This document shows, piece after piece, positions 1-64,000 of a stretch of 64,000 nucleotides of DNA (position 1 is the stretch's first letter; each line of letters opens with the position of its first letter). The notes beneath the pieces were generated by a model. The model made no database searches, had not been told where the DNA came from, and saw nothing but the letters and a program-made list of their open reading frames with translations. Source of the DNA: Gammaproteobacteria bacterium. GTDB taxonomy: Bacteria; Pseudomonadota; Gammaproteobacteria; JAJFKG01. The DNA lies in the NCBI GenBank assembly GCA_965116795.1, contig OZ220716.1:1674503-1738502 (forward strand), given 5' to 3'. Made by a program: the position numbers and the translations under genes.

Positions 1-157
1 CGATTTTATCTAAAAGGCTAAGTAAATTTGCATTCAAAAATAACTTAATAGAGCCTCTGTGCGTTGAGGCGTTATCCCAGAAGCCGTGGAACGGCTATCT
101 GGGATCTGAATAATCAAGTAGTTACACTATTATATAGAAAGTCGAACATCACGTTAA
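1..157. repeat. MITE-like repeat family A, copy 1 (left end cut by window edge)
   Basis: Reverse complement of 5440-5596 with scattered mismatches; ends in GTCGAACATCACGTTAA; internal hairpin ATCCCAGAAGCCGTGGAACGGCTATCTGGGAT. Confidence 0.9.
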
Positions 158-300
158 CTTAGGGTATTGGTGCGCAGAGACTATACAAATTTGTCAGTTT
201 TCTATAGTATTCTAGAGAGTTAGTCAGAGAACAGGTATGATGTAGAAGATGGAACCACTCAACATATTATCAATATACTAGGCAACATTAGGTAAACAGT

Positions 301-1434
301 GTGCACGAAGATAGTAAGCAAATTGTCATTAGTGGCACAGGGACGCATACGCCGCCTTATCAGATTAGTAATCAAGAATTGGTAACCACTTTTAATACCT
401 ATGTTGCCCAATTCAACCATCAGCATCAACAAGCGATCGCGGCTGGAGAAGTTACTGCACTGCGAGAGTCTAGCAGTGAATTTATTGAGAAAGCATCTGG
501 GATTAAACAACGCTATGTCATTGAGCGAGAAGGGATCTTAGATGCTAACATCATGCATCCAGTATTAAAAAAACGTGGTGATGATGAAATCTCAGTACAG
601 TGTGAATTAGCATTGCCAGCTTGCCAACAAGCGATGCAACGTGCTAACAAGCAGTCAAGTGATATTGATGCAGTGATTTTATCTGCATCAATTGTGCAAC
701 GTAGTTATCCTGCAGTCGCCATTGAAATCCAGAAAGCACTGGGAATTAATGGATTTGCTTTTGACATGAATGTGGCGTGTTCAGCGGCAACATTTGCCAT
801 TGAGGTGGCAGCTGGTTTGATTCGCAAAGGCAGTGCGCGTTGTGTGTTGGTGGTAAATCCGGAAATTCCGACGGCATTTGCTAATTTTCGTGATCGGGAT
901 AGTCATTTTATTTTTGGTGATGTGGCGACTGCGATGATCGTGGAAACGCAAGGGACATGCACTTACTCCGATGCCTATGCTGTGATCGATAGTAAACTAC
1001 TCACCGAGTTTTCAAGTAACATACGTACCAACTTAGGTTATATGACACGTTTAGAAGGTACCAGAATCGATGCGCCTGATCAGTATTTTTATCAGCAAGG
1101 GCGTAAAGTGTTTAAAGAAGTGAGTATTTTAGCGAGTAATCTGATCGTAGAACATTTACGTTTACATGGTATCTCCTCTGACCAATTGCAACGTTTATGG
1201 TTACACCAAGCTAATGGTAATATGAATCAATTGATCGCACAAAAGATTTTAAATCGCAAACCAACCATGCAAGATGCCCCGATGATTTTAGCTAATTATG
1301 CCAATACCGCATCAGCAGGTTCTATTGTTGCATTTCATCGCTATCATCGCGATCTACTCAGTGGTGCACTTGGCATTTTATGTTCATTTGGCGCAGGCTA
1401 TTCAATTGGTAATTTGATCTTGCGTAAGTGTTGA
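301..1434 (+). CDS. fabH: beta-ketoacyl-ACP synthase III (FabH family, long-chain type)
   Basis: FDMNVACS (catalytic Cys), WLHQAN (His), YANTASAGS (Asn), CSFGAGYS, FIFGD motifs. Confidence 0.9.
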   Translation: MHEDSKQIVISGTGTHTPPYQISNQELVTTFNTYVAQFNHQHQQAIAAGEVTALRESSSEFIEKASGIKQRYVIEREGILDANIMHPVLKKRGDDEISVQCELALPACQQAMQRANKQSSDIDAVILSASIVQRSYPAVAIEIQKALGINGFAFDMNVACSAATFAIEVAAGLIRKGSARCVLVVNPEIPTAFANFRDRDSHFIFGDVATAMIVETQGTCTYSDAYAVIDSKLLTEFSSNIRTNLGYMTRLEGTRIDAPDQYFYQQGRKVFKEVSILASNLIVEHLRLHGISSDQLQRLWLHQANGNMNQLIAQKILNRKPTMQDAPMILANYANTASAGSIVAFHRYHRDLLSGALGILCSFGAGYSIGNLILRKC

Positions 1435-1485
1435 TAGTTAATTAAAATGATTACTCTTCTATAAATCGCCAGGCATGAAAGGACA

Positions 1486-1854
1486 TTGCCTGTGCGCTTG
1501 ACTACGCTTACTATTCGCAACCAATATGGCTTAACATTAATTGAAGTGTTAATCGCATTGCTTATCTTGAGCACTGCATTATTTGGTTTGCTGTCTGCAT
1601 TAGCTATTGCATTACGCAATACGCAACATGCGTATTACACCAGTGTTGCTGCCCAGCAAGCACATAATGTTGCTGAAAAGTTACGTCTTGATCCTGCTAA
1701 TTCAATGCCGAAATGGCAACAGCATTTAACCGAGTTGTTGCCCAATGGCATTGGTCAATTCAATCGTGATCGTGATGCTATTCGTATTGAAATACACTGG
1801 TCAGATCCACGCAGCGATCATGTTATTCAATTAGCTATGTACAATCCGCAATGA
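1486..1854 (+). CDS. pilV: type IV pilus minor pilin PilV (start uncertain)
   Basis: Prepilin cleavage motif QYG/LTLIEVLIAL; first gene of pilV-W-X cluster. Confidence 0.8.
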   Translation: MPVRLTTLTIRNQYGLTLIEVLIALLILSTALFGLLSALAIALRNTQHAYYTSVAAQQAHNVAEKLRLDPANSMPKWQQHLTELLPNGIGQFNRDRDAIRIEIHWSDPRSDHVIQLAMYNPQ

Positions 1855-2810
1855 TAACTGTAACCCGACAACATGGTTTTAGCTTAATCGAGTTATTGAT
1901 TACGTGTGTAATCAGTAGTGTTTTATTATTGATTTTGACCAAGATATTGATCATTCAACACCGTACGTATTTATCGCAGCAAGCACTCGCACGTTTACAA
2001 GAGAATGGCCGTTTTGCCAGCATGATGTTAAACCAACACATTGGTAAAGCAGGTTATGTTGGTTGTGGTCGGCTTGGGCAATTGTTGAATTGGTCTAATC
2101 AAACCACACAACCATTAGGTGAAGTTCATGTTATCCGTGGTTATCAAGCGATTGATCAACACTGGCAGCCTGGTTTACCCATGCAATTACATAATAAAGT
2201 CAAGACAGAGAGCGATGTGATTGAGTTGAATTATGCAGATAGACTCGGTTATTTAGCCGCAGCAATCACTGATTTGACCCAGTTAACCGTGTATAGTGAT
2301 CAGCACATTTATCCTAAACATGTGCTGTTAATTTCAGATTGTCAATATGCTGATGTGGTAATAGTCGATACCGTTAATAAGATAGCAACAAATACTTATG
2401 CAATTACATTAGCATCGCCATTACAGCATCACTACTTGGCTATGGCATTCATTGGGAAAGTGGTGCAACTCTTTTTTTATATCGGAGATACACAACGGGT
2501 TAATGTGCAAAAACAGCCTATTTATGCATTGTATATGCGTAATCAAGATGGTCATCATGTTGAATTAGTCCCAGGTGTACATGCTATGCATATTTATTAC
2601 AGTACACGCCAACATCCTACACACTATCATGATGCCAGCAGTATCAGTGCGAGCCAGCAGTGGCCACACGTTATTATGGTGAATATTGAATTATTACTGA
2701 ATAGTATTGATGCGTTGCCGTATCGACATGGTGAGTTGTTAGAGAAGACATGGGATATTAACAGTACGTTATTGACGAGGTTATCACTGTGCAACAAGGG
2801 TTTGTGTTAG
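1851..2810 (+). CDS. pilW: type IV pilus minor pilin PilW
   Basis: QHG/FSLIELLI, LQENGRFA...AGYVGC, LLISDC and ELVPGV motifs typical of PilW. Confidence 0.85.
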   Translation: MITVTRQHGFSLIELLITCVISSVLLLILTKILIIQHRTYLSQQALARLQENGRFASMMLNQHIGKAGYVGCGRLGQLLNWSNQTTQPLGEVHVIRGYQAIDQHWQPGLPMQLHNKVKTESDVIELNYADRLGYLAAAITDLTQLTVYSDQHIYPKHVLLISDCQYADVVIVDTVNKIATNTYAITLASPLQHHYLAMAFIGKVVQLFFYIGDTQRVNVQKQPIYALYMRNQDGHHVELVPGVHAMHIYYSTRQHPTHYHDASSISASQQWPHVIMVNIELLLNSIDALPYRHGELLEKTWDINSTLLTRLSLCNKGLC

Positions 2811-3322
2811 TCACAACATTAATTATGACTATGTTATTGTCATTTCTTGCAATATCAGCATTGCAAAGCAGCATTATAGAAACACGCATGAGCGTAGCAA
2901 CGCTACATGTTTATCAACACGATGCAGGATTGAGCGCTGGCATTGATGCAGGGATTAGCTTGTTATTACATACTGATCCAACACATAACCGACCAGCTTG
3001 TTGGCTGTTATCACCAATTGTACTAGCCCCCAGTGAACAACCAGCAGCATGGTGGCAGTATGCGCATGCGTGTACTGGTAAATTAAATAATGTGCAGTAT
3101 CAATACGTGATTGAACAACTCAGTGAGGCAACAGCATGTTTGCAGTACTATCGTATTACCAGTCACTTGCAAAATGTGTTGCAGCGTACTTGGTCTGCAA
3201 CGGTTTTAATGGTGAATGATTCAGGGATACAGGCCAATTCATGTGAATTAAGTGATGCAGAAGAAAAGTTAATCATGCGATTACCACAACGACCACTATT
3301 ATCTAGTATTTATACACAATGA
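2789..3322 (+). CDS. pilX: PilX-like pilus assembly protein
   Basis: QQG/FVLVTTLIM prepilin lacking Glu5, YVIEQL and YYRITS motifs, follows pilW. Confidence 0.8.
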   Translation: MQQGFVLVTTLIMTMLLSFLAISALQSSIIETRMSVATLHVYQHDAGLSAGIDAGISLLLHTDPTHNRPACWLLSPIVLAPSEQPAAWWQYAHACTGKLNNVQYQYVIEQLSEATACLQYYRITSHLQNVLQRTWSATVLMVNDSGIQANSCELSDAEEKLIMRLPQRPLLSSIYTQ

Positions 3323-3335
3323 TTTGGTTAACAAC

Positions 3336-4748
3336 TCATTTGTTATGGATTGGAAATGTCACCGTAACAGCTAACCCTGTGCCATCAGCATGCGCAGCAT
3401 CTAACGTGATATTGCCATGATGTAATCCGACAATTTGTGACACAATTGCCAACCCTAATCCACTGCCAGTCGAGTTGTTGCCTAACATGCGATAGAAACG
3501 TTCAAAGACACGTGTGCGTAATTCAGCTGGGATCCCAGGGCCATTATCGATAACTTGCAATATAGCATATCGCGAGTCACGGGTTAATTTTACATACATA
3601 TGACCGTGTTGTGGTGTATAACGGATGGCATTATCAATTAAGTTACGTAATAGAATAGCTAAAGCAGTCGTATTACCTAGAATAGTCACATTACTTTCTG
3701 AGCTAATGAATTCAATGTCGATCTGTTTCTCATAAGCAACAGGTGCTAATTCAGCAACGCTATCGCTGATTATCGTTACTAGATTAAGTTTTTTCTGTTC
3801 ATTACTGTCTGTATCCGGATTTAGTCGACTGAGTATTAATAACTGTTGCACGATATGCGAGCTGCGATCGACAGCTTTAATGATGTTTTTCAGCGAATGT
3901 TTTAATTTATCTGGATCTGTGGTGTTGAGTGCGACTTGTACTTGAGTACGCAAGGCAGCCAATGGTGTACGTAATTCATGGGCTGCATCGGCAGAAAAAC
4001 GTTGTTCACGTTCGATGCCTTCTTGTAAGCGTAGAAACAATTTATTTAATTCATTCACTAATGGACTAATTTCTTCGGGCACTTCGGTTACGTTAACAGG
4101 TTCTAGATAATGTGATTCACGATGGGCGACTTCTTCGGTGACGCGATTGAGTGATGATAAGCTGCGACCGACGATTATCCAAATGAGCAAACCAAAAAAG
4201 GGGTAAGTAATCAGTAAGATGAGAATGTCATTTTTCATGATCCGATGGCTGAGCACATCACGGATACTATAACGTTCAGCAAAAATAACTTTATTGCCAT
4301 TTTCTGGGTGTACGGTCATGAAAACGCGCCACGTTTCCTGATTGATAGTACGATTAGAAAAGCCTTCTTGATCAAGGCTTAAATCAGTAAGTGGTGCGTT
4401 AGGAGAACTAATTAGTAATTTATTATCTGGGCTCCAAATTTGAAACTCAACATGATTAGCTAAATAAGGTGAATGTATCGGCTTGTCTTGATCTTTAAAG
4501 TAACGCAGTTGACGCAGCAATTCTGGTAACTTATGAATATTATCGTTAAGGTAAGCAAATTGTTGATCTGAATTTTTAGTGCCTATAATTGCTTGTAGTG
4601 CAATGTTATCTTGTAATAATTCAGCATCTAATTGTTGCTGTACTTCTTGTTCGTTTAATACTAAGTTACTCAGTGTTGATATCACAGTCATCAACACCAC
4701 ACCGAGTAATAAATTAATTAATAAGAATTTACGTATCGAACGTGTCAT
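3336..4748 (-). CDS. pmrB: sensor histidine kinase PmrB/QseC family
   Basis: Two TM segments, H-box FSADAAHELRTPL, N-box NLIDNAIRY, G-boxes DNGPG and GSGLGL; overlaps cognate regulator. Confidence 0.9.
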   Translation of the reverse strand: MTRSIRKFLLINLLLGVVLMTVISTLSNLVLNEQEVQQQLDAELLQDNIALQAIIGTKNSDQQFAYLNDNIHKLPELLRQLRYFKDQDKPIHSPYLANHVEFQIWSPDNKLLISSPNAPLTDLSLDQEGFSNRTINQETWRVFMTVHPENGNKVIFAERYSIRDVLSHRIMKNDILILLITYPFFGLLIWIIVGRSLSSLNRVTEEVAHRESHYLEPVNVTEVPEEISPLVNELNKLFLRLQEGIEREQRFSADAAHELRTPLAALRTQVQVALNTTDPDKLKHSLKNIIKAVDRSSHIVQQLLILSRLNPDTDSNEQKKLNLVTIISDSVAELAPVAYEKQIDIEFISSESNVTILGNTTALAILLRNLIDNAIRYTPQHGHMYVKLTRDSRYAILQVIDNGPGIPAELRTRVFERFYRMLGNNSTGSGLGLAIVSQIVGLHHGNITLDAAHADGTGLAVTVTFPIHNK

Positions 4749-5422
4749 GTGCTTTCGGTTTCTGGGTTAACTAACATATAGCCAACACCACGTATCGTGC
4801 GAATGATTTTTGTGCCAAGTTTTTTACGCAAAGCATGGATATGCACTTCCAATGTGTTGCTATCAACTTCATCTCCCCAACCATATAAGGTTTGGGTTAA
4901 GCGATCACGGGTGATCACTTTGCCTGGTTTTTCAAGTAATTTATGTAAGACAGTAAATTCACGACGGCCTACATTAACATGTTCGCCATCTAATGTGACT
5001 ACGTGTGCAGCTGGATCCAGCGCAATATTAGCAAATGTTAACATTGGATTAGCGCGGCCACTGCCTGAACGGCGTTGCAGTGCACGTAAACGTGCACATA
5101 ATTCGTCAAGATCAAATGGTTTCGTTAAGTAATCATCTCCACCCATATCCAATCCTTTGATCCGGTCAGCAACCGTATCGCGAGCAGTTAAAATTAATAC
5201 GGGAGTATTATCATCACGCTTGCGTAAACGTTCTAGTACAGCAAGCCCTGACATTTTTGGTAGACCTAAATCGAGAATAATCACATCAAAGGGTTCTACT
5301 GATAGTGCTTGATCAGCGCTGGCACCATCCTTAAACCAATCAACGGTATAGCCTTGTTGAGTCAATCCTTCACAAAAACCATCACCCAATAACTCATCAT
5401 CTTCAGCATATAATATTCGCAT
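4745..5422 (-). CDS. pmrA: OmpR-family response regulator PmrA/QseB
   Basis: Receiver EDD...LDLGLP...KPF; winged helix SNTLEVHIHALRKKL, TIRGVGY. Confidence 0.9.
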   Translation of the reverse strand: MRILYAEDDELLGDGFCEGLTQQGYTVDWFKDGASADQALSVEPFDVIILDLGLPKMSGLAVLERLRKRDDNTPVLILTARDTVADRIKGLDMGGDDYLTKPFDLDELCARLRALQRRSGSGRANPMLTFANIALDPAAHVVTLDGEHVNVGRREFTVLHKLLEKPGKVITRDRLTQTLYGWGDEVDSNTLEVHIHALRKKLGTKIIRTIRGVGYMLVNPETEST

Positions 5423-5439
5423 AATTTTAGGATCCTAAT

Positions 5440-5609
5440 TTAACGTGATGTTCGACTTTTTATGTAATAGCATCACTATTTGATTATTTAGATCCCAGAC
5501 AGCTGTTCCACGGCTTCTGGGATAACGCCTCAACGCACAGAGGTTCTCTTAAGTTGTTTTTGAGAGCAAATTTATTTAGCCTCTTAGATAAAATCGAACA
5601 TGGCGTTAA
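5440..5609. repeat. MITE-like repeat family A, copy 2 (170 bp)
   Basis: Imperfect terminal inverted repeats TTAACGTGATGTTCGA / TCGAACATGGCGTTAA; matches 1-157 in inverted orientation. Confidence 0.9.
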
Positions 5610-5782
5610 TTATTACTATGTGTTTGTTATTATGTGGACGTACGCAATAGCGTTAAGCATCTATGCGTTTTGTGAATGATACCCAGCGAGTATGTCCTTG
5701 TATATCATTGCCGCTCGTCCAGCTGCGCAAAAAGAGACCAAATTTTACCATAAAATTACTCATATGTCAGCCAAAATTTGAC

Positions 5783-6505
5783 CTATTTACGTAATAAATG
5801 TAGGGAGGAAAAGAGGGTTAATACGCTATCATCTTGAATAAATGATAAATTATACGGATGTGGTGCATGCAGCGTGGGTAATGGCTGGGTTAGCGGTAAT
5901 GAGGACAGTTGTTTGGCAATATTCCCGAAGAGTAATAATTTGGGTGGGTCAGGTAATTGGTTCAAGCTGGTTAATATCTGGGCTAAAAAAGGTTGCCAAT
6001 AACGTGCTGCCTTGGCTACAGAGTAACGTGGGCTAAGCACAGGGGTAGCATTTAGTAATAAGAAGCCAGCTTGCAAAAAATGGGTAAATAATTCAGGCAA
6101 TGTAGTCACAAACGGTGTTTTATCGATGCTAGCAATCGCAGCTTGTGATAGATCATCACGGTGCAGAACGCCTTCAGCGACTAATAACATTTTTAACCAA
6201 TTACGCAGCGATGTAGCTCGGTTAACCGGTTTGGTTAAACCAGTATTTGACCATAATTCGTGAACAGCATTATCCCAAAAGGCATAGCCATTCGCTGATT
6301 GAGCACGTGGATAGGGTGATTCTCCCAACAATATATAACGGACTTGTGTTTTTGCTAAGCTAAACGCATTAAAAATAGCCTGTGCACCGGGTAACCAATC
6401 CTCTTCAGCTTGCAGATAGTCACGATATTCAGTTGGCAAGGTTTGTATTCCTTGGTGAATAATCGTTTGCCAGCTTGGATCAACAACAGTTTGATTTAAT
6501 TGCAT
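5783..6505 (-). CDS. uracil-DNA glycosylase family protein (family 1-like, variant motifs); start placed at MQLNQ
   Basis: IFNAFSL, ILLGESPYP...ANGYAF, GFLLLNA, LLFG, HPY motifs align with the UNG fold. Confidence 0.8.
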   Translation of the reverse strand: MQLNQTVVDPSWQTIIHQGIQTLPTEYRDYLQAEEDWLPGAQAIFNAFSLAKTQVRYILLGESPYPRAQSANGYAFWDNAVHELWSNTGLTKPVNRATSLRNWLKMLLVAEGVLHRDDLSQAAIASIDKTPFVTTLPELFTHFLQAGFLLLNATPVLSPRYSVAKAARYWQPFLAQILTSLNQLPDPPKLLLFGNIAKQLSSLPLTQPLPTLHAPHPYNLSFIQDDSVLTLFSSLHLLRK

Positions 6506-6662
6506 ACCTGTATGTTCCACGACTTTTGCTTTACTATGTTCTTCGTGTTTTAACATACGAAGAGCATCTATTTTGGCATAGATAGATAGCAAACGACATA
6601 CTTGATTATTGATAATGATTTGCTGATGATAAGCCATCAGCAAATTCAAAAAGAGGTAGACT

Positions 6663-6845
6663 GTGGATAAACAATTACTAGATATTTTAGCTTGTCCGTT
6701 GTGTAAAGGTAAATTGCAATATAGTCAACAGCAGCGAGAATTGATGTGCCGTTTTGATCAATTAGCATTTCCCATTAAAGATGGTATTCCAGTGATGTTA
6801 GCTGATGAAGCACGTCATGTTAGTCAAGATGAGTTAACTAAATAA
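6663..6845 (+). CDS. ycaR: Trm112 family protein YcaR
   Basis: LLDILACPLCKGKL, FPIKDGIPVML; upstream of kdsB as in conserved operon. Confidence 0.92.
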   Translation: MDKQLLDILACPLCKGKLQYSQQQRELMCRFDQLAFPIKDGIPVMLADEARHVSQDELTK

Positions 6846-7597
6846 TGAGTTATCACATTATCATCCCTGCACGTTATCACTCGCAGCGATTACCGGGTAA
6901 GGTGTTACGTGACCTAAATGGCCAAACACTATTGCAACGAGTGTATCAACAAGCGAAACAGACCAGTGCTGATCAAATTATTATTGCTACTGATCACTCC
7001 GATGTTGCAGATGCCGCACAAGCGATGGGCGCAATGTGTTGCATGACGCATAGTGACTATACAACCGGAAGTGATCGCATTGGTGAAGTGGTGCAACAAC
7101 TTGGGTTAAGCGATGATACCATCATAGTGAATGTACAAGGCGATGAAGCCTTTATTCCACCACAAAATATTGATTGTGTCGCACAATTGTGTATCCAGCA
7201 AACAGATGCAGCAATGACAACATTGTACGAAGAAATCGACGATGTTGCTGACGTATTTGATCCAAATGTTGTTAAAGTTGTATTTAATCAGGCAGGTCAT
7301 GCATTGTATTTTAGTCGAGCGCCTATTAGTTGGGAGCGCGATCACTTTGAGCAGAAAACTCAGTCGATGTCATCGCCACACTACCGTCATATTGGTTTAT
7401 ATGCTTATCGCGTTGGTGGGTTAAAAACATATGTTAACTTACCACCTAGTCCAGATGAGCAAGCTGAAAAGTTGGAGCAGTTACGGTTTTTATGGTACGG
7501 CAAGCCGATTTACATCACGCGTGCGCCACAAGCAACGCCACTTGGGATTGATACGGAAGCGGATCTACAACGGGCTAGGCGTGCATGCTTAGACTAA
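6845..7597 (+). CDS. kdsB: 3-deoxy-manno-octulosonate cytidylyltransferase
   Basis: IIPARYHSQRLPGK, VNVQGDE, ALYFSRAPI, HIGLYAY, EKLEQLR. Confidence 0.96.
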   Translation: MSYHIIIPARYHSQRLPGKVLRDLNGQTLLQRVYQQAKQTSADQIIIATDHSDVADAAQAMGAMCCMTHSDYTTGSDRIGEVVQQLGLSDDTIIVNVQGDEAFIPPQNIDCVAQLCIQQTDAAMTTLYEEIDDVADVFDPNVVKVVFNQAGHALYFSRAPISWERDHFEQKTQSMSSPHYRHIGLYAYRVGGLKTYVNLPPSPDEQAEKLEQLRFLWYGKPIYITRAPQATPLGIDTEADLQRARRACLD

Positions 7598-7663
7598 ATA
7601 TTAAATCTATGTATGCTTAGCTATTGAAAATGGCATGCGTGTAGGATTAAGGACAACATCGGA

Positions 7664-8389
7664 ATGTGTTTACAGCAGTGGTATCAACAACCGATTGGAC
7701 AACGCGTTTGTCAAGCTGAACAACAGTGGTTGCAAACAGTGCTATCGCGTACGTTTGGCTATTACATAGTACAGTTAGGCAATGCTCAACAACAATGGTT
7801 AACAGCAAGCCCCATTTCGCATCGTGTTTATCTTGAACCACAGTTATCATTGATCGGATTGACTCAACACACTACATTAACCGGTAATTATGAACAATTA
7901 CCATTTGCTGCAGCCAGTATTGATGCCATGGTGATTAGTCATGTGTTAGAATTTTGCCATGATCCATTACAAGTATTAGCTGAAGTGTATCGTTGTTTAT
8001 TACCAGAAGGTAAAGTAATGATACTGTGTTTTAATTCAGTTAGTTTATGGGGATTAGTTAAGTTAAGTCGGATCCGCCATAAAGCAGCACCGTGGAATGG
8101 GTGTTTTATTCGCCCGGCAACATTGCGCAGTTGGTTAGCTGCACTTGATTATGTTGTTGATGATGTGGTTAGTTTAGTGCAACGTCCACCAATTAAGCAT
8201 ACAGCTACATTTGATAAATGTATCTATCTAGAATCGTTAGGTAAACGTTTTTGGCCAGAAAAAGCCGGATGTTATGGATTGATTGCCAGCAAACGTGTAG
8301 CAGGGTTAACCCCACGACGTTCAGTGTGGTGCCGTAAAAAAACATTGCTAACCGAAACAGCTGCTGAATCATCGCTGCGTTTAGAGTAA
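7664..8389 (+). CDS. class I SAM-dependent methyltransferase (YafS-like)
   Basis: [23 protein letters not shown]...[13 protein letters not shown]; adjacent to rnhA as for yafS. Confidence 0.85.
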
Positions 8390-8394
8390 TTGAT

Positions 8395-8844
8395 ATGAAA
8401 AAGCAAATTGAATTATTTACAGATGGTGCATGTCGTGGTAATCCTGGTCCTGGAGGGTGGGGTGTTGTTTTGTGTTTTGGTGATGTAGAAAAAACATTAT
8501 CTGGTGCTGAAAACAATACGACAAATAATCGCATGGAATTATTAGCAGCAATTAATGGTTTGGCTGCATTGAAACAGTCTTGTCGCGTTACTGTGACTAC
8601 CGATTCACAGTATTTGCGCCGTGGGATCCAAGAATGGATCCATAATTGGCAACGTAATGGTTGGAAAACAGCGGGTAAGAAGCCAGTTAAAAATCAAGAT
8701 TTGTGGCAACAGTTAGTTGATTACGTTGCCCAGCATGATGTGGATTGGCACTGGGTAAAAGGTCATTCCGGTCATCGTGAAAATGAATTGGCTGATCAGC
8801 TAGCCAATATAGCAATTGATGAGCTACTGGATGATTCTAATTAG
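8395..8844 (+). CDS. rnhA: ribonuclease HI
   Basis: [42 protein letters not shown]. Confidence 0.98.
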
Positions 8845-8910
8845 GTCCTAATAAGGAAAACGCTATCTTTGGTGGATCTTGCCAGAAAAAGTAAACAAAA
8901 AGTGCTCATG
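8842..8910 (+). repeat. repeat family C, partial copy
   Basis: TAAGGAAAACGCTATCTTTGGTGGATCTTGCCAGAAAA matches 46263-46426 and the reverse of 49371-49512. Confidence 0.8.
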
Positions 8911-8937
8911 AGTAGTTGTAATTGGAGCAGTTAAAAC

Positions 8938-9645
8938 ATGCGTCAAATTAGTTTAGATACAGAAACCACTGGGCTTGATCCAAAACAAGGTCATCGTGTT
9001 ATTGAAATTGGTTGTGTGGAAATCATTAACCGTCGCATCACTGATAACCATTTTCATTGCTATATTAATCCACAACGCGATATTGATCAGGGAGCGCAGG
9101 CAGTTCACGGTATCAAGAATGATTTTTTAGCAGATAAACCAGTATTTAATGATATTGTGAATCAACTAATCGATTATTTACAGGGTGCTGATGAAATCAT
9201 TATTCATAATGCACCATTTGATGTGAGTTTCTTAAACCATGAATTTACCTTGTCTCCACATCAATTACCAACATTAGCCACCTATGCCGACATCGTTGAT
9301 ACCCTGAAGATGGCTAGGCATTTACACCCGGGACAGAAGAATAATTTAGATGCATTATGTAAACGTTATGCTATTGATAATAGTCATCGAGAATTACATG
9401 GCGCATTAGTTGATGCTGATTTATTAGCACGTGTTTATTTACTGATGACAGGTGGTCAGGACAGTTTGTTTGCTGAGAAAACACACATAACATCTGCTCA
9501 AGTAACAACAACATTAGCAAAGAAACAACACAGTAAGCTAACTAAATCGTTCATTCCTAATGGTAAGCTGTCAGTTGTTTATGCCAATAAAGACGAATTA
9601 GCGCAACATGCTGCATATTTGAAGACAATACGTTCAGATAGTTAA
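8938..9645 (+). CDS. dnaQ: DNA polymerase III epsilon subunit
   Basis: LDTETTG, IHNAPFD, LDALCKRY, LHGALVDA, MTGGQ. Confidence 0.97.
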   Translation: MRQISLDTETTGLDPKQGHRVIEIGCVEIINRRITDNHFHCYINPQRDIDQGAQAVHGIKNDFLADKPVFNDIVNQLIDYLQGADEIIIHNAPFDVSFLNHEFTLSPHQLPTLATYADIVDTLKMARHLHPGQKNNLDALCKRYAIDNSHRELHGALVDADLLARVYLLMTGGQDSLFAEKTHITSAQVTTTLAKKQHSKLTKSFIPNGKLSVVYANKDELAQHAAYLKTIRSDS

Positions 9646-9672
9646 TCGTAATAACTAATAACGAGTGAGATT

Positions 9673-10890
9673 ATGCAACAACCTATTGCAACTTCAACTC
9701 CTAAATTTCTTGTGTATTTAGCTGCATTAATTGCGTTTTCACCGTTCGCAATTGATATTTACCTGTCATCGATGCCAATTATCCAGCAGCTATTTGCAAC
9801 TACTGCTACCCGTGTACAATTAACATTGTCTATTTTTTTTGTTGGTTCTGCCTTGATGCAACTATTTTGGGGCCCCTTGTCTGATCGCATTGGTCGCAGA
9901 CCAGTGATCCTTATTGGTGTGAGTATTTTTATTTTTGGATCAGTATTGTGTGCATTGAGCCAAACGATTGCCATGCTAATAGTCAGTCGGCTTATTCAAG
10001 CAATTGGTGCGTGTGCCGGAGTAGTGATGGCATTAGCGATTATTAAAGATAGATTCCCTGAACCTAGCAGAATGACTAATGCGCTAAGTGTGATGACGAG
10101 TATTATGGTGCTTGCGCCAATGGTAGCCCCGATTATTGGCAGTTATTTATTAGTACATTTCGGTTGGCAATCCAATTTTTATTTCTTAGCGATATATGGA
10201 TTAGTATTATTAATAGCGACATTTTTTATTAGTGAGAGTTATCCTGACCATTTACGTAAACCATTACCATTAAATCAGTTATACCAAGCCTACATGACAC
10301 AATTAACTTGTTATCCTTTTTTGCTATGTGCATTGGCAGTTGCTACCAATTTTTCTGTTGTGTTTACCTTTATTTCTACCTCTGCCTTTATTTATATAGG
10401 TATTTATCATGTGTCAACACATTTGTTTGGTTATGTGTTTGCAGCTAATGCTATTGGTTTAATTGTGGGTAATGTCACCATCAAAAAATTAACAGGAAAA
10501 ATTGATAATTATTATCTAGTATTAATACCAATTGGTATTATTGCAATCATGACTGGATTGATGATGGTGCTACTCCATTACTTCCCAGAACATATGATGT
10601 GTGTAATGGTTCCTTCCTTTGTTGTAACATGTGGTGTTGGTATGTTGTATCCTGCATTAACCAGTCTTGCATTACAAAATGTAGTTGCTTATACAGGATT
10701 AGCATCGTCATTATTAGGCAGTTGTCGATTTGTATTAGCTGCCGTTACTGGAGCAGTAATGGGTGCATTAATTGTCAGCACCGCAATGCCATTAGCTATG
10801 ATGATGTTTGGGTTAAATGCAGTAACAGCGGCATTAATGTTAATGTATTTTCGTCACACTACTGAGGTTCACACTAAAACATCAACGTAA
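9673..10890 (+). CDS. Bcr/CflA family MFS efflux transporter
   Basis: AIDIYLSSMP, GPLSDRIGRRPV motif A, APIIG; many hydrophobic segments. Confidence 0.9.
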   Translation: MQQPIATSTPKFLVYLAALIAFSPFAIDIYLSSMPIIQQLFATTATRVQLTLSIFFVGSALMQLFWGPLSDRIGRRPVILIGVSIFIFGSVLCALSQTIAMLIVSRLIQAIGACAGVVMALAIIKDRFPEPSRMTNALSVMTSIMVLAPMVAPIIGSYLLVHFGWQSNFYFLAIYGLVLLIATFFISESYPDHLRKPLPLNQLYQAYMTQLTCYPFLLCALAVATNFSVVFTFISTSAFIYIGIYHVSTHLFGYVFAANAIGLIVGNVTIKKLTGKIDNYYLVLIPIGIIAIMTGLMMVLLHYFPEHMMCVMVPSFVVTCGVGMLYPALTSLALQNVVAYTGLASSLLGSCRFVLAAVTGAVMGALIVSTAMPLAMMMFGLNAVTAALMLMYFRHTTEVHTKTST

Positions 10891-12246
10891 TGTGTTCATG
10901 ATTGCAGCGATCTTATCTAAGCATTCAGTGTATTCTTGATCAACTGTTGAATCAGCAACAATAGCACCACCGGCTGGGCAATATGCACGATTATTGGTGC
11001 AGGTTATTGTGCGGATAGCAATGTTACTATCCATGCGTTGTTGATGTGATATATAGGCAATACTACCGCAATAGACACCACGACAATGTGGCTCACATTC
11101 ATCAATGATTTGCATAGCGCGTATTTTAGGTGCACCGGTAATCGAGCCACCGGGAAAACAACTGGCGAGCAAATCACAGGCATGTTTATTTTCAGATAAT
11201 GTTGCTTGGATAGTACTCACCAAGTGATGCACGCTTTTGTAAGATTCTAATTGACATAATTGAGTCACGTTTACCGAATCCATTTGGCAATGCTTGCTTA
11301 AATCATTACGCAGCAAATCAACTATCATAATATTCTCAGCGCGATCTTTTTCACTATTTAGCAATGCTGTCGCCTGTTTGCGATCAATTTGTGGATCAGA
11401 ACCACGTGGTTTAGTGCCTTTAATCGGTTTTGTTTCAACGTGGTTATCATGTAGCGATAGAAATCGCTCTGGTGAACAGCTAAGAATATCTAAATCTGGA
11501 TAATGTAGGAAAGCACTAAAAGGACTTGGGTTGTGTTGACGTAATCGTTGATATGCATCCCATGGACTACCACGAAAGTCAGCTTGAAAACATTGACTCA
11601 AATTGACTTGGTAACAATCGCCTGCATGGATATAATTCTGTATCTGAGCAAACATTGCATCGTATTGAGTACGGTTGATAGCTGATTGCCAAGGTGTGAT
11701 GAGTGTAAACGGTGTCTGTGTATCTGAAGAACTTGTATTAATCTGATGAAGGACTTGCTTGATCTTTATCGCTATATTGGGATCATGCTGTCCAAACACA
11801 CACTGTGTTAGTTGCTGTTGATGATCAGTCACAATTGCCCAATCGTATAATCCAATCGCCATATCAGGTTGTTTTGGATCACGCTTAATCGATAATGATT
11901 CTAATCTATTTGCCAGGGAATAACCAAAAAAACCAATAGCGCCGCCAGTAAAGGGTAGTTCAGTCTGATGATTATTATTTGCAACTGGCAAATGTTGTTT
12001 AACTAAGTCAAATGGATTTGCTGTTGATTGTATTGTCGATTGATTATCTTGCTCGGTAATCTGAGTGCAGTCAGCATAGGTTGTTAACGTCTTATAAGGC
12101 AGTGCACTGATGATGTCATAACGTCCGTCTTGAATATGGGGGTGGCAGCTATCTAATAAAACAAACCATGACAGGTTACACAATCGTGCTGCTAATTGGG
12201 TACTGTCTGGTTGATAGGGTAATGCAATGGTGTTGTGAATGCTCAT
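10882..12246 (-). CDS. pabB: aminodeoxychorismate synthase component I
   Basis: PFTGGAIG, GDCYQVN, SPERF, PIKGT, EKDRAENIMIVDLLRND, PGGSITGAPK. Confidence 0.95.
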   Translation of the reverse strand: MSIHNTIALPYQPDSTQLAARLCNLSWFVLLDSCHPHIQDGRYDIISALPYKTLTTYADCTQITEQDNQSTIQSTANPFDLVKQHLPVANNNHQTELPFTGGAIGFFGYSLANRLESLSIKRDPKQPDMAIGLYDWAIVTDHQQQLTQCVFGQHDPNIAIKIKQVLHQINTSSSDTQTPFTLITPWQSAINRTQYDAMFAQIQNYIHAGDCYQVNLSQCFQADFRGSPWDAYQRLRQHNPSPFSAFLHYPDLDILSCSPERFLSLHDNHVETKPIKGTKPRGSDPQIDRKQATALLNSEKDRAENIMIVDLLRNDLSKHCQMDSVNVTQLCQLESYKSVHHLVSTIQATLSENKHACDLLASCFPGGSITGAPKIRAMQIIDECEPHCRGVYCGSIAYISHQQRMDSNIAIRTITCTNNRAYCPAGGAIVADSTVDQEYTECLDKIAAIMNTLR

Positions 12247-12259
12247 GGTTGTCGATTGC

Positions 12260-12371
12260 TATACTCTTCGCGTTTTAAATTTATACTTTGTTGGCTGCCC
12301 GATTTTACCACAGTCATGGCTGCACTATACACTCTCGTGACAAAATCGTTTGCTGCTTTGCTTTGAGTATA
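12260..12371 (+). repeat. MITE-like repeat family B, degenerate copy with internal deletion
   Basis: Starts TATACTCTTCGCGTTTTAAATTTA, ends GCTTTGAGTATA; homologous to 21028, 47925 and 50808. Confidence 0.88.
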
Positions 12372-12467
12372 TTAATACATACTGTGCGTATTTGCCTGAT
12401 TGTGAACAGGGTATAATTTGCATATGATCAATATCACAGGTTTATCTACTAGATAATTGATACATTC

Positions 12468-13742
12468 ATGTCCCCTGATCATGATCAAAAAATAACAGTG
12501 ACATCATGGCACGCTGTCCAGCAGCATGTTTATTCTATTGCACCCACATTAGCAGCGTGTATTGATACTGTTGCAAACATAGAAAAATGGCAATTTATTA
12601 AGGTGCGTTACGCTTATGGAGACACTATTATTCGCGATGGCATGGCATCGTTGCCCGATCCCATGCTTGCATCACCATTGCTTGATGATGTTAACCGTAT
12701 ATTAGGTCATCATAATACGATGCCGGTTGGGATAATATTAACCAAATCAGCTGAAATATTTTTTGAGACAGCGAGTCGTATCATTCCAATTAGTGTTCTC
12801 AAAGCAGGTGAACTATTTGGTGCAGGTGATTTCTTTGAGTCTGCTACCAATAAGATTGCCAGATCGATTTGGAATATGACAGCTGGTGCAAGAACAGTCT
12901 TTTCATTAGCAAAAATATCGAACAGTATCAATCATGCACGACTGAAAAATAAGTTTACTATTACAGCAGATGTCCCACAGTCACTGTTTGATCATTACTA
13001 TGTATTTAAAGACATTGCAAAACAGGTTGGTCAATGCACTTGGTATTGTGATATATTATTTTTTCCTCATTCGTGGTTAGTCGAAACCAATAGTATTTAC
13101 CAACTGACTGCCTATTATCGTAATTGTCAGCCACAATCCTGTTTATCCCAGTATCATTTCCAGATGGACTTGTGTTGGGAGAGATTTACTAGGGCCGTCA
13201 CTGAACGCAATTGGATGCCAAAGCCAATTGTCACCAATACATTAAAACATTTGTTGGCAATTAGTCAGGGTATTTATCCAGGTTTTACACTATCCGATAG
13301 TGATGATTATCTGCCATTGTCATTATTGCAGACCGTATATCGCGATATTTATAAATTGAACGATTATCCATTGATTATCATGCAGCCACAGCAGATTAAT
13401 CAGGTTAATCAACCACTGTATTACTCACTGTCATTACCAACATTGTTAGATTATCCCATTATCTCGAAAAATAAAACACGTATGGTTAATAATCTGATTG
13501 AATTGCATCGATTAATTAACGTGCTACAACAAACAGTAATCGGTATTAATTGTCAATATTATCTTTTCCATTGCACTATAGATATATCAAACAGTATTAA
13601 ACCAGCAGAGATGCTAACTGAGTTAGATCGACATTTTATGTTATCTCATGCAAATCTTGACTTGCGGTTTCCAAGCAATAGTCCTTTTTTTAAAGGATGT
13701 ATTCAAATCATAAAGTCGAGTATTGCTGATGCTCATCTCTGA
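12468..13742 (+). CDS. hypothetical protein (424 aa)
   Basis: Long ORF with ATG start and upstream TATAAT; no confidently recognised family. Confidence 0.7.
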   Translation: MSPDHDQKITVTSWHAVQQHVYSIAPTLAACIDTVANIEKWQFIKVRYAYGDTIIRDGMASLPDPMLASPLLDDVNRILGHHNTMPVGIILTKSAEIFFETASRIIPISVLKAGELFGAGDFFESATNKIARSIWNMTAGARTVFSLAKISNSINHARLKNKFTITADVPQSLFDHYYVFKDIAKQVGQCTWYCDILFFPHSWLVETNSIYQLTAYYRNCQPQSCLSQYHFQMDLCWERFTRAVTERNWMPKPIVTNTLKHLLAISQGIYPGFTLSDSDDYLPLSLLQTVYRDIYKLNDYPLIIMQPQQINQVNQPLYYSLSLPTLLDYPIISKNKTRMVNNLIELHRLINVLQQTVIGINCQYYLFHCTIDISNSIKPAEMLTELDRHFMLSHANLDLRFPSNSPFFKGCIQIIKSSIADAHL

Positions 13743-13757
13743 TTTCTCCCCGCAGCC

Positions 13758-13990
13758 ATCATCCCATGGTTTGCCCAAAAGGTCTCTACACAAGTAACGC
13801 AACTACCTCCTTTCCACGGCCGTCATCCCGCGGCTTGACCGCGGGATCCAGAGAGTCGTGTATATTATTCTAATATTCCCCGTCGTTTTATCTCTGAGCG
13901 TTGTTCCCTGGATCCCGCGGTCAAGCCGCGGGATGACGGCCGTGTGGGAAAATTTTTTGTATAAGTTTATCCACTCAGATCTTCATAGAA
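13758..13990. repeat. repeat family D: inverted pair of GTCATCCCGCGGCTTGACCGCGGGATCCA palindromes with conserved flanks
   Basis: 37-bp perfect inverted arms 13815-13851 and 13908-13944; left flank matches 59185-59247; right flank matches 21780-21816. Confidence 0.92.
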
Positions 13991-14036
13991 CTGTGTTTTC
14001 TGGCAAGATCCGCCAACGATGACATTTTTCTTTAGG
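13990..14036 (-). repeat. repeat family C, partial copy
   Basis: TTTTCTGGCAAGATCCGCCAACGATGACATTTTTCTTTA is the reverse of the family C end. Confidence 0.7.
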
Positions 14037-14037
14037 A

Positions 14038-14856
14038 TTAATCGATAAACTGTGCAACCAACTCTTTGGCAGGTTTTCTTTGTCGACTATTGCAACTAAT
14101 GTGACGTTGTTGCTGGAAACTGTGAATCGTAGCACCACGGTACAGTTTGCGAGTAGCGCGGGTATCGTGATTAGAAATGACGGTAGTAATGCCACGCTTG
14201 ATTAATGCATTAGCTAAGTCTGCCAATGTTTGTTGCTGTGCTTCATTGAAAGGTGATTGGTGATATTGAGTGAAATAAGCTGTATTGCTCAATGGAACGT
14301 AAGGCGGATCGCAATAAATCACATTGCCCGGTTTAGCTGATTGCATGACGTGACAAAAATCGCGACAAATAAAACGTGCTTTTTTGGCTTTTTTAGCAAA
14401 TGCATACATTTCTTTTTCGGGAAAATACGGTTTATCATGACGCCCAAATGGAACGTTAAAAATCCCTTGTTGATTGTAACGACACAAACCGTTATACCCA
14501 TGGCGATTTAAGTACAAAAACAAAATGGCACGTTCAATTTGATCTTGGCTACGATTAAACTGTTCACGTAATCGGTAATACTGGGTGTCACAATTGTATT
14601 TAGGGGTAAACAATTTACGCGTAGCTTGAACAATATCATCTGGTTTTTGTTTTACTAATTTATATAAGTTGATCAAGTCTGCATTAGTATCACTGAGAAT
14701 ATAGCGTTGGTAATCACTATTTAAAAAAACAGCCCCTGAACCAACGTAGGGTTCAATTAAGCAATTACCCGTTGGCAATAACGGCAAAATACGATCGAGT
14801 AAGCGAAATTTTCCACCTGCCCACTTCAAAAAAGGTCTGATTTTGATTTGTTTCAT
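14038..14856 (-). CDS. dam: DNA adenine methylase Dam
   Basis: FLKWAGGK, IEPYVGSGAV, YNGLCRYN...FNVPFG, YCDPPY. Confidence 0.95.
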   Translation of the reverse strand: MKQIKIRPFLKWAGGKFRLLDRILPLLPTGNCLIEPYVGSGAVFLNSDYQRYILSDTNADLINLYKLVKQKPDDIVQATRKLFTPKYNCDTQYYRLREQFNRSQDQIERAILFLYLNRHGYNGLCRYNQQGIFNVPFGRHDKPYFPEKEMYAFAKKAKKARFICRDFCHVMQSAKPGNVIYCDPPYVPLSNTAYFTQYHQSPFNEAQQQTLADLANALIKRGITTVISNHDTRATRKLYRGATIHSFQQQRHISCNSRQRKPAKELVAQFID

Positions 14857-14993
14857 CCGCGTTTGTTACTGTTTGCCAATATTGCCCAAAAGGTCAGTAT
14901 AACAGTTCATTGTTGCCAAACAAACATCGTATATACTTATATATCAATCCTCGTTACAATCTACACCCTGATCGTTTTTAGGGAAAAAACAAA

Positions 14994-16079
14994 ATGCAAC
15001 GAGTTTATAACTTTTCAGCAGGCCCAGCGATGTTGCCGGATGTGGTGATGCAACAAGCTCAGCAGTCATTGTTGGATTTTGATAATACCGGTATGTCGGT
15101 GATGGAGATCAGTCATCGTAGTGATCAATTTCTTGAAATTGCTAAACGCAGCGATGCAACCTTACGTACGTTACTGTCTATTCCAGATCATTACCAAATT
15201 CTGTTTGTACCCGGTGGTGCGACCAGTCAATTTGCGATGGTACCAATGAATCTATTAGGCAAAAACTCAAGTGCTGATTATATAGAAACAGGGACATGGT
15301 CAGCAAAAGCAATTGCTGAAGCCAGTCATTATTGTCAAGTGAATGTTGCTGCCAGTGGCAAAGACAGTGGTTATACCACTGTACCACCAAGAGAGACTTG
15401 GCAATTAAACCCACAAGCAGCGTATGTGCACTATACGCCGAATGAAACGATTCATGGCGTTGAATTTTTACAGATGCCAGATTTTGGTGATGTGCCGGTG
15501 GTAGCAGACATGTCATCAACATTGTTATCGCGTCCAATTGACATTAACCGTTTTAGTGTCATTTATGCAGGTGCGCAAAAAAACTTAGGGCCTTCTGGGA
15601 TCACGATTGTTATTATTCGTGATGATGTCATACAAACACCGTTGACTAATACGCCTGGGATGTTTAATTACCAGAATCATATCAAACACGGATCGATGTA
15701 TAATACGCCGCCAACCTTTGCCTGGTATATGGTTGGTTTGGTTTTGGAGTGGGTATTAGCTCAAGGCGGTGTACAAGTGATGGCACAACGCAATCAAACA
15801 AAGGCAGCCAAACTATATCAAGCTATCGATAGTAGTGAGTTTTATCACAATGCAGTTGATCCGACTTATCGTTCTTGGATGAATGTGCCGTTTACCTTGG
15901 CTGATCCAACCTTAGATGCTGAATTTATCAAACAAGCAACTGCAGCTGGATTAACCAATCTAAAAGGACACCGTGTATTAGGCGGAATGCGTGCTAGCAT
16001 TTATAATGCAATGCCAGAAGCGGGTATCGATGCATTAATTGAATTCATGCAAGCGTTTGCTGCAAAGCATGCTTGTTAA
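14994..16079 (+). CDS. serC: phosphoserine aminotransferase
   Basis: YNFSAGPA, MEISHRS, NETIHG, ADMSS, GAQKNLG, NTPP, LKGHR..GGMRAS. Confidence 0.97.
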   Translation: MQRVYNFSAGPAMLPDVVMQQAQQSLLDFDNTGMSVMEISHRSDQFLEIAKRSDATLRTLLSIPDHYQILFVPGGATSQFAMVPMNLLGKNSSADYIETGTWSAKAIAEASHYCQVNVAASGKDSGYTTVPPRETWQLNPQAAYVHYTPNETIHGVEFLQMPDFGDVPVVADMSSTLLSRPIDINRFSVIYAGAQKNLGPSGITIVIIRDDVIQTPLTNTPGMFNYQNHIKHGSMYNTPPTFAWYMVGLVLEWVLAQGGVQVMAQRNQTKAAKLYQAIDSSEFYHNAVDPTYRSWMNVPFTLADPTLDAEFIKQATAAGLTNLKGHRVLGGMRASIYNAMPEAGIDALIEFMQAFAAKHAC

Positions 16080-16134
16080 TAGTGATTGTTGCGATAACTT
16101 AATGATATCCTGGTCGCATTTAGCAATGTGACAA

Positions 16135-16168
16135 ATAGATTCCCTCGCGCATGCGCGAGGGAATCTAT
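16135..16168. repeat. 34-bp perfect palindrome downstream of serC
   Basis: ATAGATTCCCTCGCGCATGCGCGAGGGAATCTAT is self-complementary. Confidence 0.9.
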
Positions 16169-16531
16169 ACGATCTTTACCATGAAGCCTACACCAGCACA
16201 CAGTCATCCTCAGCCTTCTGGTTAATACGTGCAATGTCGAATCGCCGATTATTGGATTCCGAGAATAACCCAAGAACTGAGAAACTTATTGAACCTAAAA
16301 TCTGCAGTTGAACTGACGACGAGCAGGGCTAGTGCGTTGTAAGATTAGGTTTATTTTTAGGATTTTTGGCGCAATCGTACTTCCCCGTACGGTGAGTACA
16401 AAAATCCTAAAAATAAAATTAAGATCCAATGCAATAGACCTTCGCAGTCCAGTTTGGTAACCCTCCCATAAAATAGACCTGTTTATAAGTAGAATATTCT
16501 GATAATTTATTACTCATCAGGAGATTTTGCG

Positions 16532-16819
16532 ATGAAGAAAAGTAAATTGAGCACGACCCAAATAGTAACGATGTTGTCGGAAGGAGAAGCGGGATTATCG
16601 GCAGGGGATTTATGCCGCAAATATCAGATTTCGTCTGCGACCTATTATAAGTTAAGAAGTCAATATGCGGGTATGAGTGTGTCTGAGCTAAAACGCTTAA
16701 AGGAACTAGAGGCAGAGAATCAGCGATTAAAAGCGATGTATGCTGATATTAGCTTGGAACATAAGATATTAAAAGAGGTACTTGAAAAAAAGTATCCAGA
16801 GCTGCTAGACGAGAATTAG
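16532..16819 (+). CDS. IS3 transposase OrfA
   Basis: HTH (DLCRKYQISSATYYK) plus leucine zipper ELKRLKELEAENQRLK. Confidence 0.93.
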   Translation: MKKSKLSTTQIVTMLSEGEAGLSAGDLCRKYQISSATYYKLRSQYAGMSVSELKRLKELEAENQRLKAMYADISLEHKILKEVLEKKYPELLDEN

Positions 16820-16845
16820 TCAGTGCAATTTGCCAGAGATATTCA

Positions 16846-17649
16846 TTGAGTATTAATCGCAGTTGCCAACTGATGTCTATCAGCAAGACAGGGTATTACT
16901 ACAAGAGCAAGAAGCATACATCAGATGGAGAAATATTATCTTATTTGCTTAATTTAACAGACAAGTATACACGTTGGGGATTTGACAAGATGATGTTGAA
17001 AGTTAAACAAGAGCAAAGAGGTTGGAACCATAAACGTGTTTATCGAGTTTACCGTGAACATGGGTTAAATATTAGGATAAAGCCTCGTAAACGATTAGCC
17101 AAAGGAGAAGCAAAGATGTTGTTGCAACCTATTGCCAGGAATATCTGTTGGTCGATTGATTTTATGTCAGATGCATTAGCATGTGGCACTAAGTTTAGAA
17201 CGTTTAATGTTATTGATGATTATAACCGTGAATGTTTGCTGATTGAGGCAAGTTATTCTTTTCCAGCCAAGCGAGTAACGCAATTGCTTGACCAAGTTGC
17301 CATAACCCAAGGTTATCCAACAATGATACGTGTTGACCACGGGCCAGAATTTGAGTCTTATCATTTCAAGGAGTGGGCTAAGCAACATCACATATTGCTT
17401 CACTTCATTCAGCCTGGCAAGCCAGCACAAAATGGATTTATTGAGCGTTTTAACCGTACGTATCGTGAAGATGTATTGGACATGAACTTGTTTAGAAATT
17501 TTAATGAAGTCAGAAAAATTACTCAGCAGTGGATCAACTGCTACAACCAAGATAGGCCACATGAATCGTTGGCTGGACTGTCTCCTGTGCAGTTCAGACA
17601 ATACCGGAAACAAATCACAGGCAATGAGAAATTTTCTACTGTAGACTAG
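16846..17649 (+). CDS. IS3 transposase OrfB (DDE core; probably made as a -1 frameshift OrfAB fusion)
   Basis: WSIDF, VIDDYNRE, VDHGPEF, PGKPAQNGFIERFN, YN..RPH. Confidence 0.95.
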   Translation: MSINRSCQLMSISKTGYYYKSKKHTSDGEILSYLLNLTDKYTRWGFDKMMLKVKQEQRGWNHKRVYRVYREHGLNIRIKPRKRLAKGEAKMLLQPIARNICWSIDFMSDALACGTKFRTFNVIDDYNRECLLIEASYSFPAKRVTQLLDQVAITQGYPTMIRVDHGPEFESYHFKEWAKQHHILLHFIQPGKPAQNGFIERFNRTYREDVLDMNLFRNFNEVRKITQQWINCYNQDRPHESLAGLSPVQFRQYRKQITGNEKFSTVD

Positions 17650-17823
17650 TTTTATAAATGGGGGGTTTACAGTTTAACTGCGGATTTTAGGTTAAAGCAA
17701 AAAATGTTTTTGATAGTATTGGAAGATAAAACTTATAGGTAACGATGTGGAAAAGTGTTGACAGACCAAATCACTATTCGGGCAAAACCGGAATTACCGT
17801 TCGAATCAGGGTGAAATACACAG

Positions 17824-17852
17824 TTGACAGTTTTTTGGTCAATCAGTATAAT
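17824..17852 (+). promoter_or_regulatory. perfect-consensus sigma70 promoter for the ankyrin gene
   Basis: TTGACA-17 bp-TATAAT, 38 bp upstream of ATG 17891, which has a G-rich RBS. Confidence 0.85.
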
Positions 17853-18428
17853 CAGGAAATTTTTATTATTCATACAAATAAGGGGGGGTTATGCTTGGTG
17901 TTACTGAGAAGCGTATGTTTACGGCTGTACAGAGTGGCGAAAAAGGGGTAGTTAAGTTTTTGCTACAGCGTGGTGCCAGCATTGAGGCAAGAAGTGAAGA
18001 CGGCTTTGCCCCTTTATATGTGGCTGCAGAGTATGGCCAAAAAGAGGTAGTTGAGTTACTGCTACAGCATGGTGCCAGCATTGAGGCAAGAAGTGAAGCA
18101 AGAAAAAGCGGCGGTACCTCTTTACATATAGCTGTATGGAATGGCCGAAAAGAGGTAGTTGAGTTACTACTAAAGCATGGTGCCAACATTGAGGCAAGAA
18201 CTAAATACGGCGGTACCCCTTTATGTATAGCTGCAAGGAATGGCTACAAAGAGGTAGTTAAGTTACTACTACAGCCATGGTGCCAGCATTGAGACAAACG
18301 AGGAAGACGGCTATCCTATCCCTTTACATATAGCTGTATGGAATGGCCGAAAAGAGGTAGTTGAGTTACTGCTACAGCATGGTACCAGCATTGAGGCAAG
18401 AACTAAATGCGGCTTTACCCCTTTATAT

Positions 18429-21026
18429 ATGGCTGCAAGTAATGGCCACAAAGAGGTAGTTGAGTTTTTGCTACAGCGTGGTGCCAACATTGAAGCAAGA
18501 ACTGAAAGAGGCGTTACCCCTTTATATATAGCTGTAAAGGATAGCCAAAAAGAGATAGTTGAGTTATTGCTACAGCATGGTGCCAACATTGAGGCAAAAG
18601 AGGAAGACGGCTTTACCCCTTTACATATAGCTGCAAAGGATGGCCAAAAAGAGATAGTTGAGTTATTGCTACAGTGTGGTGCCAACATTGAGGCAAGAAG
18701 TGAAGGCGGCGTTACCCCTTTATATATAGCTGCAAAGAATGGCTACAAAGAGGTAGTTGAGTTTTTGCTACAGCGTGGTGCCAACATTGAGGTAAAAACT
18801 GAAGGCGACGATACTCTTTTCCATATAGCTGTACGGAATGGCTACGTGGAGATAGCTGATGCTTTACTAAACCAGTCTTTTCCATATGGGAAAAGTGTGA
18901 TATCAGCTGCAATTGAAGCAAAGCAACCTGTACTTTACTTTGCAGCACAAAACTGCAACGCGGGTGATTATAAAGAACAACTGGATTTTTTACTTGAAAA
19001 TGGCATGGTGAGTGATGGTCTGTACTTTAAGCGGCGAAGTGCAGTGTATTATGCTTTACAGCAATATCAGCCTGAAGACGATACACAAGTCTTGGAGACA
19101 TTATTCAGATATTGTCAGCATTTTCACCGAGTTGTTTTTAATTTACTTATTAAGAAAGGAAATCCTAGCTTAATAGAAGCTTTAATTAGGGGTCGTCGAG
19201 ATATTGCCAATAAGCCTATTTCATCATGGGTTTCACCTCTTCCTCAGCAGGAGAATGGTGTGAAATATGACAATACCACGTTACTCCAGTATTTAATTCA
19301 TACTGAGCTTGCGCTGCGCGCCATGGAGGACGATAGTCCTAGGCGCGTAGTCCGCGGAAGTCGAGGCTTGTCTTCGCGTACGGAGTTGCCGGAAAGCCAA
19401 CGCTCGCAGGCAAGCGAAGAAAGTGATGACAAGCTTTACTCGGCGTCGAGTCATTTGAGAGCCGATCTGCAGTGTGCGCAAGTACACGAAGGAATCGGTG
19501 ACGAGGACGGCCGCGGCAACTTGGCTGTCGCGTTGGCGAGTCCGATTTTGGGCATGGATGACCAAAATCTTTCACGAGGTAGCGACACAACTGCGGGTGG
19601 AAAGAATTTTGATGTCCTTTCCCCTTTAGTTAATTACGGGGCTCACATATTAGCCTGTGATCAACAGTTCTTAGTACAACTCATTCAAAACAAGAAAGCC
19701 ACTGAATATGCAAAATATTTTTTAGATCAGCTTGATGATGATCCATCTGCAGTCAGTCAGAGCTCTGGAGGAGCAGCAGAGAAAGTATATTCTAATCGGC
19801 AGGAATTTTTGGATAGAGAATTGCTTAACGCTGTTAAAGATAGAGATCTAGAATTGATTAACAGGCTACTTGACTTTAACGCTGATCCAAACTGTCTTAA
19901 TGATAAGGGATTGTCGCCTACTCAAATTGTCGCTGAAGGAGCAGCATGGCTTGACACATGCTACGAAGTATTGTTAGCGTTAGTTAAGAAGGGCGGAGAA
20001 TATAGAGATTCTTCTGAAGGCCTTTCTAGTGATGTTGAACAAGACGGTGCAAAAACGCTTTTTTTAAGAGGGGTAGAAACAATAAAAAGAAGGATTGTAA
20101 GACAAAGCAGGTATGCGAACTTTTCAATTAAAGATGAAGATGGTTGGCATCGCCCCGACGGGAGCCTTCTTTTATTTGGTTTAACAGTATTATCGGCAGC
20201 CGCAATATATGTTCTATTTCTCTATATGACTTCTAGAATCAAAAATTATCATCTTATTGATAGCTGTGCTGATGAGTATAGTGTGGGGGTTTATCATTAC
20301 GAGCCTAACAATTATACTAATCATAGTCAGTATGGTTATAGCGGGCTTTATTCGGATATTAATAGCTATGAGGATTGTGCAGAGGATTGGCTCATATTAA
20401 GGCTGCTAGCAACGCTTCCTCTAGCATTAGTGCCTGCTGGATTATGTATGATCGTTAGTACACTTATGACTTCTAGCTTAGCTGGACAACTTGGAAAACA
20501 AGTTAAAGAATTATCATATAATGCACTATCTAGTAGAGACAAAGAAACCATTGAAGATCTTGAGCGTAAAGCGGACAAACTAGAGGCAGCTGCTGCCCTT
20601 TTTTCCGGTTCTTTAACTAAAGCTGCTTCTAATGGCAGTAAAAGAAATGGTGAGGCAGCCTCTTTAGTTTCTCAAGGAGGAATGTTTTCTCATGGAAAAG
20701 ATGATTCACGAAGTGAAGAAGAAGTAGAATTTAGTACCGTGGCAGAGGACTTGAGAATTTCTGATGAGGAAGGCTCTTTAAGTAGTTCTCAAGGAATATT
20801 TTCTCAGTCTTCTGCTGAGAACTCTACTGGAAAAGTTGATTCACGAAGTGAAGAAGAAGCAGAATTTAGTATCGTGGTAGAGGACTTGAGAATTTCTGAT
20901 GAGGAAGGCTCTTTAAGTAGTTCTCAAGGAATATTTTCTCAGTCTTTTACTGAGACTGAAAAAGATGATTCACGAAGTGAAGAAGAATTTAGTATCGTGG
21001 TAGAGAGCCCGAGAGAGTTTTTCTAA
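18429..21026 (+). CDS. ankyrin-repeat protein, downstream reading frame (865 aa)
   Basis: Ankyrin repeats at N-terminus, further degenerate ankyrin units, two predicted TM helices, Ser/Glu-rich repeated tail. Confidence 0.75.
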   Translation: MAASNGHKEVVEFLLQRGANIEARTERGVTPLYIAVKDSQKEIVELLLQHGANIEAKEEDGFTPLHIAAKDGQKEIVELLLQCGANIEARSEGGVTPLYIAAKNGYKEVVEFLLQRGANIEVKTEGDDTLFHIAVRNGYVEIADALLNQSFPYGKSVISAAIEAKQPVLYFAAQNCNAGDYKEQLDFLLENGMVSDGLYFKRRSAVYYALQQYQPEDDTQVLETLFRYCQHFHRVVFNLLIKKGNPSLIEALIRGRRDIANKPISSWVSPLPQQENGVKYDNTTLLQYLIHTELALRAMEDDSPRRVVRGSRGLSSRTELPESQRSQASEESDDKLYSASSHLRADLQCAQVHEGIGDEDGRGNLAVALASPILGMDDQNLSRGSDTTAGGKNFDVLSPLVNYGAHILACDQQFLVQLIQNKKATEYAKYFLDQLDDDPSAVSQSSGGAAEKVYSNRQEFLDRELLNAVKDRDLELINRLLDFNADPNCLNDKGLSPTQIVAEGAAWLDTCYEVLLALVKKGGEYRDSSEGLSSDVEQDGAKTLFLRGVETIKRRIVRQSRYANFSIKDEDGWHRPDGSLLLFGLTVLSAAAIYVLFLYMTSRIKNYHLIDSCADEYSVGVYHYEPNNYTNHSQYGYSGLYSDINSYEDCAEDWLILRLLATLPLALVPAGLCMIVSTLMTSSLAGQLGKQVKELSYNALSSRDKETIEDLERKADKLEAAAALFSGSLTKAASNGSKRNGEAASLVSQGGMFSHGKDDSRSEEEVEFSTVAEDLRISDEEGSLSSSQGIFSQSSAENSTGKVDSRSEEEAEFSIVVEDLRISDEEGSLSSSQGIFSQSFTETEKDDSRSEEEFSIVVESPREFF
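19305..19580. repeat. GC-rich palindromic segment lying in frame within the ankyrin gene
   Basis: Abrupt GC increase; hairpins GCTTGTC/GACAAGC, CTTCGC/GCGAAG, GCCGAT/ATCGGT, GATTTTGG/CCAAAATC. Confidence 0.65.
20703..21005 (+). repeat. intragenic tandem duplication (units at 20703, 20838 and a partial one at 20967)
   Basis: Near-identical GATTCACGAAGTGAAGAAGAA... units encoding DSRSEEE.EFS.V.EDLRISDEEGSLSSSQGIFSQS. Confidence 0.92.
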
Positions 21027-21027
21027 C

Positions 21028-21153
21028 TATACTCTTCGCGTTTTAAATTTATGCTTTGTTGGCTGCACCTGTTCACAATAGTCATGTATTTTAATACACT
21101 CCTGTTGTTCACAGGTTTGCCGCCTCGCCTAAATTCAAAACGCTTTGAGTATA
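21028..21153 (+). repeat. MITE-like repeat family B (126 bp)
   Basis: TATACTC...GAGTATA termini; homologous to 47925 and 50808. Confidence 0.92.
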
Positions 21154-21424
21154 TGTTGGGCATACCCCAGAGCGCATTGCATCAAATAAAACCTAACTAG
21201 TTGGATATTATTGCATCAATGCTGCTCTTAAACAATCTTTGTCAATCAATAAAAGCAAGCATGGCAAATGACCTATCTATGATACAGAAGTTAAACAAGC
21301 ATTGACGACGCTTTGGTTGGCATCCAGTCGCATTTGTTCAAAAAGATTAGGGTCTGTTTACAATTCGTTGCAATGAACTGATATACTGAAATTGGTCAAA
21401 TTAACTTAAGAAAACCGTATTAAC

Positions 21425-21472
21425 ACTTCCTCCACATCCGTCATCCCTCAGGGCTTGATCGCGGGATCCAGA
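21425..21472 (+). repeat. repeat family D, degenerate single arm
   Basis: CCGTCATCCCTCAGGGCTTGATCGCGGGATCCAG. Confidence 0.7.
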
Positions 21473-21779
21473 GAACAACATTTAGCACTAGAAAAATAGG
21501 TAGTGTCTCATAAGAGTTGTTAGTGTAAACTTCTCTTTTGAAAATGATCAAAAGAAGCGAATATCGAAATGGTAAATGTGAAATTACTTGAACCTAAAAT
21601 CCGCACACGGATCAAACGATTGCCTAGGAGAAAATTTATTTTTCAAAGTTAGAGAAAATGCATAATATTGTCATTGGATTGCTTATCAATCGGCATGAAT
21701 TTGGAGTGGCTATATAATGTTTAACAACTCTTATGAGACACCGCCAAAATCATTAATGAAATCATTTCTTTTGTCTAAC

Positions 21780-21816
21780 TTTTTGTATAAGTTTATCCAC
21801 TCAGATCTTCATAGAA
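21780..21816 (+). repeat. 37-bp exact direct repeat of 13954-13990
   Basis: TTTTTGTATAAGTTTATCCACTCAGATCTTCATAGAA at both sites. Confidence 0.88.
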
Positions 21817-21827
21817 TAAAAGGATTT

Positions 21828-23000
21828 ATGATCATGTTTATTATTAAAACACTAAACCCAATTTCACCTGCTGGGTTAACCTTATTTGATAACACTCAGT
21901 ATCGTATAGACGATAATAGCGATACACCAGATGCGCTGCTGGTACGTTCTGCTAAATTGCATGATATGCCGATTCCGGATTCCGTTTATGTGATTGGACG
22001 TGCTGGAGCAGGCACAAATAATATCCCAGTTGATCAATTAACTAAGCGTGGGATCCCAGTATTAAACACACCAGGGGCGAATGCTAATGCAGTTAAGGAA
22101 TTGGTATTAGCTGGGATGTTGATGGCTTGCCGTAATGTATGTCAAGGTTGGGCATATGCGCATGCGTTAACTGGTGATAATAAACAATTGCATACACAAG
22201 TTGAACAAGGCAAAAAACAATTTGTTGGTTTTGAATTGCCGGGGAAAACATTGGGGGTTATTGGTTTAGGTGCAATTGGGGTAAAAGTAGCGAATGCAGC
22301 GTTAGCATTAGGAATGCGCGTCATTGGGTATGATCCGGCGATTACCGTGCAACGTGCTTGGGAGTTGTCATCACAAGTTACTCAAGCACACGATATGTCT
22401 GAATTATTGCAACATGCTGATTTTATCAGTGTGCATGTGCCGTTAAGTGCGCAAACTCAGCATTTAATCAGTACACAACAACTACAGGCAATGAAGAGCG
22501 GTACTGTGTTATTAAATTTCGCACGTGCGGATATCATTGATGATCAGGCAGTATTAGCAGCGTTAAATGCTAATCAGTTATATGCTTATGTATGTGATTT
22601 CCCAACTGATCCATTACGTCAACATTCGCGCGTTGTTACCTTACCTCATTTAGGTGCATCGACTAAAGAAGCTGAAGAAAATTGTGCACGGATGATCGTC
22701 AATCAAGTCAGCGATTTTCTGCAGCAGGGCAATCTAACTCATTCAGTAAATTTTCCTGATGTGATGTTACCACGAGCACAAAACACCCATCGTCTGTGTA
22801 TTGCTAATGCTAATATTCCCAATATGGTTGGGCAAATATCTACATTGCTTGGTAAAGCCGGATTAAACGTGATTGAGTTATTAAATAAATCGCGTGATCA
22901 GGTCGCATACACCATGTTAGATGTGGATGCACCGATTGCTGATGACTTAATTGCAAAGATTACGGCTATTGACGGTGTATTACGCGTACGTGTTGTGTGA
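21828..23000 (+). CDS. serA: D-3-phosphoglycerate dehydrogenase with ACT domain (start moved to ATG after AAGGA)
   Basis: RAGAGTNNI, NTPGANANAVKEL, GVIGLGAIG, NFAR, LPHLGAST.EAE, C-terminal ACT N.PNMVG. Confidence 0.93.
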   Translation: MIMFIIKTLNPISPAGLTLFDNTQYRIDDNSDTPDALLVRSAKLHDMPIPDSVYVIGRAGAGTNNIPVDQLTKRGIPVLNTPGANANAVKELVLAGMLMACRNVCQGWAYAHALTGDNKQLHTQVEQGKKQFVGFELPGKTLGVIGLGAIGVKVANAALALGMRVIGYDPAITVQRAWELSSQVTQAHDMSELLQHADFISVHVPLSAQTQHLISTQQLQAMKSGTVLLNFARADIIDDQAVLAALNANQLYAYVCDFPTDPLRQHSRVVTLPHLGASTKEAEENCARMIVNQVSDFLQQGNLTHSVNFPDVMLPRAQNTHRLCIANANIPNMVGQISTLLGKAGLNVIELLNKSRDQVAYTMLDVDAPIADDLIAKITAIDGVLRVRVV

Positions 23001-23011
23001 ATTAATTCTCA

Positions 23012-23055
23012 AGCCCTATTAAGGAAAACGCCATACTGCTTGTTTTCCGGAAAAA
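23012..23055 (+). repeat. repeat family C, short remnant
   Basis: CCCTATTAAGGAAAACGCCAT end motif. Confidence 0.55.
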
Positions 23056-23178
23056 TATTACGAAATTTTTTTACAAAATCAATTGCTTTAATGGTATACT
23101 CTCTGCGCAAACTGTAACTGCACTTGCTGGTAGGGTGCACATTATATTCCAGTCTAATGATGAATAAGGAAATACGTT

Positions 23179-23409
23179 ATGTTAGTACTTAAACGGAATT
23201 TGCATGAAAAATTCCATATTGGGAAAGATAAAGAAATCACGATTACTATTTGTGCCCTTAATCATTGTTCAGTTAGCATAGGCATTGATGCACCACTACA
23301 CATTCCTATCGTACGTGACAATGCGCAAAAAGGTGAGCGAGATCTTAGACAACATCGAACAAGTATCCATCCTATTAAGCATGGGTATGAGCACACATCG
23401 AATAGCTAG
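23179..23409 (+). CDS. csrA: CsrA/RsmA-family protein, divergent paralogue
   Basis: MLVL.R...E...IG, V.IGIDAP..I.I.R pattern; RBS AAGGA. Confidence 0.75.
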   Translation: MLVLKRNLHEKFHIGKDKEITITICALNHCSVSIGIDAPLHIPIVRDNAQKGERDLRQHRTSIHPIKHGYEHTSNS

Positions 23410-23420
23410 TATTTAAAGCG

Positions 23421-24197
23421 TTATTTTTTACATTTTTCTAGAAAGGCACGCATACCTTGCTGTCCTGCAGCAGATGTGCGCATGCTGGCGATGTTGTGTG
23501 CCGTTTTATCGGATAAGGCTTGATTAATCGGGTGTTGGCTAACATCAGCAATTAATTGTTTACAAGTACGCATTGCATCTGCACTATTTTGTAATAATTG
23601 TTTGCATAGAGACGTTGTACTTGCAGCTAATGTTGCATTGGGAACGGCTTCATGGACTAAGCCGATGACTTGTGCTTTGTTAGCGTTGATATTTTCTGCA
23701 GTGAGGAAAAACCGTCTAGCCTGTGTTTCGCCAATTTTCCGGATGACATAAGGACTAATGGTTGCCGGTGTTAACCCGATGCTAACTTCAGAAAAACGAA
23801 AGTTGGCATTGTCACTAGCAATGGCAATATCACAACAACTTACTAAACCAATACCACCACCAACACACGCACCTTGTACCATGGCAATGGTTGGTTGGGG
23901 TAAATGATATAATTTATAAAACAGTTGGCTTAACAGTTTTGCATCTTCAATATTTTGATCAAGGGTATAGTCAATACTTTCTTTCATCCAATTCAAGTCA
24001 GCACCCGCACAAAAGTGTGTACCTTGGGCACGCAATCTAACGACTTTAATCGTGTCACTATTTTCACAATCAGTTAGGTATTGGATAAGTGTCGAAATCA
24101 TTAGCGGGTTTAATGCATTATGTTTTTCAGGGCGCTGTAAAATAATATCAGACACACCATTGTCATGTTGTTTAAAAGCAACAGTATCAGTACTCAT
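23421..24197 (-). CDS. liuC: enoyl-CoA hydratase, methylglutaconyl-CoA hydratase type
   Basis: RPEKHNAL, FCAGADLNWM, GGGIGLV..CD, FSEV.IGL.PATISPYV; follows MCC beta subunit. Confidence 0.85.
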   Translation of the reverse strand: MSTDTVAFKQHDNGVSDIILQRPEKHNALNPLMISTLIQYLTDCENSDTIKVVRLRAQGTHFCAGADLNWMKESIDYTLDQNIEDAKLLSQLFYKLYHLPQPTIAMVQGACVGGGIGLVSCCDIAIASDNANFRFSEVSIGLTPATISPYVIRKIGETQARRFFLTAENINANKAQVIGLVHEAVPNATLAASTTSLCKQLLQNSADAMRTCKQLIADVSQHPINQALSDKTAHNIASMRTSAAGQQGMRAFLEKCKK

Positions 24198-24215
24198 AAA
24201 GTGTTACCTCAATTG

Positions 24216-25838
24216 TTACATGCGAAACACACCATAACGTGTTTTTCGTATTGGTGCATTTAAACTGGCAGAAATGGCTAATGATAATACCTTTCGCGTC
24301 TCTTTTGGATCGATGATACCATCATCCCATAAGCGTGCACTGGCATAATAGGGATCACTTTGTTGTTCATATTGTTCTAGAATGGGTTGCTTTAATTCAG
24401 CTTCTTGTTTATCTGACCATGGTTGCTTGCTCGCAGCTTTTTTATCGCGAGTGACTTGTGCCAATACGTTTGCTGCTTGTTCACCGCCCATTACCGCGAT
24501 ACGTGCATTAGGCCACATCCATAAAAAGCGTGGATTATAGGCACGACCACACATTGCATAATTACCGGCACCAAAGCTGCCACCGATGATGACAGTAAAC
24601 TTAGGGACTTGTGCACATGCAACTGCGGTTACCATTTTGGCACCGTGTTTGGCAATACCATTAGCTTCATAGTGACTGCCTACCATAAACCCAGTGATAT
24701 TCTGCAAAAAGATTAACGGGATCCCACGTTGATTGCACAGTTGTACAAAGTGCGTGCCTTTGAGTGCGGCATCAGAAAATAGAATGCCATTATTGGCAAT
24801 GATACCAATTGGATATCCATCTAAATGAGCAAATCCGCACACCAAGGTACGGCCGTACAATGCTTTGAATTCATCAAATTCAGAACCATCAACAAGACGT
24901 GAAATGACTTCGCGAACATCATAGGGTCTGCGTAAATCGGCTTCAACAATACCGTACAATTCATCTGCACTGTAACGAGGTGCTTCTGGCTGACGTCGCA
25001 CTAAGGTTTCGGTTTTTTGTCGATTTAAATGGGTGACAGCTTGTCTTGCTAATTGTAGGGCATGTTGTTCATCATTTGCGTAATAATCAGCAACTCCAGA
25101 GACTTTGCAATGTACATCTGCACCACCGAGTGCTTCGGCAGAAATCACTTCACCGGTAGCCGCTTTGACTAATGGCGGGCCTGCTAAAAAGATCGTGGCT
25201 TGGTTTTTTACCATAATGCTAACATCGGCCATCGCCGGAACATACGCGCCACCTGCCGTACATGACCCCATGACTACAGCAATTTGAGCAATACCGTTAG
25301 CAGATAACTGCGCTTGATTATAAAAGATGCGTCCAAAGTGATCATGATCAGGAAATACATCAGCTTGTTTGGGTAGGTAAGCACCACCAGAATCGACTAA
25401 GTAAATACACGGTAAGTGATTATCAGCAGCAATTTGCTGGGCACGCAAATGTTTTTTAACAGACAGTGGAAAGTACGTGCCACCTTTAACTGTGACATCA
25501 TTGATCACGATCATGCATTCTTGATCGGCAATGTGACCAATACCAGTGATAACCCCAGCAGCGGGTACGGTTTCATCATATACTTGATACGCTGCCAGCG
25601 GTGATAATTCTAGAAAGGGTGTATTGGGATCGAGTAATTGCTGTAATCGTTCACGTGCTAACAGTTTGCCACGTTGTTGTTGTTTATCACGGGCAGCTGC
25701 GTTACCACCTTCAGCAATCTGTTGAAGCGTCGTGTGCAACTTAGCAACCAGCTCAGTCATGTTATGCTGGTTTTGGATAAACACATCAGATTGTGGATTG
25801 ATTGATGAGGTCAGTATTGCCATCATGCACTCCATCAT
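24216..25838 (-). CDS. liuB: 3-methylcrotonyl-CoA carboxylase beta (carboxyltransferase) subunit
   Basis: [49 protein letters not shown]. Confidence 0.94.
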
Positions 25839-25921
25839 ATTCGCCGTATTCTACTGTATTTCTTTAGGCGCTTAGGTTTAAAAGGCCATGAGTATATAAG
25901 AGGGTATGACTGTAGGCAATA

Positions 25922-26881
25922 TTATTGGCTGTTGCTGTTGGCTTTTTTGCTAGGAATTTTTGCATTTTCTAAGCCGATAATGGCTGCACGTCCCATACTA
26001 ACAATGGTTTCTTCAGTATAGGTTGCGATATCAGGGGTGACAATGACGTTACTCAGTGACGTGAGTTTTGTATCAAGGGCTTCACGTTCAGCGTTGACAT
26101 CAAATGCGCAGCCTGCGAGACGATTTTTATGTAATAATTCATATAATGCACGTTCATCAATAATGTCTCGGTGAGCGGTGTTAATGAGTAATGCATCTGG
26201 GCGTAATAATTCGAGGTGTTCTTTGTCAAGCAAGCCGCGTGTTTCGTCAGTCAATGGCAAATGAATACTAACAATATCAGAAGAACGTAATAGTTGTTTT
26301 AATTGCATTGGGTAAATACCGTGTGCAGTACAAAATGCAAAGTTATTTTCATGATCAAATGCAAGGATACGACAACCAAAATTGCGTAATAACAATGCGA
26401 CTTCTTGTCCACTATTACCAAATCCAATAATGCCTATAGTACGGTTTGATAATTGTTTGCCAAGTTGTTTTTGCTGAATGCCTTGTTTAGTTGTTTGGGT
26501 AGAAGGTGTGATATGGCGTAATAAATCTAACATGAGCCCAATGGTGAGTTCGGCAATGGCACGTTGGCTAAAGTGAGTTGTTATATATAAGCGAACTTTA
26601 TGATTACGTATTGCATTGACATCCAATGTGTTTGTATTGATGCCAAATTTTGCGATGGTTTTTAGTTCAGGTAGTTTTGATAGGGTGGATTCGGTGATTT
26701 CTTCATTGCCAACGATTACTTTTTTATAGCCAGCTAGAAACTTAGCCAGCTCAGTATCTGTTAGTGGCTTACTTGATTTGTTAAATTTAATATGTTGATA
26801 GCGCGATTCTAATTCATTACGCAAAATGGCATTCTGAAAAAATTCAGGGCACGTCACTGCAACAGGCTGGCGGTGTTTCAT
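25922..26881 (-). CDS. D-isomer 2-hydroxyacid dehydrogenase family protein (catalytic residues altered)
   Basis: GIIGFGNSG Rossmann motif, DIVSIHLPLTDET, LINTA, AFDV, IVTP. Confidence 0.85.
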   Translation of the reverse strand: MKHRQPVAVTCPEFFQNAILRNELESRYQHIKFNKSSKPLTDTELAKFLAGYKKVIVGNEEITESTLSKLPELKTIAKFGINTNTLDVNAIRNHKVRLYITTHFSQRAIAELTIGLMLDLLRHITPSTQTTKQGIQQKQLGKQLSNRTIGIIGFGNSGQEVALLLRNFGCRILAFDHENNFAFCTAHGIYPMQLKQLLRSSDIVSIHLPLTDETRGLLDKEHLELLRPDALLINTAHRDIIDERALYELLHKNRLAGCAFDVNAEREALDTKLTSLSNVIVTPDIATYTEETIVSMGRAAIIGLENAKIPSKKANSNSQ

Positions 26882-27187
26882 GCAGTCCTCCCCAGCATAT
26901 TGTGCGATAAATGTAATCTGTATTGATGTAGTTGTTTGTTGTGTTTCATATTGTGATGAATAACTATGTCAACTGTGATGACACAAATAGCAATTCCTAA
27001 GCCAATTATTTTTAGCTGTTAATACAGTCATTTATTTTGAGTGGCTCGTCATATTCGTATGTTTTAGCTGCGTTAGTTAAGATTATGAAGAGTGTATTAT
27101 TTGTCCAAATTCATAGTGTGCTGATAACGATTGAATAAAATTGTTATTGGTATGATTACTGAATAGTGGGTTAACGTGATCTATCCG

Positions 27188-27254
27188 CTGCGACCCTTTG
27201 ATTATGCGTGTGTGTTGCTGGCCTGTGATATACGATGTAATCAAAGGGTCGCAG
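27188..27254. repeat. 17-bp perfect inverted repeat hairpin
   Basis: CTGCGACCCTTTGATTA ... TAATCAAAGGGTCGCAG; family A and E end remnants nearby (27171, ~27285-27303). Confidence 0.8.
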
Positions 27255-27319
27255 ATAGCCTCTTCACCTTTGTCTAATATCCAATTGCGGATTTCAGGTT
27301 TAACCTAGATTTGCACTGA

Positions 27320-30300
27320 TTACATGATGCAACATTCATTAGATTTTTCATCAGCTTGGGTATCACTGTTCACTCGTGACTCATCACGATAATCACGGAA
27401 ATTTGATAATAATGAATAGGATAGGCTTAGTCTACTGGTAGCCAGCTCATGCCCTTGATCAGCAGCCTTCTGATAAAAGCGTTTTGCTAATTGCCGATCT
27501 CGACTATCTTGACCAATACCAAATTCATATATATAGCCAAGACAATAATTTGCTTCGAGGTGTAACATATCTGCTGCCTGTTGGTAATAATAAATGGCTT
27601 TCCCTATATTAACTTCAACTCCTTTACCTTCTTCAAAAATTTTACCGAGATAAAAATTTATTTCACTTGAAGTTATTTCACTTAAAATATTACTTATATC
27701 ATGAATTACATGACTTTGATCTTCATTACGACCTCGCAGTTGGAGCACATTTTCCAATTTAATTTCAATTGGATTTAACAAAGCAGCAGAATGATTAAAA
27801 TCATGTTGGTAATACTCTTTAAGTAGTGATAGGGTGCGTGCTTCTACTTGTTGATATGAGATATCTGAGCGACACTGACTAAGTAGTAAATAAGCTAAAT
27901 GTAATTTAGCCATAACATACTTATTGGAACAATCTTGATAATAATCAATTGCTAAATTGATATTGCTATCAACACCTGAACCTAATGCTAGCATCTTTGC
28001 ACAATAGTATTTTGCCACTGTATGCTCTTGCTTGGCTGCCTGTTGATAATAAAAGAATGCCTCTTTCTTGTTTAATTCACCTGCCACACCCGAATCAAGC
28101 AGTCTAGCTGTAATAAATAAAAATATTGATTTTCCTTCTGTATAAAGATTTTTACAGAAATCTAAACATAAGGATAACTCAAGATTAAATGTAATCTGAT
28201 AAATAACACATTTTTCTTGTGATAATACATGTTGCTGCTGTGCTGATTGTTGGTAATATAAATAAGCACGATGTGAATATCCTCTTTTTTCTAACAAAAT
28301 TGCTAATTGATATTGAGACTCTGCATCTCCAGCATCTGCTGCTTTTTGCAGCAAACTTTCTATTTGAACAGAATAGTGAATAGCATGATTGCCTCTTTGT
28401 AGCATCATAGCTAAAGCATAATTAGCATAAGTTGAGTCAGTTTCAATAGAAAAAATCAGTTGATTTACATCAAATTTACACTTATTAGCTATCAGTTTTT
28501 CTAAGTTTGCTTCAACGTCACCGATATCACTCACGTCAGGCGTTGAATGATTTTCATAAACTGATTCTATCATTGTTATCGCATGTAATTGATTTGAGAA
28601 ATAGTCTTTATCTTGTAGTAATAAACGTCCTAGCTTAATCTTAGCCAAGCTGTAGTTAACTGACGCTTTCTTAAAATAGTGCTTTGCTAAATTAATACTA
28701 TGTTGATTGTCAACGTCTTCTTCTAGCAAGGTTGCATAATAATATTCAGCTAAATAATGGTTATTACCATTAATAACGTTTAAGTAGCAATGTTTAGCTG
28801 TTAATTTATCAACTCTACCGGCAATACCACTATGTAACAATCTGGCTAACAAAAACTGCATTTGACTATTGCCAGAGTCAGCTAATGTTTTGCAGAACCT
28901 TAAACAGTCATCAAGGTCATGATTCATTATTATCTGATAATAAACACATGCATCTTGTGCCATTTCATGTTGTTTTTTAGCAGCCTGCTTATAATATTTA
29001 TAAGCAGTATGAACTGACTGAGATTCAACTAATAAAGCATACTGATATTGCGATTCGATATGGCCTTTATCTGCTGCTTTCTTGTAAAATTTCATTGCAC
29101 CAGCTAAATCTTTTTTCATGCCAGTGCCTAGTTTTAAATAATTAGCATACAGAAATTGTGACTCGGTATGTCCAGATAAGCTGGCTTCATTTAAGTAAAA
29201 AGCTGATCTTCCTAAATCAACCATATTGCCATAACTGCCGTCACTAAAACTGATGCCCACGTTATATTGCGCATTTAATTCCCCAACATCGGCCGCTTTA
29301 ATATACCATTCAAAAGATTCTGCTTTCTTACCTAAAGAAAACTCTAATAATCTTGCTATAGGGTAATAAACTTCCTCTATTTGAAAGTGAGCTAACCTCT
29401 TATACCACTTTAATGCTTCACGTTGATTAGCTAATGTACCATCAGACAAAATAGTAGCTAGTCTTAGCACAGAATCAATATGATCTAATTTTGCTGCTTG
29501 TCGATAATATTGTTGCGCCAATTTAATATCTTTACCAACAATCACACCTTCTTCATAATAGTTAGCAACTTTGACCAACGCATCAAGAAAGTTATTATCA
29601 GCTGCTTTCTTACACCACAAAAAAGCTGACTGTTTGTCTTTCTTTACTATTTCTCCACTAAGTAACATTTGTGACAATGTATATTGCGCTTTAGCGAAAC
29701 CGTATTGTGCTGATTTTGCGAGCCATTTAATCGCAACTTGATTATCTTTAGTGATGCCATAAGAATTTGATAGATAAGCTTGGCTTATATAGTATTGTGC
29801 TTCAATGCAATTGTTCTCAGCAGCACGCCTATACCATACAAATGCCATTTTTTTATTACGCTTAGCTAACTGTTGTGCATATTGAAATTGGCTGTTTGCA
29901 TCACCTTGCCACGCACATGACTCAATCGTTATCGATGATGAATGTCTGCCTTCGGCTATTTGCTGAACTTGTCCAGTGCTAAGAATATTATTTAATGCAC
30001 GTTGAGTAAAGAGCAAATTTCTTTTGCAAGCATCTGTGATCATTTCACCTATGTCACTTGATGCTAAATTAGGAGAAGCTAAGATGATTAAACAACACTT
30101 TGGCCTGGTAATGGCGACATTTAATCGCCTAAATTCTCGCAAAAATTCGGTAACGTGAGTACGTACAAACGAAATAATAATAATGTCTCTCTCATCACCC
30201 TGGAAACTATCTACTGTATTAATATTAACATTGTTAGATAAACATTTGCTCTTAGCTAAATTTTCTTTAATTAAATTTTTCTGGGCAACATACGGGGTAA

Positions 30301-32257
30301 TCACACCGATTGACCGTTGTGAAACTTCTTTAGAAATCTGCGTGATAATATTAACAACATACTGCGCTTCTTGCTTATTACAAACACTTTTACTATCTTT
30401 ACTTTTCATATCAGCACCAGATATATGATAGATAGCATATGGTCTACTAGTAATTCCTGTTTTACTAAATAACGCCATTGGCAATATATCTGGAGCAGTG
30501 GCTAATCTATCAGCATAATATTGACTTGACGGCCATTGACATATTTGAGGATGCATACGGTATTGTGTAGTTAACATCATGTTGAATTGATCGTTTTCTT
30601 CAATTAAACGCCACATCATAGACCATTGATAATTTTTTCTATGATCAGACGAATCATTAAGCATAGTTGAAATCACCGTTGCTGGAAGCTGTTTAGTATC
30701 ACCAACTAATAATATTTTTTTGGGTTGATAGCGAATTGGAATTAATGTCGTTGGTTCTACTGATTGTGCTGCTTCGTCTACAAATAAAAATTCGACTGGC
30801 TGCATTGTCGACATACTTCTACGTCCAGAAGTTACTAACGTTGCAAAAATAATAGTGGCATAATCAAGTAAATATTCTTCTAAGCTAGTCTTATTGACCG
30901 CTTGCCACTTGCTTAGCAGTGCATCTAGCCTTTCCAATAAAGCTTTCCAATGCTTGATAAGCGTAACATTTTGACTCAATTTTTTTGTTATAACAGCACG
31001 AATATCTTGAAAATCAGACATGGCAATTGGTTTTAAATTCAAATTGCTTATTGACCTTTTGCTAGCCCTGCCTAATCCATTAGAAGAAATAAGATCATAC
31101 TTCTTTAGTCTCTGTTCCATGTCTAATATATCTTGATCAATCTCTGATAAAAATTTATGAAGTGCATTTGTTGTTTTCCCCACGTGATTTTCAACTAAAT
31201 CAGTGATTTTTTTAACATGATGAACTATTTTCAGCACGGTAAATTCATGCCATCGATTTAACGAAATGGGCCACAAACTTTCAGGAATTTTATTTTCGAC
31301 GCCAACTAACAAGATAGGAATATCTTGTGGATCGTGTAGTGCACGCGTAGCCAGCACTTGCACTCCTTTATTAGAATGTGCACTCACTAAAGTTCGTTTT
31401 TTCTGTTTGGCTGCGTGTTTCAATAGTTCAACGATAGTGGTTGTTTTGCCTGTTCCTGGAGGGCCTTGCAGTAAAGTAGTGCTGCCATTGTCTGTGGCAA
31501 AAAAATGTCTGATGACATTTTGTTGAGATAAGTTTAAATGATTCAAGCTAGGTAAATTAACTTGTTTATGTAAATAGGATTGATTGATCTGACTAGCTGC
31601 AATTTTTCTAACACACGCATTATCTGTAGCCGTTAGACAAGTTTCATACATTCTGGACTCACTGGTTAACGAACCTAAGTAATGAACTTGCCAAGTTACA
31701 TTTTTCTTAAAAAAATGACCATAATTTGAAATGTCTTCCACACTGAGTACTAGTTTTAATACGAGTTCATTAGTATCACTTCTTTCTAAAGCTAATCCAA
31801 AAAACCACTTGTCATCTTCTATTTTGGTAGGCTTTAATAACAATGCATTCATTGAACGACTGTGCTCGATTTTTTTAGGAATTGAACCTGAAAAAGTAAC
31901 TGAAAATGGATTTTCTGAATTTTTTGGAAATTTTGGATTTTGTTTTAATTTTATATTAAATGGTATAGCATCACTCAATTCATCAATTTTAGCTTTTTTC
32001 TTTTTGCGCTTCCCAGTTTGTGTATAGTATTGCCTTACTTTTGTCAGTCCATCAGCAACGATAGCACGTGCTTCTTCAAGAATAAAAGGCATAAAGTTTT
32101 TATAATATCTTGAAAGACTATGCTCATACTTTGGTAAAGGTTGAGCAGATAGTGTTTCCATAAATGGTTTATCTAGTGATGAAATTGGCCAATTTAAAAC
32201 TACCTTATTGAAATCTGCAGGTTCTTCCTTATAGGCACGAGCATGTGAATTTCGCAT
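27320..32257 (-). CDS. Upf1/Sen1 (DNA2/NAM7)-like SF1 helicase fused to Sel1-like repeats, C-terminal CaaX (CCIM)
   Basis: GPPGTGKT, SAHSN, FVDEAAQ, LVGD.KQLP, QYRMHP, TVDSFQG.E.D, RRLNVAITR; many A..WY.KAA..G...AQY Sel1 units; start set at ATG after AGGAG. Confidence 0.92.
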   Translation of the reverse strand: MRNSHARAYKEEPADFNKVVLNWPISSLDKPFMETLSAQPLPKYEHSLSRYYKNFMPFILEEARAIVADGLTKVRQYYTQTGKRKKKKAKIDELSDAIPFNIKLKQNPKFPKNSENPFSVTFSGSIPKKIEHSRSMNALLLKPTKIEDDKWFFGLALERSDTNELVLKLVLSVEDISNYGHFFKKNVTWQVHYLGSLTSESRMYETCLTATDNACVRKIAASQINQSYLHKQVNLPSLNHLNLSQQNVIRHFFATDNGSTTLLQGPPGTGKTTTIVELLKHAAKQKKRTLVSAHSNKGVQVLATRALHDPQDIPILLVGVENKIPESLWPISLNRWHEFTVLKIVHHVKKITDLVENHVGKTTNALHKFLSEIDQDILDMEQRLKKYDLISSNGLGRASKRSISNLNLKPIAMSDFQDIRAVITKKLSQNVTLIKHWKALLERLDALLSKWQAVNKTSLEEYLLDYATIIFATLVTSGRRSMSTMQPVEFLFVDEAAQSVEPTTLIPIRYQPKKILLVGDTKQLPATVISTMLNDSSDHRKNYQWSMMWRLIEENDQFNMMLTTQYRMHPQICQWPSSQYYADRLATAPDILPMALFSKTGITSRPYAIYHISGADMKSKDSKSVCNKQEAQYVVNIITQISKEVSQRSIGVITPYVAQKNLIKENLAKSKCLSNNVNINTVDSFQGDERDIIIISFVRTHVTEFLREFRRLNVAITRPKCCLIILASPNLASSDIGEMITDACKRNLLFTQRALNNILSTGQVQQIAEGRHSSSITIESCAWQGDANSQFQYAQQLAKRNKKMAFVWYRRAAENNCIEAQYYISQAYLSNSYGITKDNQVAIKWLAKSAQYGFAKAQYTLSQMLLSGEIVKKDKQSAFLWCKKAADNNFLDALVKVANYYEEGVIVGKDIKLAQQYYRQAAKLDHIDSVLRLATILSDGTLANQREALKWYKRLAHFQIEEVYYPIARLLEFSLGKKAESFEWYIKAADVGELNAQYNVGISFSDGSYGNMVDLGRSAFYLNEASLSGHTESQFLYANYLKLGTGMKKDLAGAMKFYKKAADKGHIESQYQYALLVESQSVHTAYKYYKQAAKKQHEMAQDACVYYQIIMNHDLDDCLRFCKTLADSGNSQMQFLLARLLHSGIAGRVDKLTAKHCYLNVINGNNHYLAEYYYATLLEEDVDNQHSINLAKHYFKKASVNYSLAKIKLGRLLLQDKDYFSNQLHAITMIESVYENHSTPDVSDIGDVEANLEKLIANKCKFDVNQLIFSIETDSTYANYALAMMLQRGNHAIHYSVQIESLLQKAADAGDAESQYQLAILLEKRGYSHRAYLYYQQSAQQQHVLSQEKCVIYQITFNLELSLCLDFCKNLYTEGKSIFLFITARLLDSGVAGELNKKEAFFYYQQAAKQEHTVAKYYCAKMLALGSGVDSNINLAIDYYQDCSNKYVMAKLHLAYLLLSQCRSDISYQQVEARTLSLLKEYYQHDFNHSAALLNPIEIKLENVLQLRGRNEDQSHVIHDISNILSEITSSEINFYLGKIFEEGKGVEVNIGKAIYYYQQAADMLHLEANYCLGYIYEFGIGQDSRDRQLAKRFYQKAADQGHELATSRLSLSYSLLSNFRDYRDESRVNSDTQADEKSNECCIM

Positions 32258-32539
32258 AAATACTCCTTGTAAAATTAACAATGGATTATACGTCATTACA
32301 ACTCAACTAACTCGATCATTCACCTGTTCTATTTTTGATCATCTTATAATCAATGCATGACTACTTAGTCTGATCATTAATAAAAATACAGCATTTCATC
32401 AATAAGATAAAAACAGTATTAGTAGATGTATTCTCAATGAATTGGCAATTTTATGAATTAGTAGCTATTACTTAGAGACTTAAGATTTAACGCACTGATT
32501 TTCAGTGATATTAATCCTAGCGATAAAATAGTAGGTGAT

Positions 32540-34006
32540 TTGCAAATGGCAAATAAGCAATACGATGTTTTATTAATAGACGATGATGCCAAGCGTAGTC
32601 AGACATTATTGTCTATTTTTCAATTCTTGAATAAATCCTGTATCAGGACAAGCTCGACTCGTTGGCAACATCATGCAGATAAATTACAGCAGTTAACAGT
32701 TGTATTTATTACAGTAGCATCTGATATTAACCAAACACAAGATATAGTCAATGCAATCTATACACAATTGCCTACGTTATCGTTAATATTATTGTGTGAT
32801 GATAATTGTGTAGCTAAAAAAGCATTATCAATTAGACAATCGAATATTATTAATAGATTAGTCTTGCCATTAGAGCATACCCAGTTGACTGACGCATTAC
32901 ATCAATGCAGTGTTGTGCAAGATCGTGAACACGATCATAATGCTAGTGTGAATAGAGATGATTGCCTATTTCGTAGTTTGGCGGGCGATAGTGATATAAT
33001 TGCGACGGTAAAAAAGCTGATGCAGCAAGTCTATGATCAAGATGTTACCGTACTCATTTTAGGTGAATCTGGTACCGGAAAAGAAGTTGTTGCGCGCAGT
33101 TTACATTATCAATCACAGCGACGCGATAACGCCTTTATTCCAGTTAACTGCGGTGCAATTCCACCTGATCTATTAGAGAGTGAGTTGTTTGGTCATGAGA
33201 AAGGCGCCTTTACTGGGGCGGTTGGTGTACGCAAAGGTCGTTTTGAATTAGCTCAAGGTGGCACACTATTTTTAGATGAAATTGGTGATATGCCGTTGAA
33301 CATGCAAGTTAAACTATTGCGAGTGTTACAAGAACGTTGCTTTGAGCGTGTCGGTGGCAATAAAACTATTCCGATCGATGTGCGTATCATTGCAGCTACG
33401 CACCGTAATTTAGAAAAATTAATTGAAGAAAATACGTTTAGAGAAGATTTATATTATCGATTAAATGTCTTTCCAATTGATATGCCAGCATTACGTCAGC
33501 GTGCTCAAGATATTCCGGTATTAATTAGTGAAATAACCAATCGTTTGCAAGAAGATGGTAGAAACGAAATTACATTGTCAAAAGAGACTATTAATACCTT
33601 ATGCCAGTATCCATGGCCTGGTAATGTACGTGAATTAGCAAATTTGATAGAACGCCTTACTATTCTTTATCCAAATGAGTTAATTAAGCCAGAGCAATTA
33701 CCTGAGAAGTTCAGGGAAGCACAAGTACATGATAGCGGTTCACAAAATGCGGTAGCATTTTTACAACCACAGAACACCGATATAAAGCTAAATGGTGTGA
33801 CTGAATTAACTGATGCAGGTATTGATTTAAAATCACATATACAAGCAATTGAAATTGCCTTGATTCGTCAAGCACTTCGGCGTGCTCATGGTGTTGTTAG
33901 TAAAGCGTCTGAGTTACTTGCGTTACGTCGCACTACGCTAGTTGAGAAAATGCGTAAATACAATTTGCAACAATCTAATCTTAATCAGGTGGAGTCTGAT
34001 AGTTAG
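32540..34006 (+). CDS. fleQ: sigma-54-dependent activator FleQ
   Basis: FleQ-type N-terminus LIDDD..R...[48 protein letters not shown]. Confidence 0.88.
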
Positions 34007-34206
34007 GCAATCTAGAAGTGGAAATACCCATGTGAAATGGGTGAATAGCTATCACAGGCTCAGTTACTAAGCGTTGTCATTACCATCCGCGTTGTTCAGC
34101 TGCGATGCCACAGTGTTGTCGTGATTATCCGAGTGTGTCTAAGTTGGCAAATAATCAGCGTGTATATTGCCATTTGTATAACAAATAATACAATTTGTAT
34201 TAAGTA

Positions 34207-35853
34207 TTACACTTTAACCTTGATCCGCTGTCCAGTACGTAATGTATGTGCATCAGTCAGTTTGTTATCTGCCATTAACTGTTGGGTGCTTAGATGATAA
34301 CGTTTTGCGATCTGTGACAGTGTATCGCCAGCGCGTACCGTATAATACGCAATGTTATCTTTAATAGTTAAGTGACTCTGGATTTGCAATGTTTGTCCAC
34401 GTTTAATCGTTGTCGATGCTAAACGATTAGCAACTTGAATAGCATGTGTGCTGGTATGATAGCGTTTGGCAATCGTACTTAATGTATCACCTGCTTTAAC
34501 TGTATAACGTTGACTGCCAGCAATATGTGGGCGATAGTGATCGATCCATACCGTTAATTTTGTCCCAGCAGCAACGTGATTAGATGTTGTATGATTCCAA
34601 AAGCGTAATTGACTTGCATGTAAGTGGTATTTAACCGCAATCTTAGTTAACGTTTCACCGGGTTTCACTGTATGGACAACTTTTTTAGGGCCGGGAATTT
34701 TCTTAGGTGTTTTACCGACGTAATGTTGTTTGTTTTGTATGTTGTATTGAGTCAAGCTGTGTGCGCTAGCTGGTACAATTAATTTGTCACCAATGCGAAT
34801 GGTATTGTTATGCAAATTATTGACTTTGCGTAAAATGGGTAGCGTTGTATCGTAACGTTTAGCAATTTTAATTAAGCTATCACCAGCAACTACTGGGTGA
34901 CGTTGCCATGTTACCCGTTGTGTTTTTGGTATGGTTTGTAAATTTTTGTTAAATGTTGCAATTTGTTCTATCGGTAAAAATAAACGCCCACCACTGGGAT
35001 CAGTTGCCCAACGCATATAACCAGGATTTATTTGATAAATCGTTTCTTCGCTAACTTCAGCCAATTTTGCTGCTTGAGCTAAGTCAATTTGTGCGTCGAG
35101 ATCAACGCTGGCAATAGTTGGTTTATTAGCAACAAATGGTAAATCGATATGATAACGTTTAGGATGGCTGATAATTACTGCCAGTGCTAATAATTTTGGA
35201 ACATAGGCTTCAGTTTGTTTGGGCAAATGCAATGAGAAGAAATCGGTTGCGTGTTGTGATTGACTGTTGCGATGTACAGCATTTTGCACAGTACCTTCAC
35301 CGGAATTGTAGGCAGCAATCGCTTTTAACCAATCATTATCAAAAAAGTCGCGTAAATAGGTTAAGTAGTTAAGCGCAGCTTTAGTTGAATCATATACATC
35401 ACGACGCCCGTCATACCACCAATTTTGGGTGATCCCAAATCCACTGGCAGTGCCTGGCATTAATTGCCATAACCCAGCAGCACCACGATAAGAATATGCA
35501 GTGGGATCATAACCACTTTCGATAAATGGTAGTAAGGCTAATTCACCGGGCAATTCGCGCTGCTTTATCTCTTGCAAAATGTAATATAAAAATGGAGAGG
35601 CTTGGGAGATGATTTTGTTGACTAGGGCTGGGTGCTGCTGGTACCAGTTAATTTGTTCAGCTACAGCGGGATTTTGCTTAACGTGATCTAACGTAAATGC
35701 TGAAGTCATCGTTGGCCAAATGGTTTTATAGGTACTGAACAGCCAGGTTGTATGTGATGTGGGCTGTGCAGTATTATTTGAATAACCACTGCAGTTGGTT
35801 AAGCCAATACATAATACACACAGTAGACTAAATCCAATTAACCGACGTAACAT
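34207..35853 (-). CDS. mltD: membrane-bound lytic murein transglycosylase D (SLT plus LysM repeats)
   Basis: LPFIES, AAGLWQLM, YDGRRD, AAYNSGEG, ETxxY-like QTEAYVPK; four LysM domains; lipobox Cys. Confidence 0.92.
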   Translation of the reverse strand: MLRRLIGFSLLCVLCIGLTNCSGYSNNTAQPTSHTTWLFSTYKTIWPTMTSAFTLDHVKQNPAVAEQINWYQQHPALVNKIISQASPFLYYILQEIKQRELPGELALLPFIESGYDPTAYSYRGAAGLWQLMPGTASGFGITQNWWYDGRRDVYDSTKAALNYLTYLRDFFDNDWLKAIAAYNSGEGTVQNAVHRNSQSQHATDFFSLHLPKQTEAYVPKLLALAVIISHPKRYHIDLPFVANKPTIASVDLDAQIDLAQAAKLAEVSEETIYQINPGYMRWATDPSGGRLFLPIEQIATFNKNLQTIPKTQRVTWQRHPVVAGDSLIKIAKRYDTTLPILRKVNNLHNNTIRIGDKLIVPASAHSLTQYNIQNKQHYVGKTPKKIPGPKKVVHTVKPGETLTKIAVKYHLHASQLRFWNHTTSNHVAAGTKLTVWIDHYRPHIAGSQRYTVKAGDTLSTIAKRYHTSTHAIQVANRLASTTIKRGQTLQIQSHLTIKDNIAYYTVRAGDTLSQIAKRYHLSTQQLMADNKLTDAHTLRTGQRIKVKV

Positions 35854-36137
35854 TATTGTGAACCGATCTCTGTAGGTGTTTTGGCATCAATACGCAATGC
35901 GTGAATTTCACTGCCTATGATCTTATCAATTGCTTGGTAGACTAAGCGATGGCGAGCTACTAAATTTTTATTAGCGAATGCATCAGCGACAATGCTTACT
36001 GCAAAATGTCCTGCACCACTAGCTGCACCCGGATGACCGCGATGTTGTGCGCTTTCATCAACAATATCTAATTGGGTTGGCTGCAATTGTTGTTGCAAGC
36101 GTTGACGAATGAAATCGATACGTTGTTGATTAGTCAC
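35853..36137 (-). CDS. bolA: BolA family protein
   Basis: DESAQHRGH, HF.V.IV...F, RHRLVY, IHAL. Confidence 0.9.
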   Translation of the reverse strand: MTNQQRIDFIRQRLQQQLQPTQLDIVDESAQHRGHPGAASGAGHFAVSIVADAFANKNLVARHRLVYQAIDKIIGSEIHALRIDAKTPTEIGSQ

Positions 36138-36162
36138 CTGTTACTCCTCCTTGCTATTATAT

Positions 36163-36693
36163 TCAAGACTCTTCGATGTGTTTGGCTAGATAAATTGCTT
36201 GGATGATCACAAATAATAGGGTTAACCCCAGCATGCCAAATAATTTAAAATTTACCCAAACATCGGTACTGAAGTGATATACGATATATAAATTCAGGCA
36301 ACCCATGGTAGTGAAAAAGATCGCCCAGCTTAGATTAAGTCGGCGCCAAATGACAGCGGTTAATGTGATATTGTTTTCCATTAAACGTCGGATCAGCGGT
36401 TTTTCACCGATGAACTGACTAGCAAAAAATAGTAAGCCAAATATCCAATTCAAAATGCTCGGTTTCCATTTAATGTAAATTTCTTCATGTAGTAATAAGG
36501 TTGCGCCGCCTAAGACGATGATTAATCCCAGGGTAATTAGTTGCATCCGATCAAATTTGCGCTGCCTTAACCAATGGATCCCAACTTGGATGACAGATGC
36601 TGCAATGGCCACTGCGGTGGCCACATAGATGTTGTATACCTTGTAGGCAACAAAAAATAGAATAATTGGAAAAAAATCGGCTAATAATTTCAC
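36163..36693 (-). CDS. yciB: inner membrane septation protein YciB/IspZ
   Basis: DFFPIILFF, IKWKPSI, WVNFKLFG. Confidence 0.95.
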   Translation of the reverse strand: MKLLADFFPIILFFVAYKVYNIYVATAVAIAASVIQVGIHWLRQRKFDRMQLITLGLIIVLGGATLLLHEEIYIKWKPSILNWIFGLLFFASQFIGEKPLIRRLMENNITLTAVIWRRLNLSWAIFFTTMGCLNLYIVYHFSTDVWVNFKLFGMLGLTLLFVIIQAIYLAKHIEES

Positions 36694-36902
36694 AGGTATT
36701 CAACTTAACTCGTTATTGCATATTCCACTGCACGGTAGCAGCGCTAACGGTATGATTAGCCGCCGCAGTATAACATAGAGTTGTCCCTGAACACCTTAGC
36801 CATTGCTGCTCTGTTTTATGCTGTCGTGATTGTGCAATATTAGGTATAATGCATGGCGAAATTGGTTGGATTAACGCCAATTAAGATTAGTTTTTAACCA
36901 AA

Positions 36903-37739
36903 ATGGGCAATTTATTGATGCAAACAGAGGTAGCACAGGCAACACAGAGTGATGATGTAGTCGAACAGATCGCTGTTGGTCATTTTAAAGGCGAGCGTAT
37001 CGCCAAGTTGCCATTGGATTTATACATTCCACCCGAAGCCTTGCGTGTGTTTTTAGAGACATTCGAAGGTCCATTAGACTTATTATTATATCTGATCAAG
37101 AAAAATAATGTTGATATTTTAGATATCCCCATTGCTGATATTACCCGTCAATATATTGAATACATCGAGATCATGAAGGCGTTGGAATTGGAATTAGCTG
37201 CAGATTACTTAGTTATGGCGGCTAGTCTTGCAGAGATTAAGTCGCGAATGTTATTGCCACGTCTCAGTGTAGATGAGGGTGAAGAATTGGATCCGCGTGC
37301 CGAATTGGTACGTCGTTTACAAGAGTATGAACGTTTTAAAAAAGCAGCACAGGAATTAGATGAATTACCGCGTTGGCAGCGTGATATTTTCCCAGTCAAT
37401 GCTAATTTGCCACCAATGAAGCGCGACAAACCACAACCTACTGTGATGATGCCTGAATTATTAGATGCATTGCGTGATATCTTGCAACGTGCACAACTGT
37501 TTGAACATCACCACATTAAACGCGAACCATTATCGGTGCGTGAGCGTATGTCACGTATTTTAAGTGTGGTAAAAGCTGATGAGTATACCGATTTTTACAC
37601 GTTATTTACCGTTGAAGAAGGACGTAGTGGTGTTGTGGTAACGTTTATTGCGATACTGGAATTGTTACGCCATGCCACTATTGAATTAATTCAAGCAGAA
37701 CCGTTTAGTCCACTGTATGTAAAGGCTGTTGCAACATGA
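36903..37739 (+). CDS. scpA: segregation and condensation protein A
   Basis: FEGPLDLLLYLI, AADYLVMAA, KSRMLLP, DPRAELVRRL, FIAILEL. Confidence 0.95.
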   Translation: MGNLLMQTEVAQATQSDDVVEQIAVGHFKGERIAKLPLDLYIPPEALRVFLETFEGPLDLLLYLIKKNNVDILDIPIADITRQYIEYIEIMKALELELAADYLVMAASLAEIKSRMLLPRLSVDEGEELDPRAELVRRLQEYERFKKAAQELDELPRWQRDIFPVNANLPPMKRDKPQPTVMMPELLDALRDILQRAQLFEHHHIKREPLSVRERMSRILSVVKADEYTDFYTLFTVEEGRSGVVVTFIAILELLRHATIELIQAEPFSPLYVKAVAT

Positions 37740-38554
37740 ATGAAGTGATTGATAATGCGTTAGAAAAAACTGATACTGAGCAAGGTGCAAGTATTGCTGA
37801 AGCAAGCAAAACGCCGATCGATATAGCATTATTATCCCAAGTTATCGAGGCGATGTTATTTGCAGCCGATGCGCCGCTGTCATTAAAGCAATTGCAAAAA
37901 GTATTGGTACACCCAGATTATGCAAAACCCAGTACGGATGACATTAAGCAAGCAATAAACGATTTGCAAGCCGTTTATGCTGATCGTGGTATTGAGTTGC
38001 AAACCGTTGCCAGCGGTTATCGCTTTCAAATCAAGCCTGCCTATGCTAGTTGGATGAATCAATTATGGGATGAAAAACCACCACGTTATTCACGCGCTTT
38101 ATTAGAGACATTGGTATTAATTGCTTATCGTCAACCGATTACTCGTGCAGAAATCGAAGACGTGCGCGGTGTTGCTGTGAGTACCAATATCATGAGAACC
38201 TTAGTAGAGCGTGGTTGGGTACGTGCTGTTGGTCATCGTGATGTACCCGGTAAACCTAGTTTATATGCCACAACAAAAGCATTTTTAGATTATTTTAATT
38301 TACCTAATTTGGAAGCATTACCAACCTTAGAAGCGGTGCGCGATTTAGATAGTATCGCCGCTGAGTTAGGTGCTGAGTTTGAACAGGCATTAACACAAGA
38401 AAATGTGGAGTTAACAACAGCACAACCAGTAGACGCTGATCCGGACGCAACAACTTCACAACAGCCATTAACGCAAACTGATATGGCTAAATCGACTGAG
38501 GTAGATGATGATGAATTAATCGACTCTACTGCTATCACAGAAGATGAAGTGTAG
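37736..38554 (+). CDS. scpB: segregation and condensation protein B
   Basis: IEAMLFAA, SRALLETL..IAYRQPITRAEIE..RGV, PGKP.LY.TT..FLDYF. Confidence 0.96.
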   Translation: MNEVIDNALEKTDTEQGASIAEASKTPIDIALLSQVIEAMLFAADAPLSLKQLQKVLVHPDYAKPSTDDIKQAINDLQAVYADRGIELQTVASGYRFQIKPAYASWMNQLWDEKPPRYSRALLETLVLIAYRQPITRAEIEDVRGVAVSTNIMRTLVERGWVRAVGHRDVPGKPSLYATTKAFLDYFNLPNLEALPTLEAVRDLDSIAAELGAEFEQALTQENVELTTAQPVDADPDATTSQQPLTQTDMAKSTEVDDDELIDSTAITEDEV

Positions 38555-38624
38555 TTGTATTGATATTAAGAATAACCCTAATGTTACGTTCTTAACATGA
38601 CGAAACCGTCAATTAAAATCAAGC

Positions 38625-39368
38625 ATGCAAAATACCACTGAAAAAATCCAAAAAGTATTAGCCCGTTGCGGGCTGGGATCGCGACGTCAGATTGAAACAT
38701 GGTTACAAGCAGGGCGGATTACTGTCAATGATCACGTGGCCACATTAGGCGATCGGATCACAATGACAGATAACGTTAGAGTTGATGGCAAACTGGTTAC
38801 ATTACTGAATCACACAACAACTCGCGTACTGTGTTACAACAAACCATTAGGTGAAGTGTGTACCCGTGATGATCCTGAAGGCAGGCCAACGGTATTTGCT
38901 CAATTGCCCACTATTAAGCAAGGACGTTGGATCATGATAGGACGTTTAGACATTAACACCAGTGGTTTATTACTATTTACCAATGATGGTGAATTAGCTA
39001 ATAAACTGATGCACCCCAGTCAGCAAGTGATCCGTACCTATGCTGTCAGAGTTATGGGAAAGGTAACGGCTGACATGTTAACTCGTTTGCGCAAAGGTGT
39101 GACGTTAGACGATGGCATGGCTGCATTTACTACAATTAAATGCCAGCAATCACGTAATAAACAGGGTATTAACCAATGGTATCACGTCAGTTTGGCTGAG
39201 GGCCGCAACCGTGAAGTGCGTCGTTTATGGGAAAGCCAGGGCGTGATGATTAGTCGTTTATTACGTATTGGTTATGGCAGTGTTAATTTACCACATGATT
39301 TGCCACAAGGACGTTATATTGAATTAGACCAACGTCAAATAACAAATTTGTTGAAGCATTGTCATTAA
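38625..39368 (+). CDS. rluB: 23S rRNA pseudouridine synthase B
   Basis: S4 domain, NKP.G, GRLDINTSGLLLFTNDG, EGRNREVRR; follows scpAB. Confidence 0.93.
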   Translation: MQNTTEKIQKVLARCGLGSRRQIETWLQAGRITVNDHVATLGDRITMTDNVRVDGKLVTLLNHTTTRVLCYNKPLGEVCTRDDPEGRPTVFAQLPTIKQGRWIMIGRLDINTSGLLLFTNDGELANKLMHPSQQVIRTYAVRVMGKVTADMLTRLRKGVTLDDGMAAFTTIKCQQSRNKQGINQWYHVSLAEGRNREVRRLWESQGVMISRLLRIGYGSVNLPHDLPQGRYIELDQRQITNLLKHCH

Positions 39369-39411
39369 ACCTAAATTCCGCAGTTAAACTGGACTGCGAA
39401 GGGTTAGTGCG
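39368..39411. repeat. repeat family E, terminal remnant
   Basis: AACCTAAATTCCGCAGTTAAACTGGACTGCGAAGG matches the family E end, including the empty IS3 target. Confidence 0.8.
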
Positions 39412-40243
39412 TGCGAAAAGCCACCCATAATTTTTTTAACGGCATGATATCACGGTTTGATTTGATCACACTGGTGTTTGCTGTTTTTTCGTAAATATAT
39501 TCTAATTGTGTCAATGCTAGTTTCATCATAATACGAAAGTAACGTAATTTTCTGTATTGTTTTTCTGGATATATTGCAAGTGCTGCATCGACATGCAGTT
39601 TAACAAATGGGATCTGGTCTTTGACTAAGTGTAGAAAATGAGATGAGCTCACTGGTGAATGCATCTCGTTATCTTGAATGTGTAAACGGCGCAGTAATTC
39701 ATGGGAGAAGGGAAGCTTACCATAATTAGCATATGTCTCAATGGTATCGGTATAATGGGTTAAATCCATTACTACAGCAAAATGACTGGCAAATGAATTG
39801 GTTTTAGCGCACGGTTTAACAAATAAAAAAGCAGCCAATTTAGCTAAAATGCCGCTGGCACGAGCAGAATGTTGTAAGAAGTTCATATTGGTTTCAAATA
39901 CGTTAATATCCAGCCATGTTTCAACTGTATCAATGTATTTAATCAATAAATTGGGATGCCATCCAGGTGTATCCAGATAGGGTATTAAGCAACCCAAAAT
40001 AGGGTGTGCACTATTACCTGTTTCAAATAATTCAATAACCGCATTGCGCCACCAGTGTAGCTTGCTACGAGCAACTTGTGGATCACTGACTAAAAACGGA
40101 ATAGAAAAAACAGCATTGTCAAATGCATACAAACCAAAAATTGCTTTACGTTGGCGAAATGGAACATAGCGACAAGCATAATAACGACTAGAACCAATGG
40201 GTGCAGCGAGTTTACGGCAGTGAAAATAAGGTCTTCTTTTCAT
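39404..40243 (-). CDS. squalene/phytoene synthase family protein (degenerate motifs)
   Basis: GSS.YYA...P...R.A...LYAF, DP.VA..KL.WWR, HPI...L and final P.KKLW.A resemble HpnD/CrtB-fold proteins. Confidence 0.75.
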   Translation of the reverse strand: MKRRPYFHCRKLAAPIGSSRYYACRYVPFRQRKAIFGLYAFDNAVFSIPFLVSDPQVARSKLHWWRNAVIELFETGNSAHPILGCLIPYLDTPGWHPNLLIKYIDTVETWLDINVFETNMNFLQHSARASGILAKLAAFLFVKPCAKTNSFASHFAVVMDLTHYTDTIETYANYGKLPFSHELLRRLHIQDNEMHSPVSSSHFLHLVKDQIPFVKLHVDAALAIYPEKQYRKLRYFRIMMKLALTQLEYIYEKTANTSVIKSNRDIMPLKKLWVAFRTH

Positions 40244-40279
40244 ATATTCAATTCACAATCATCCAGGTGATAATAATAA

Positions 40280-41203
40280 TTAATGTGTGGCAATCACTTG
40301 CGGTAATCCTGTTTTTTCATGAGCAACGCGTTGTACTGTATCCCAGTTAACCTTTACCCCGTATCTTTTAGCAAATTGATTAATGGTTTTTTTCATGCTT
40401 GCTTGGTATTGTGTTTGTTTTGCATGATATTCGTCAGGGACTGGGTGAGCTTCTAAATAAAGACGGTTATTCGCCCAACCAACTTTATACGGTTGATTAA
40501 CGATCCTCACTGGCGTACCCACACCGACTTGCTTGTATAACAATACAATATCTTGTGGCATTAAGCGAATGCAACCGGAGCTAATACGTTGGCCGACACC
40601 ATACGGTGCATTGGTGCCATGGATTAAATAACCGGGCAATCCTAAATATAATGCGTGTGTACCTAATGGATTTTTTTCACCAGCAGGGATTTTATCTGGC
40701 AAGATTACACCTTTGCGCATAGCAACATCTAATTGAATTGATTTGGGAACACGCCACGTTGGGTTTGCTGTTTTGGACACAATTTTGGTGGTGGTTAATG
40801 GTGTTTTCCAACCTTTGCGTCCGATGCCAACAGGATAGGTGACAACATTATGTGAACCATTAGGATAATAATATAAACGTAATTCAGCAACGTTAATCAC
40901 GATGCCTTTTTTAGGTGCATTGGGTAATACAAATCGTTCTGGGATCACCACTGGTTTGCGATCGTTGTATAAGTCGGGTCCGTGTTGTGGGTTGGCCGCA
41001 GCAATTTCTTCAAAGCCAACGCCGGTATGCGTGACTAAGTTATACATTGTCACCCCAGTTTGTACATTGATTTGGTATGCATTACCAACAACATCACCGT
41101 TAGATAATGAATAGGTTTTGGCAAAGCCGGCTGCTGAAACCAGTAATAATAAACTGATGCTAAGCAGTGATTTGGATAGGCTGATAGGGTGTGTATTCAT
41201 CAT
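40280..41203 (-). CDS. L,D-transpeptidase (ErfK/YcfS/YnhG family)
   Basis: Signal peptide, IVINVAELRLYYY, YPVGIG, NPLG, YLIHGTN...G...SSGCIRL. Confidence 0.93.
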   Translation of the reverse strand: MMNTHPISLSKSLLSISLLLLVSAAGFAKTYSLSNGDVVGNAYQINVQTGVTMYNLVTHTGVGFEEIAAANPQHGPDLYNDRKPVVIPERFVLPNAPKKGIVINVAELRLYYYPNGSHNVVTYPVGIGRKGWKTPLTTTKIVSKTANPTWRVPKSIQLDVAMRKGVILPDKIPAGEKNPLGTHALYLGLPGYLIHGTNAPYGVGQRISSGCIRLMPQDIVLLYKQVGVGTPVRIVNQPYKVGWANNRLYLEAHPVPDEYHAKQTQYQASMKKTINQFAKRYGVKVNWDTVQRVAHEKTGLPQVIATH

Positions 41204-41247
41204 AAAGTCCTTGATTGAAAAATATATTACGCTGTTTATGGATGGTA

Positions 41248-41431
41248 TTACAGCCTTTTCCTAAAATAATGACGCATTATAATTTTGGCTTTACTTTTCT
41301 AGCTTCGTCAAATACTTAATAAAAAGTACTCATTTAGGCTTAGCTAAACTCCGTCTTTTTCTTAAGCATTTTCCTTGCTAGAAAAACAAATCCTCGTTCT
41401 AATACCTCATTATTTTAGGAAAAGGCTGTAA
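41248..41431. repeat. MITE-like element family F (184 bp, single copy in window)
   Basis: 25-bp perfect terminal IR TTACAGCCTTTTCCTAAAATAATGA; no coding capacity. Confidence 0.88.
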
Positions 41432-41632
41432 AGGTTCATGGTCGTCGGCAAGTTAACAAGATTAATGCCAATTATATATGTGGTCAGTATTTATTAAGAA
41501 AATGGCGTAAAAATATGGAGTTATTGATGATGTTCAAGGCCATTATCATGCCACTGGATTGATGATAATCCTTGCAGCTGATGGCAAGCTTATTTATACT
41601 ACTTCGTTCCTTAATGACTAGGTAAATGATTC

Positions 41633-43030
41633 ATGATCAAACCAACATTAACCCGTTTAAGTGTTTTTACGCTAGCCATGTTGATTACCGGTGCTATCGA
41701 TAGCATTCGTAACTTGCCAGCGACTGCATTATTTGGCAGCACGCTGATTTTCTTTTTTATATTTGCTGCAATTGTTTTTTTAATCCCAACAGCATTGGTG
41801 TCTGCTGAATTATCGGCAACCTGGACTCAAGACAGTGGTGTCTATAACTGGGTGAAAAAGGCCTTTGGTGAACGATGGGCATTCTTTGCAATTTGGTTGC
41901 AATGGATTAACACAATGGTATGGTACCCAACCATTTTATCATTCATTGCTGGCACTATTGCTTTTTTAATTGATCCACAATTAGCGCAACAACGTTGGTA
42001 TTTGGTCAGTGTTATTTTAATTGTATTTTGGTTGCTAACCTTACTTAACTTGCGTGGGTTGCGCACGTCTGCGCGCTTTGCGACGTGGTGTACCATCATC
42101 GGCATGATGTTGCCAATGGCTATTATTATGGTATTGGCAGCAATTTGGTTATTAATGGGTAATGCCTCACAAATTCAAGTTAATTTGCATACTGTGATGC
42201 CTAATCTTGCCCACACTAACAGTTGGGTTTCACTGACCGCAATCATGGCTGCTTTTTTAGGTATGGAGTTAGCAGCAGTACATGTGAAAGACATTGAAGA
42301 TCCACAAGCAAAATTTCCCAAGGCAGTATTGTTATCTGTAGTGATTATTTTAGTCACCATGATTTGTGGTGCGCTAGCGATTGCAATGGTGATCCCAACT
42401 CATGAGATCAATTTAGTTGAAGGGGTGATGCAAGCCTTCCAACAATTTTTTAGTCGTTATCATTTAACCTGGATGACACCAGTGTTAACCATTATGTTAA
42501 TTATTGGTAGTTTAGGTGGGATGATCAATTGGATCATTTCGCCTGCCAAAGGGTTATTGCATGCCGGTGAAAATGGTTACTTGCCAGCAGTATTAACTCG
42601 CAAAAATAGCAAAGGTGTGGCAGCTAATCTGCTAATTCTACAAGCGATATTAGTGAGTGTAGTGTGTCTTGCATTTTTATTAATGCCCAGCGTGAATGGA
42701 TCGTATTGGTTGTTAACCGATCTGAGTACACAATTGTACATGTTAATGTATATGTTATTATTTATTGCTGCATTTACCTTGCGTAAACGTCACCCGCAAC
42801 AACACAGTGCATTTAAGATCCCCGGTGGTATATGGGGAATAGGTAGTACCTGTGGCTTAGGGTTAATTGGTTGTGTGATCACATTGTATGTTGGCTTTTT
42901 CCCACCAGAAGGCATCGATGTTGGTTCATTTGCACATTATGAAACAGTGTTTTCAAGCGGTATTATTTTGATGATTATTCCAGCTGGTTTGTTTTTCTTA
43001 TATAAGAAAAAGTCAGAAGTCTACGTGTAA
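41633..43030 (+). CDS. APC family amino acid permease (GadC/YjdE-like)
   Basis: SIRNLP, P.ALVSAEL, G.YNWV..AFG, FLGME; about 12 TM segments. Confidence 0.9.
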   Translation: MIKPTLTRLSVFTLAMLITGAIDSIRNLPATALFGSTLIFFFIFAAIVFLIPTALVSAELSATWTQDSGVYNWVKKAFGERWAFFAIWLQWINTMVWYPTILSFIAGTIAFLIDPQLAQQRWYLVSVILIVFWLLTLLNLRGLRTSARFATWCTIIGMMLPMAIIMVLAAIWLLMGNASQIQVNLHTVMPNLAHTNSWVSLTAIMAAFLGMELAAVHVKDIEDPQAKFPKAVLLSVVIILVTMICGALAIAMVIPTHEINLVEGVMQAFQQFFSRYHLTWMTPVLTIMLIIGSLGGMINWIISPAKGLLHAGENGYLPAVLTRKNSKGVAANLLILQAILVSVVCLAFLLMPSVNGSYWLLTDLSTQLYMLMYMLLFIAAFTLRKRHPQQHSAFKIPGGIWGIGSTCGLGLIGCVITLYVGFFPPEGIDVGSFAHYETVFSSGIILMIIPAGLFFLYKKKSEVYV

Positions 43031-43046
43031 AGTGCAAAGAGTATAA

Positions 43047-44300
43047 TTAACGCGTTTGCCCGCCACCATAAATTCGATATTGATAACTGGTTAATTCAGC
43101 TAATCCCATTGGGCCTCTGGCATGCAGCTTGTCGGTACTGATCCCAATCTCTGCCCCCATACCGAATTCACTGCCATCGGTAAAACGGGTTGATGCATTC
43201 ACGTAGACAGCAGCTGAATCGACACTACACATAAAATGCTGTTGAGCTGTTTTATCATTTGTGACAATCGCATCAGAATGATGTGAACCATAACGATTAA
43301 TATGAGTAATGGCATCATCGATTGAATCGACGATCGCAATCGATAACACTAAATCTAAGTATTCTGTTTGCCAATCTTGATCAGTAGCGGGTGTCATATT
43401 CGTTATAAGTGCACAAGCACGTTGATCACCACGTAATTGCACACCGGCCTGGTGCAATTGTATTGCCATTTTCGGTAAGAATGCATTAGCAATGTTTTGA
43501 TGTATGAGCAAGGTTTCCATTGCATTGCATACACCAGGACGCTGACATTTAGCATTTAAACAAATGGAAAGTGCCATATCGATATCCGCATCTGCATCAA
43601 CGTAAGTATGACAAATGCCTTTGTAGTGTTTAATTACTGGAACTTTAGCGACATCAGTCACGTATTGAATCAATCCCTCACCACCGCGTGGAATAATCAA
43701 ATCCACATTCTCAGTATCGCTGGCTAATAAACCAATACAGCGGCGATCAGTTGATTCGACATATTGTAATGCGCCTGCTGGTAACAATTGCGCTTTTCCA
43801 GCAGTTAACAAAGCACGTAAAATCGCTTGATTAGAATGTTGTGCTTCACTACCGCCACGCAGAATTAATGCATTACCTGTTTTTAAACACAATCCTGCGA
43901 CATCTGCGGTGACATTAGGGCGTGCTTCATAAACAACAACAATGACACCAATCGGTGTGCGCACTTTGCAAATTTGCATACCATTTTCATGTGTCATCTC
44001 AGTTAAGGTGTCACCAATTGGATCAGGTAAGTTGGCAACATAGTTTAATCCAGTTGCCATCGCTTCAACTCGAGTTTTATCTAAACGCAGTCTATCAATT
44101 AGCGCAGGTGTTTGTTGTTTTGCGATCGCGTTATCGACATCTTGCTGGTTAGCTTGCAAGATCTGCTTGGTTTGTTCACGCAAACAGGTTGCCATGGTGA
44201 TTAAGAGTGCATTTTTAGCCTCAGTGCTAAGGCTAGCTAATGTGTAACTGGCTTGGCGTGCGCGAGTGGTGAGTTGACTAATTTCATTGGCTAATGTCAT
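43047..44300 (-). CDS. proA: gamma-glutamyl phosphate reductase
   Basis: YEARPNVT, LRGGSEA, IPRGG, PGVCNAMET, YVNASTRF.DG.EFG.GAEIGIST.KLHARGP. Confidence 0.97.
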   Translation of the reverse strand: MTLANEISQLTTRARQASYTLASLSTEAKNALLITMATCLREQTKQILQANQQDVDNAIAKQQTPALIDRLRLDKTRVEAMATGLNYVANLPDPIGDTLTEMTHENGMQICKVRTPIGVIVVVYEARPNVTADVAGLCLKTGNALILRGGSEAQHSNQAILRALLTAGKAQLLPAGALQYVESTDRRCIGLLASDTENVDLIIPRGGEGLIQYVTDVAKVPVIKHYKGICHTYVDADADIDMALSICLNAKCQRPGVCNAMETLLIHQNIANAFLPKMAIQLHQAGVQLRGDQRACALITNMTPATDQDWQTEYLDLVLSIAIVDSIDDAITHINRYGSHHSDAIVTNDKTAQQHFMCSVDSAAVYVNASTRFTDGSEFGMGAEIGISTDKLHARGPMGLAELTSYQYRIYGGGQTR

Positions 44301-44304
44301 GTGA

Positions 44305-45468
44305 TTATCCTGTTGCATCATCAAATAGAATTAAGTTATCACGATGGATCACTTCGTCGGGGTATTGTCCTTGCAATAAGCGATTAATCTCACGACTATG
44401 ATGACCCTTAATGATAGCAATGTCATCATGATTAAATTCAGTTAAACCATGCCCGATCACAGTGTTGTTGTGACTCATCAATGCTAATAAAGCGCCTTCA
44501 GTAAATTGACCGCTTACCTTGATGATCCCACTGGGTAATAAACTTTTCTTACCAGTTTGCAGGGCATGACAGGCTCCATCGTCTAAGTGTAACTCGCCTT
44601 GGATACGGTTAAAAAAGCGGATCCAACCTTTACGTTTACCCAATGTGCGTTGTTTGATGGGTACATCTAATAGTGTACCTACATCATCACCGTTAACAAT
44701 ACGTTTTAATACAGTAGCGCTGTTGCCATCGGCAATGATCACCGGGATCCCATTTTGATTGGCAATGTTAGCTGCATCTAATTTACTGTGCATACCGCCA
44801 ATAGATAAGTTATTATGTTTTTTACGCTGAATATGTTGATAATGTTCGCTATTGATCTTAGCAATATAGGGAATACGTTGATGATCACCATTCGACAAAT
44901 AAGCATATAACCCATCTGTGGTGGTTAGCAAAATCAATAAATCGGCATCCACTAATGTAGCCACTAATGCTGACAATGTATCGTTGTCACCAATTTTAAT
45001 TTCATCAACTGACACTACATCATTTTCATTAATGATTGGAATGATCCGGCGACGCAGACTGTTTAACAACGTATTGCGCGCATTTAAGTGGCGTGTACGT
45101 TGTTTTAAGTCAAGGTGAGTTAATAGCATTTGGCTAATCACACAATCATAGTTAGCAAATGCACGTTGATATTGATGTAATAATCGAGTTTGTCCAACAG
45201 CAGCGGCTAATTGACAATCGACTAATTTACGTGGCCGTTGTTTGAAACCTAATAATGGTGTGCCGGCACCAATTGCGCCAGAAGAGACTAATACGATCTC
45301 TTTACCGAGTTGGTGATAATCGACTAATTGTTTAATCAAGCATTTGATGTGGTGATTGTGTGGTTGACCATTTTTATCAACCAATAAATGTGTCCCGACT
45401 TTCACAACAATCCGTTTAGCCTTGCTCATTTGAGCGCGACGCATTGTATTGTGTTGTTGATGTGACAT
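44305..45468 (-). CDS. proB: glutamate 5-kinase
   Basis: IVVKVGT, VSSGAI, AAVGQ, INENDVV, GDNDTLSA, GGM.SK, PUA domain, IHRDNL. Confidence 0.96.
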   Translation of the reverse strand: MSHQQHNTMRRAQMSKAKRIVVKVGTHLLVDKNGQPHNHHIKCLIKQLVDYHQLGKEIVLVSSGAIGAGTPLLGFKQRPRKLVDCQLAAAVGQTRLLHQYQRAFANYDCVISQMLLTHLDLKQRTRHLNARNTLLNSLRRRIIPIINENDVVSVDEIKIGDNDTLSALVATLVDADLLILLTTTDGLYAYLSNGDHQRIPYIAKINSEHYQHIQRKKHNNLSIGGMHSKLDAANIANQNGIPVIIADGNSATVLKRIVNGDDVGTLLDVPIKQRTLGKRKGWIRFFNRIQGELHLDDGACHALQTGKKSLLPSGIIKVSGQFTEGALLALMSHNNTVIGHGLTEFNHDDIAIIKGHHSREINRLLQGQYPDEVIHRDNLILFDDATG

Positions 45469-45647
45469 GAAAGACTCAATGTATTGACTAAGACCAGATT
45501 GTAGCCAAGTCACTCTATAGGTGCAATTTCCCAAAGGTTAAATATGATGGCGGTTATCATTGTGCTATTTCTCATCAATTTTAAGTTTGCGTCACTATTA
45601 TCCCTTGCGTATACTGTTTATAGTAACGTTGATAAAAGGATAACTTC

Positions 45648-46253
45648 ATGTTAACTGATGTACTGCCAGCGCAATTGCGCAAAGATGATGACGCAGATAA
45701 ATCCCCTAAATTATCTGAAACCATTACCAATGCCTTATTTGAGTCGCGCACTATTTTATTTTTCGGTCCAATGAATGAAAAGGTATCGCGAGAATTAACT
45801 GCGCAATTGTGGGCGATGGCACATGTCAGTGATAATCCGATAAAATTAATTATTAATTCTCCTGGTGGTCATGTTGAATCTGGTGACACTATCCACGATT
45901 TACTAACCTTTTTAAAACCGACGATCAAAGTGATTGGTACCGGGTATGTTGCCAGTATTGCGTCACACATTTATTTAGCCGCTAAACTAGAAAATCGTTT
46001 TTGTTTACCTAATACTCGCTTTTTGTTACATCAACCTAGTGGTGGCATGGGCGGTCCAGCAGTTGATATCGATATCCAAGCGCGTGAAATCATTAAAATG
46101 AAACAACGGATCAACACCATTATCGCTCGTGAAACTGGGCAGCCGGTTGAACGGGTTGCGCGTGATACTGAGCGTGATTATTGGATGAATGCTGAAGAAG
46201 CAATTGAATACGGGATGGTTGGTAAAGTCATCCAATCTATCGATGAAATCTAG
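45648..46253 (+). CDS. clpP: ATP-dependent Clp protease proteolytic subunit (solitary paralogue)
   Basis: INSPGG, VASIAS (Ser), LLHQPSGG (His), ERDYWM (Asp). Confidence 0.9.
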   Translation: MLTDVLPAQLRKDDDADKSPKLSETITNALFESRTILFFGPMNEKVSRELTAQLWAMAHVSDNPIKLIINSPGGHVESGDTIHDLLTFLKPTIKVIGTGYVASIASHIYLAAKLENRFCLPNTRFLLHQPSGGMGGPAVDIDIQAREIIKMKQRINTIIARETGQPVERVARDTERDYWMNAEEAIEYGMVGKVIQSIDEI

Positions 46254-46262
46254 TAACTGTTC

Positions 46263-46426
46263 AAGCACTATTAAGGAAAACACCATCTTTGGCGGATCTT
46301 GCTAGAAAACATCAATAAAAAGCTTGTCCCAGGCTTGAACTGGGATGCTCATGTATGCTCAAATACGCTGCGCCTTTTTCCTGATATTTTCTGGTAACCT
46401 CCACTTAAAGCTGACGTTTTTTGGTA
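46263..46426 (+). repeat. repeat family C, full copy with nested ~21-bp palindrome
   Basis: Homologous to the reverse of 49371-49512; extra GTCCCAGGCTTGAACTGGGA at ~46326-46345. Confidence 0.85.
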
Positions 46427-46479
46427 AAGTAAAAGATCAAAATCTAAATGGTTACCGCATTTTTATTCAAAATTTCCTT

Positions 46480-47691
46480 TTAACTCGTCTCATCGGCTAA
46501 TGAGGCAATCATGACATTTGGATCAATATCTTGTCGGTAATTAATCTCATCGCAATCAAAACCAAATAAGTTAAAGAATGCTTTGCGATAGCCGGCCAAG
46601 TCAGTTAATTCCATCACATTGTCTTGAGTGATTTGTGGCCATATTTCAGCAATAGCCTGTTGCACATCTTGCTGCATTTCCCAGTCATCGATACGGATCC
46701 GACCTTGGTCATCAACGGGTACGTGTTGATCCGCAGTATATAAACAATCATTAAATAAGCGATAAATTTGTTGAATACAGTCTTCGTGCAATTGTTTTTC
46801 TTTCATGACTTTAAATAAGATCGAAATATATAACGGTACAATGGGGATCGCGGCACTTGATTGAGTAACAACGGCTTTGTTAACCGATACATATGCATGG
46901 CCTTGCAAATCACGTAGTTGGTTATCTAACTCATGTGCAGTATTCTCTAAGTTTTTCTTAGCTTGACCAATAGTGCCATCACGATAGATTGGGAAAGTTA
47001 ACTCAGGGCCAATGTAAGAATAAGCAACGGTTTTAACATTCGGTGCTAACACGTTAGCACGTTGCAATGCATCTACCCACATTCGCCAATCTTCGCCACC
47101 CATCACTTTAACGGTGTTGTTAATTTCAGTAGCATTTGCCGGTTCGATCATGACATCCTGTAATTGCCCAGTGAGCGGATCGATAGTTTGATTATGAAAG
47201 GGTTTGTCACAAGTTTTCAGCACCGAATTATACGTTTGCTCATCATTTGGATCGATGCGACGTGGTGAGGCTAAACTATAGATAATTAAATCAATCGTAC
47301 CAAAATGTTGTTTAATCATATCGACGGTGCGTTGTTTGATTTCATTTGAGAAGGCATCACCGTTAATGCTCATTGCTAATTGACCATCTTGACTTGCAGC
47401 GTGTTCGAATGCAGCAATGTTATACCAACCAGCAGATGCAGTGCGTTTACCACTCGCCGGTTTTTCAAAAAATACTCCCAATGTGTTTGCATTTAATGCA
47501 AAACGAGCGGTGATCAATGAGGCTAACCCATATCCTGTAGACGCGCCGATCACCAATATATTATTAACAGTAGGTTGATTGATCGGTGATTGTTGTTTGA
47601 TGTAATTGATTTGATGGTTAACGTGTGCTTGGCAACCTGTTGGATGTGCAGTTGTACAAATGAATCCACGGGTTTTGGGTTCAATGATCAT
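46480..47691 (-). CDS. fabV: enoyl-ACP reductase FabV
   Basis: RGFICTTAHP.GC, GASTGYGLAS, SINGDAFS, YSLASPRR, VMGGEDW, IY..GTIG.AK, FGF. Confidence 0.96.
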   Translation of the reverse strand: MIIEPKTRGFICTTAHPTGCQAHVNHQINYIKQQSPINQPTVNNILVIGASTGYGLASLITARFALNANTLGVFFEKPASGKRTASAGWYNIAAFEHAASQDGQLAMSINGDAFSNEIKQRTVDMIKQHFGTIDLIIYSLASPRRIDPNDEQTYNSVLKTCDKPFHNQTIDPLTGQLQDVMIEPANATEINNTVKVMGGEDWRMWVDALQRANVLAPNVKTVAYSYIGPELTFPIYRDGTIGQAKKNLENTAHELDNQLRDLQGHAYVSVNKAVVTQSSAAIPIVPLYISILFKVMKEKQLHEDCIQQIYRLFNDCLYTADQHVPVDDQGRIRIDDWEMQQDVQQAIAEIWPQITQDNVMELTDLAGYRKAFFNLFGFDCDEINYRQDIDPNVMIASLADETS

Positions 47692-47830
47692 GACGATTAT
47701 ATCTCCTCAATGTGCTTAGTAGACGGTTGTACAAAGATGAAATACAACGTAGTTCATACCGAAACCGTCGAGTTTTTTCTGACCCGAGCCCGAGTCTTTC
47801 TGAACAAATTCAGCATCGGCCGCGATTATA
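47692..47830 (-). promoter_or_regulatory. fabV promoter (-10 TATAAT with GC-rich discriminator) and structured 5' leader
   Basis: TATAAT at 47830-47825 followed by CGCGGCCG; three hairpins at 47800-47813, 47781-47796 and 47722-47769; RBS GAGGAG. Confidence 0.6.
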
Positions 47831-47924
47831 GCCTCATTTGCTAGGATAATGCTATCTTACCAATGAAACGACTGTTGTTGTGCCAACAGATGGTGTAATC
47901 TTGGCAAGCAGGGTAGCTATTATT

Positions 47925-48052
47925 TATACTCAAAGCGTTTTGAATTTAGGCGAGGCGACAAGCCTTCGAATCAACAGGAGTGTATTGAAATACATGACTG
48001 TTGTGAGAAGGCGCAGCCAACGAAGACCTAAATTTAAAACGCGAAGAGTATA
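47925..48052 (-). repeat. MITE-like repeat family B (128 bp)
   Basis: Reverse complement of 50808-50935; TATACTC/GAGTATA ends. Confidence 0.92.
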
Positions 48053-48093
48053 GTTGCGCAATAATGGACTTAACACAGAGGAAGATCACTATC

Positions 48094-48651
48094 ATGTCCG
48101 CCAATGGCTCGTCTCCAACAAATGGTGAAGTCACTATCAGCCAATCAGTAGCAATTTTGGTTGATGGTAACAATATTGAAATCAGTATTCATGAACAATG
48201 TGGCGATACAGGTGCTATGTTAAATTTCGATACCTTGATCCCAAAATTGATTGGCAATCGTTCGTTAAACCGTTTAATTTATTTTCGTGAAGGCACTGCC
48301 ATTTCCAGTAAATTAGCTGAACGTCTGCATAGTCGCTATCATGGTTCAGTACGACCATGTCATAAAACTGCTGATATTCCATTGTCAATTAAAGCAATGC
48401 AATTGGCGAGTAAGGTCGACACCATTATTATCATGTCTGGCGATTCCGATTACATTGAATTAGTGCGCCATGTAAAGGCCGAAGGTGTGCGTGTTGAAAT
48501 TGCAGCGATTACTGCCACCACATCCAACTTACTAAAAGAAGAAGCTGATTATTTTCATCCAATCGTTGCTAGCGATTGGTTTACCCTGACGCAAAAAAAG
48601 AAATCATCTGCACGTAAGGGCAATCATAAACGTCAACGGCGTAACAATTAA
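48094..48651 (+). CDS. NYN domain (LabA/DUF88, PIN-like) protein
   Basis: ILVDGNN, K.ADI, IIMSGDSDY..LV, G.RVE, L...AD.F. Confidence 0.88.
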   Translation: MSANGSSPTNGEVTISQSVAILVDGNNIEISIHEQCGDTGAMLNFDTLIPKLIGNRSLNRLIYFREGTAISSKLAERLHSRYHGSVRPCHKTADIPLSIKAMQLASKVDTIIIMSGDSDYIELVRHVKAEGVRVEIAAITATTSNLLKEEADYFHPIVASDWFTLTQKKKSSARKGNHKRQRRNN

Positions 48652-48665
48652 AAAATAACAACAAA

Positions 48666-49337
48666 TCAATTCACAATACAAGCTGTAGCATCTGGTTCCC
48701 AGACAGGATATGTTTGCATGACTGCATTGAATAGAGCTGAATCTAAAAAGAATGTTAGCCAGTGTTGCAATCGTGGGTAGGGCGCTGCATCAAACCACTG
48801 TTGATCGACCCGTGCAAATTGGCGAATGAATGGAAAGATGACTACATCAGCTAATGTTACGTCACCACTGACTAAAAAACGGGTTTGCTGTAGGCGGGTT
48901 TCTAATGGTGTTAAAAACATAGTCTCTGCTTGTTGACGTGCAGCTGTGCCAGTAGGGCAGTTATCACTTACTCTATCCGGATATTTATACGCATCTAATA
49001 TGGTTTTAAATGCTGTATCGTTTTGATCAATTAACGATGTGACTGTATCTGCTTGTTTAGGTGTGTAAGTTAGCCAGTTCTCTAGTTGTGGCTTACACTG
49101 AGTTGTTGCCCAGCGCATAATATCTAGACTTTGTTCGATGATGTGATCATCAGTTACGACTAACACAGGCACCGTGCCTTTAGGCGATACACGCAACAAT
49201 GCCTCGGGTTTATTGTGTAAACTAACTTCACGCAATTCATAAGGTATGTTCGCATATCCCAATGCCATACGCGCACGTATGGCATAAGGACAGCGACGAA
49301 AACTATATAGAATTGGCAGCGATGCTGAATTATTCAT
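48666..49337 (-). CDS. glutathione S-transferase family protein
   Basis: LYSFRRCPYAIRAR, SPKGTVPVL, SLDIM.W, LAD..IFPFIRQF. Confidence 0.93.
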   Translation of the reverse strand: MNNSASLPILYSFRRCPYAIRARMALGYANIPYELREVSLHNKPEALLRVSPKGTVPVLVVTDDHIIEQSLDIMRWATTQCKPQLENWLTYTPKQADTVTSLIDQNDTAFKTILDAYKYPDRVSDNCPTGTAARQQAETMFLTPLETRLQQTRFLVSGDVTLADVVIFPFIRQFARVDQQWFDAAPYPRLQHWLTFFLDSALFNAVMQTYPVWEPDATACIVN

Positions 49338-49370
49338 TATTTACTATATTCTTATTAGTAATTTAAGCAA

Positions 49371-49512
49371 TACTAAAAAACGTCAGCTTTGAGTGGATCT
49401 TGCCAGAAAATACCAGCAAAACAGCGCAGTGTATAGTGACATACATGAGCACGTTTTGCTGGTATTTTCTGGCAAGATCTGCCAAAGCTGGCATTTTCCT
49501 TAATAGACCCTA
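49371..49512 (-). repeat. repeat family C, full copy (~142 bp)
   Basis: Long internal IR GATCTTGCCAGAAAATACCAGCAAAAC / GTTTTGCTGGTATTTTCTGGCAAGATC around core GCAGTGTATAGTGACATACATGAG. Confidence 0.9.
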
Positions 49513-49521
49513 AGCAATTAA

Positions 49522-49821
49522 TTAAGCGAATTCTTCTGTTACTACTGTCTCTTTCGCATGCTCAGGCAAGGTAATATTAAGTTCTAACACCGATGCAAAT
49601 TCATCACGCTGTTTTAAGGCTACATTGACTTGATCAGTATCTATCTTGACATATTTTGCAATCACATCGACCAATTCTTTTTGCAATGCTGGTAGAAAGT
49701 CTGGACGTTGTGAACGTTTAGAACGCTCATGTGAGACGATAATTTGTAAACGTTCTTTGGCTAGCACTGCAGAATTACGTTGCATGTTTGGTTTAAATAG
49801 ATTACGTAATGACTTGATCAT
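49522..49821 (-). CDS. minE: cell division topological specificity factor MinE
   Basis: [39 protein letters not shown]. Confidence 0.96.
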
Positions 49822-50645
49822 ACCGTTGCCTCCTCACGGTTTTTAAATAAGCGCTGTAACAAGCCTTGCTTTTTCTGTTGAGTAAACCGGTGTGGGCGTT
49901 TTTCACCAAGAAAACGCGCGACCATGTCTGCATACGCTTGTCCAGCTTCGCTTTTATCATTCATGATAACCGGTACACCGGCATTGGAAGCTTGTAATAC
50001 TGACTTTGATTCAGGTACCACGCCTAATAATGGAATGGCTAAAATGTCTTTAATATCTTGTAATGCTAACATTTCACCGCGTTCAACCCGTGCTGGTGAA
50101 TAACGGGTAATCAGTAAATGTTCCTGAATCGGTTCACTACCTTGTTCAGCACGTTGTGATTTGCTGGATAGAATCCCTAAAATCCGGTCTGAATCGCGTA
50201 CCGATGACACTTCTGGATTGGTGACGACAACAGCACTGTCAGCAAAATACATGGCTAACTGGGCACCGCGTTCAATTCCGGCTGGTGAATCGCAGACGAT
50301 ATAATCGAATTGTTCACTTAATTCTTTTAATACCCGTTCAACACCGTCTTTAGTGAGCGCATCTTTATCTCGGGTTTGCGAGGCCGGTAGGATATACAAA
50401 TTATTAACACGTTTGTCTTTGATCAATGCTTGGGTAATGGTGGCTTCACCATTGACGACATTGACAAAGTCATAGACGACACGTCTTTCACAACCCATGA
50501 TCAAATCAAGGTTGCGCAAGCCGACGTCAAAATCGACAATAACCGTTTTATAATTACGCAGCGCAAGACCGGTGCCGAAAGCAGCACTGGTCGTGGTTTT
50601 GCCCACGCCCCCTTTACCTGATGTGACAACGATGATTTTAGCCAA
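49818..50645 (-). CDS. minD: septum site-determining protein MinD
   Basis: [37 protein letters not shown]-terminal amphipathic helix. Confidence 0.98.
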
Positions 50646-50807
50646 TGTTTTATTCCTTCCCAGTTAGTTAATTACATCTGCAATTTAGTCTATTTGCCAC
50701 CTTGCCTAACATCCAATTGCGTCAGTCTCGTGCCTATTCTGATCTGATTTAGTGAAAACTGCAATCATTTGCCAATATTTGTGAGAATAATTATATTGCA
50801 GCAAGCA

Positions 50808-50935
50808 TATACTCTTCGCGTTTTAAATTTAGGGCTTTGTTGACTTCGCCTTCTCACAAAAGTCATGTATTTTAATACACTCCTTTTGATTCGAAGGCTT
50901 GCCGCCTCGCCTAAATTCAAAATGCTTTGAGTATA
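50808..50935 (+). repeat. MITE-like repeat family B (128 bp), between minC and minD
   Basis: TATACTCTTCGCGTTTTAAATTTAG...CTAAATTCAAAATGCTTTGAGTATA. Confidence 0.92.
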
Positions 50936-50943
50936 GTTGAATA

Positions 50944-51666
50944 TTAATAATTCTCAATACAAACCCGCCCATTTACCAAATAGACTTTAACATTTTGCTG
51001 TGGATGAGTTGAAGCCGTTTCTGCATGTAATCGATAACGACCAGCGATAGACACCATTTCAGCTTGTAAATCATGGCAAAAAATAACAGCAGATGTATCA
51101 CCAGCAGCGCCTGCTACTGCGCGACCACGCAAGGTTGCGTACACGTGAATATGGCCATCGGCAATGATCTCAGCACCGTTACTCACTGTGGCAGTGACAA
51201 TTAAGTCACCATCTTCGGCATAAATTTGTTGTCCAGAACGCACTGGTGTATCCACCCATTTTGTTTTACGTACGATGGTGTTATCGCTGGTGGTGGTTGC
51301 TTTGGGCTGCAATTGACGACTAGCCAGGGTAGCGTTGGCTTTACTCTCTGCCAGCGTGGCTAAACCGACTTGCTGGGCATCTTGGTGTTGACTGGCAGTG
51401 CCGCCACGGATCCCAACCGGGATCAAGTGATGTTGACGCAAGAGTTGATTGAGTTCAGTAAATGCAATGTTGGTATCTTCGTCCAATTGACTGAGATCGA
51501 TCACAATAGGGGCATAATGGAAAAACTTGGGCGATGTGGCAATGGTTTGCGATAGCTGCGTATCGATTGTGGCAATATCGCCAGTGTACAATTGCAGTAC
51601 ACTTAAGGTGAATAAACTGCCTTTCAATTGAAAAGCTTCTTTATCAGTTGTGGCTACTGCTTCCAT
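50944..51666 (-). CDS. minC: septum site-determining protein MinC
   Basis: FQLKGS, P.FF..APIVID, PVRSGQQIYA, GAEIIADG.IHVY..LRGRA.AG. Confidence 0.96.
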   Translation of the reverse strand: MEAVATTDKEAFQLKGSLFTLSVLQLYTGDIATIDTQLSQTIATSPKFFHYAPIVIDLSQLDEDTNIAFTELNQLLRQHHLIPVGIRGGTASQHQDAQQVGLATLAESKANATLASRQLQPKATTTSDNTIVRKTKWVDTPVRSGQQIYAEDGDLIVTATVSNGAEIIADGHIHVYATLRGRAVAGAAGDTSAVIFCHDLQAEMVSIAGRYRLHAETASTHPQQNVKVYLVNGRVCIENY

Positions 51667-51833
51667 TATGTCCTTGTATCACGTTAAGTTGAATTTAAAT
51701 CCTATACGGGTGCTGATTATAAGTGAAGACTGAGATATTTTCTACTAAGCTGATGGTACAGTGAAGGCTGATTGAGTGTTACTCAACAATACGCAGCTTA
51801 TACCCTAAGGCGAGTTGAGAGTGGAGAAGTGAT

Positions 51834-53495
51834 ATGGAAAAGCCGTGGTTAGCCCACTACCCAGCGGGCGTGGTGCATACGATCAATCCTGAACAATACA
51901 CATCGGTTACCCATATTTTATTAGATGCGGTTAACCGGCATTCTGATGCGATTGCTGTCGTGAATTTTGGTGTGGCGTTGACCTATGCCGAATTAGCTGA
52001 ACTTAGTGCACAGCTAGCTGCGTATTTATATGCTCAAGGTTGGCGCAAAGGGGATAGTTTGGCAGTGATGTTACCAAACTGTTTGCAATACCCGATTGTA
52101 TTATTAGCTGCATGGCGACTTGGGATCACGGTAACCAATGTTAATCCATTGTATACGCGACATGAAGTTGCTAAACAATGTCAAGATGCTGCAGTAAAAG
52201 GGATCATTGTCTTTAATCATTATGCACGTACTGTCGAGCAAGCGGCTAGTCAATACCCATTTTCACACGTTATTACTACGGGAATTGGCGATTTATTTGG
52301 AATGAGCAAACGCGTAGTTGCTAATCTAATTGTTACGATAAAACGTTTAGCGCCGCGTTGTCGGTTGCATAACACAGTGACGTTACGCACAGCATTGACA
52401 CAAGGCAAATCATTACCTTTGCCAGAGATAACGGTAACCGGTGATGATATTGCCTTATTACAATATACTGGTGGGACAACTGGAGATAGTCGTGGGGTGA
52501 TCTTAACTCATCGCAATTTGGTTGCAAACATGTTGCAAGTACAAGCTTGGTTATCACCCATTCTACGCCGTAAACAAGTCACCGCCATTGTTGCATTACC
52601 GCTTTATCATATTTTTTCCTTAACAGCCAATTTATTATTATTACTTAATATTGGTGGTAAACTAGTGTTAATCACTGATCCACGCAAGCTAACCAGTTTT
52701 ATAATCACGTTAAAAAATACGTCCTTTAATATTTTACTGGGAGTAAATACATTATTTAATGCGATGCTACATCATCCACGATTCAACGAGATTGATTTTT
52801 CGAGTTTAGATGTTACCTTGGCTGGCGGTATGGCATTGCAAAAAGCTGTTGCTGACAAATGGCAACAACGAACTGGACATGCGTTACTACAAGGCTATGG
52901 GTTAACTGAAGCATCACCAGTTGTCGCAATTACCCCGCTGACTAGCAAGATGTTTACAGGCACGATTGGTTTGCCAGTACCATCAACTGACGTCAGTGTT
53001 CGCGATGAGCATGGTCAAGACGTTGCACAAGGTGAGGTTGGTGAATTGTGGGTGCGCGGTCCGCAAGTCATGCAAGGGTATTGGCAACACCCAACGGAGA
53101 CGGCAAATGTACTACAACAGGGTTGGTTGCGTACTGGTGATATGGTGACATGTGATCAAGACGGGTATTTGTATTTGGTTGATCGTAAAGGCGATGTGAT
53201 CATTGTGTCTGGTTTTAATGTATATCCCAATGAAATAGAAGATGTGATTGCAAAACATCCTGGGGTGAATGAAGTTGCTGTTGTTGGTGTTAACGCGCAT
53301 GATGGTAATGAACAAATCAAAGCGGTGATTGTGAAAAATGATCCGGCTTTAACTAAAGAACAATTACAAACCCATTGCCGTGATTGGTTAACTGCGTATA
53401 AAATTCCAAAGATCATTGAGTTTCGTGACGCATTACCGAAATCAGCAGTGGGTAAAATTCTACGTCATCGATTGCGTGATAATATTGGCGAGTAA
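51834..53495 (+). CDS. fadD: long-chain fatty acid-CoA ligase
   Basis: NVNPLYT, LQYTGGTTG, LPLYHIF, GYGLTE.SP, GPQVMQGYW, TGD, GFNVYPNEIE, LPKS.VGKIL. Confidence 0.93.
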   Translation: MEKPWLAHYPAGVVHTINPEQYTSVTHILLDAVNRHSDAIAVVNFGVALTYAELAELSAQLAAYLYAQGWRKGDSLAVMLPNCLQYPIVLLAAWRLGITVTNVNPLYTRHEVAKQCQDAAVKGIIVFNHYARTVEQAASQYPFSHVITTGIGDLFGMSKRVVANLIVTIKRLAPRCRLHNTVTLRTALTQGKSLPLPEITVTGDDIALLQYTGGTTGDSRGVILTHRNLVANMLQVQAWLSPILRRKQVTAIVALPLYHIFSLTANLLLLLNIGGKLVLITDPRKLTSFIITLKNTSFNILLGVNTLFNAMLHHPRFNEIDFSSLDVTLAGGMALQKAVADKWQQRTGHALLQGYGLTEASPVVAITPLTSKMFTGTIGLPVPSTDVSVRDEHGQDVAQGEVGELWVRGPQVMQGYWQHPTETANVLQQGWLRTGDMVTCDQDGYLYLVDRKGDVIIVSGFNVYPNEIEDVIAKHPGVNEVAVVGVNAHDGNEQIKAVIVKNDPALTKEQLQTHCRDWLTAYKIPKIIEFRDALPKSAVGKILRHRLRDNIGE

Positions 53496-53500
53496 TAGTG

Positions 53501-53836
53501 TTAATTTGCAATACTCGCAAATTCAGCGATGTCATAGACTAGCGAATGAAATTCCACATCAAATAATTGATGAAATAAATCGAGCGAAGGTTGTGGCCAG
53601 CATTGCTTAGGCACGTCCCATGATTCCATTTCATTATTTAATATGCCTACATAATGACGGTCGATGAATCGTTGAGCTTGCTTAGGGCCGGGGAAAGCAG
53701 GAATTAACAATGCAGTGCAATCACGACGCAATTGATCAAGATCACGTTTTTCATCAGCATTGGGTAACGATTGCATGAAATCCAGCATGTTTTGTGTGGG
53801 TTTGATCACAGCAACAATGCGTTCGACTGCAAACAT
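53501..53836 (-). CDS. hypothetical protein (111 aa)
   Basis: ATG with AAGGA RBS; plausible globular sequence (V.R...VIKP, D.TALLIP, E..SW, WP, FDVEFHS). Confidence 0.75.
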   Translation of the reverse strand: MFAVERIVAVIKPTQNMLDFMQSLPNADEKRDLDQLRRDCTALLIPAFPGPKQAQRFIDRHYVGILNNEMESWDVPKQCWPQPSLDLFHQLFDVEFHSLVYDIAEFASIAN

Positions 53837-54112
53837 AACGTTATTTTATCCTTTAAAAACAATCTTAATGGGACGAACTGGCTAAGTGCTCCAATCATAG
53901 CATGGGCTTAGTGCAAAAATCATCACCTAGAAAGCTTGCAGGATCCCAGTTGAAAACAGAAGAGAGTAAACTCTAGCGACATACCCGCTGCTACACGACA
54001 GATAATGCGTCAATGCAATAAAAATAAATGCAAATTTGACTTAATCAATGAGTTATGTTCCAATAGCGCTCACGTCACAACAATAATAATGAGACGGCAA
54101 GGAGTAGAGGCA

Positions 54113-54343
54113 ATGAGCAAGTGGACACCGGGGTTATTTCCTGGACATCATCACGAGAATAATTTTCGTTCACAAACGGTGAGTAGCAGTGGCAGTGCGT
54201 TAACTGCATCAGCTATGCCGACTGATCATTCGTTGATTAAAGACCTTCCCACACGTGCAGCCACACTGTTGACCAGAGGCAGTGAATTGCAGTGCTATTT
54301 TGAAGCATGTCACCATTCAACCGTTGGGCTCTGTACTGCTTAA
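54113..54343 (+). CDS. possible small orphan protein (76 aa)
   Basis: GGAGTAGAGG RBS-like sequence before ATG 54113; no recognisable motifs. Confidence 0.3.
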   Translation: MSKWTPGLFPGHHHENNFRSQTVSSSGSALTASAMPTDHSLIKDLPTRAATLLTRGSELQCYFEACHHSTVGLCTA

Positions 54344-54414
54344 CAACACTCTGAATTGAGGTTAACAGTCACTACTCAGCAGATGCGGAAGATGCGGATC
54401 TTTACATTACTACA

Positions 54415-54456
54415 AAACCTCCGCTCAAAGATGGCGTTTTTCTTAATAGTGCCTAA
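54415..54456 (-). repeat. repeat family C, partial copy
   Basis: CCGCTCAAAGATGGCGTTTTTCTTAATAGTGCCTA. Confidence 0.7.
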
Positions 54457-54465
54457 TCAATTAAC

Positions 54466-54491
54466 AAAAAACAGGGCAGCATTTGCTGCCC
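54466..54491 (-). terminator. Rho-independent terminator downstream of yccA
   Basis: GGGCAGCA/TGCTGCCC stem followed by TGTTTTTT on the minus strand. Confidence 0.85.
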
Positions 54492-54505
54492 GTTAAGTTT
54501 TGTTT

Positions 54506-54602
54506 GCCTGGGTTATTGCCCGAGACCGCCTAGGTTGGCCTGGTGCCTGGGCTATTATATGGATGCCTGGCTAAGCCTGGTTGGCCTAGTACTAGTACCT
54601 GG
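54506..54602. repeat. array of nine GCCTGG-like hexamers (CCAGGC on minus strand)
   Basis: Copies at 54506, 54518, 54528, 54538, 54545, 54565, 54575, 54584 and 54597. Confidence 0.75.
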
Positions 54603-54606
54603 GTGA

Positions 54607-55293
54607 CTAATCGCGATTGCCTGCAAATACACTTAAGATTTGCAATAAGCTGATGAACATATTGTATAGTGCGATGTATAAACTAATCGTTGCCATAATA
54701 TAGTTGCGTTCACCGCCATGAATAATTTGGCTAGTATGAAATAAAATCAAGCCAGAACAAATTAAAACGAATGCAGCAGATACGACCAAGTGAAGTAATG
54801 GCATGTTAAAGATAAGTGCAGCGAAGCTAGCCAATACGGCAACTAAGATCGCAACAAACAAAAAGCCACCCATGTAGCTAAAATCTTTACGACTGCTTAA
54901 CACGTAGGCGGATAATCCAAAAAAGATGATCCCGGTGCCGCCCAATGCGGTCATGATAAGTTCTGTACCGTTGGTGAATGTTTGCAAGTACATGTTTAAT
55001 ACTGGGCCGAGGATGTATCCCATAAAACCGGTGAAGGCGAATACCGCAGCCAAGCCCCATGGACTGTTGCGTAAACGTGTGGTTAAGAATAATAACCCAT
55101 ACATGCCAACAATCATGAACAACAAGCCACCAAACCCTGAAGGCAATCTGGCATTGCTGATCATAGCGATACCTGCACACAAGGCACTAAATAAGAATGT
55201 TGCGCCTAAGAGTAAGTAAGTATTACGTAATACTTTATTGGTTGCCAAAATGGATTCTTGACTACGTACAACAGAATATTGATTAGGTTGCAT
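54607..55293 (-). CDS. yccA: Bax inhibitor-1/YccA family membrane protein
   Basis: TNKVLRNTY.LL, FTGFMGY.LGP, RKDFS, IIHGGE.NYIMAT; divergent from tRNA-Ser. Confidence 0.95.
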   Translation of the reverse strand: MQPNQYSVVRSQESILATNKVLRNTYLLLGATFLFSALCAGIAMISNARLPSGFGGLLFMIVGMYGLLFLTTRLRNSPWGLAAVFAFTGFMGYILGPVLNMYLQTFTNGTELIMTALGGTGIIFFGLSAYVLSSRKDFSYMGGFLFVAILVAVLASFAALIFNMPLLHLVVSAAFVLICSGLILFHTSQIIHGGERNYIMATISLYIALYNMFISLLQILSVFAGNRD

Positions 55294-55574
55294 GATATCG
55301 ATCCTCTTTACTAACAAAATGAATACAGTACGGTTAATGTGAATTGTCGCAGTATACCATAATTGCTTCAGCAACAACAAACAGTCAAGCAAGTTTAGCT
55401 AATGGATCAAATAGATAAACAGCGTGCTGTTAAATTATTTTCCTAGTTGCTTACGTGTAGTGTTTAAGATAGTTTGCGATAGCGGTGGAAACGGTTATTT
55501 TTCTGTTGATAACACTAATGTGGCTACTTGTTGCCAGCTGGATTTAGCGTATAATCAGCGGCTTAATTTTAACA

Positions 55575-55664
55575 GGAGAGGTGGCTGAGTGGTTTAAAGC
55601 GGCGGTCTTGAAAACCGTTGAGTCTTCACGGGCTCCGGGGGTTCGAATCCCTCCCTCTCCGCCA
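55575..55664 (+). tRNA. serT: tRNA-Ser(TGA)
   Basis: GGAGAGG acceptor, anticodon loop CTTGAAA, long variable arm, GTTCGAATC, CCA; TATAAT at 55550. Confidence 0.97.
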
Positions 55665-55725
55665 ACTCTCACACCATGGACGCTTTGCATGATATGCATA
55701 ACAAGGGATAGTAAGGGGGCACACC

Positions 55726-56466
55726 ATGTCTGACGCTTTGCGCAAAATCAGTGTATTGTTAGTAGATGATCACGATTTAATGCGTGCAGGCTTAAAACAG
55801 ATTTTAATGACAATTGATGGCATTGATGTGATTGGTGAAGCGGATTCGGGTGAAGCTGGATTACGCTTGACGCGTGAGTTGCAACCTAATGTAGTGATCA
55901 TGGATGTGCAAATGCCGGGGATTGGTGGATTAGAAGCAGCTGCACGTTTATCGCGAGCTAACCCAGACGTGGCGATTTTAGCGTTAACTGCATTTGAAAC
56001 GGATCCATATCCATCGCAAATGATGCAAGCTGGTTGTAAAGGGTATGTCACAAAAGGGTGTTCGATAAAAGAGATCGAGCGTGCAATTCGTACCATCCAT
56101 GCTGGGCAACGTTATATTACTCCTAAAATTGCACAACAATTAGCGATGAAACATTTAGATGGAACGTCTCCGTTAGATTCACTATCGCGGCGTGAATTAC
56201 AGGTACTAGACATGATTGCTAATGAATTTGCTAAACCGCTTGAAATGGCAGATATTTGGAATATTAGTCCAAAGACAGTGAATAGTTACCGTTATCGGCT
56301 ATACGAAAAGTTAAACATTGATAGCAAGACAGATGTTGAATTGGTACAAAAAGCACGTATTTACCGCTTGCTGAAAATGGGTGTTAACATTTTTGATACT
56401 GACAGATCCGCGATTGCCGATGGTAAATTCGTTGAAATGTTAGATGCCAATTCTAGTGATGAATAA
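55726..56466 (+). CDS. letA: UvrY/GacA/LetA family response regulator
   Basis: VDDH, MDVQMPGIGGLEA, GYVTKG, LuxR HTH ISPKTVNSYRYRLYEKL; upstream of uvrC. Confidence 0.9.
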   Translation: MSDALRKISVLLVDDHDLMRAGLKQILMTIDGIDVIGEADSGEAGLRLTRELQPNVVIMDVQMPGIGGLEAAARLSRANPDVAILALTAFETDPYPSQMMQAGCKGYVTKGCSIKEIERAIRTIHAGQRYITPKIAQQLAMKHLDGTSPLDSLSRRELQVLDMIANEFAKPLEMADIWNISPKTVNSYRYRLYEKLNIDSKTDVELVQKARIYRLLKMGVNIFDTDRSAIADGKFVEMLDANSSDE

Positions 56467-56512
56467 CCTATTTAATTTTTTTGTTTCGCATGAATAGTGT
56501 GATAGAGTCACT

Positions 56513-58339
56513 GTGCACTTTGATCCAACTTCTTTACTAGCAGTAGCGCCGCAATCACCGGGCGTTTACCAAATGTATGACTGCCAAGATAACTTGTTAT
56601 ATGTTGGCAAAGCACGTAATTTAAAAAAACGTTTAAGCAGTTATTTTCGTGCACATACCCCATCTGCCAAAACCCGATTATTGGTTAGCAAACTTAACCG
56701 CGTAGACTACACGCTTACCCACAGTGAGGGCGAAGCATTATTACTAGAAAGCACCTTAATTAAGCAGCATAAACCGCGGTATAACGTATTGCTGCGTGAT
56801 GATAAAAGTTACCCTTTTTTATTTATTGGCACTCATGCAGATTACCCACGTCTTGATTTTCATCGTGGGGCACAACGCGAGTCCGGCCGCTACTTCGGTC
56901 CTTATCCGAGCACGCATGCAGTGCGCGAGAGTCTGCAATTATTACAAAAGTTATTTCGTTTGCGTCAATGTCGCGATAGTTTTTTTAATAATCGTCAACG
57001 ACCGTGTTTGCAATATCAAATCAATCGTTGCAGTGCTCCGTGTGTAGGTTACATTTCAGTTGATGATTACCGACAAGATGTACGTTTAGCAGAATTATTT
57101 TTATCGGGAAAGAGTCAAGCAGTGATCGAGATGTTGATTACGCGCATGCAAACAGCAGCCGCTGCCAAAGCCTACGAACAAGCCGCACAGTATCGTGATC
57201 AAATCGCTAATTTGCGTCGTTTGCAAGACAGTCAACATGTTGCCGGTAAAACAGGTGATGCAGATGTGATTGCGTTGATGATGCAACACGATAGTGCGTG
57301 TATTGCTGTGGTGACAGTGCGTAATGGCAGTGTATTAGGTAGCAATTGTTTTTACCCAACAGTTCCAGCAGGCGAGACGGCAGTCAGTGTGTTAACGGCG
57401 TTTCTTGCGCAATATTATTTAAATAAACAACAAGCGCGGCAATTACCCAGTAACATTATTATTAATCAACCAATCGACGATGCAGCGTATCTAACCACGG
57501 CGTTAACTGAACTTGGCAATAAGAAAGTACACTTGGCTTGGCGTGTACGCGGTGAACGTGCACATTGGTTAGCACTTGCTATCACCAATGCCAATCAAGC
57601 GGTTGCACGTTTTAGTGCGGATAAACACACGATTGCCCAGCAATTAATTCAATTAACTGAATCGTTATCGTTAACAGCGCCACCACAGCGCATTGAATGT
57701 TTTGACATTAGTCATACCCAAGGTGCGCAAACGGTTGCAGCCTGTGTTGTGTTTGATCATCAAGGTGCGCGTAAAAGTGATTATCGACGGTTTAATATCA
57801 CGGGGATTACTGCAGGCGATGATTATGCGGCAATGCATCAAGCATTACAGCGTCGTTATACCAAGGTGCAACAGCGCGGTGGTGTGCTACCGGATTTGCT
57901 GATCATTGACGGTGGTAAAGGGCAGTTAACCCAAGCCAAAACGGTGTTAGAAGAATTACAAGTCACCGGCATTACCTTATTAGGCATAGCCAAAGGGGTA
58001 AGCCGTAAACCAGGGTTAGAGACATTGTATTTATGCGATACGACAACTGACGTGGTAACGATTGATAGTCATGATGGTGCGTTGCATTTATTGCAACAGA
58101 TCCGCGATGAGGCGCATCGTTTTGCGATCACTGGTCACCGTCAACGACGTGCGCGCCAAGCGCAGCAATCGATTTTAGATGATATCCCTGGCATTGGCAG
58201 TCAACGTCGGCGTCAGTTGCTGCAGCAATTTGGTGGTTTGCAAGGTTTAAAACAAGCCAGTGTTGAAGATATTGCTACGGTGCCAGGAATCAGTCGCCGA
58301 TTGGCTGACGCTATTTTTGCACGATTACATAAATCCTGA
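56513..58339 (+). CDS. uvrC: excinuclease ABC subunit C
   Basis: GIY-YIG PGVY...YVGKA, LRDDKSYP, ECFDISH, IDGGKGQ, RDEAHRFAI, HhH. Confidence 0.98.
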   Translation: MHFDPTSLLAVAPQSPGVYQMYDCQDNLLYVGKARNLKKRLSSYFRAHTPSAKTRLLVSKLNRVDYTLTHSEGEALLLESTLIKQHKPRYNVLLRDDKSYPFLFIGTHADYPRLDFHRGAQRESGRYFGPYPSTHAVRESLQLLQKLFRLRQCRDSFFNNRQRPCLQYQINRCSAPCVGYISVDDYRQDVRLAELFLSGKSQAVIEMLITRMQTAAAAKAYEQAAQYRDQIANLRRLQDSQHVAGKTGDADVIALMMQHDSACIAVVTVRNGSVLGSNCFYPTVPAGETAVSVLTAFLAQYYLNKQQARQLPSNIIINQPIDDAAYLTTALTELGNKKVHLAWRVRGERAHWLALAITNANQAVARFSADKHTIAQQLIQLTESLSLTAPPQRIECFDISHTQGAQTVAACVVFDHQGARKSDYRRFNITGITAGDDYAAMHQALQRRYTKVQQRGGVLPDLLIIDGGKGQLTQAKTVLEELQVTGITLLGIAKGVSRKPGLETLYLCDTTTDVVTIDSHDGALHLLQQIRDEAHRFAITGHRQRRARQAQQSILDDIPGIGSQRRRQLLQQFGGLQGLKQASVEDIATVPGISRRLADAIFARLHKS

Positions 58340-58457
58340 GTACGTTGCCCCTAAATTAAACCAAGTTGGCAGATTAGACTTCATTTTTGTGGCTATCTTG
58401 GCTAAGATGGGCGCAATGAATGTCATCTAGAAATGCCAGCTACACAGGAGTGAACGC

Positions 58458-64000: not shown

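Follow-up and report, generated by a model that had tools for sequence, protein, structure and literature searches.

The window analyzed here, a 64,000-nucleotide stretch of contig OZ220716.1 from a gammaproteobacterial genome (G000), contains on its + strand an 865-residue open reading frame (18429..21026) that encodes ankyrin repeats, a 94-codon insert (residues 295-389), two hydrophobic segments and an acidic repeated tail. The tail (20688-21014) is built from about 2.5 repeats of a 135-bp unit. An upstream ankyrin piece of 133 residues on the same strand (17891..18292) is separated from it by a frameshift close to position 18277, where contigs from two sequencing runs match the window.

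The insert is a whole mobile element of 282 bp (19312..19593), which carries no gene and folds on the + strand. A sequence-only reading of this DNA had placed a GC-rich multi-hairpin segment at 19305..19580. The segment is real, but its true limits are set to 19312-19593 by seven other full copies. The GC content is 57.8% within the element and 39.2% and 39.3% in the 600 bp on each side. We recovered the three inverted repeats previously noted as 7, 5 and 8 contiguous Watson-Crick pairs at 19366/19434, 19461/19499 and 19544/19569. A MITE core thought to be shared with other repeats was not confirmed: the element showed no link to the window's other repeat families, and the hairpin concerned varies across its own family.

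The 282 bp correspond to 94 codons and are stop-free in the frame of the ankyrin ORF, in agreement with the in-frame insertion originally claimed. A disorder-like composition had likewise been proposed, and 72% of the 95 affected residues are indeed disorder-promoting, compared with 55% in the ankyrin part. The flanks failed to score as a single repeat with a small in-house profile, so that we have no indication for the interrupted ankyrin unit described earlier. An AlphaFold single-sequence model of the host protein has pLDDT values below 50 from residue 150 on and is uninformative there. Overlapping antisense frames had been reported as open; ORFs of 90 and 83 residues do exist, but each minus-strand frame contains one or two stops inside the element. 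Neither a homolog lacking the insert nor one spanning both flanks was found among 7998 scored candidates and 52 profile hits, and P0020 aligns to the host protein solely to the right of the insert. Of 448 candidate long proteins, 3 contain the encoded peptide, and these belong to the window's lineage; it also occurs in two stand-alone short ORFs, one of them an unplaced ORF of 100 residues.

An effector role of the ankyrin protein, as had been suggested, is plausible because its genome contains a Dot/Icm IcmK gene. The further idea, that the element supplies an effector with new, functional protein sequence, lacks support: the family as a whole does not share the open frame, and the element breaks genes elsewhere. 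What stands out about the element is the way it lands. Although the insertion in frame is real, it is probably incidental; the host gene is already split, and the added protein sequence is probably a tolerated accident. The version found in the window's lineage has 94 codons and one stop-free frame, and insertions in that phase and orientation would survive in long, probably dispensable proteins.

Copies and distribution of the element family

A BLAST search of the window's genome returned seven other full copies at 88-99.6% identity, and thus eight full copies in all. Four copies are identical to one another, and a single base separates the window copy from a further one, which indicates that movement was recent. 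Relics include a 37-bp fragment of the 5' end and a copy that has diverged to 72% identity, both found by BLAST, and a weak 57-bp 3' fragment found with a profile. In contigs from eight sequencing runs, the form in which these data were considered, we saw no joint skipping or circling the window copy, which does not speak for the absence of such forms.

The frame is open in all eight full copies. Two of them lie in frame in long ORFs (the ankyrin ORF and a 1708-residue NACHT ORF), two run into the ends of genes, in antisense orientation or in another frame, and four are in no long ORF. The diverged copy is in frame in a HEAT-repeat ORF and the 5' fragment in a WD40/SH3 ORF. At the DNA level, in-frame fusion into unrelated proteins is therefore seen in four long ORFs, and all four insertions share one phase. 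In the diverged copy (L026:5001-5336), the first hairpin is extended by a segment of 54 bases, and position -4 is an A.

These in-frame fusions raise the question of whether the element is a palindrome of the RPE/MITE type, whose open frame is kept to provide useful sequence to secreted effectors. Rickettsia RPEs fuse in frame with proteins according to the available part of PMC2229807, and the single phase in four long ORFs, the frame open in all eight full copies and the IcmK gene would fit. RPEs and the Coxiella elements QMITE1/2 resemble our element in being small, multi-copy, structured, GC-richer than their host and sometimes in frame (available parts of PMC2229807, PMC10969869 and PMC5896051). 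PMC2229807 describes RPEs of 105-146 bp with terminal inverted repeats of about 12 bp. Our element is about twice as long as an RPE, has neither a terminal inverted repeat nor a direct repeat, does not conserve its frame, and occurs in many families rather than in one genus. The kinship with RPEs and MITEs thus fails on its build: there is no terminal inverted repeat beyond a 2-base CG...YG pairing, no duplication and no TA termini. Several results speak against a selected frame. Of 31 representatives in other genomes, just 3 have the window's frame open (the ends of some being approximate), and 32% of shuffles contain an open frame of one kind or another. Six of the eight full copies do not continue the frame of any long ORF, and a frameshift lies upstream in the host gene. 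More generally, length is divisible by 3 in 19 of 35 representatives and any open frame exists in 14 of 35; an open coding frame is not a family trait. We consider a palindrome maintained for its protein sequence very improbable. Of the earlier description as selfish palindromic DNA, what stands is a selfish, multi-copy, hairpin-rich element inserted in frame; an RPE- or MITE-like build does not.

A sequence model of the family matches 21 of 150 genomes from the same class (Gammaproteobacteria) and 2 of 150 from the phylum. The 21 positives include G047, whose locus L163 is in the pools used below for the empty-allele, left-junction and end-type counts; none of our conclusions hinges on this genome. 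By BLAST, the family is present in 4 of 40 relatives. In species genomes, a core pattern located 62 loci, almost all of them from records titled Gammaproteobacteria and covering Methylococcales, Coxiellaceae, Berkiella, Chromatiales and Thiotrichaceae. In metagenomes it located 95 stretches, of which 80 were fetched; chance explains a few of these, whose scores are weak or absent. The complete genome G052 has at least 42 matches at 96-100% identity among 364 candidates. When 40 of these 364 candidates and 40 of 294 in G141 were scored, nearly all were full length at 96-100%. It is likely that G052 and G141 each contain hundreds of copies. In G052, one copy is found inside another (L184:1236-1782), with the C at -4 that is usual for the family.

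The G141 type matches 310 plasmid records, all from Piscirickettsia, at 3708 places, and two Piscirickettsia plasmid regions that we inspected carry no repeat annotation. The family accounts for an unannotated, gene-breaking repeat in this genus of fish pathogens. No match was obtained for the window and L035 elements in plasmids, for the L032 element in phages, for the L164 element in Escherichia coli genomes or for a 5' pattern in viral contigs. Rfam contains no matching family: the window gave four chance-level matches outside the element, with E values of up to 5, and the loci of 10 relatives gave nothing but a tRNA. Our literature search, whose scope left out most subscription papers, bioRxiv supplements and the supplements of structured-motif surveys (e.g. 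10.64898/2026.09.22.753630), returned no published description in the text it covered. The element family is real, widespread and apparently undescribed.

Fold of the element

The + strand of the element folds with z-scores of -3.74 and -3.65, and none of 200 shuffles was as stable; the - strand has a z-score of -1.73. This confirmed the hairpin-rich character expected from the sequence. The + strand is the stabler one in 29 of 29 elements with both RNA and DNA parameters. The consensus of 23 aligned elements comprises a first hairpin, a central multi-way domain with a long-range closing helix, and a 3' domain, and 27 of its 37 predicted pairs show a compensatory change. For a 38-pair structure, 92.3% of cells are paired, compared with 79.9% after shuffling and 28-45% after sliding, and 24 of 38 pairs change on both sides, which none of 500 shuffles match; this test used relatives that are not independent and a structure derived from the same alignment.

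In the window copy, all parts lie on the + strand. The first hairpin (19314..19350) pairs 19314-19322 with 19342-19350, and its apex is a GATA loop here and a C(GNA)G triloop in most relatives. The central domain (19352..19516) is closed by the long-range helix formed between 19352-19357 and 19511-19516, and it contains two variable arms (19360-19444 and 19461-19499) and near-invariant motifs at 19443-19453 and 19504-19517. The 3' domain (19526..19587) consists of a helix between 19526-19531 and 19582-19587 around the hairpin 19544-19569. It is followed by an unpaired 3' tail with the sequence C-N-N-N-Y-G (19588..19593), which is found in 12 of 12 end types. The last two bases of this tail are able to form pairs with the two bases that open the element (pairs 1-337 and 2-336). 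The near-invariant core at 19451-19456 reads TCATT followed by T or G and thus resembles the cleavage motif of topoisomerase I (TopA), possibly as an internal binding site; its C is predicted to be paired.

A complex multi-way fold with invariant unpaired motifs could belong to an RNA. A + strand transcript might act as a small ribozyme or serve as the substrate of a reverse transcriptase (RT); it would enter the DNA of the lagging-strand template through reverse splicing or at a nick made by TopA, and copying would follow. The G-U type pairs and GNRA loops of the fold are in line with such a route, whereas the triloop apex favors DNA and no Rfam family matches at a useful score. Triloop apices indicate DNA, given the stability of DNA mini-hairpins. 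Here, a C(GNA)G triloop caps the first hairpin in 18 of the 25 representatives scored (of 35 given, 3 had no anchor and 7 no hairpin). GNA triloops are enriched (12 versus 3.9), and so are GNRA tetraloops (6 versus 1.8). We will return to the RNA route below.

Insertion sites, strand bias and the topoisomerase I reading

Among the loci collected, we identified an empty allele for 26 of 107 filled sites. In 25 of the 26, the gap between the flanks is 0, and the insertion is therefore clean, with the target neither duplicated nor lost. The remaining allele has a gap of -1 and lies in a poly-A run of an error-prone assembly. At the left junction, a C occupies position -4 in 221 of 230 distinct junctions (22% background), and it is the commonest base at -4 in 67 of 69 sequence types. 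In the window, this is the C at 19308 in the target tetranucleotide directly left of the element (19308..19311, + strand). Positions -5 and -2 of the 230 junctions fit the TopA motif loosely, with T in 97 and 79, respectively; T is found at -1 in 111, and C at -5 in just 7. For right junctions and end types, we excluded the G052 type, whose 3' end lies in a homopolymer. Among the others, A or T is found at +1 in 108 of 147 right junctions, and the step seen most often is T|A (29 of 117). G052 itself has a G at +1 in 26 of 46 sites. At the 3' end of the element, position -6 is a C in all 12 end types, whereas position -4 is a C in 4 of 12.

The strand that folds coincides with the G-rich strand, and thus with the lagging-strand template, in 44 of 45 copies in G141, 43 of 52 in G052 and 10 of 11 in G000 (permutation p values of 2e-4 and 4e-4, binomial 0.012); for G141 and G052, the replication halves were fitted and the sign of the skew was read from fetched loci. 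Gene direction is not tied to this bias (8 sense/6 antisense, and 0/9). Insertions into genes occur in both orientations and with stops, and thus the element is not spliced out and the bias does not reflect gene direction.

The landing rule of the family points to topoisomerase I. The E. coli enzyme cleaves a TA step four nucleotides downstream of a required or conserved C, with the motif TCNTTA/T, according to the available text of PMC9352719. The preference for C at -4 is general to topoisomerase I and reverse gyrase and is set by Arg169, as stated in the accessible part of PMC7587558; an R169A variant is reported to prefer A at -4 instead. The element's sites share with this cleavage the C four bases before the break, the preferred T|A step and a single-stranded substrate (same sources). 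Host TopA is thus favored by the C at -4 and the T|A step, both of which match its published cleavage pattern. We found TopA in five of five genomes tested. Presumably, these host TopAs have an arginine at the position matching the -4 pocket of the E. coli enzyme, as judged from a comparison that had no E. coli row. TopA is universal in bacteria and present in 14 of 14 controls, so its presence is uninformative, and the element is patchy (21 of 150 and 2 of 150 genomes). To our knowledge, type IA topoisomerase I is the sole enzyme class that cuts single-stranded DNA four bases past a C.

We regard a single-stranded DNA element mobilized through host TopA as the best reading of these data, and give it about an even chance of being right. 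Such an element would move as single-stranded DNA at the replication fork, where the folded lagging-strand template would hold both of its ends together. TopA would cut the target at CNNN|N, stay on the downstream 5' end and leave a 3'-OH, and the ends of the element would then be joined into the TopA break instead of the original partners. The left junction would remain a TopA site because CNNN is retained, and this retained site would permit excision from one strand while the copy on the other is kept, resulting in net spread. In its known action, TopA rejoins the same strand. The target conforms to the TopA cleavage rule, but the element's own 3' end breaks it. A simple swap of two TopA-cut ends fails for the right junction because the 3' tail has a C at -4 in just 4 of 12 end types. 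Our literature search returned no papers on intermolecular strand transfer by TopA.

In its fullest form, the reading describes a widespread class of bacterial transposable element without any enzyme gene, in which a folded single strand makes the host topoisomerase I its transposase, reaches hundreds of copies per genome and occasionally adds 94 codons to a protein. We put this forward tentatively, at slightly under an even chance. If true, DNA mobility would gain a new route, and TopA would provide its first natural example of recombinase activity; the insertion chemistry would be scarless and require just a C. The family also offers a concrete mechanism for an old puzzle, the in-frame entry of short palindromic DNA into proteins.

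Other enzymes and neighboring repeats

Non-autonomous elements are assumed to borrow the transposase of a related element. We thus have to consider a non-autonomous single-strand element that is moved in trans by an HUH enzyme (an IS200/IS605 Y1 transposase, a RAYT-like protein, an IS91 Y2 transposase, or a plasmid or phage Rep or relaxase), with its target rule relaxed to one base. IS200/IS605 elements and their ORF-less PATE derivatives share with our element the missing terminal inverted repeats and target duplication, the hairpins at each end, a landing site 3' of a target motif and an active strand on the lagging-strand template (available parts of PMC7290912 and PMC5027513). They insert, however, after a specific word of 4-5 nucleotides (PMC7290912, in the text available), whereas a single C at -4 is required here. 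Our element also differs from PATEs in its conserved central multi-way fold and in that no cognate tnpA-bearing element was found in complete genomes that hold many recent copies. In the way it works it resembles an IS200/IS605 PATE, yet it fails two features of membership, a specific target word and, in the genomes and loci examined, ends shared with a tnpA-bearing element.

Some Y1 gene is found in four of five and three of five genomes tested, and the Y1 superfamily has subclasses without a known DNA partner, as described in the accessible text of PMC6006769. A transposase that is unrecognized or has since been lost could have escaped the three Pfam models used. With these models, G052 gave no RT hit, no Y2 hit and distant Y1 proteins only. 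These Y1 proteins are of another kind than those in G000, G041, G055 and G141, and BLAST gave no clear link between them and the IS200-like group found in the other genomes (best E value 0.001). Y2 was found in G041, G043 and G141 and not in G000, G001, G042, G052, G037, G158 and G133, which make up three of five and four of five genomes tested. In the genomes and loci examined, no copy is split by an ORF or bears one, and a transposase common to the carriers was not found.

None of the specific partners that we tried withstood inspection. Candidates for an autonomous partner in G041 and G045 are partial matches that represent shortened copies or chance. A GC-rich multi-hairpin stretch on the minus strand of G041 (L140:1940-2140) adjoins a 229-residue Y1 gene, and it obtains no score with the family model. 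The window's genome harbors two IS200-like families of 570 bp with 4 and 3 copies (G000:C1:1987842-1988415 and six other places), both inserted after TTTAT; this target and their ends differ from those of our element. An IS91 relationship had been suggested by the CTTG end, but the IS91-like ends in G141 are unrelated, those in G041 are not cleanly delimited, and no Y2 was found in G000, G042 and G052. In G141 (L263-L270), we noted 52 IS91-like transposase matches with AT-rich, blunt-looking ends, many of them interrupted by the element. Taken together, we judge mobilization in trans by an HUH enzyme unlikely, although it deserves serious weight, and retain host TopA as the preferred reading.

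The strand bias and the precise insertion also bear on the RNA route introduced above. Endonuclease-lacking group II introns of the RmInt1 type insert precisely, without duplication and with the same bias for the lagging-strand template (PMC6698660, in the part available). The terminal G of our element is invariant, and RT genes are found in four of five genomes tested, the exception being G052. The element is, however, too short for an intron of this type, has the wrong ends, gives no Rfam match to domain V and carries no RT gene. Group II introns have ends that differ from CG...YG. They further rely on a target pairing of 5-6 nucleotides, which our element lacks, and the element breaks genes (comparison based on the available text of PMC6698660). 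Insertions that are antisense or out of frame argue against splicing out, and we rejected a plain intron on the grounds that Rfam returned no intron match and that genes are hit in both orientations with stops. A move through RNA appears improbable to us, and mobilization of single-stranded DNA through TopA remains our preferred reading.

Several other repeats surround the element in the window. A family of about 128 bp (21028-21153, 47925-48052, 50808-50935 and 12260-12339) has TA-type ends and terminal inverted repeats and is truly MITE/RPE-like; one of its copies abuts the stop codon of the ankyrin ORF. GC-rich, REP-like palindromes are paired as inverted doublets at 13770-13944, 21452-21479 and 59198-59365. 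Just upstream of the ankyrin gene, positions 16532-17649 hold a two-ORF element with four copies in the genome, which we take to be IS3-like.
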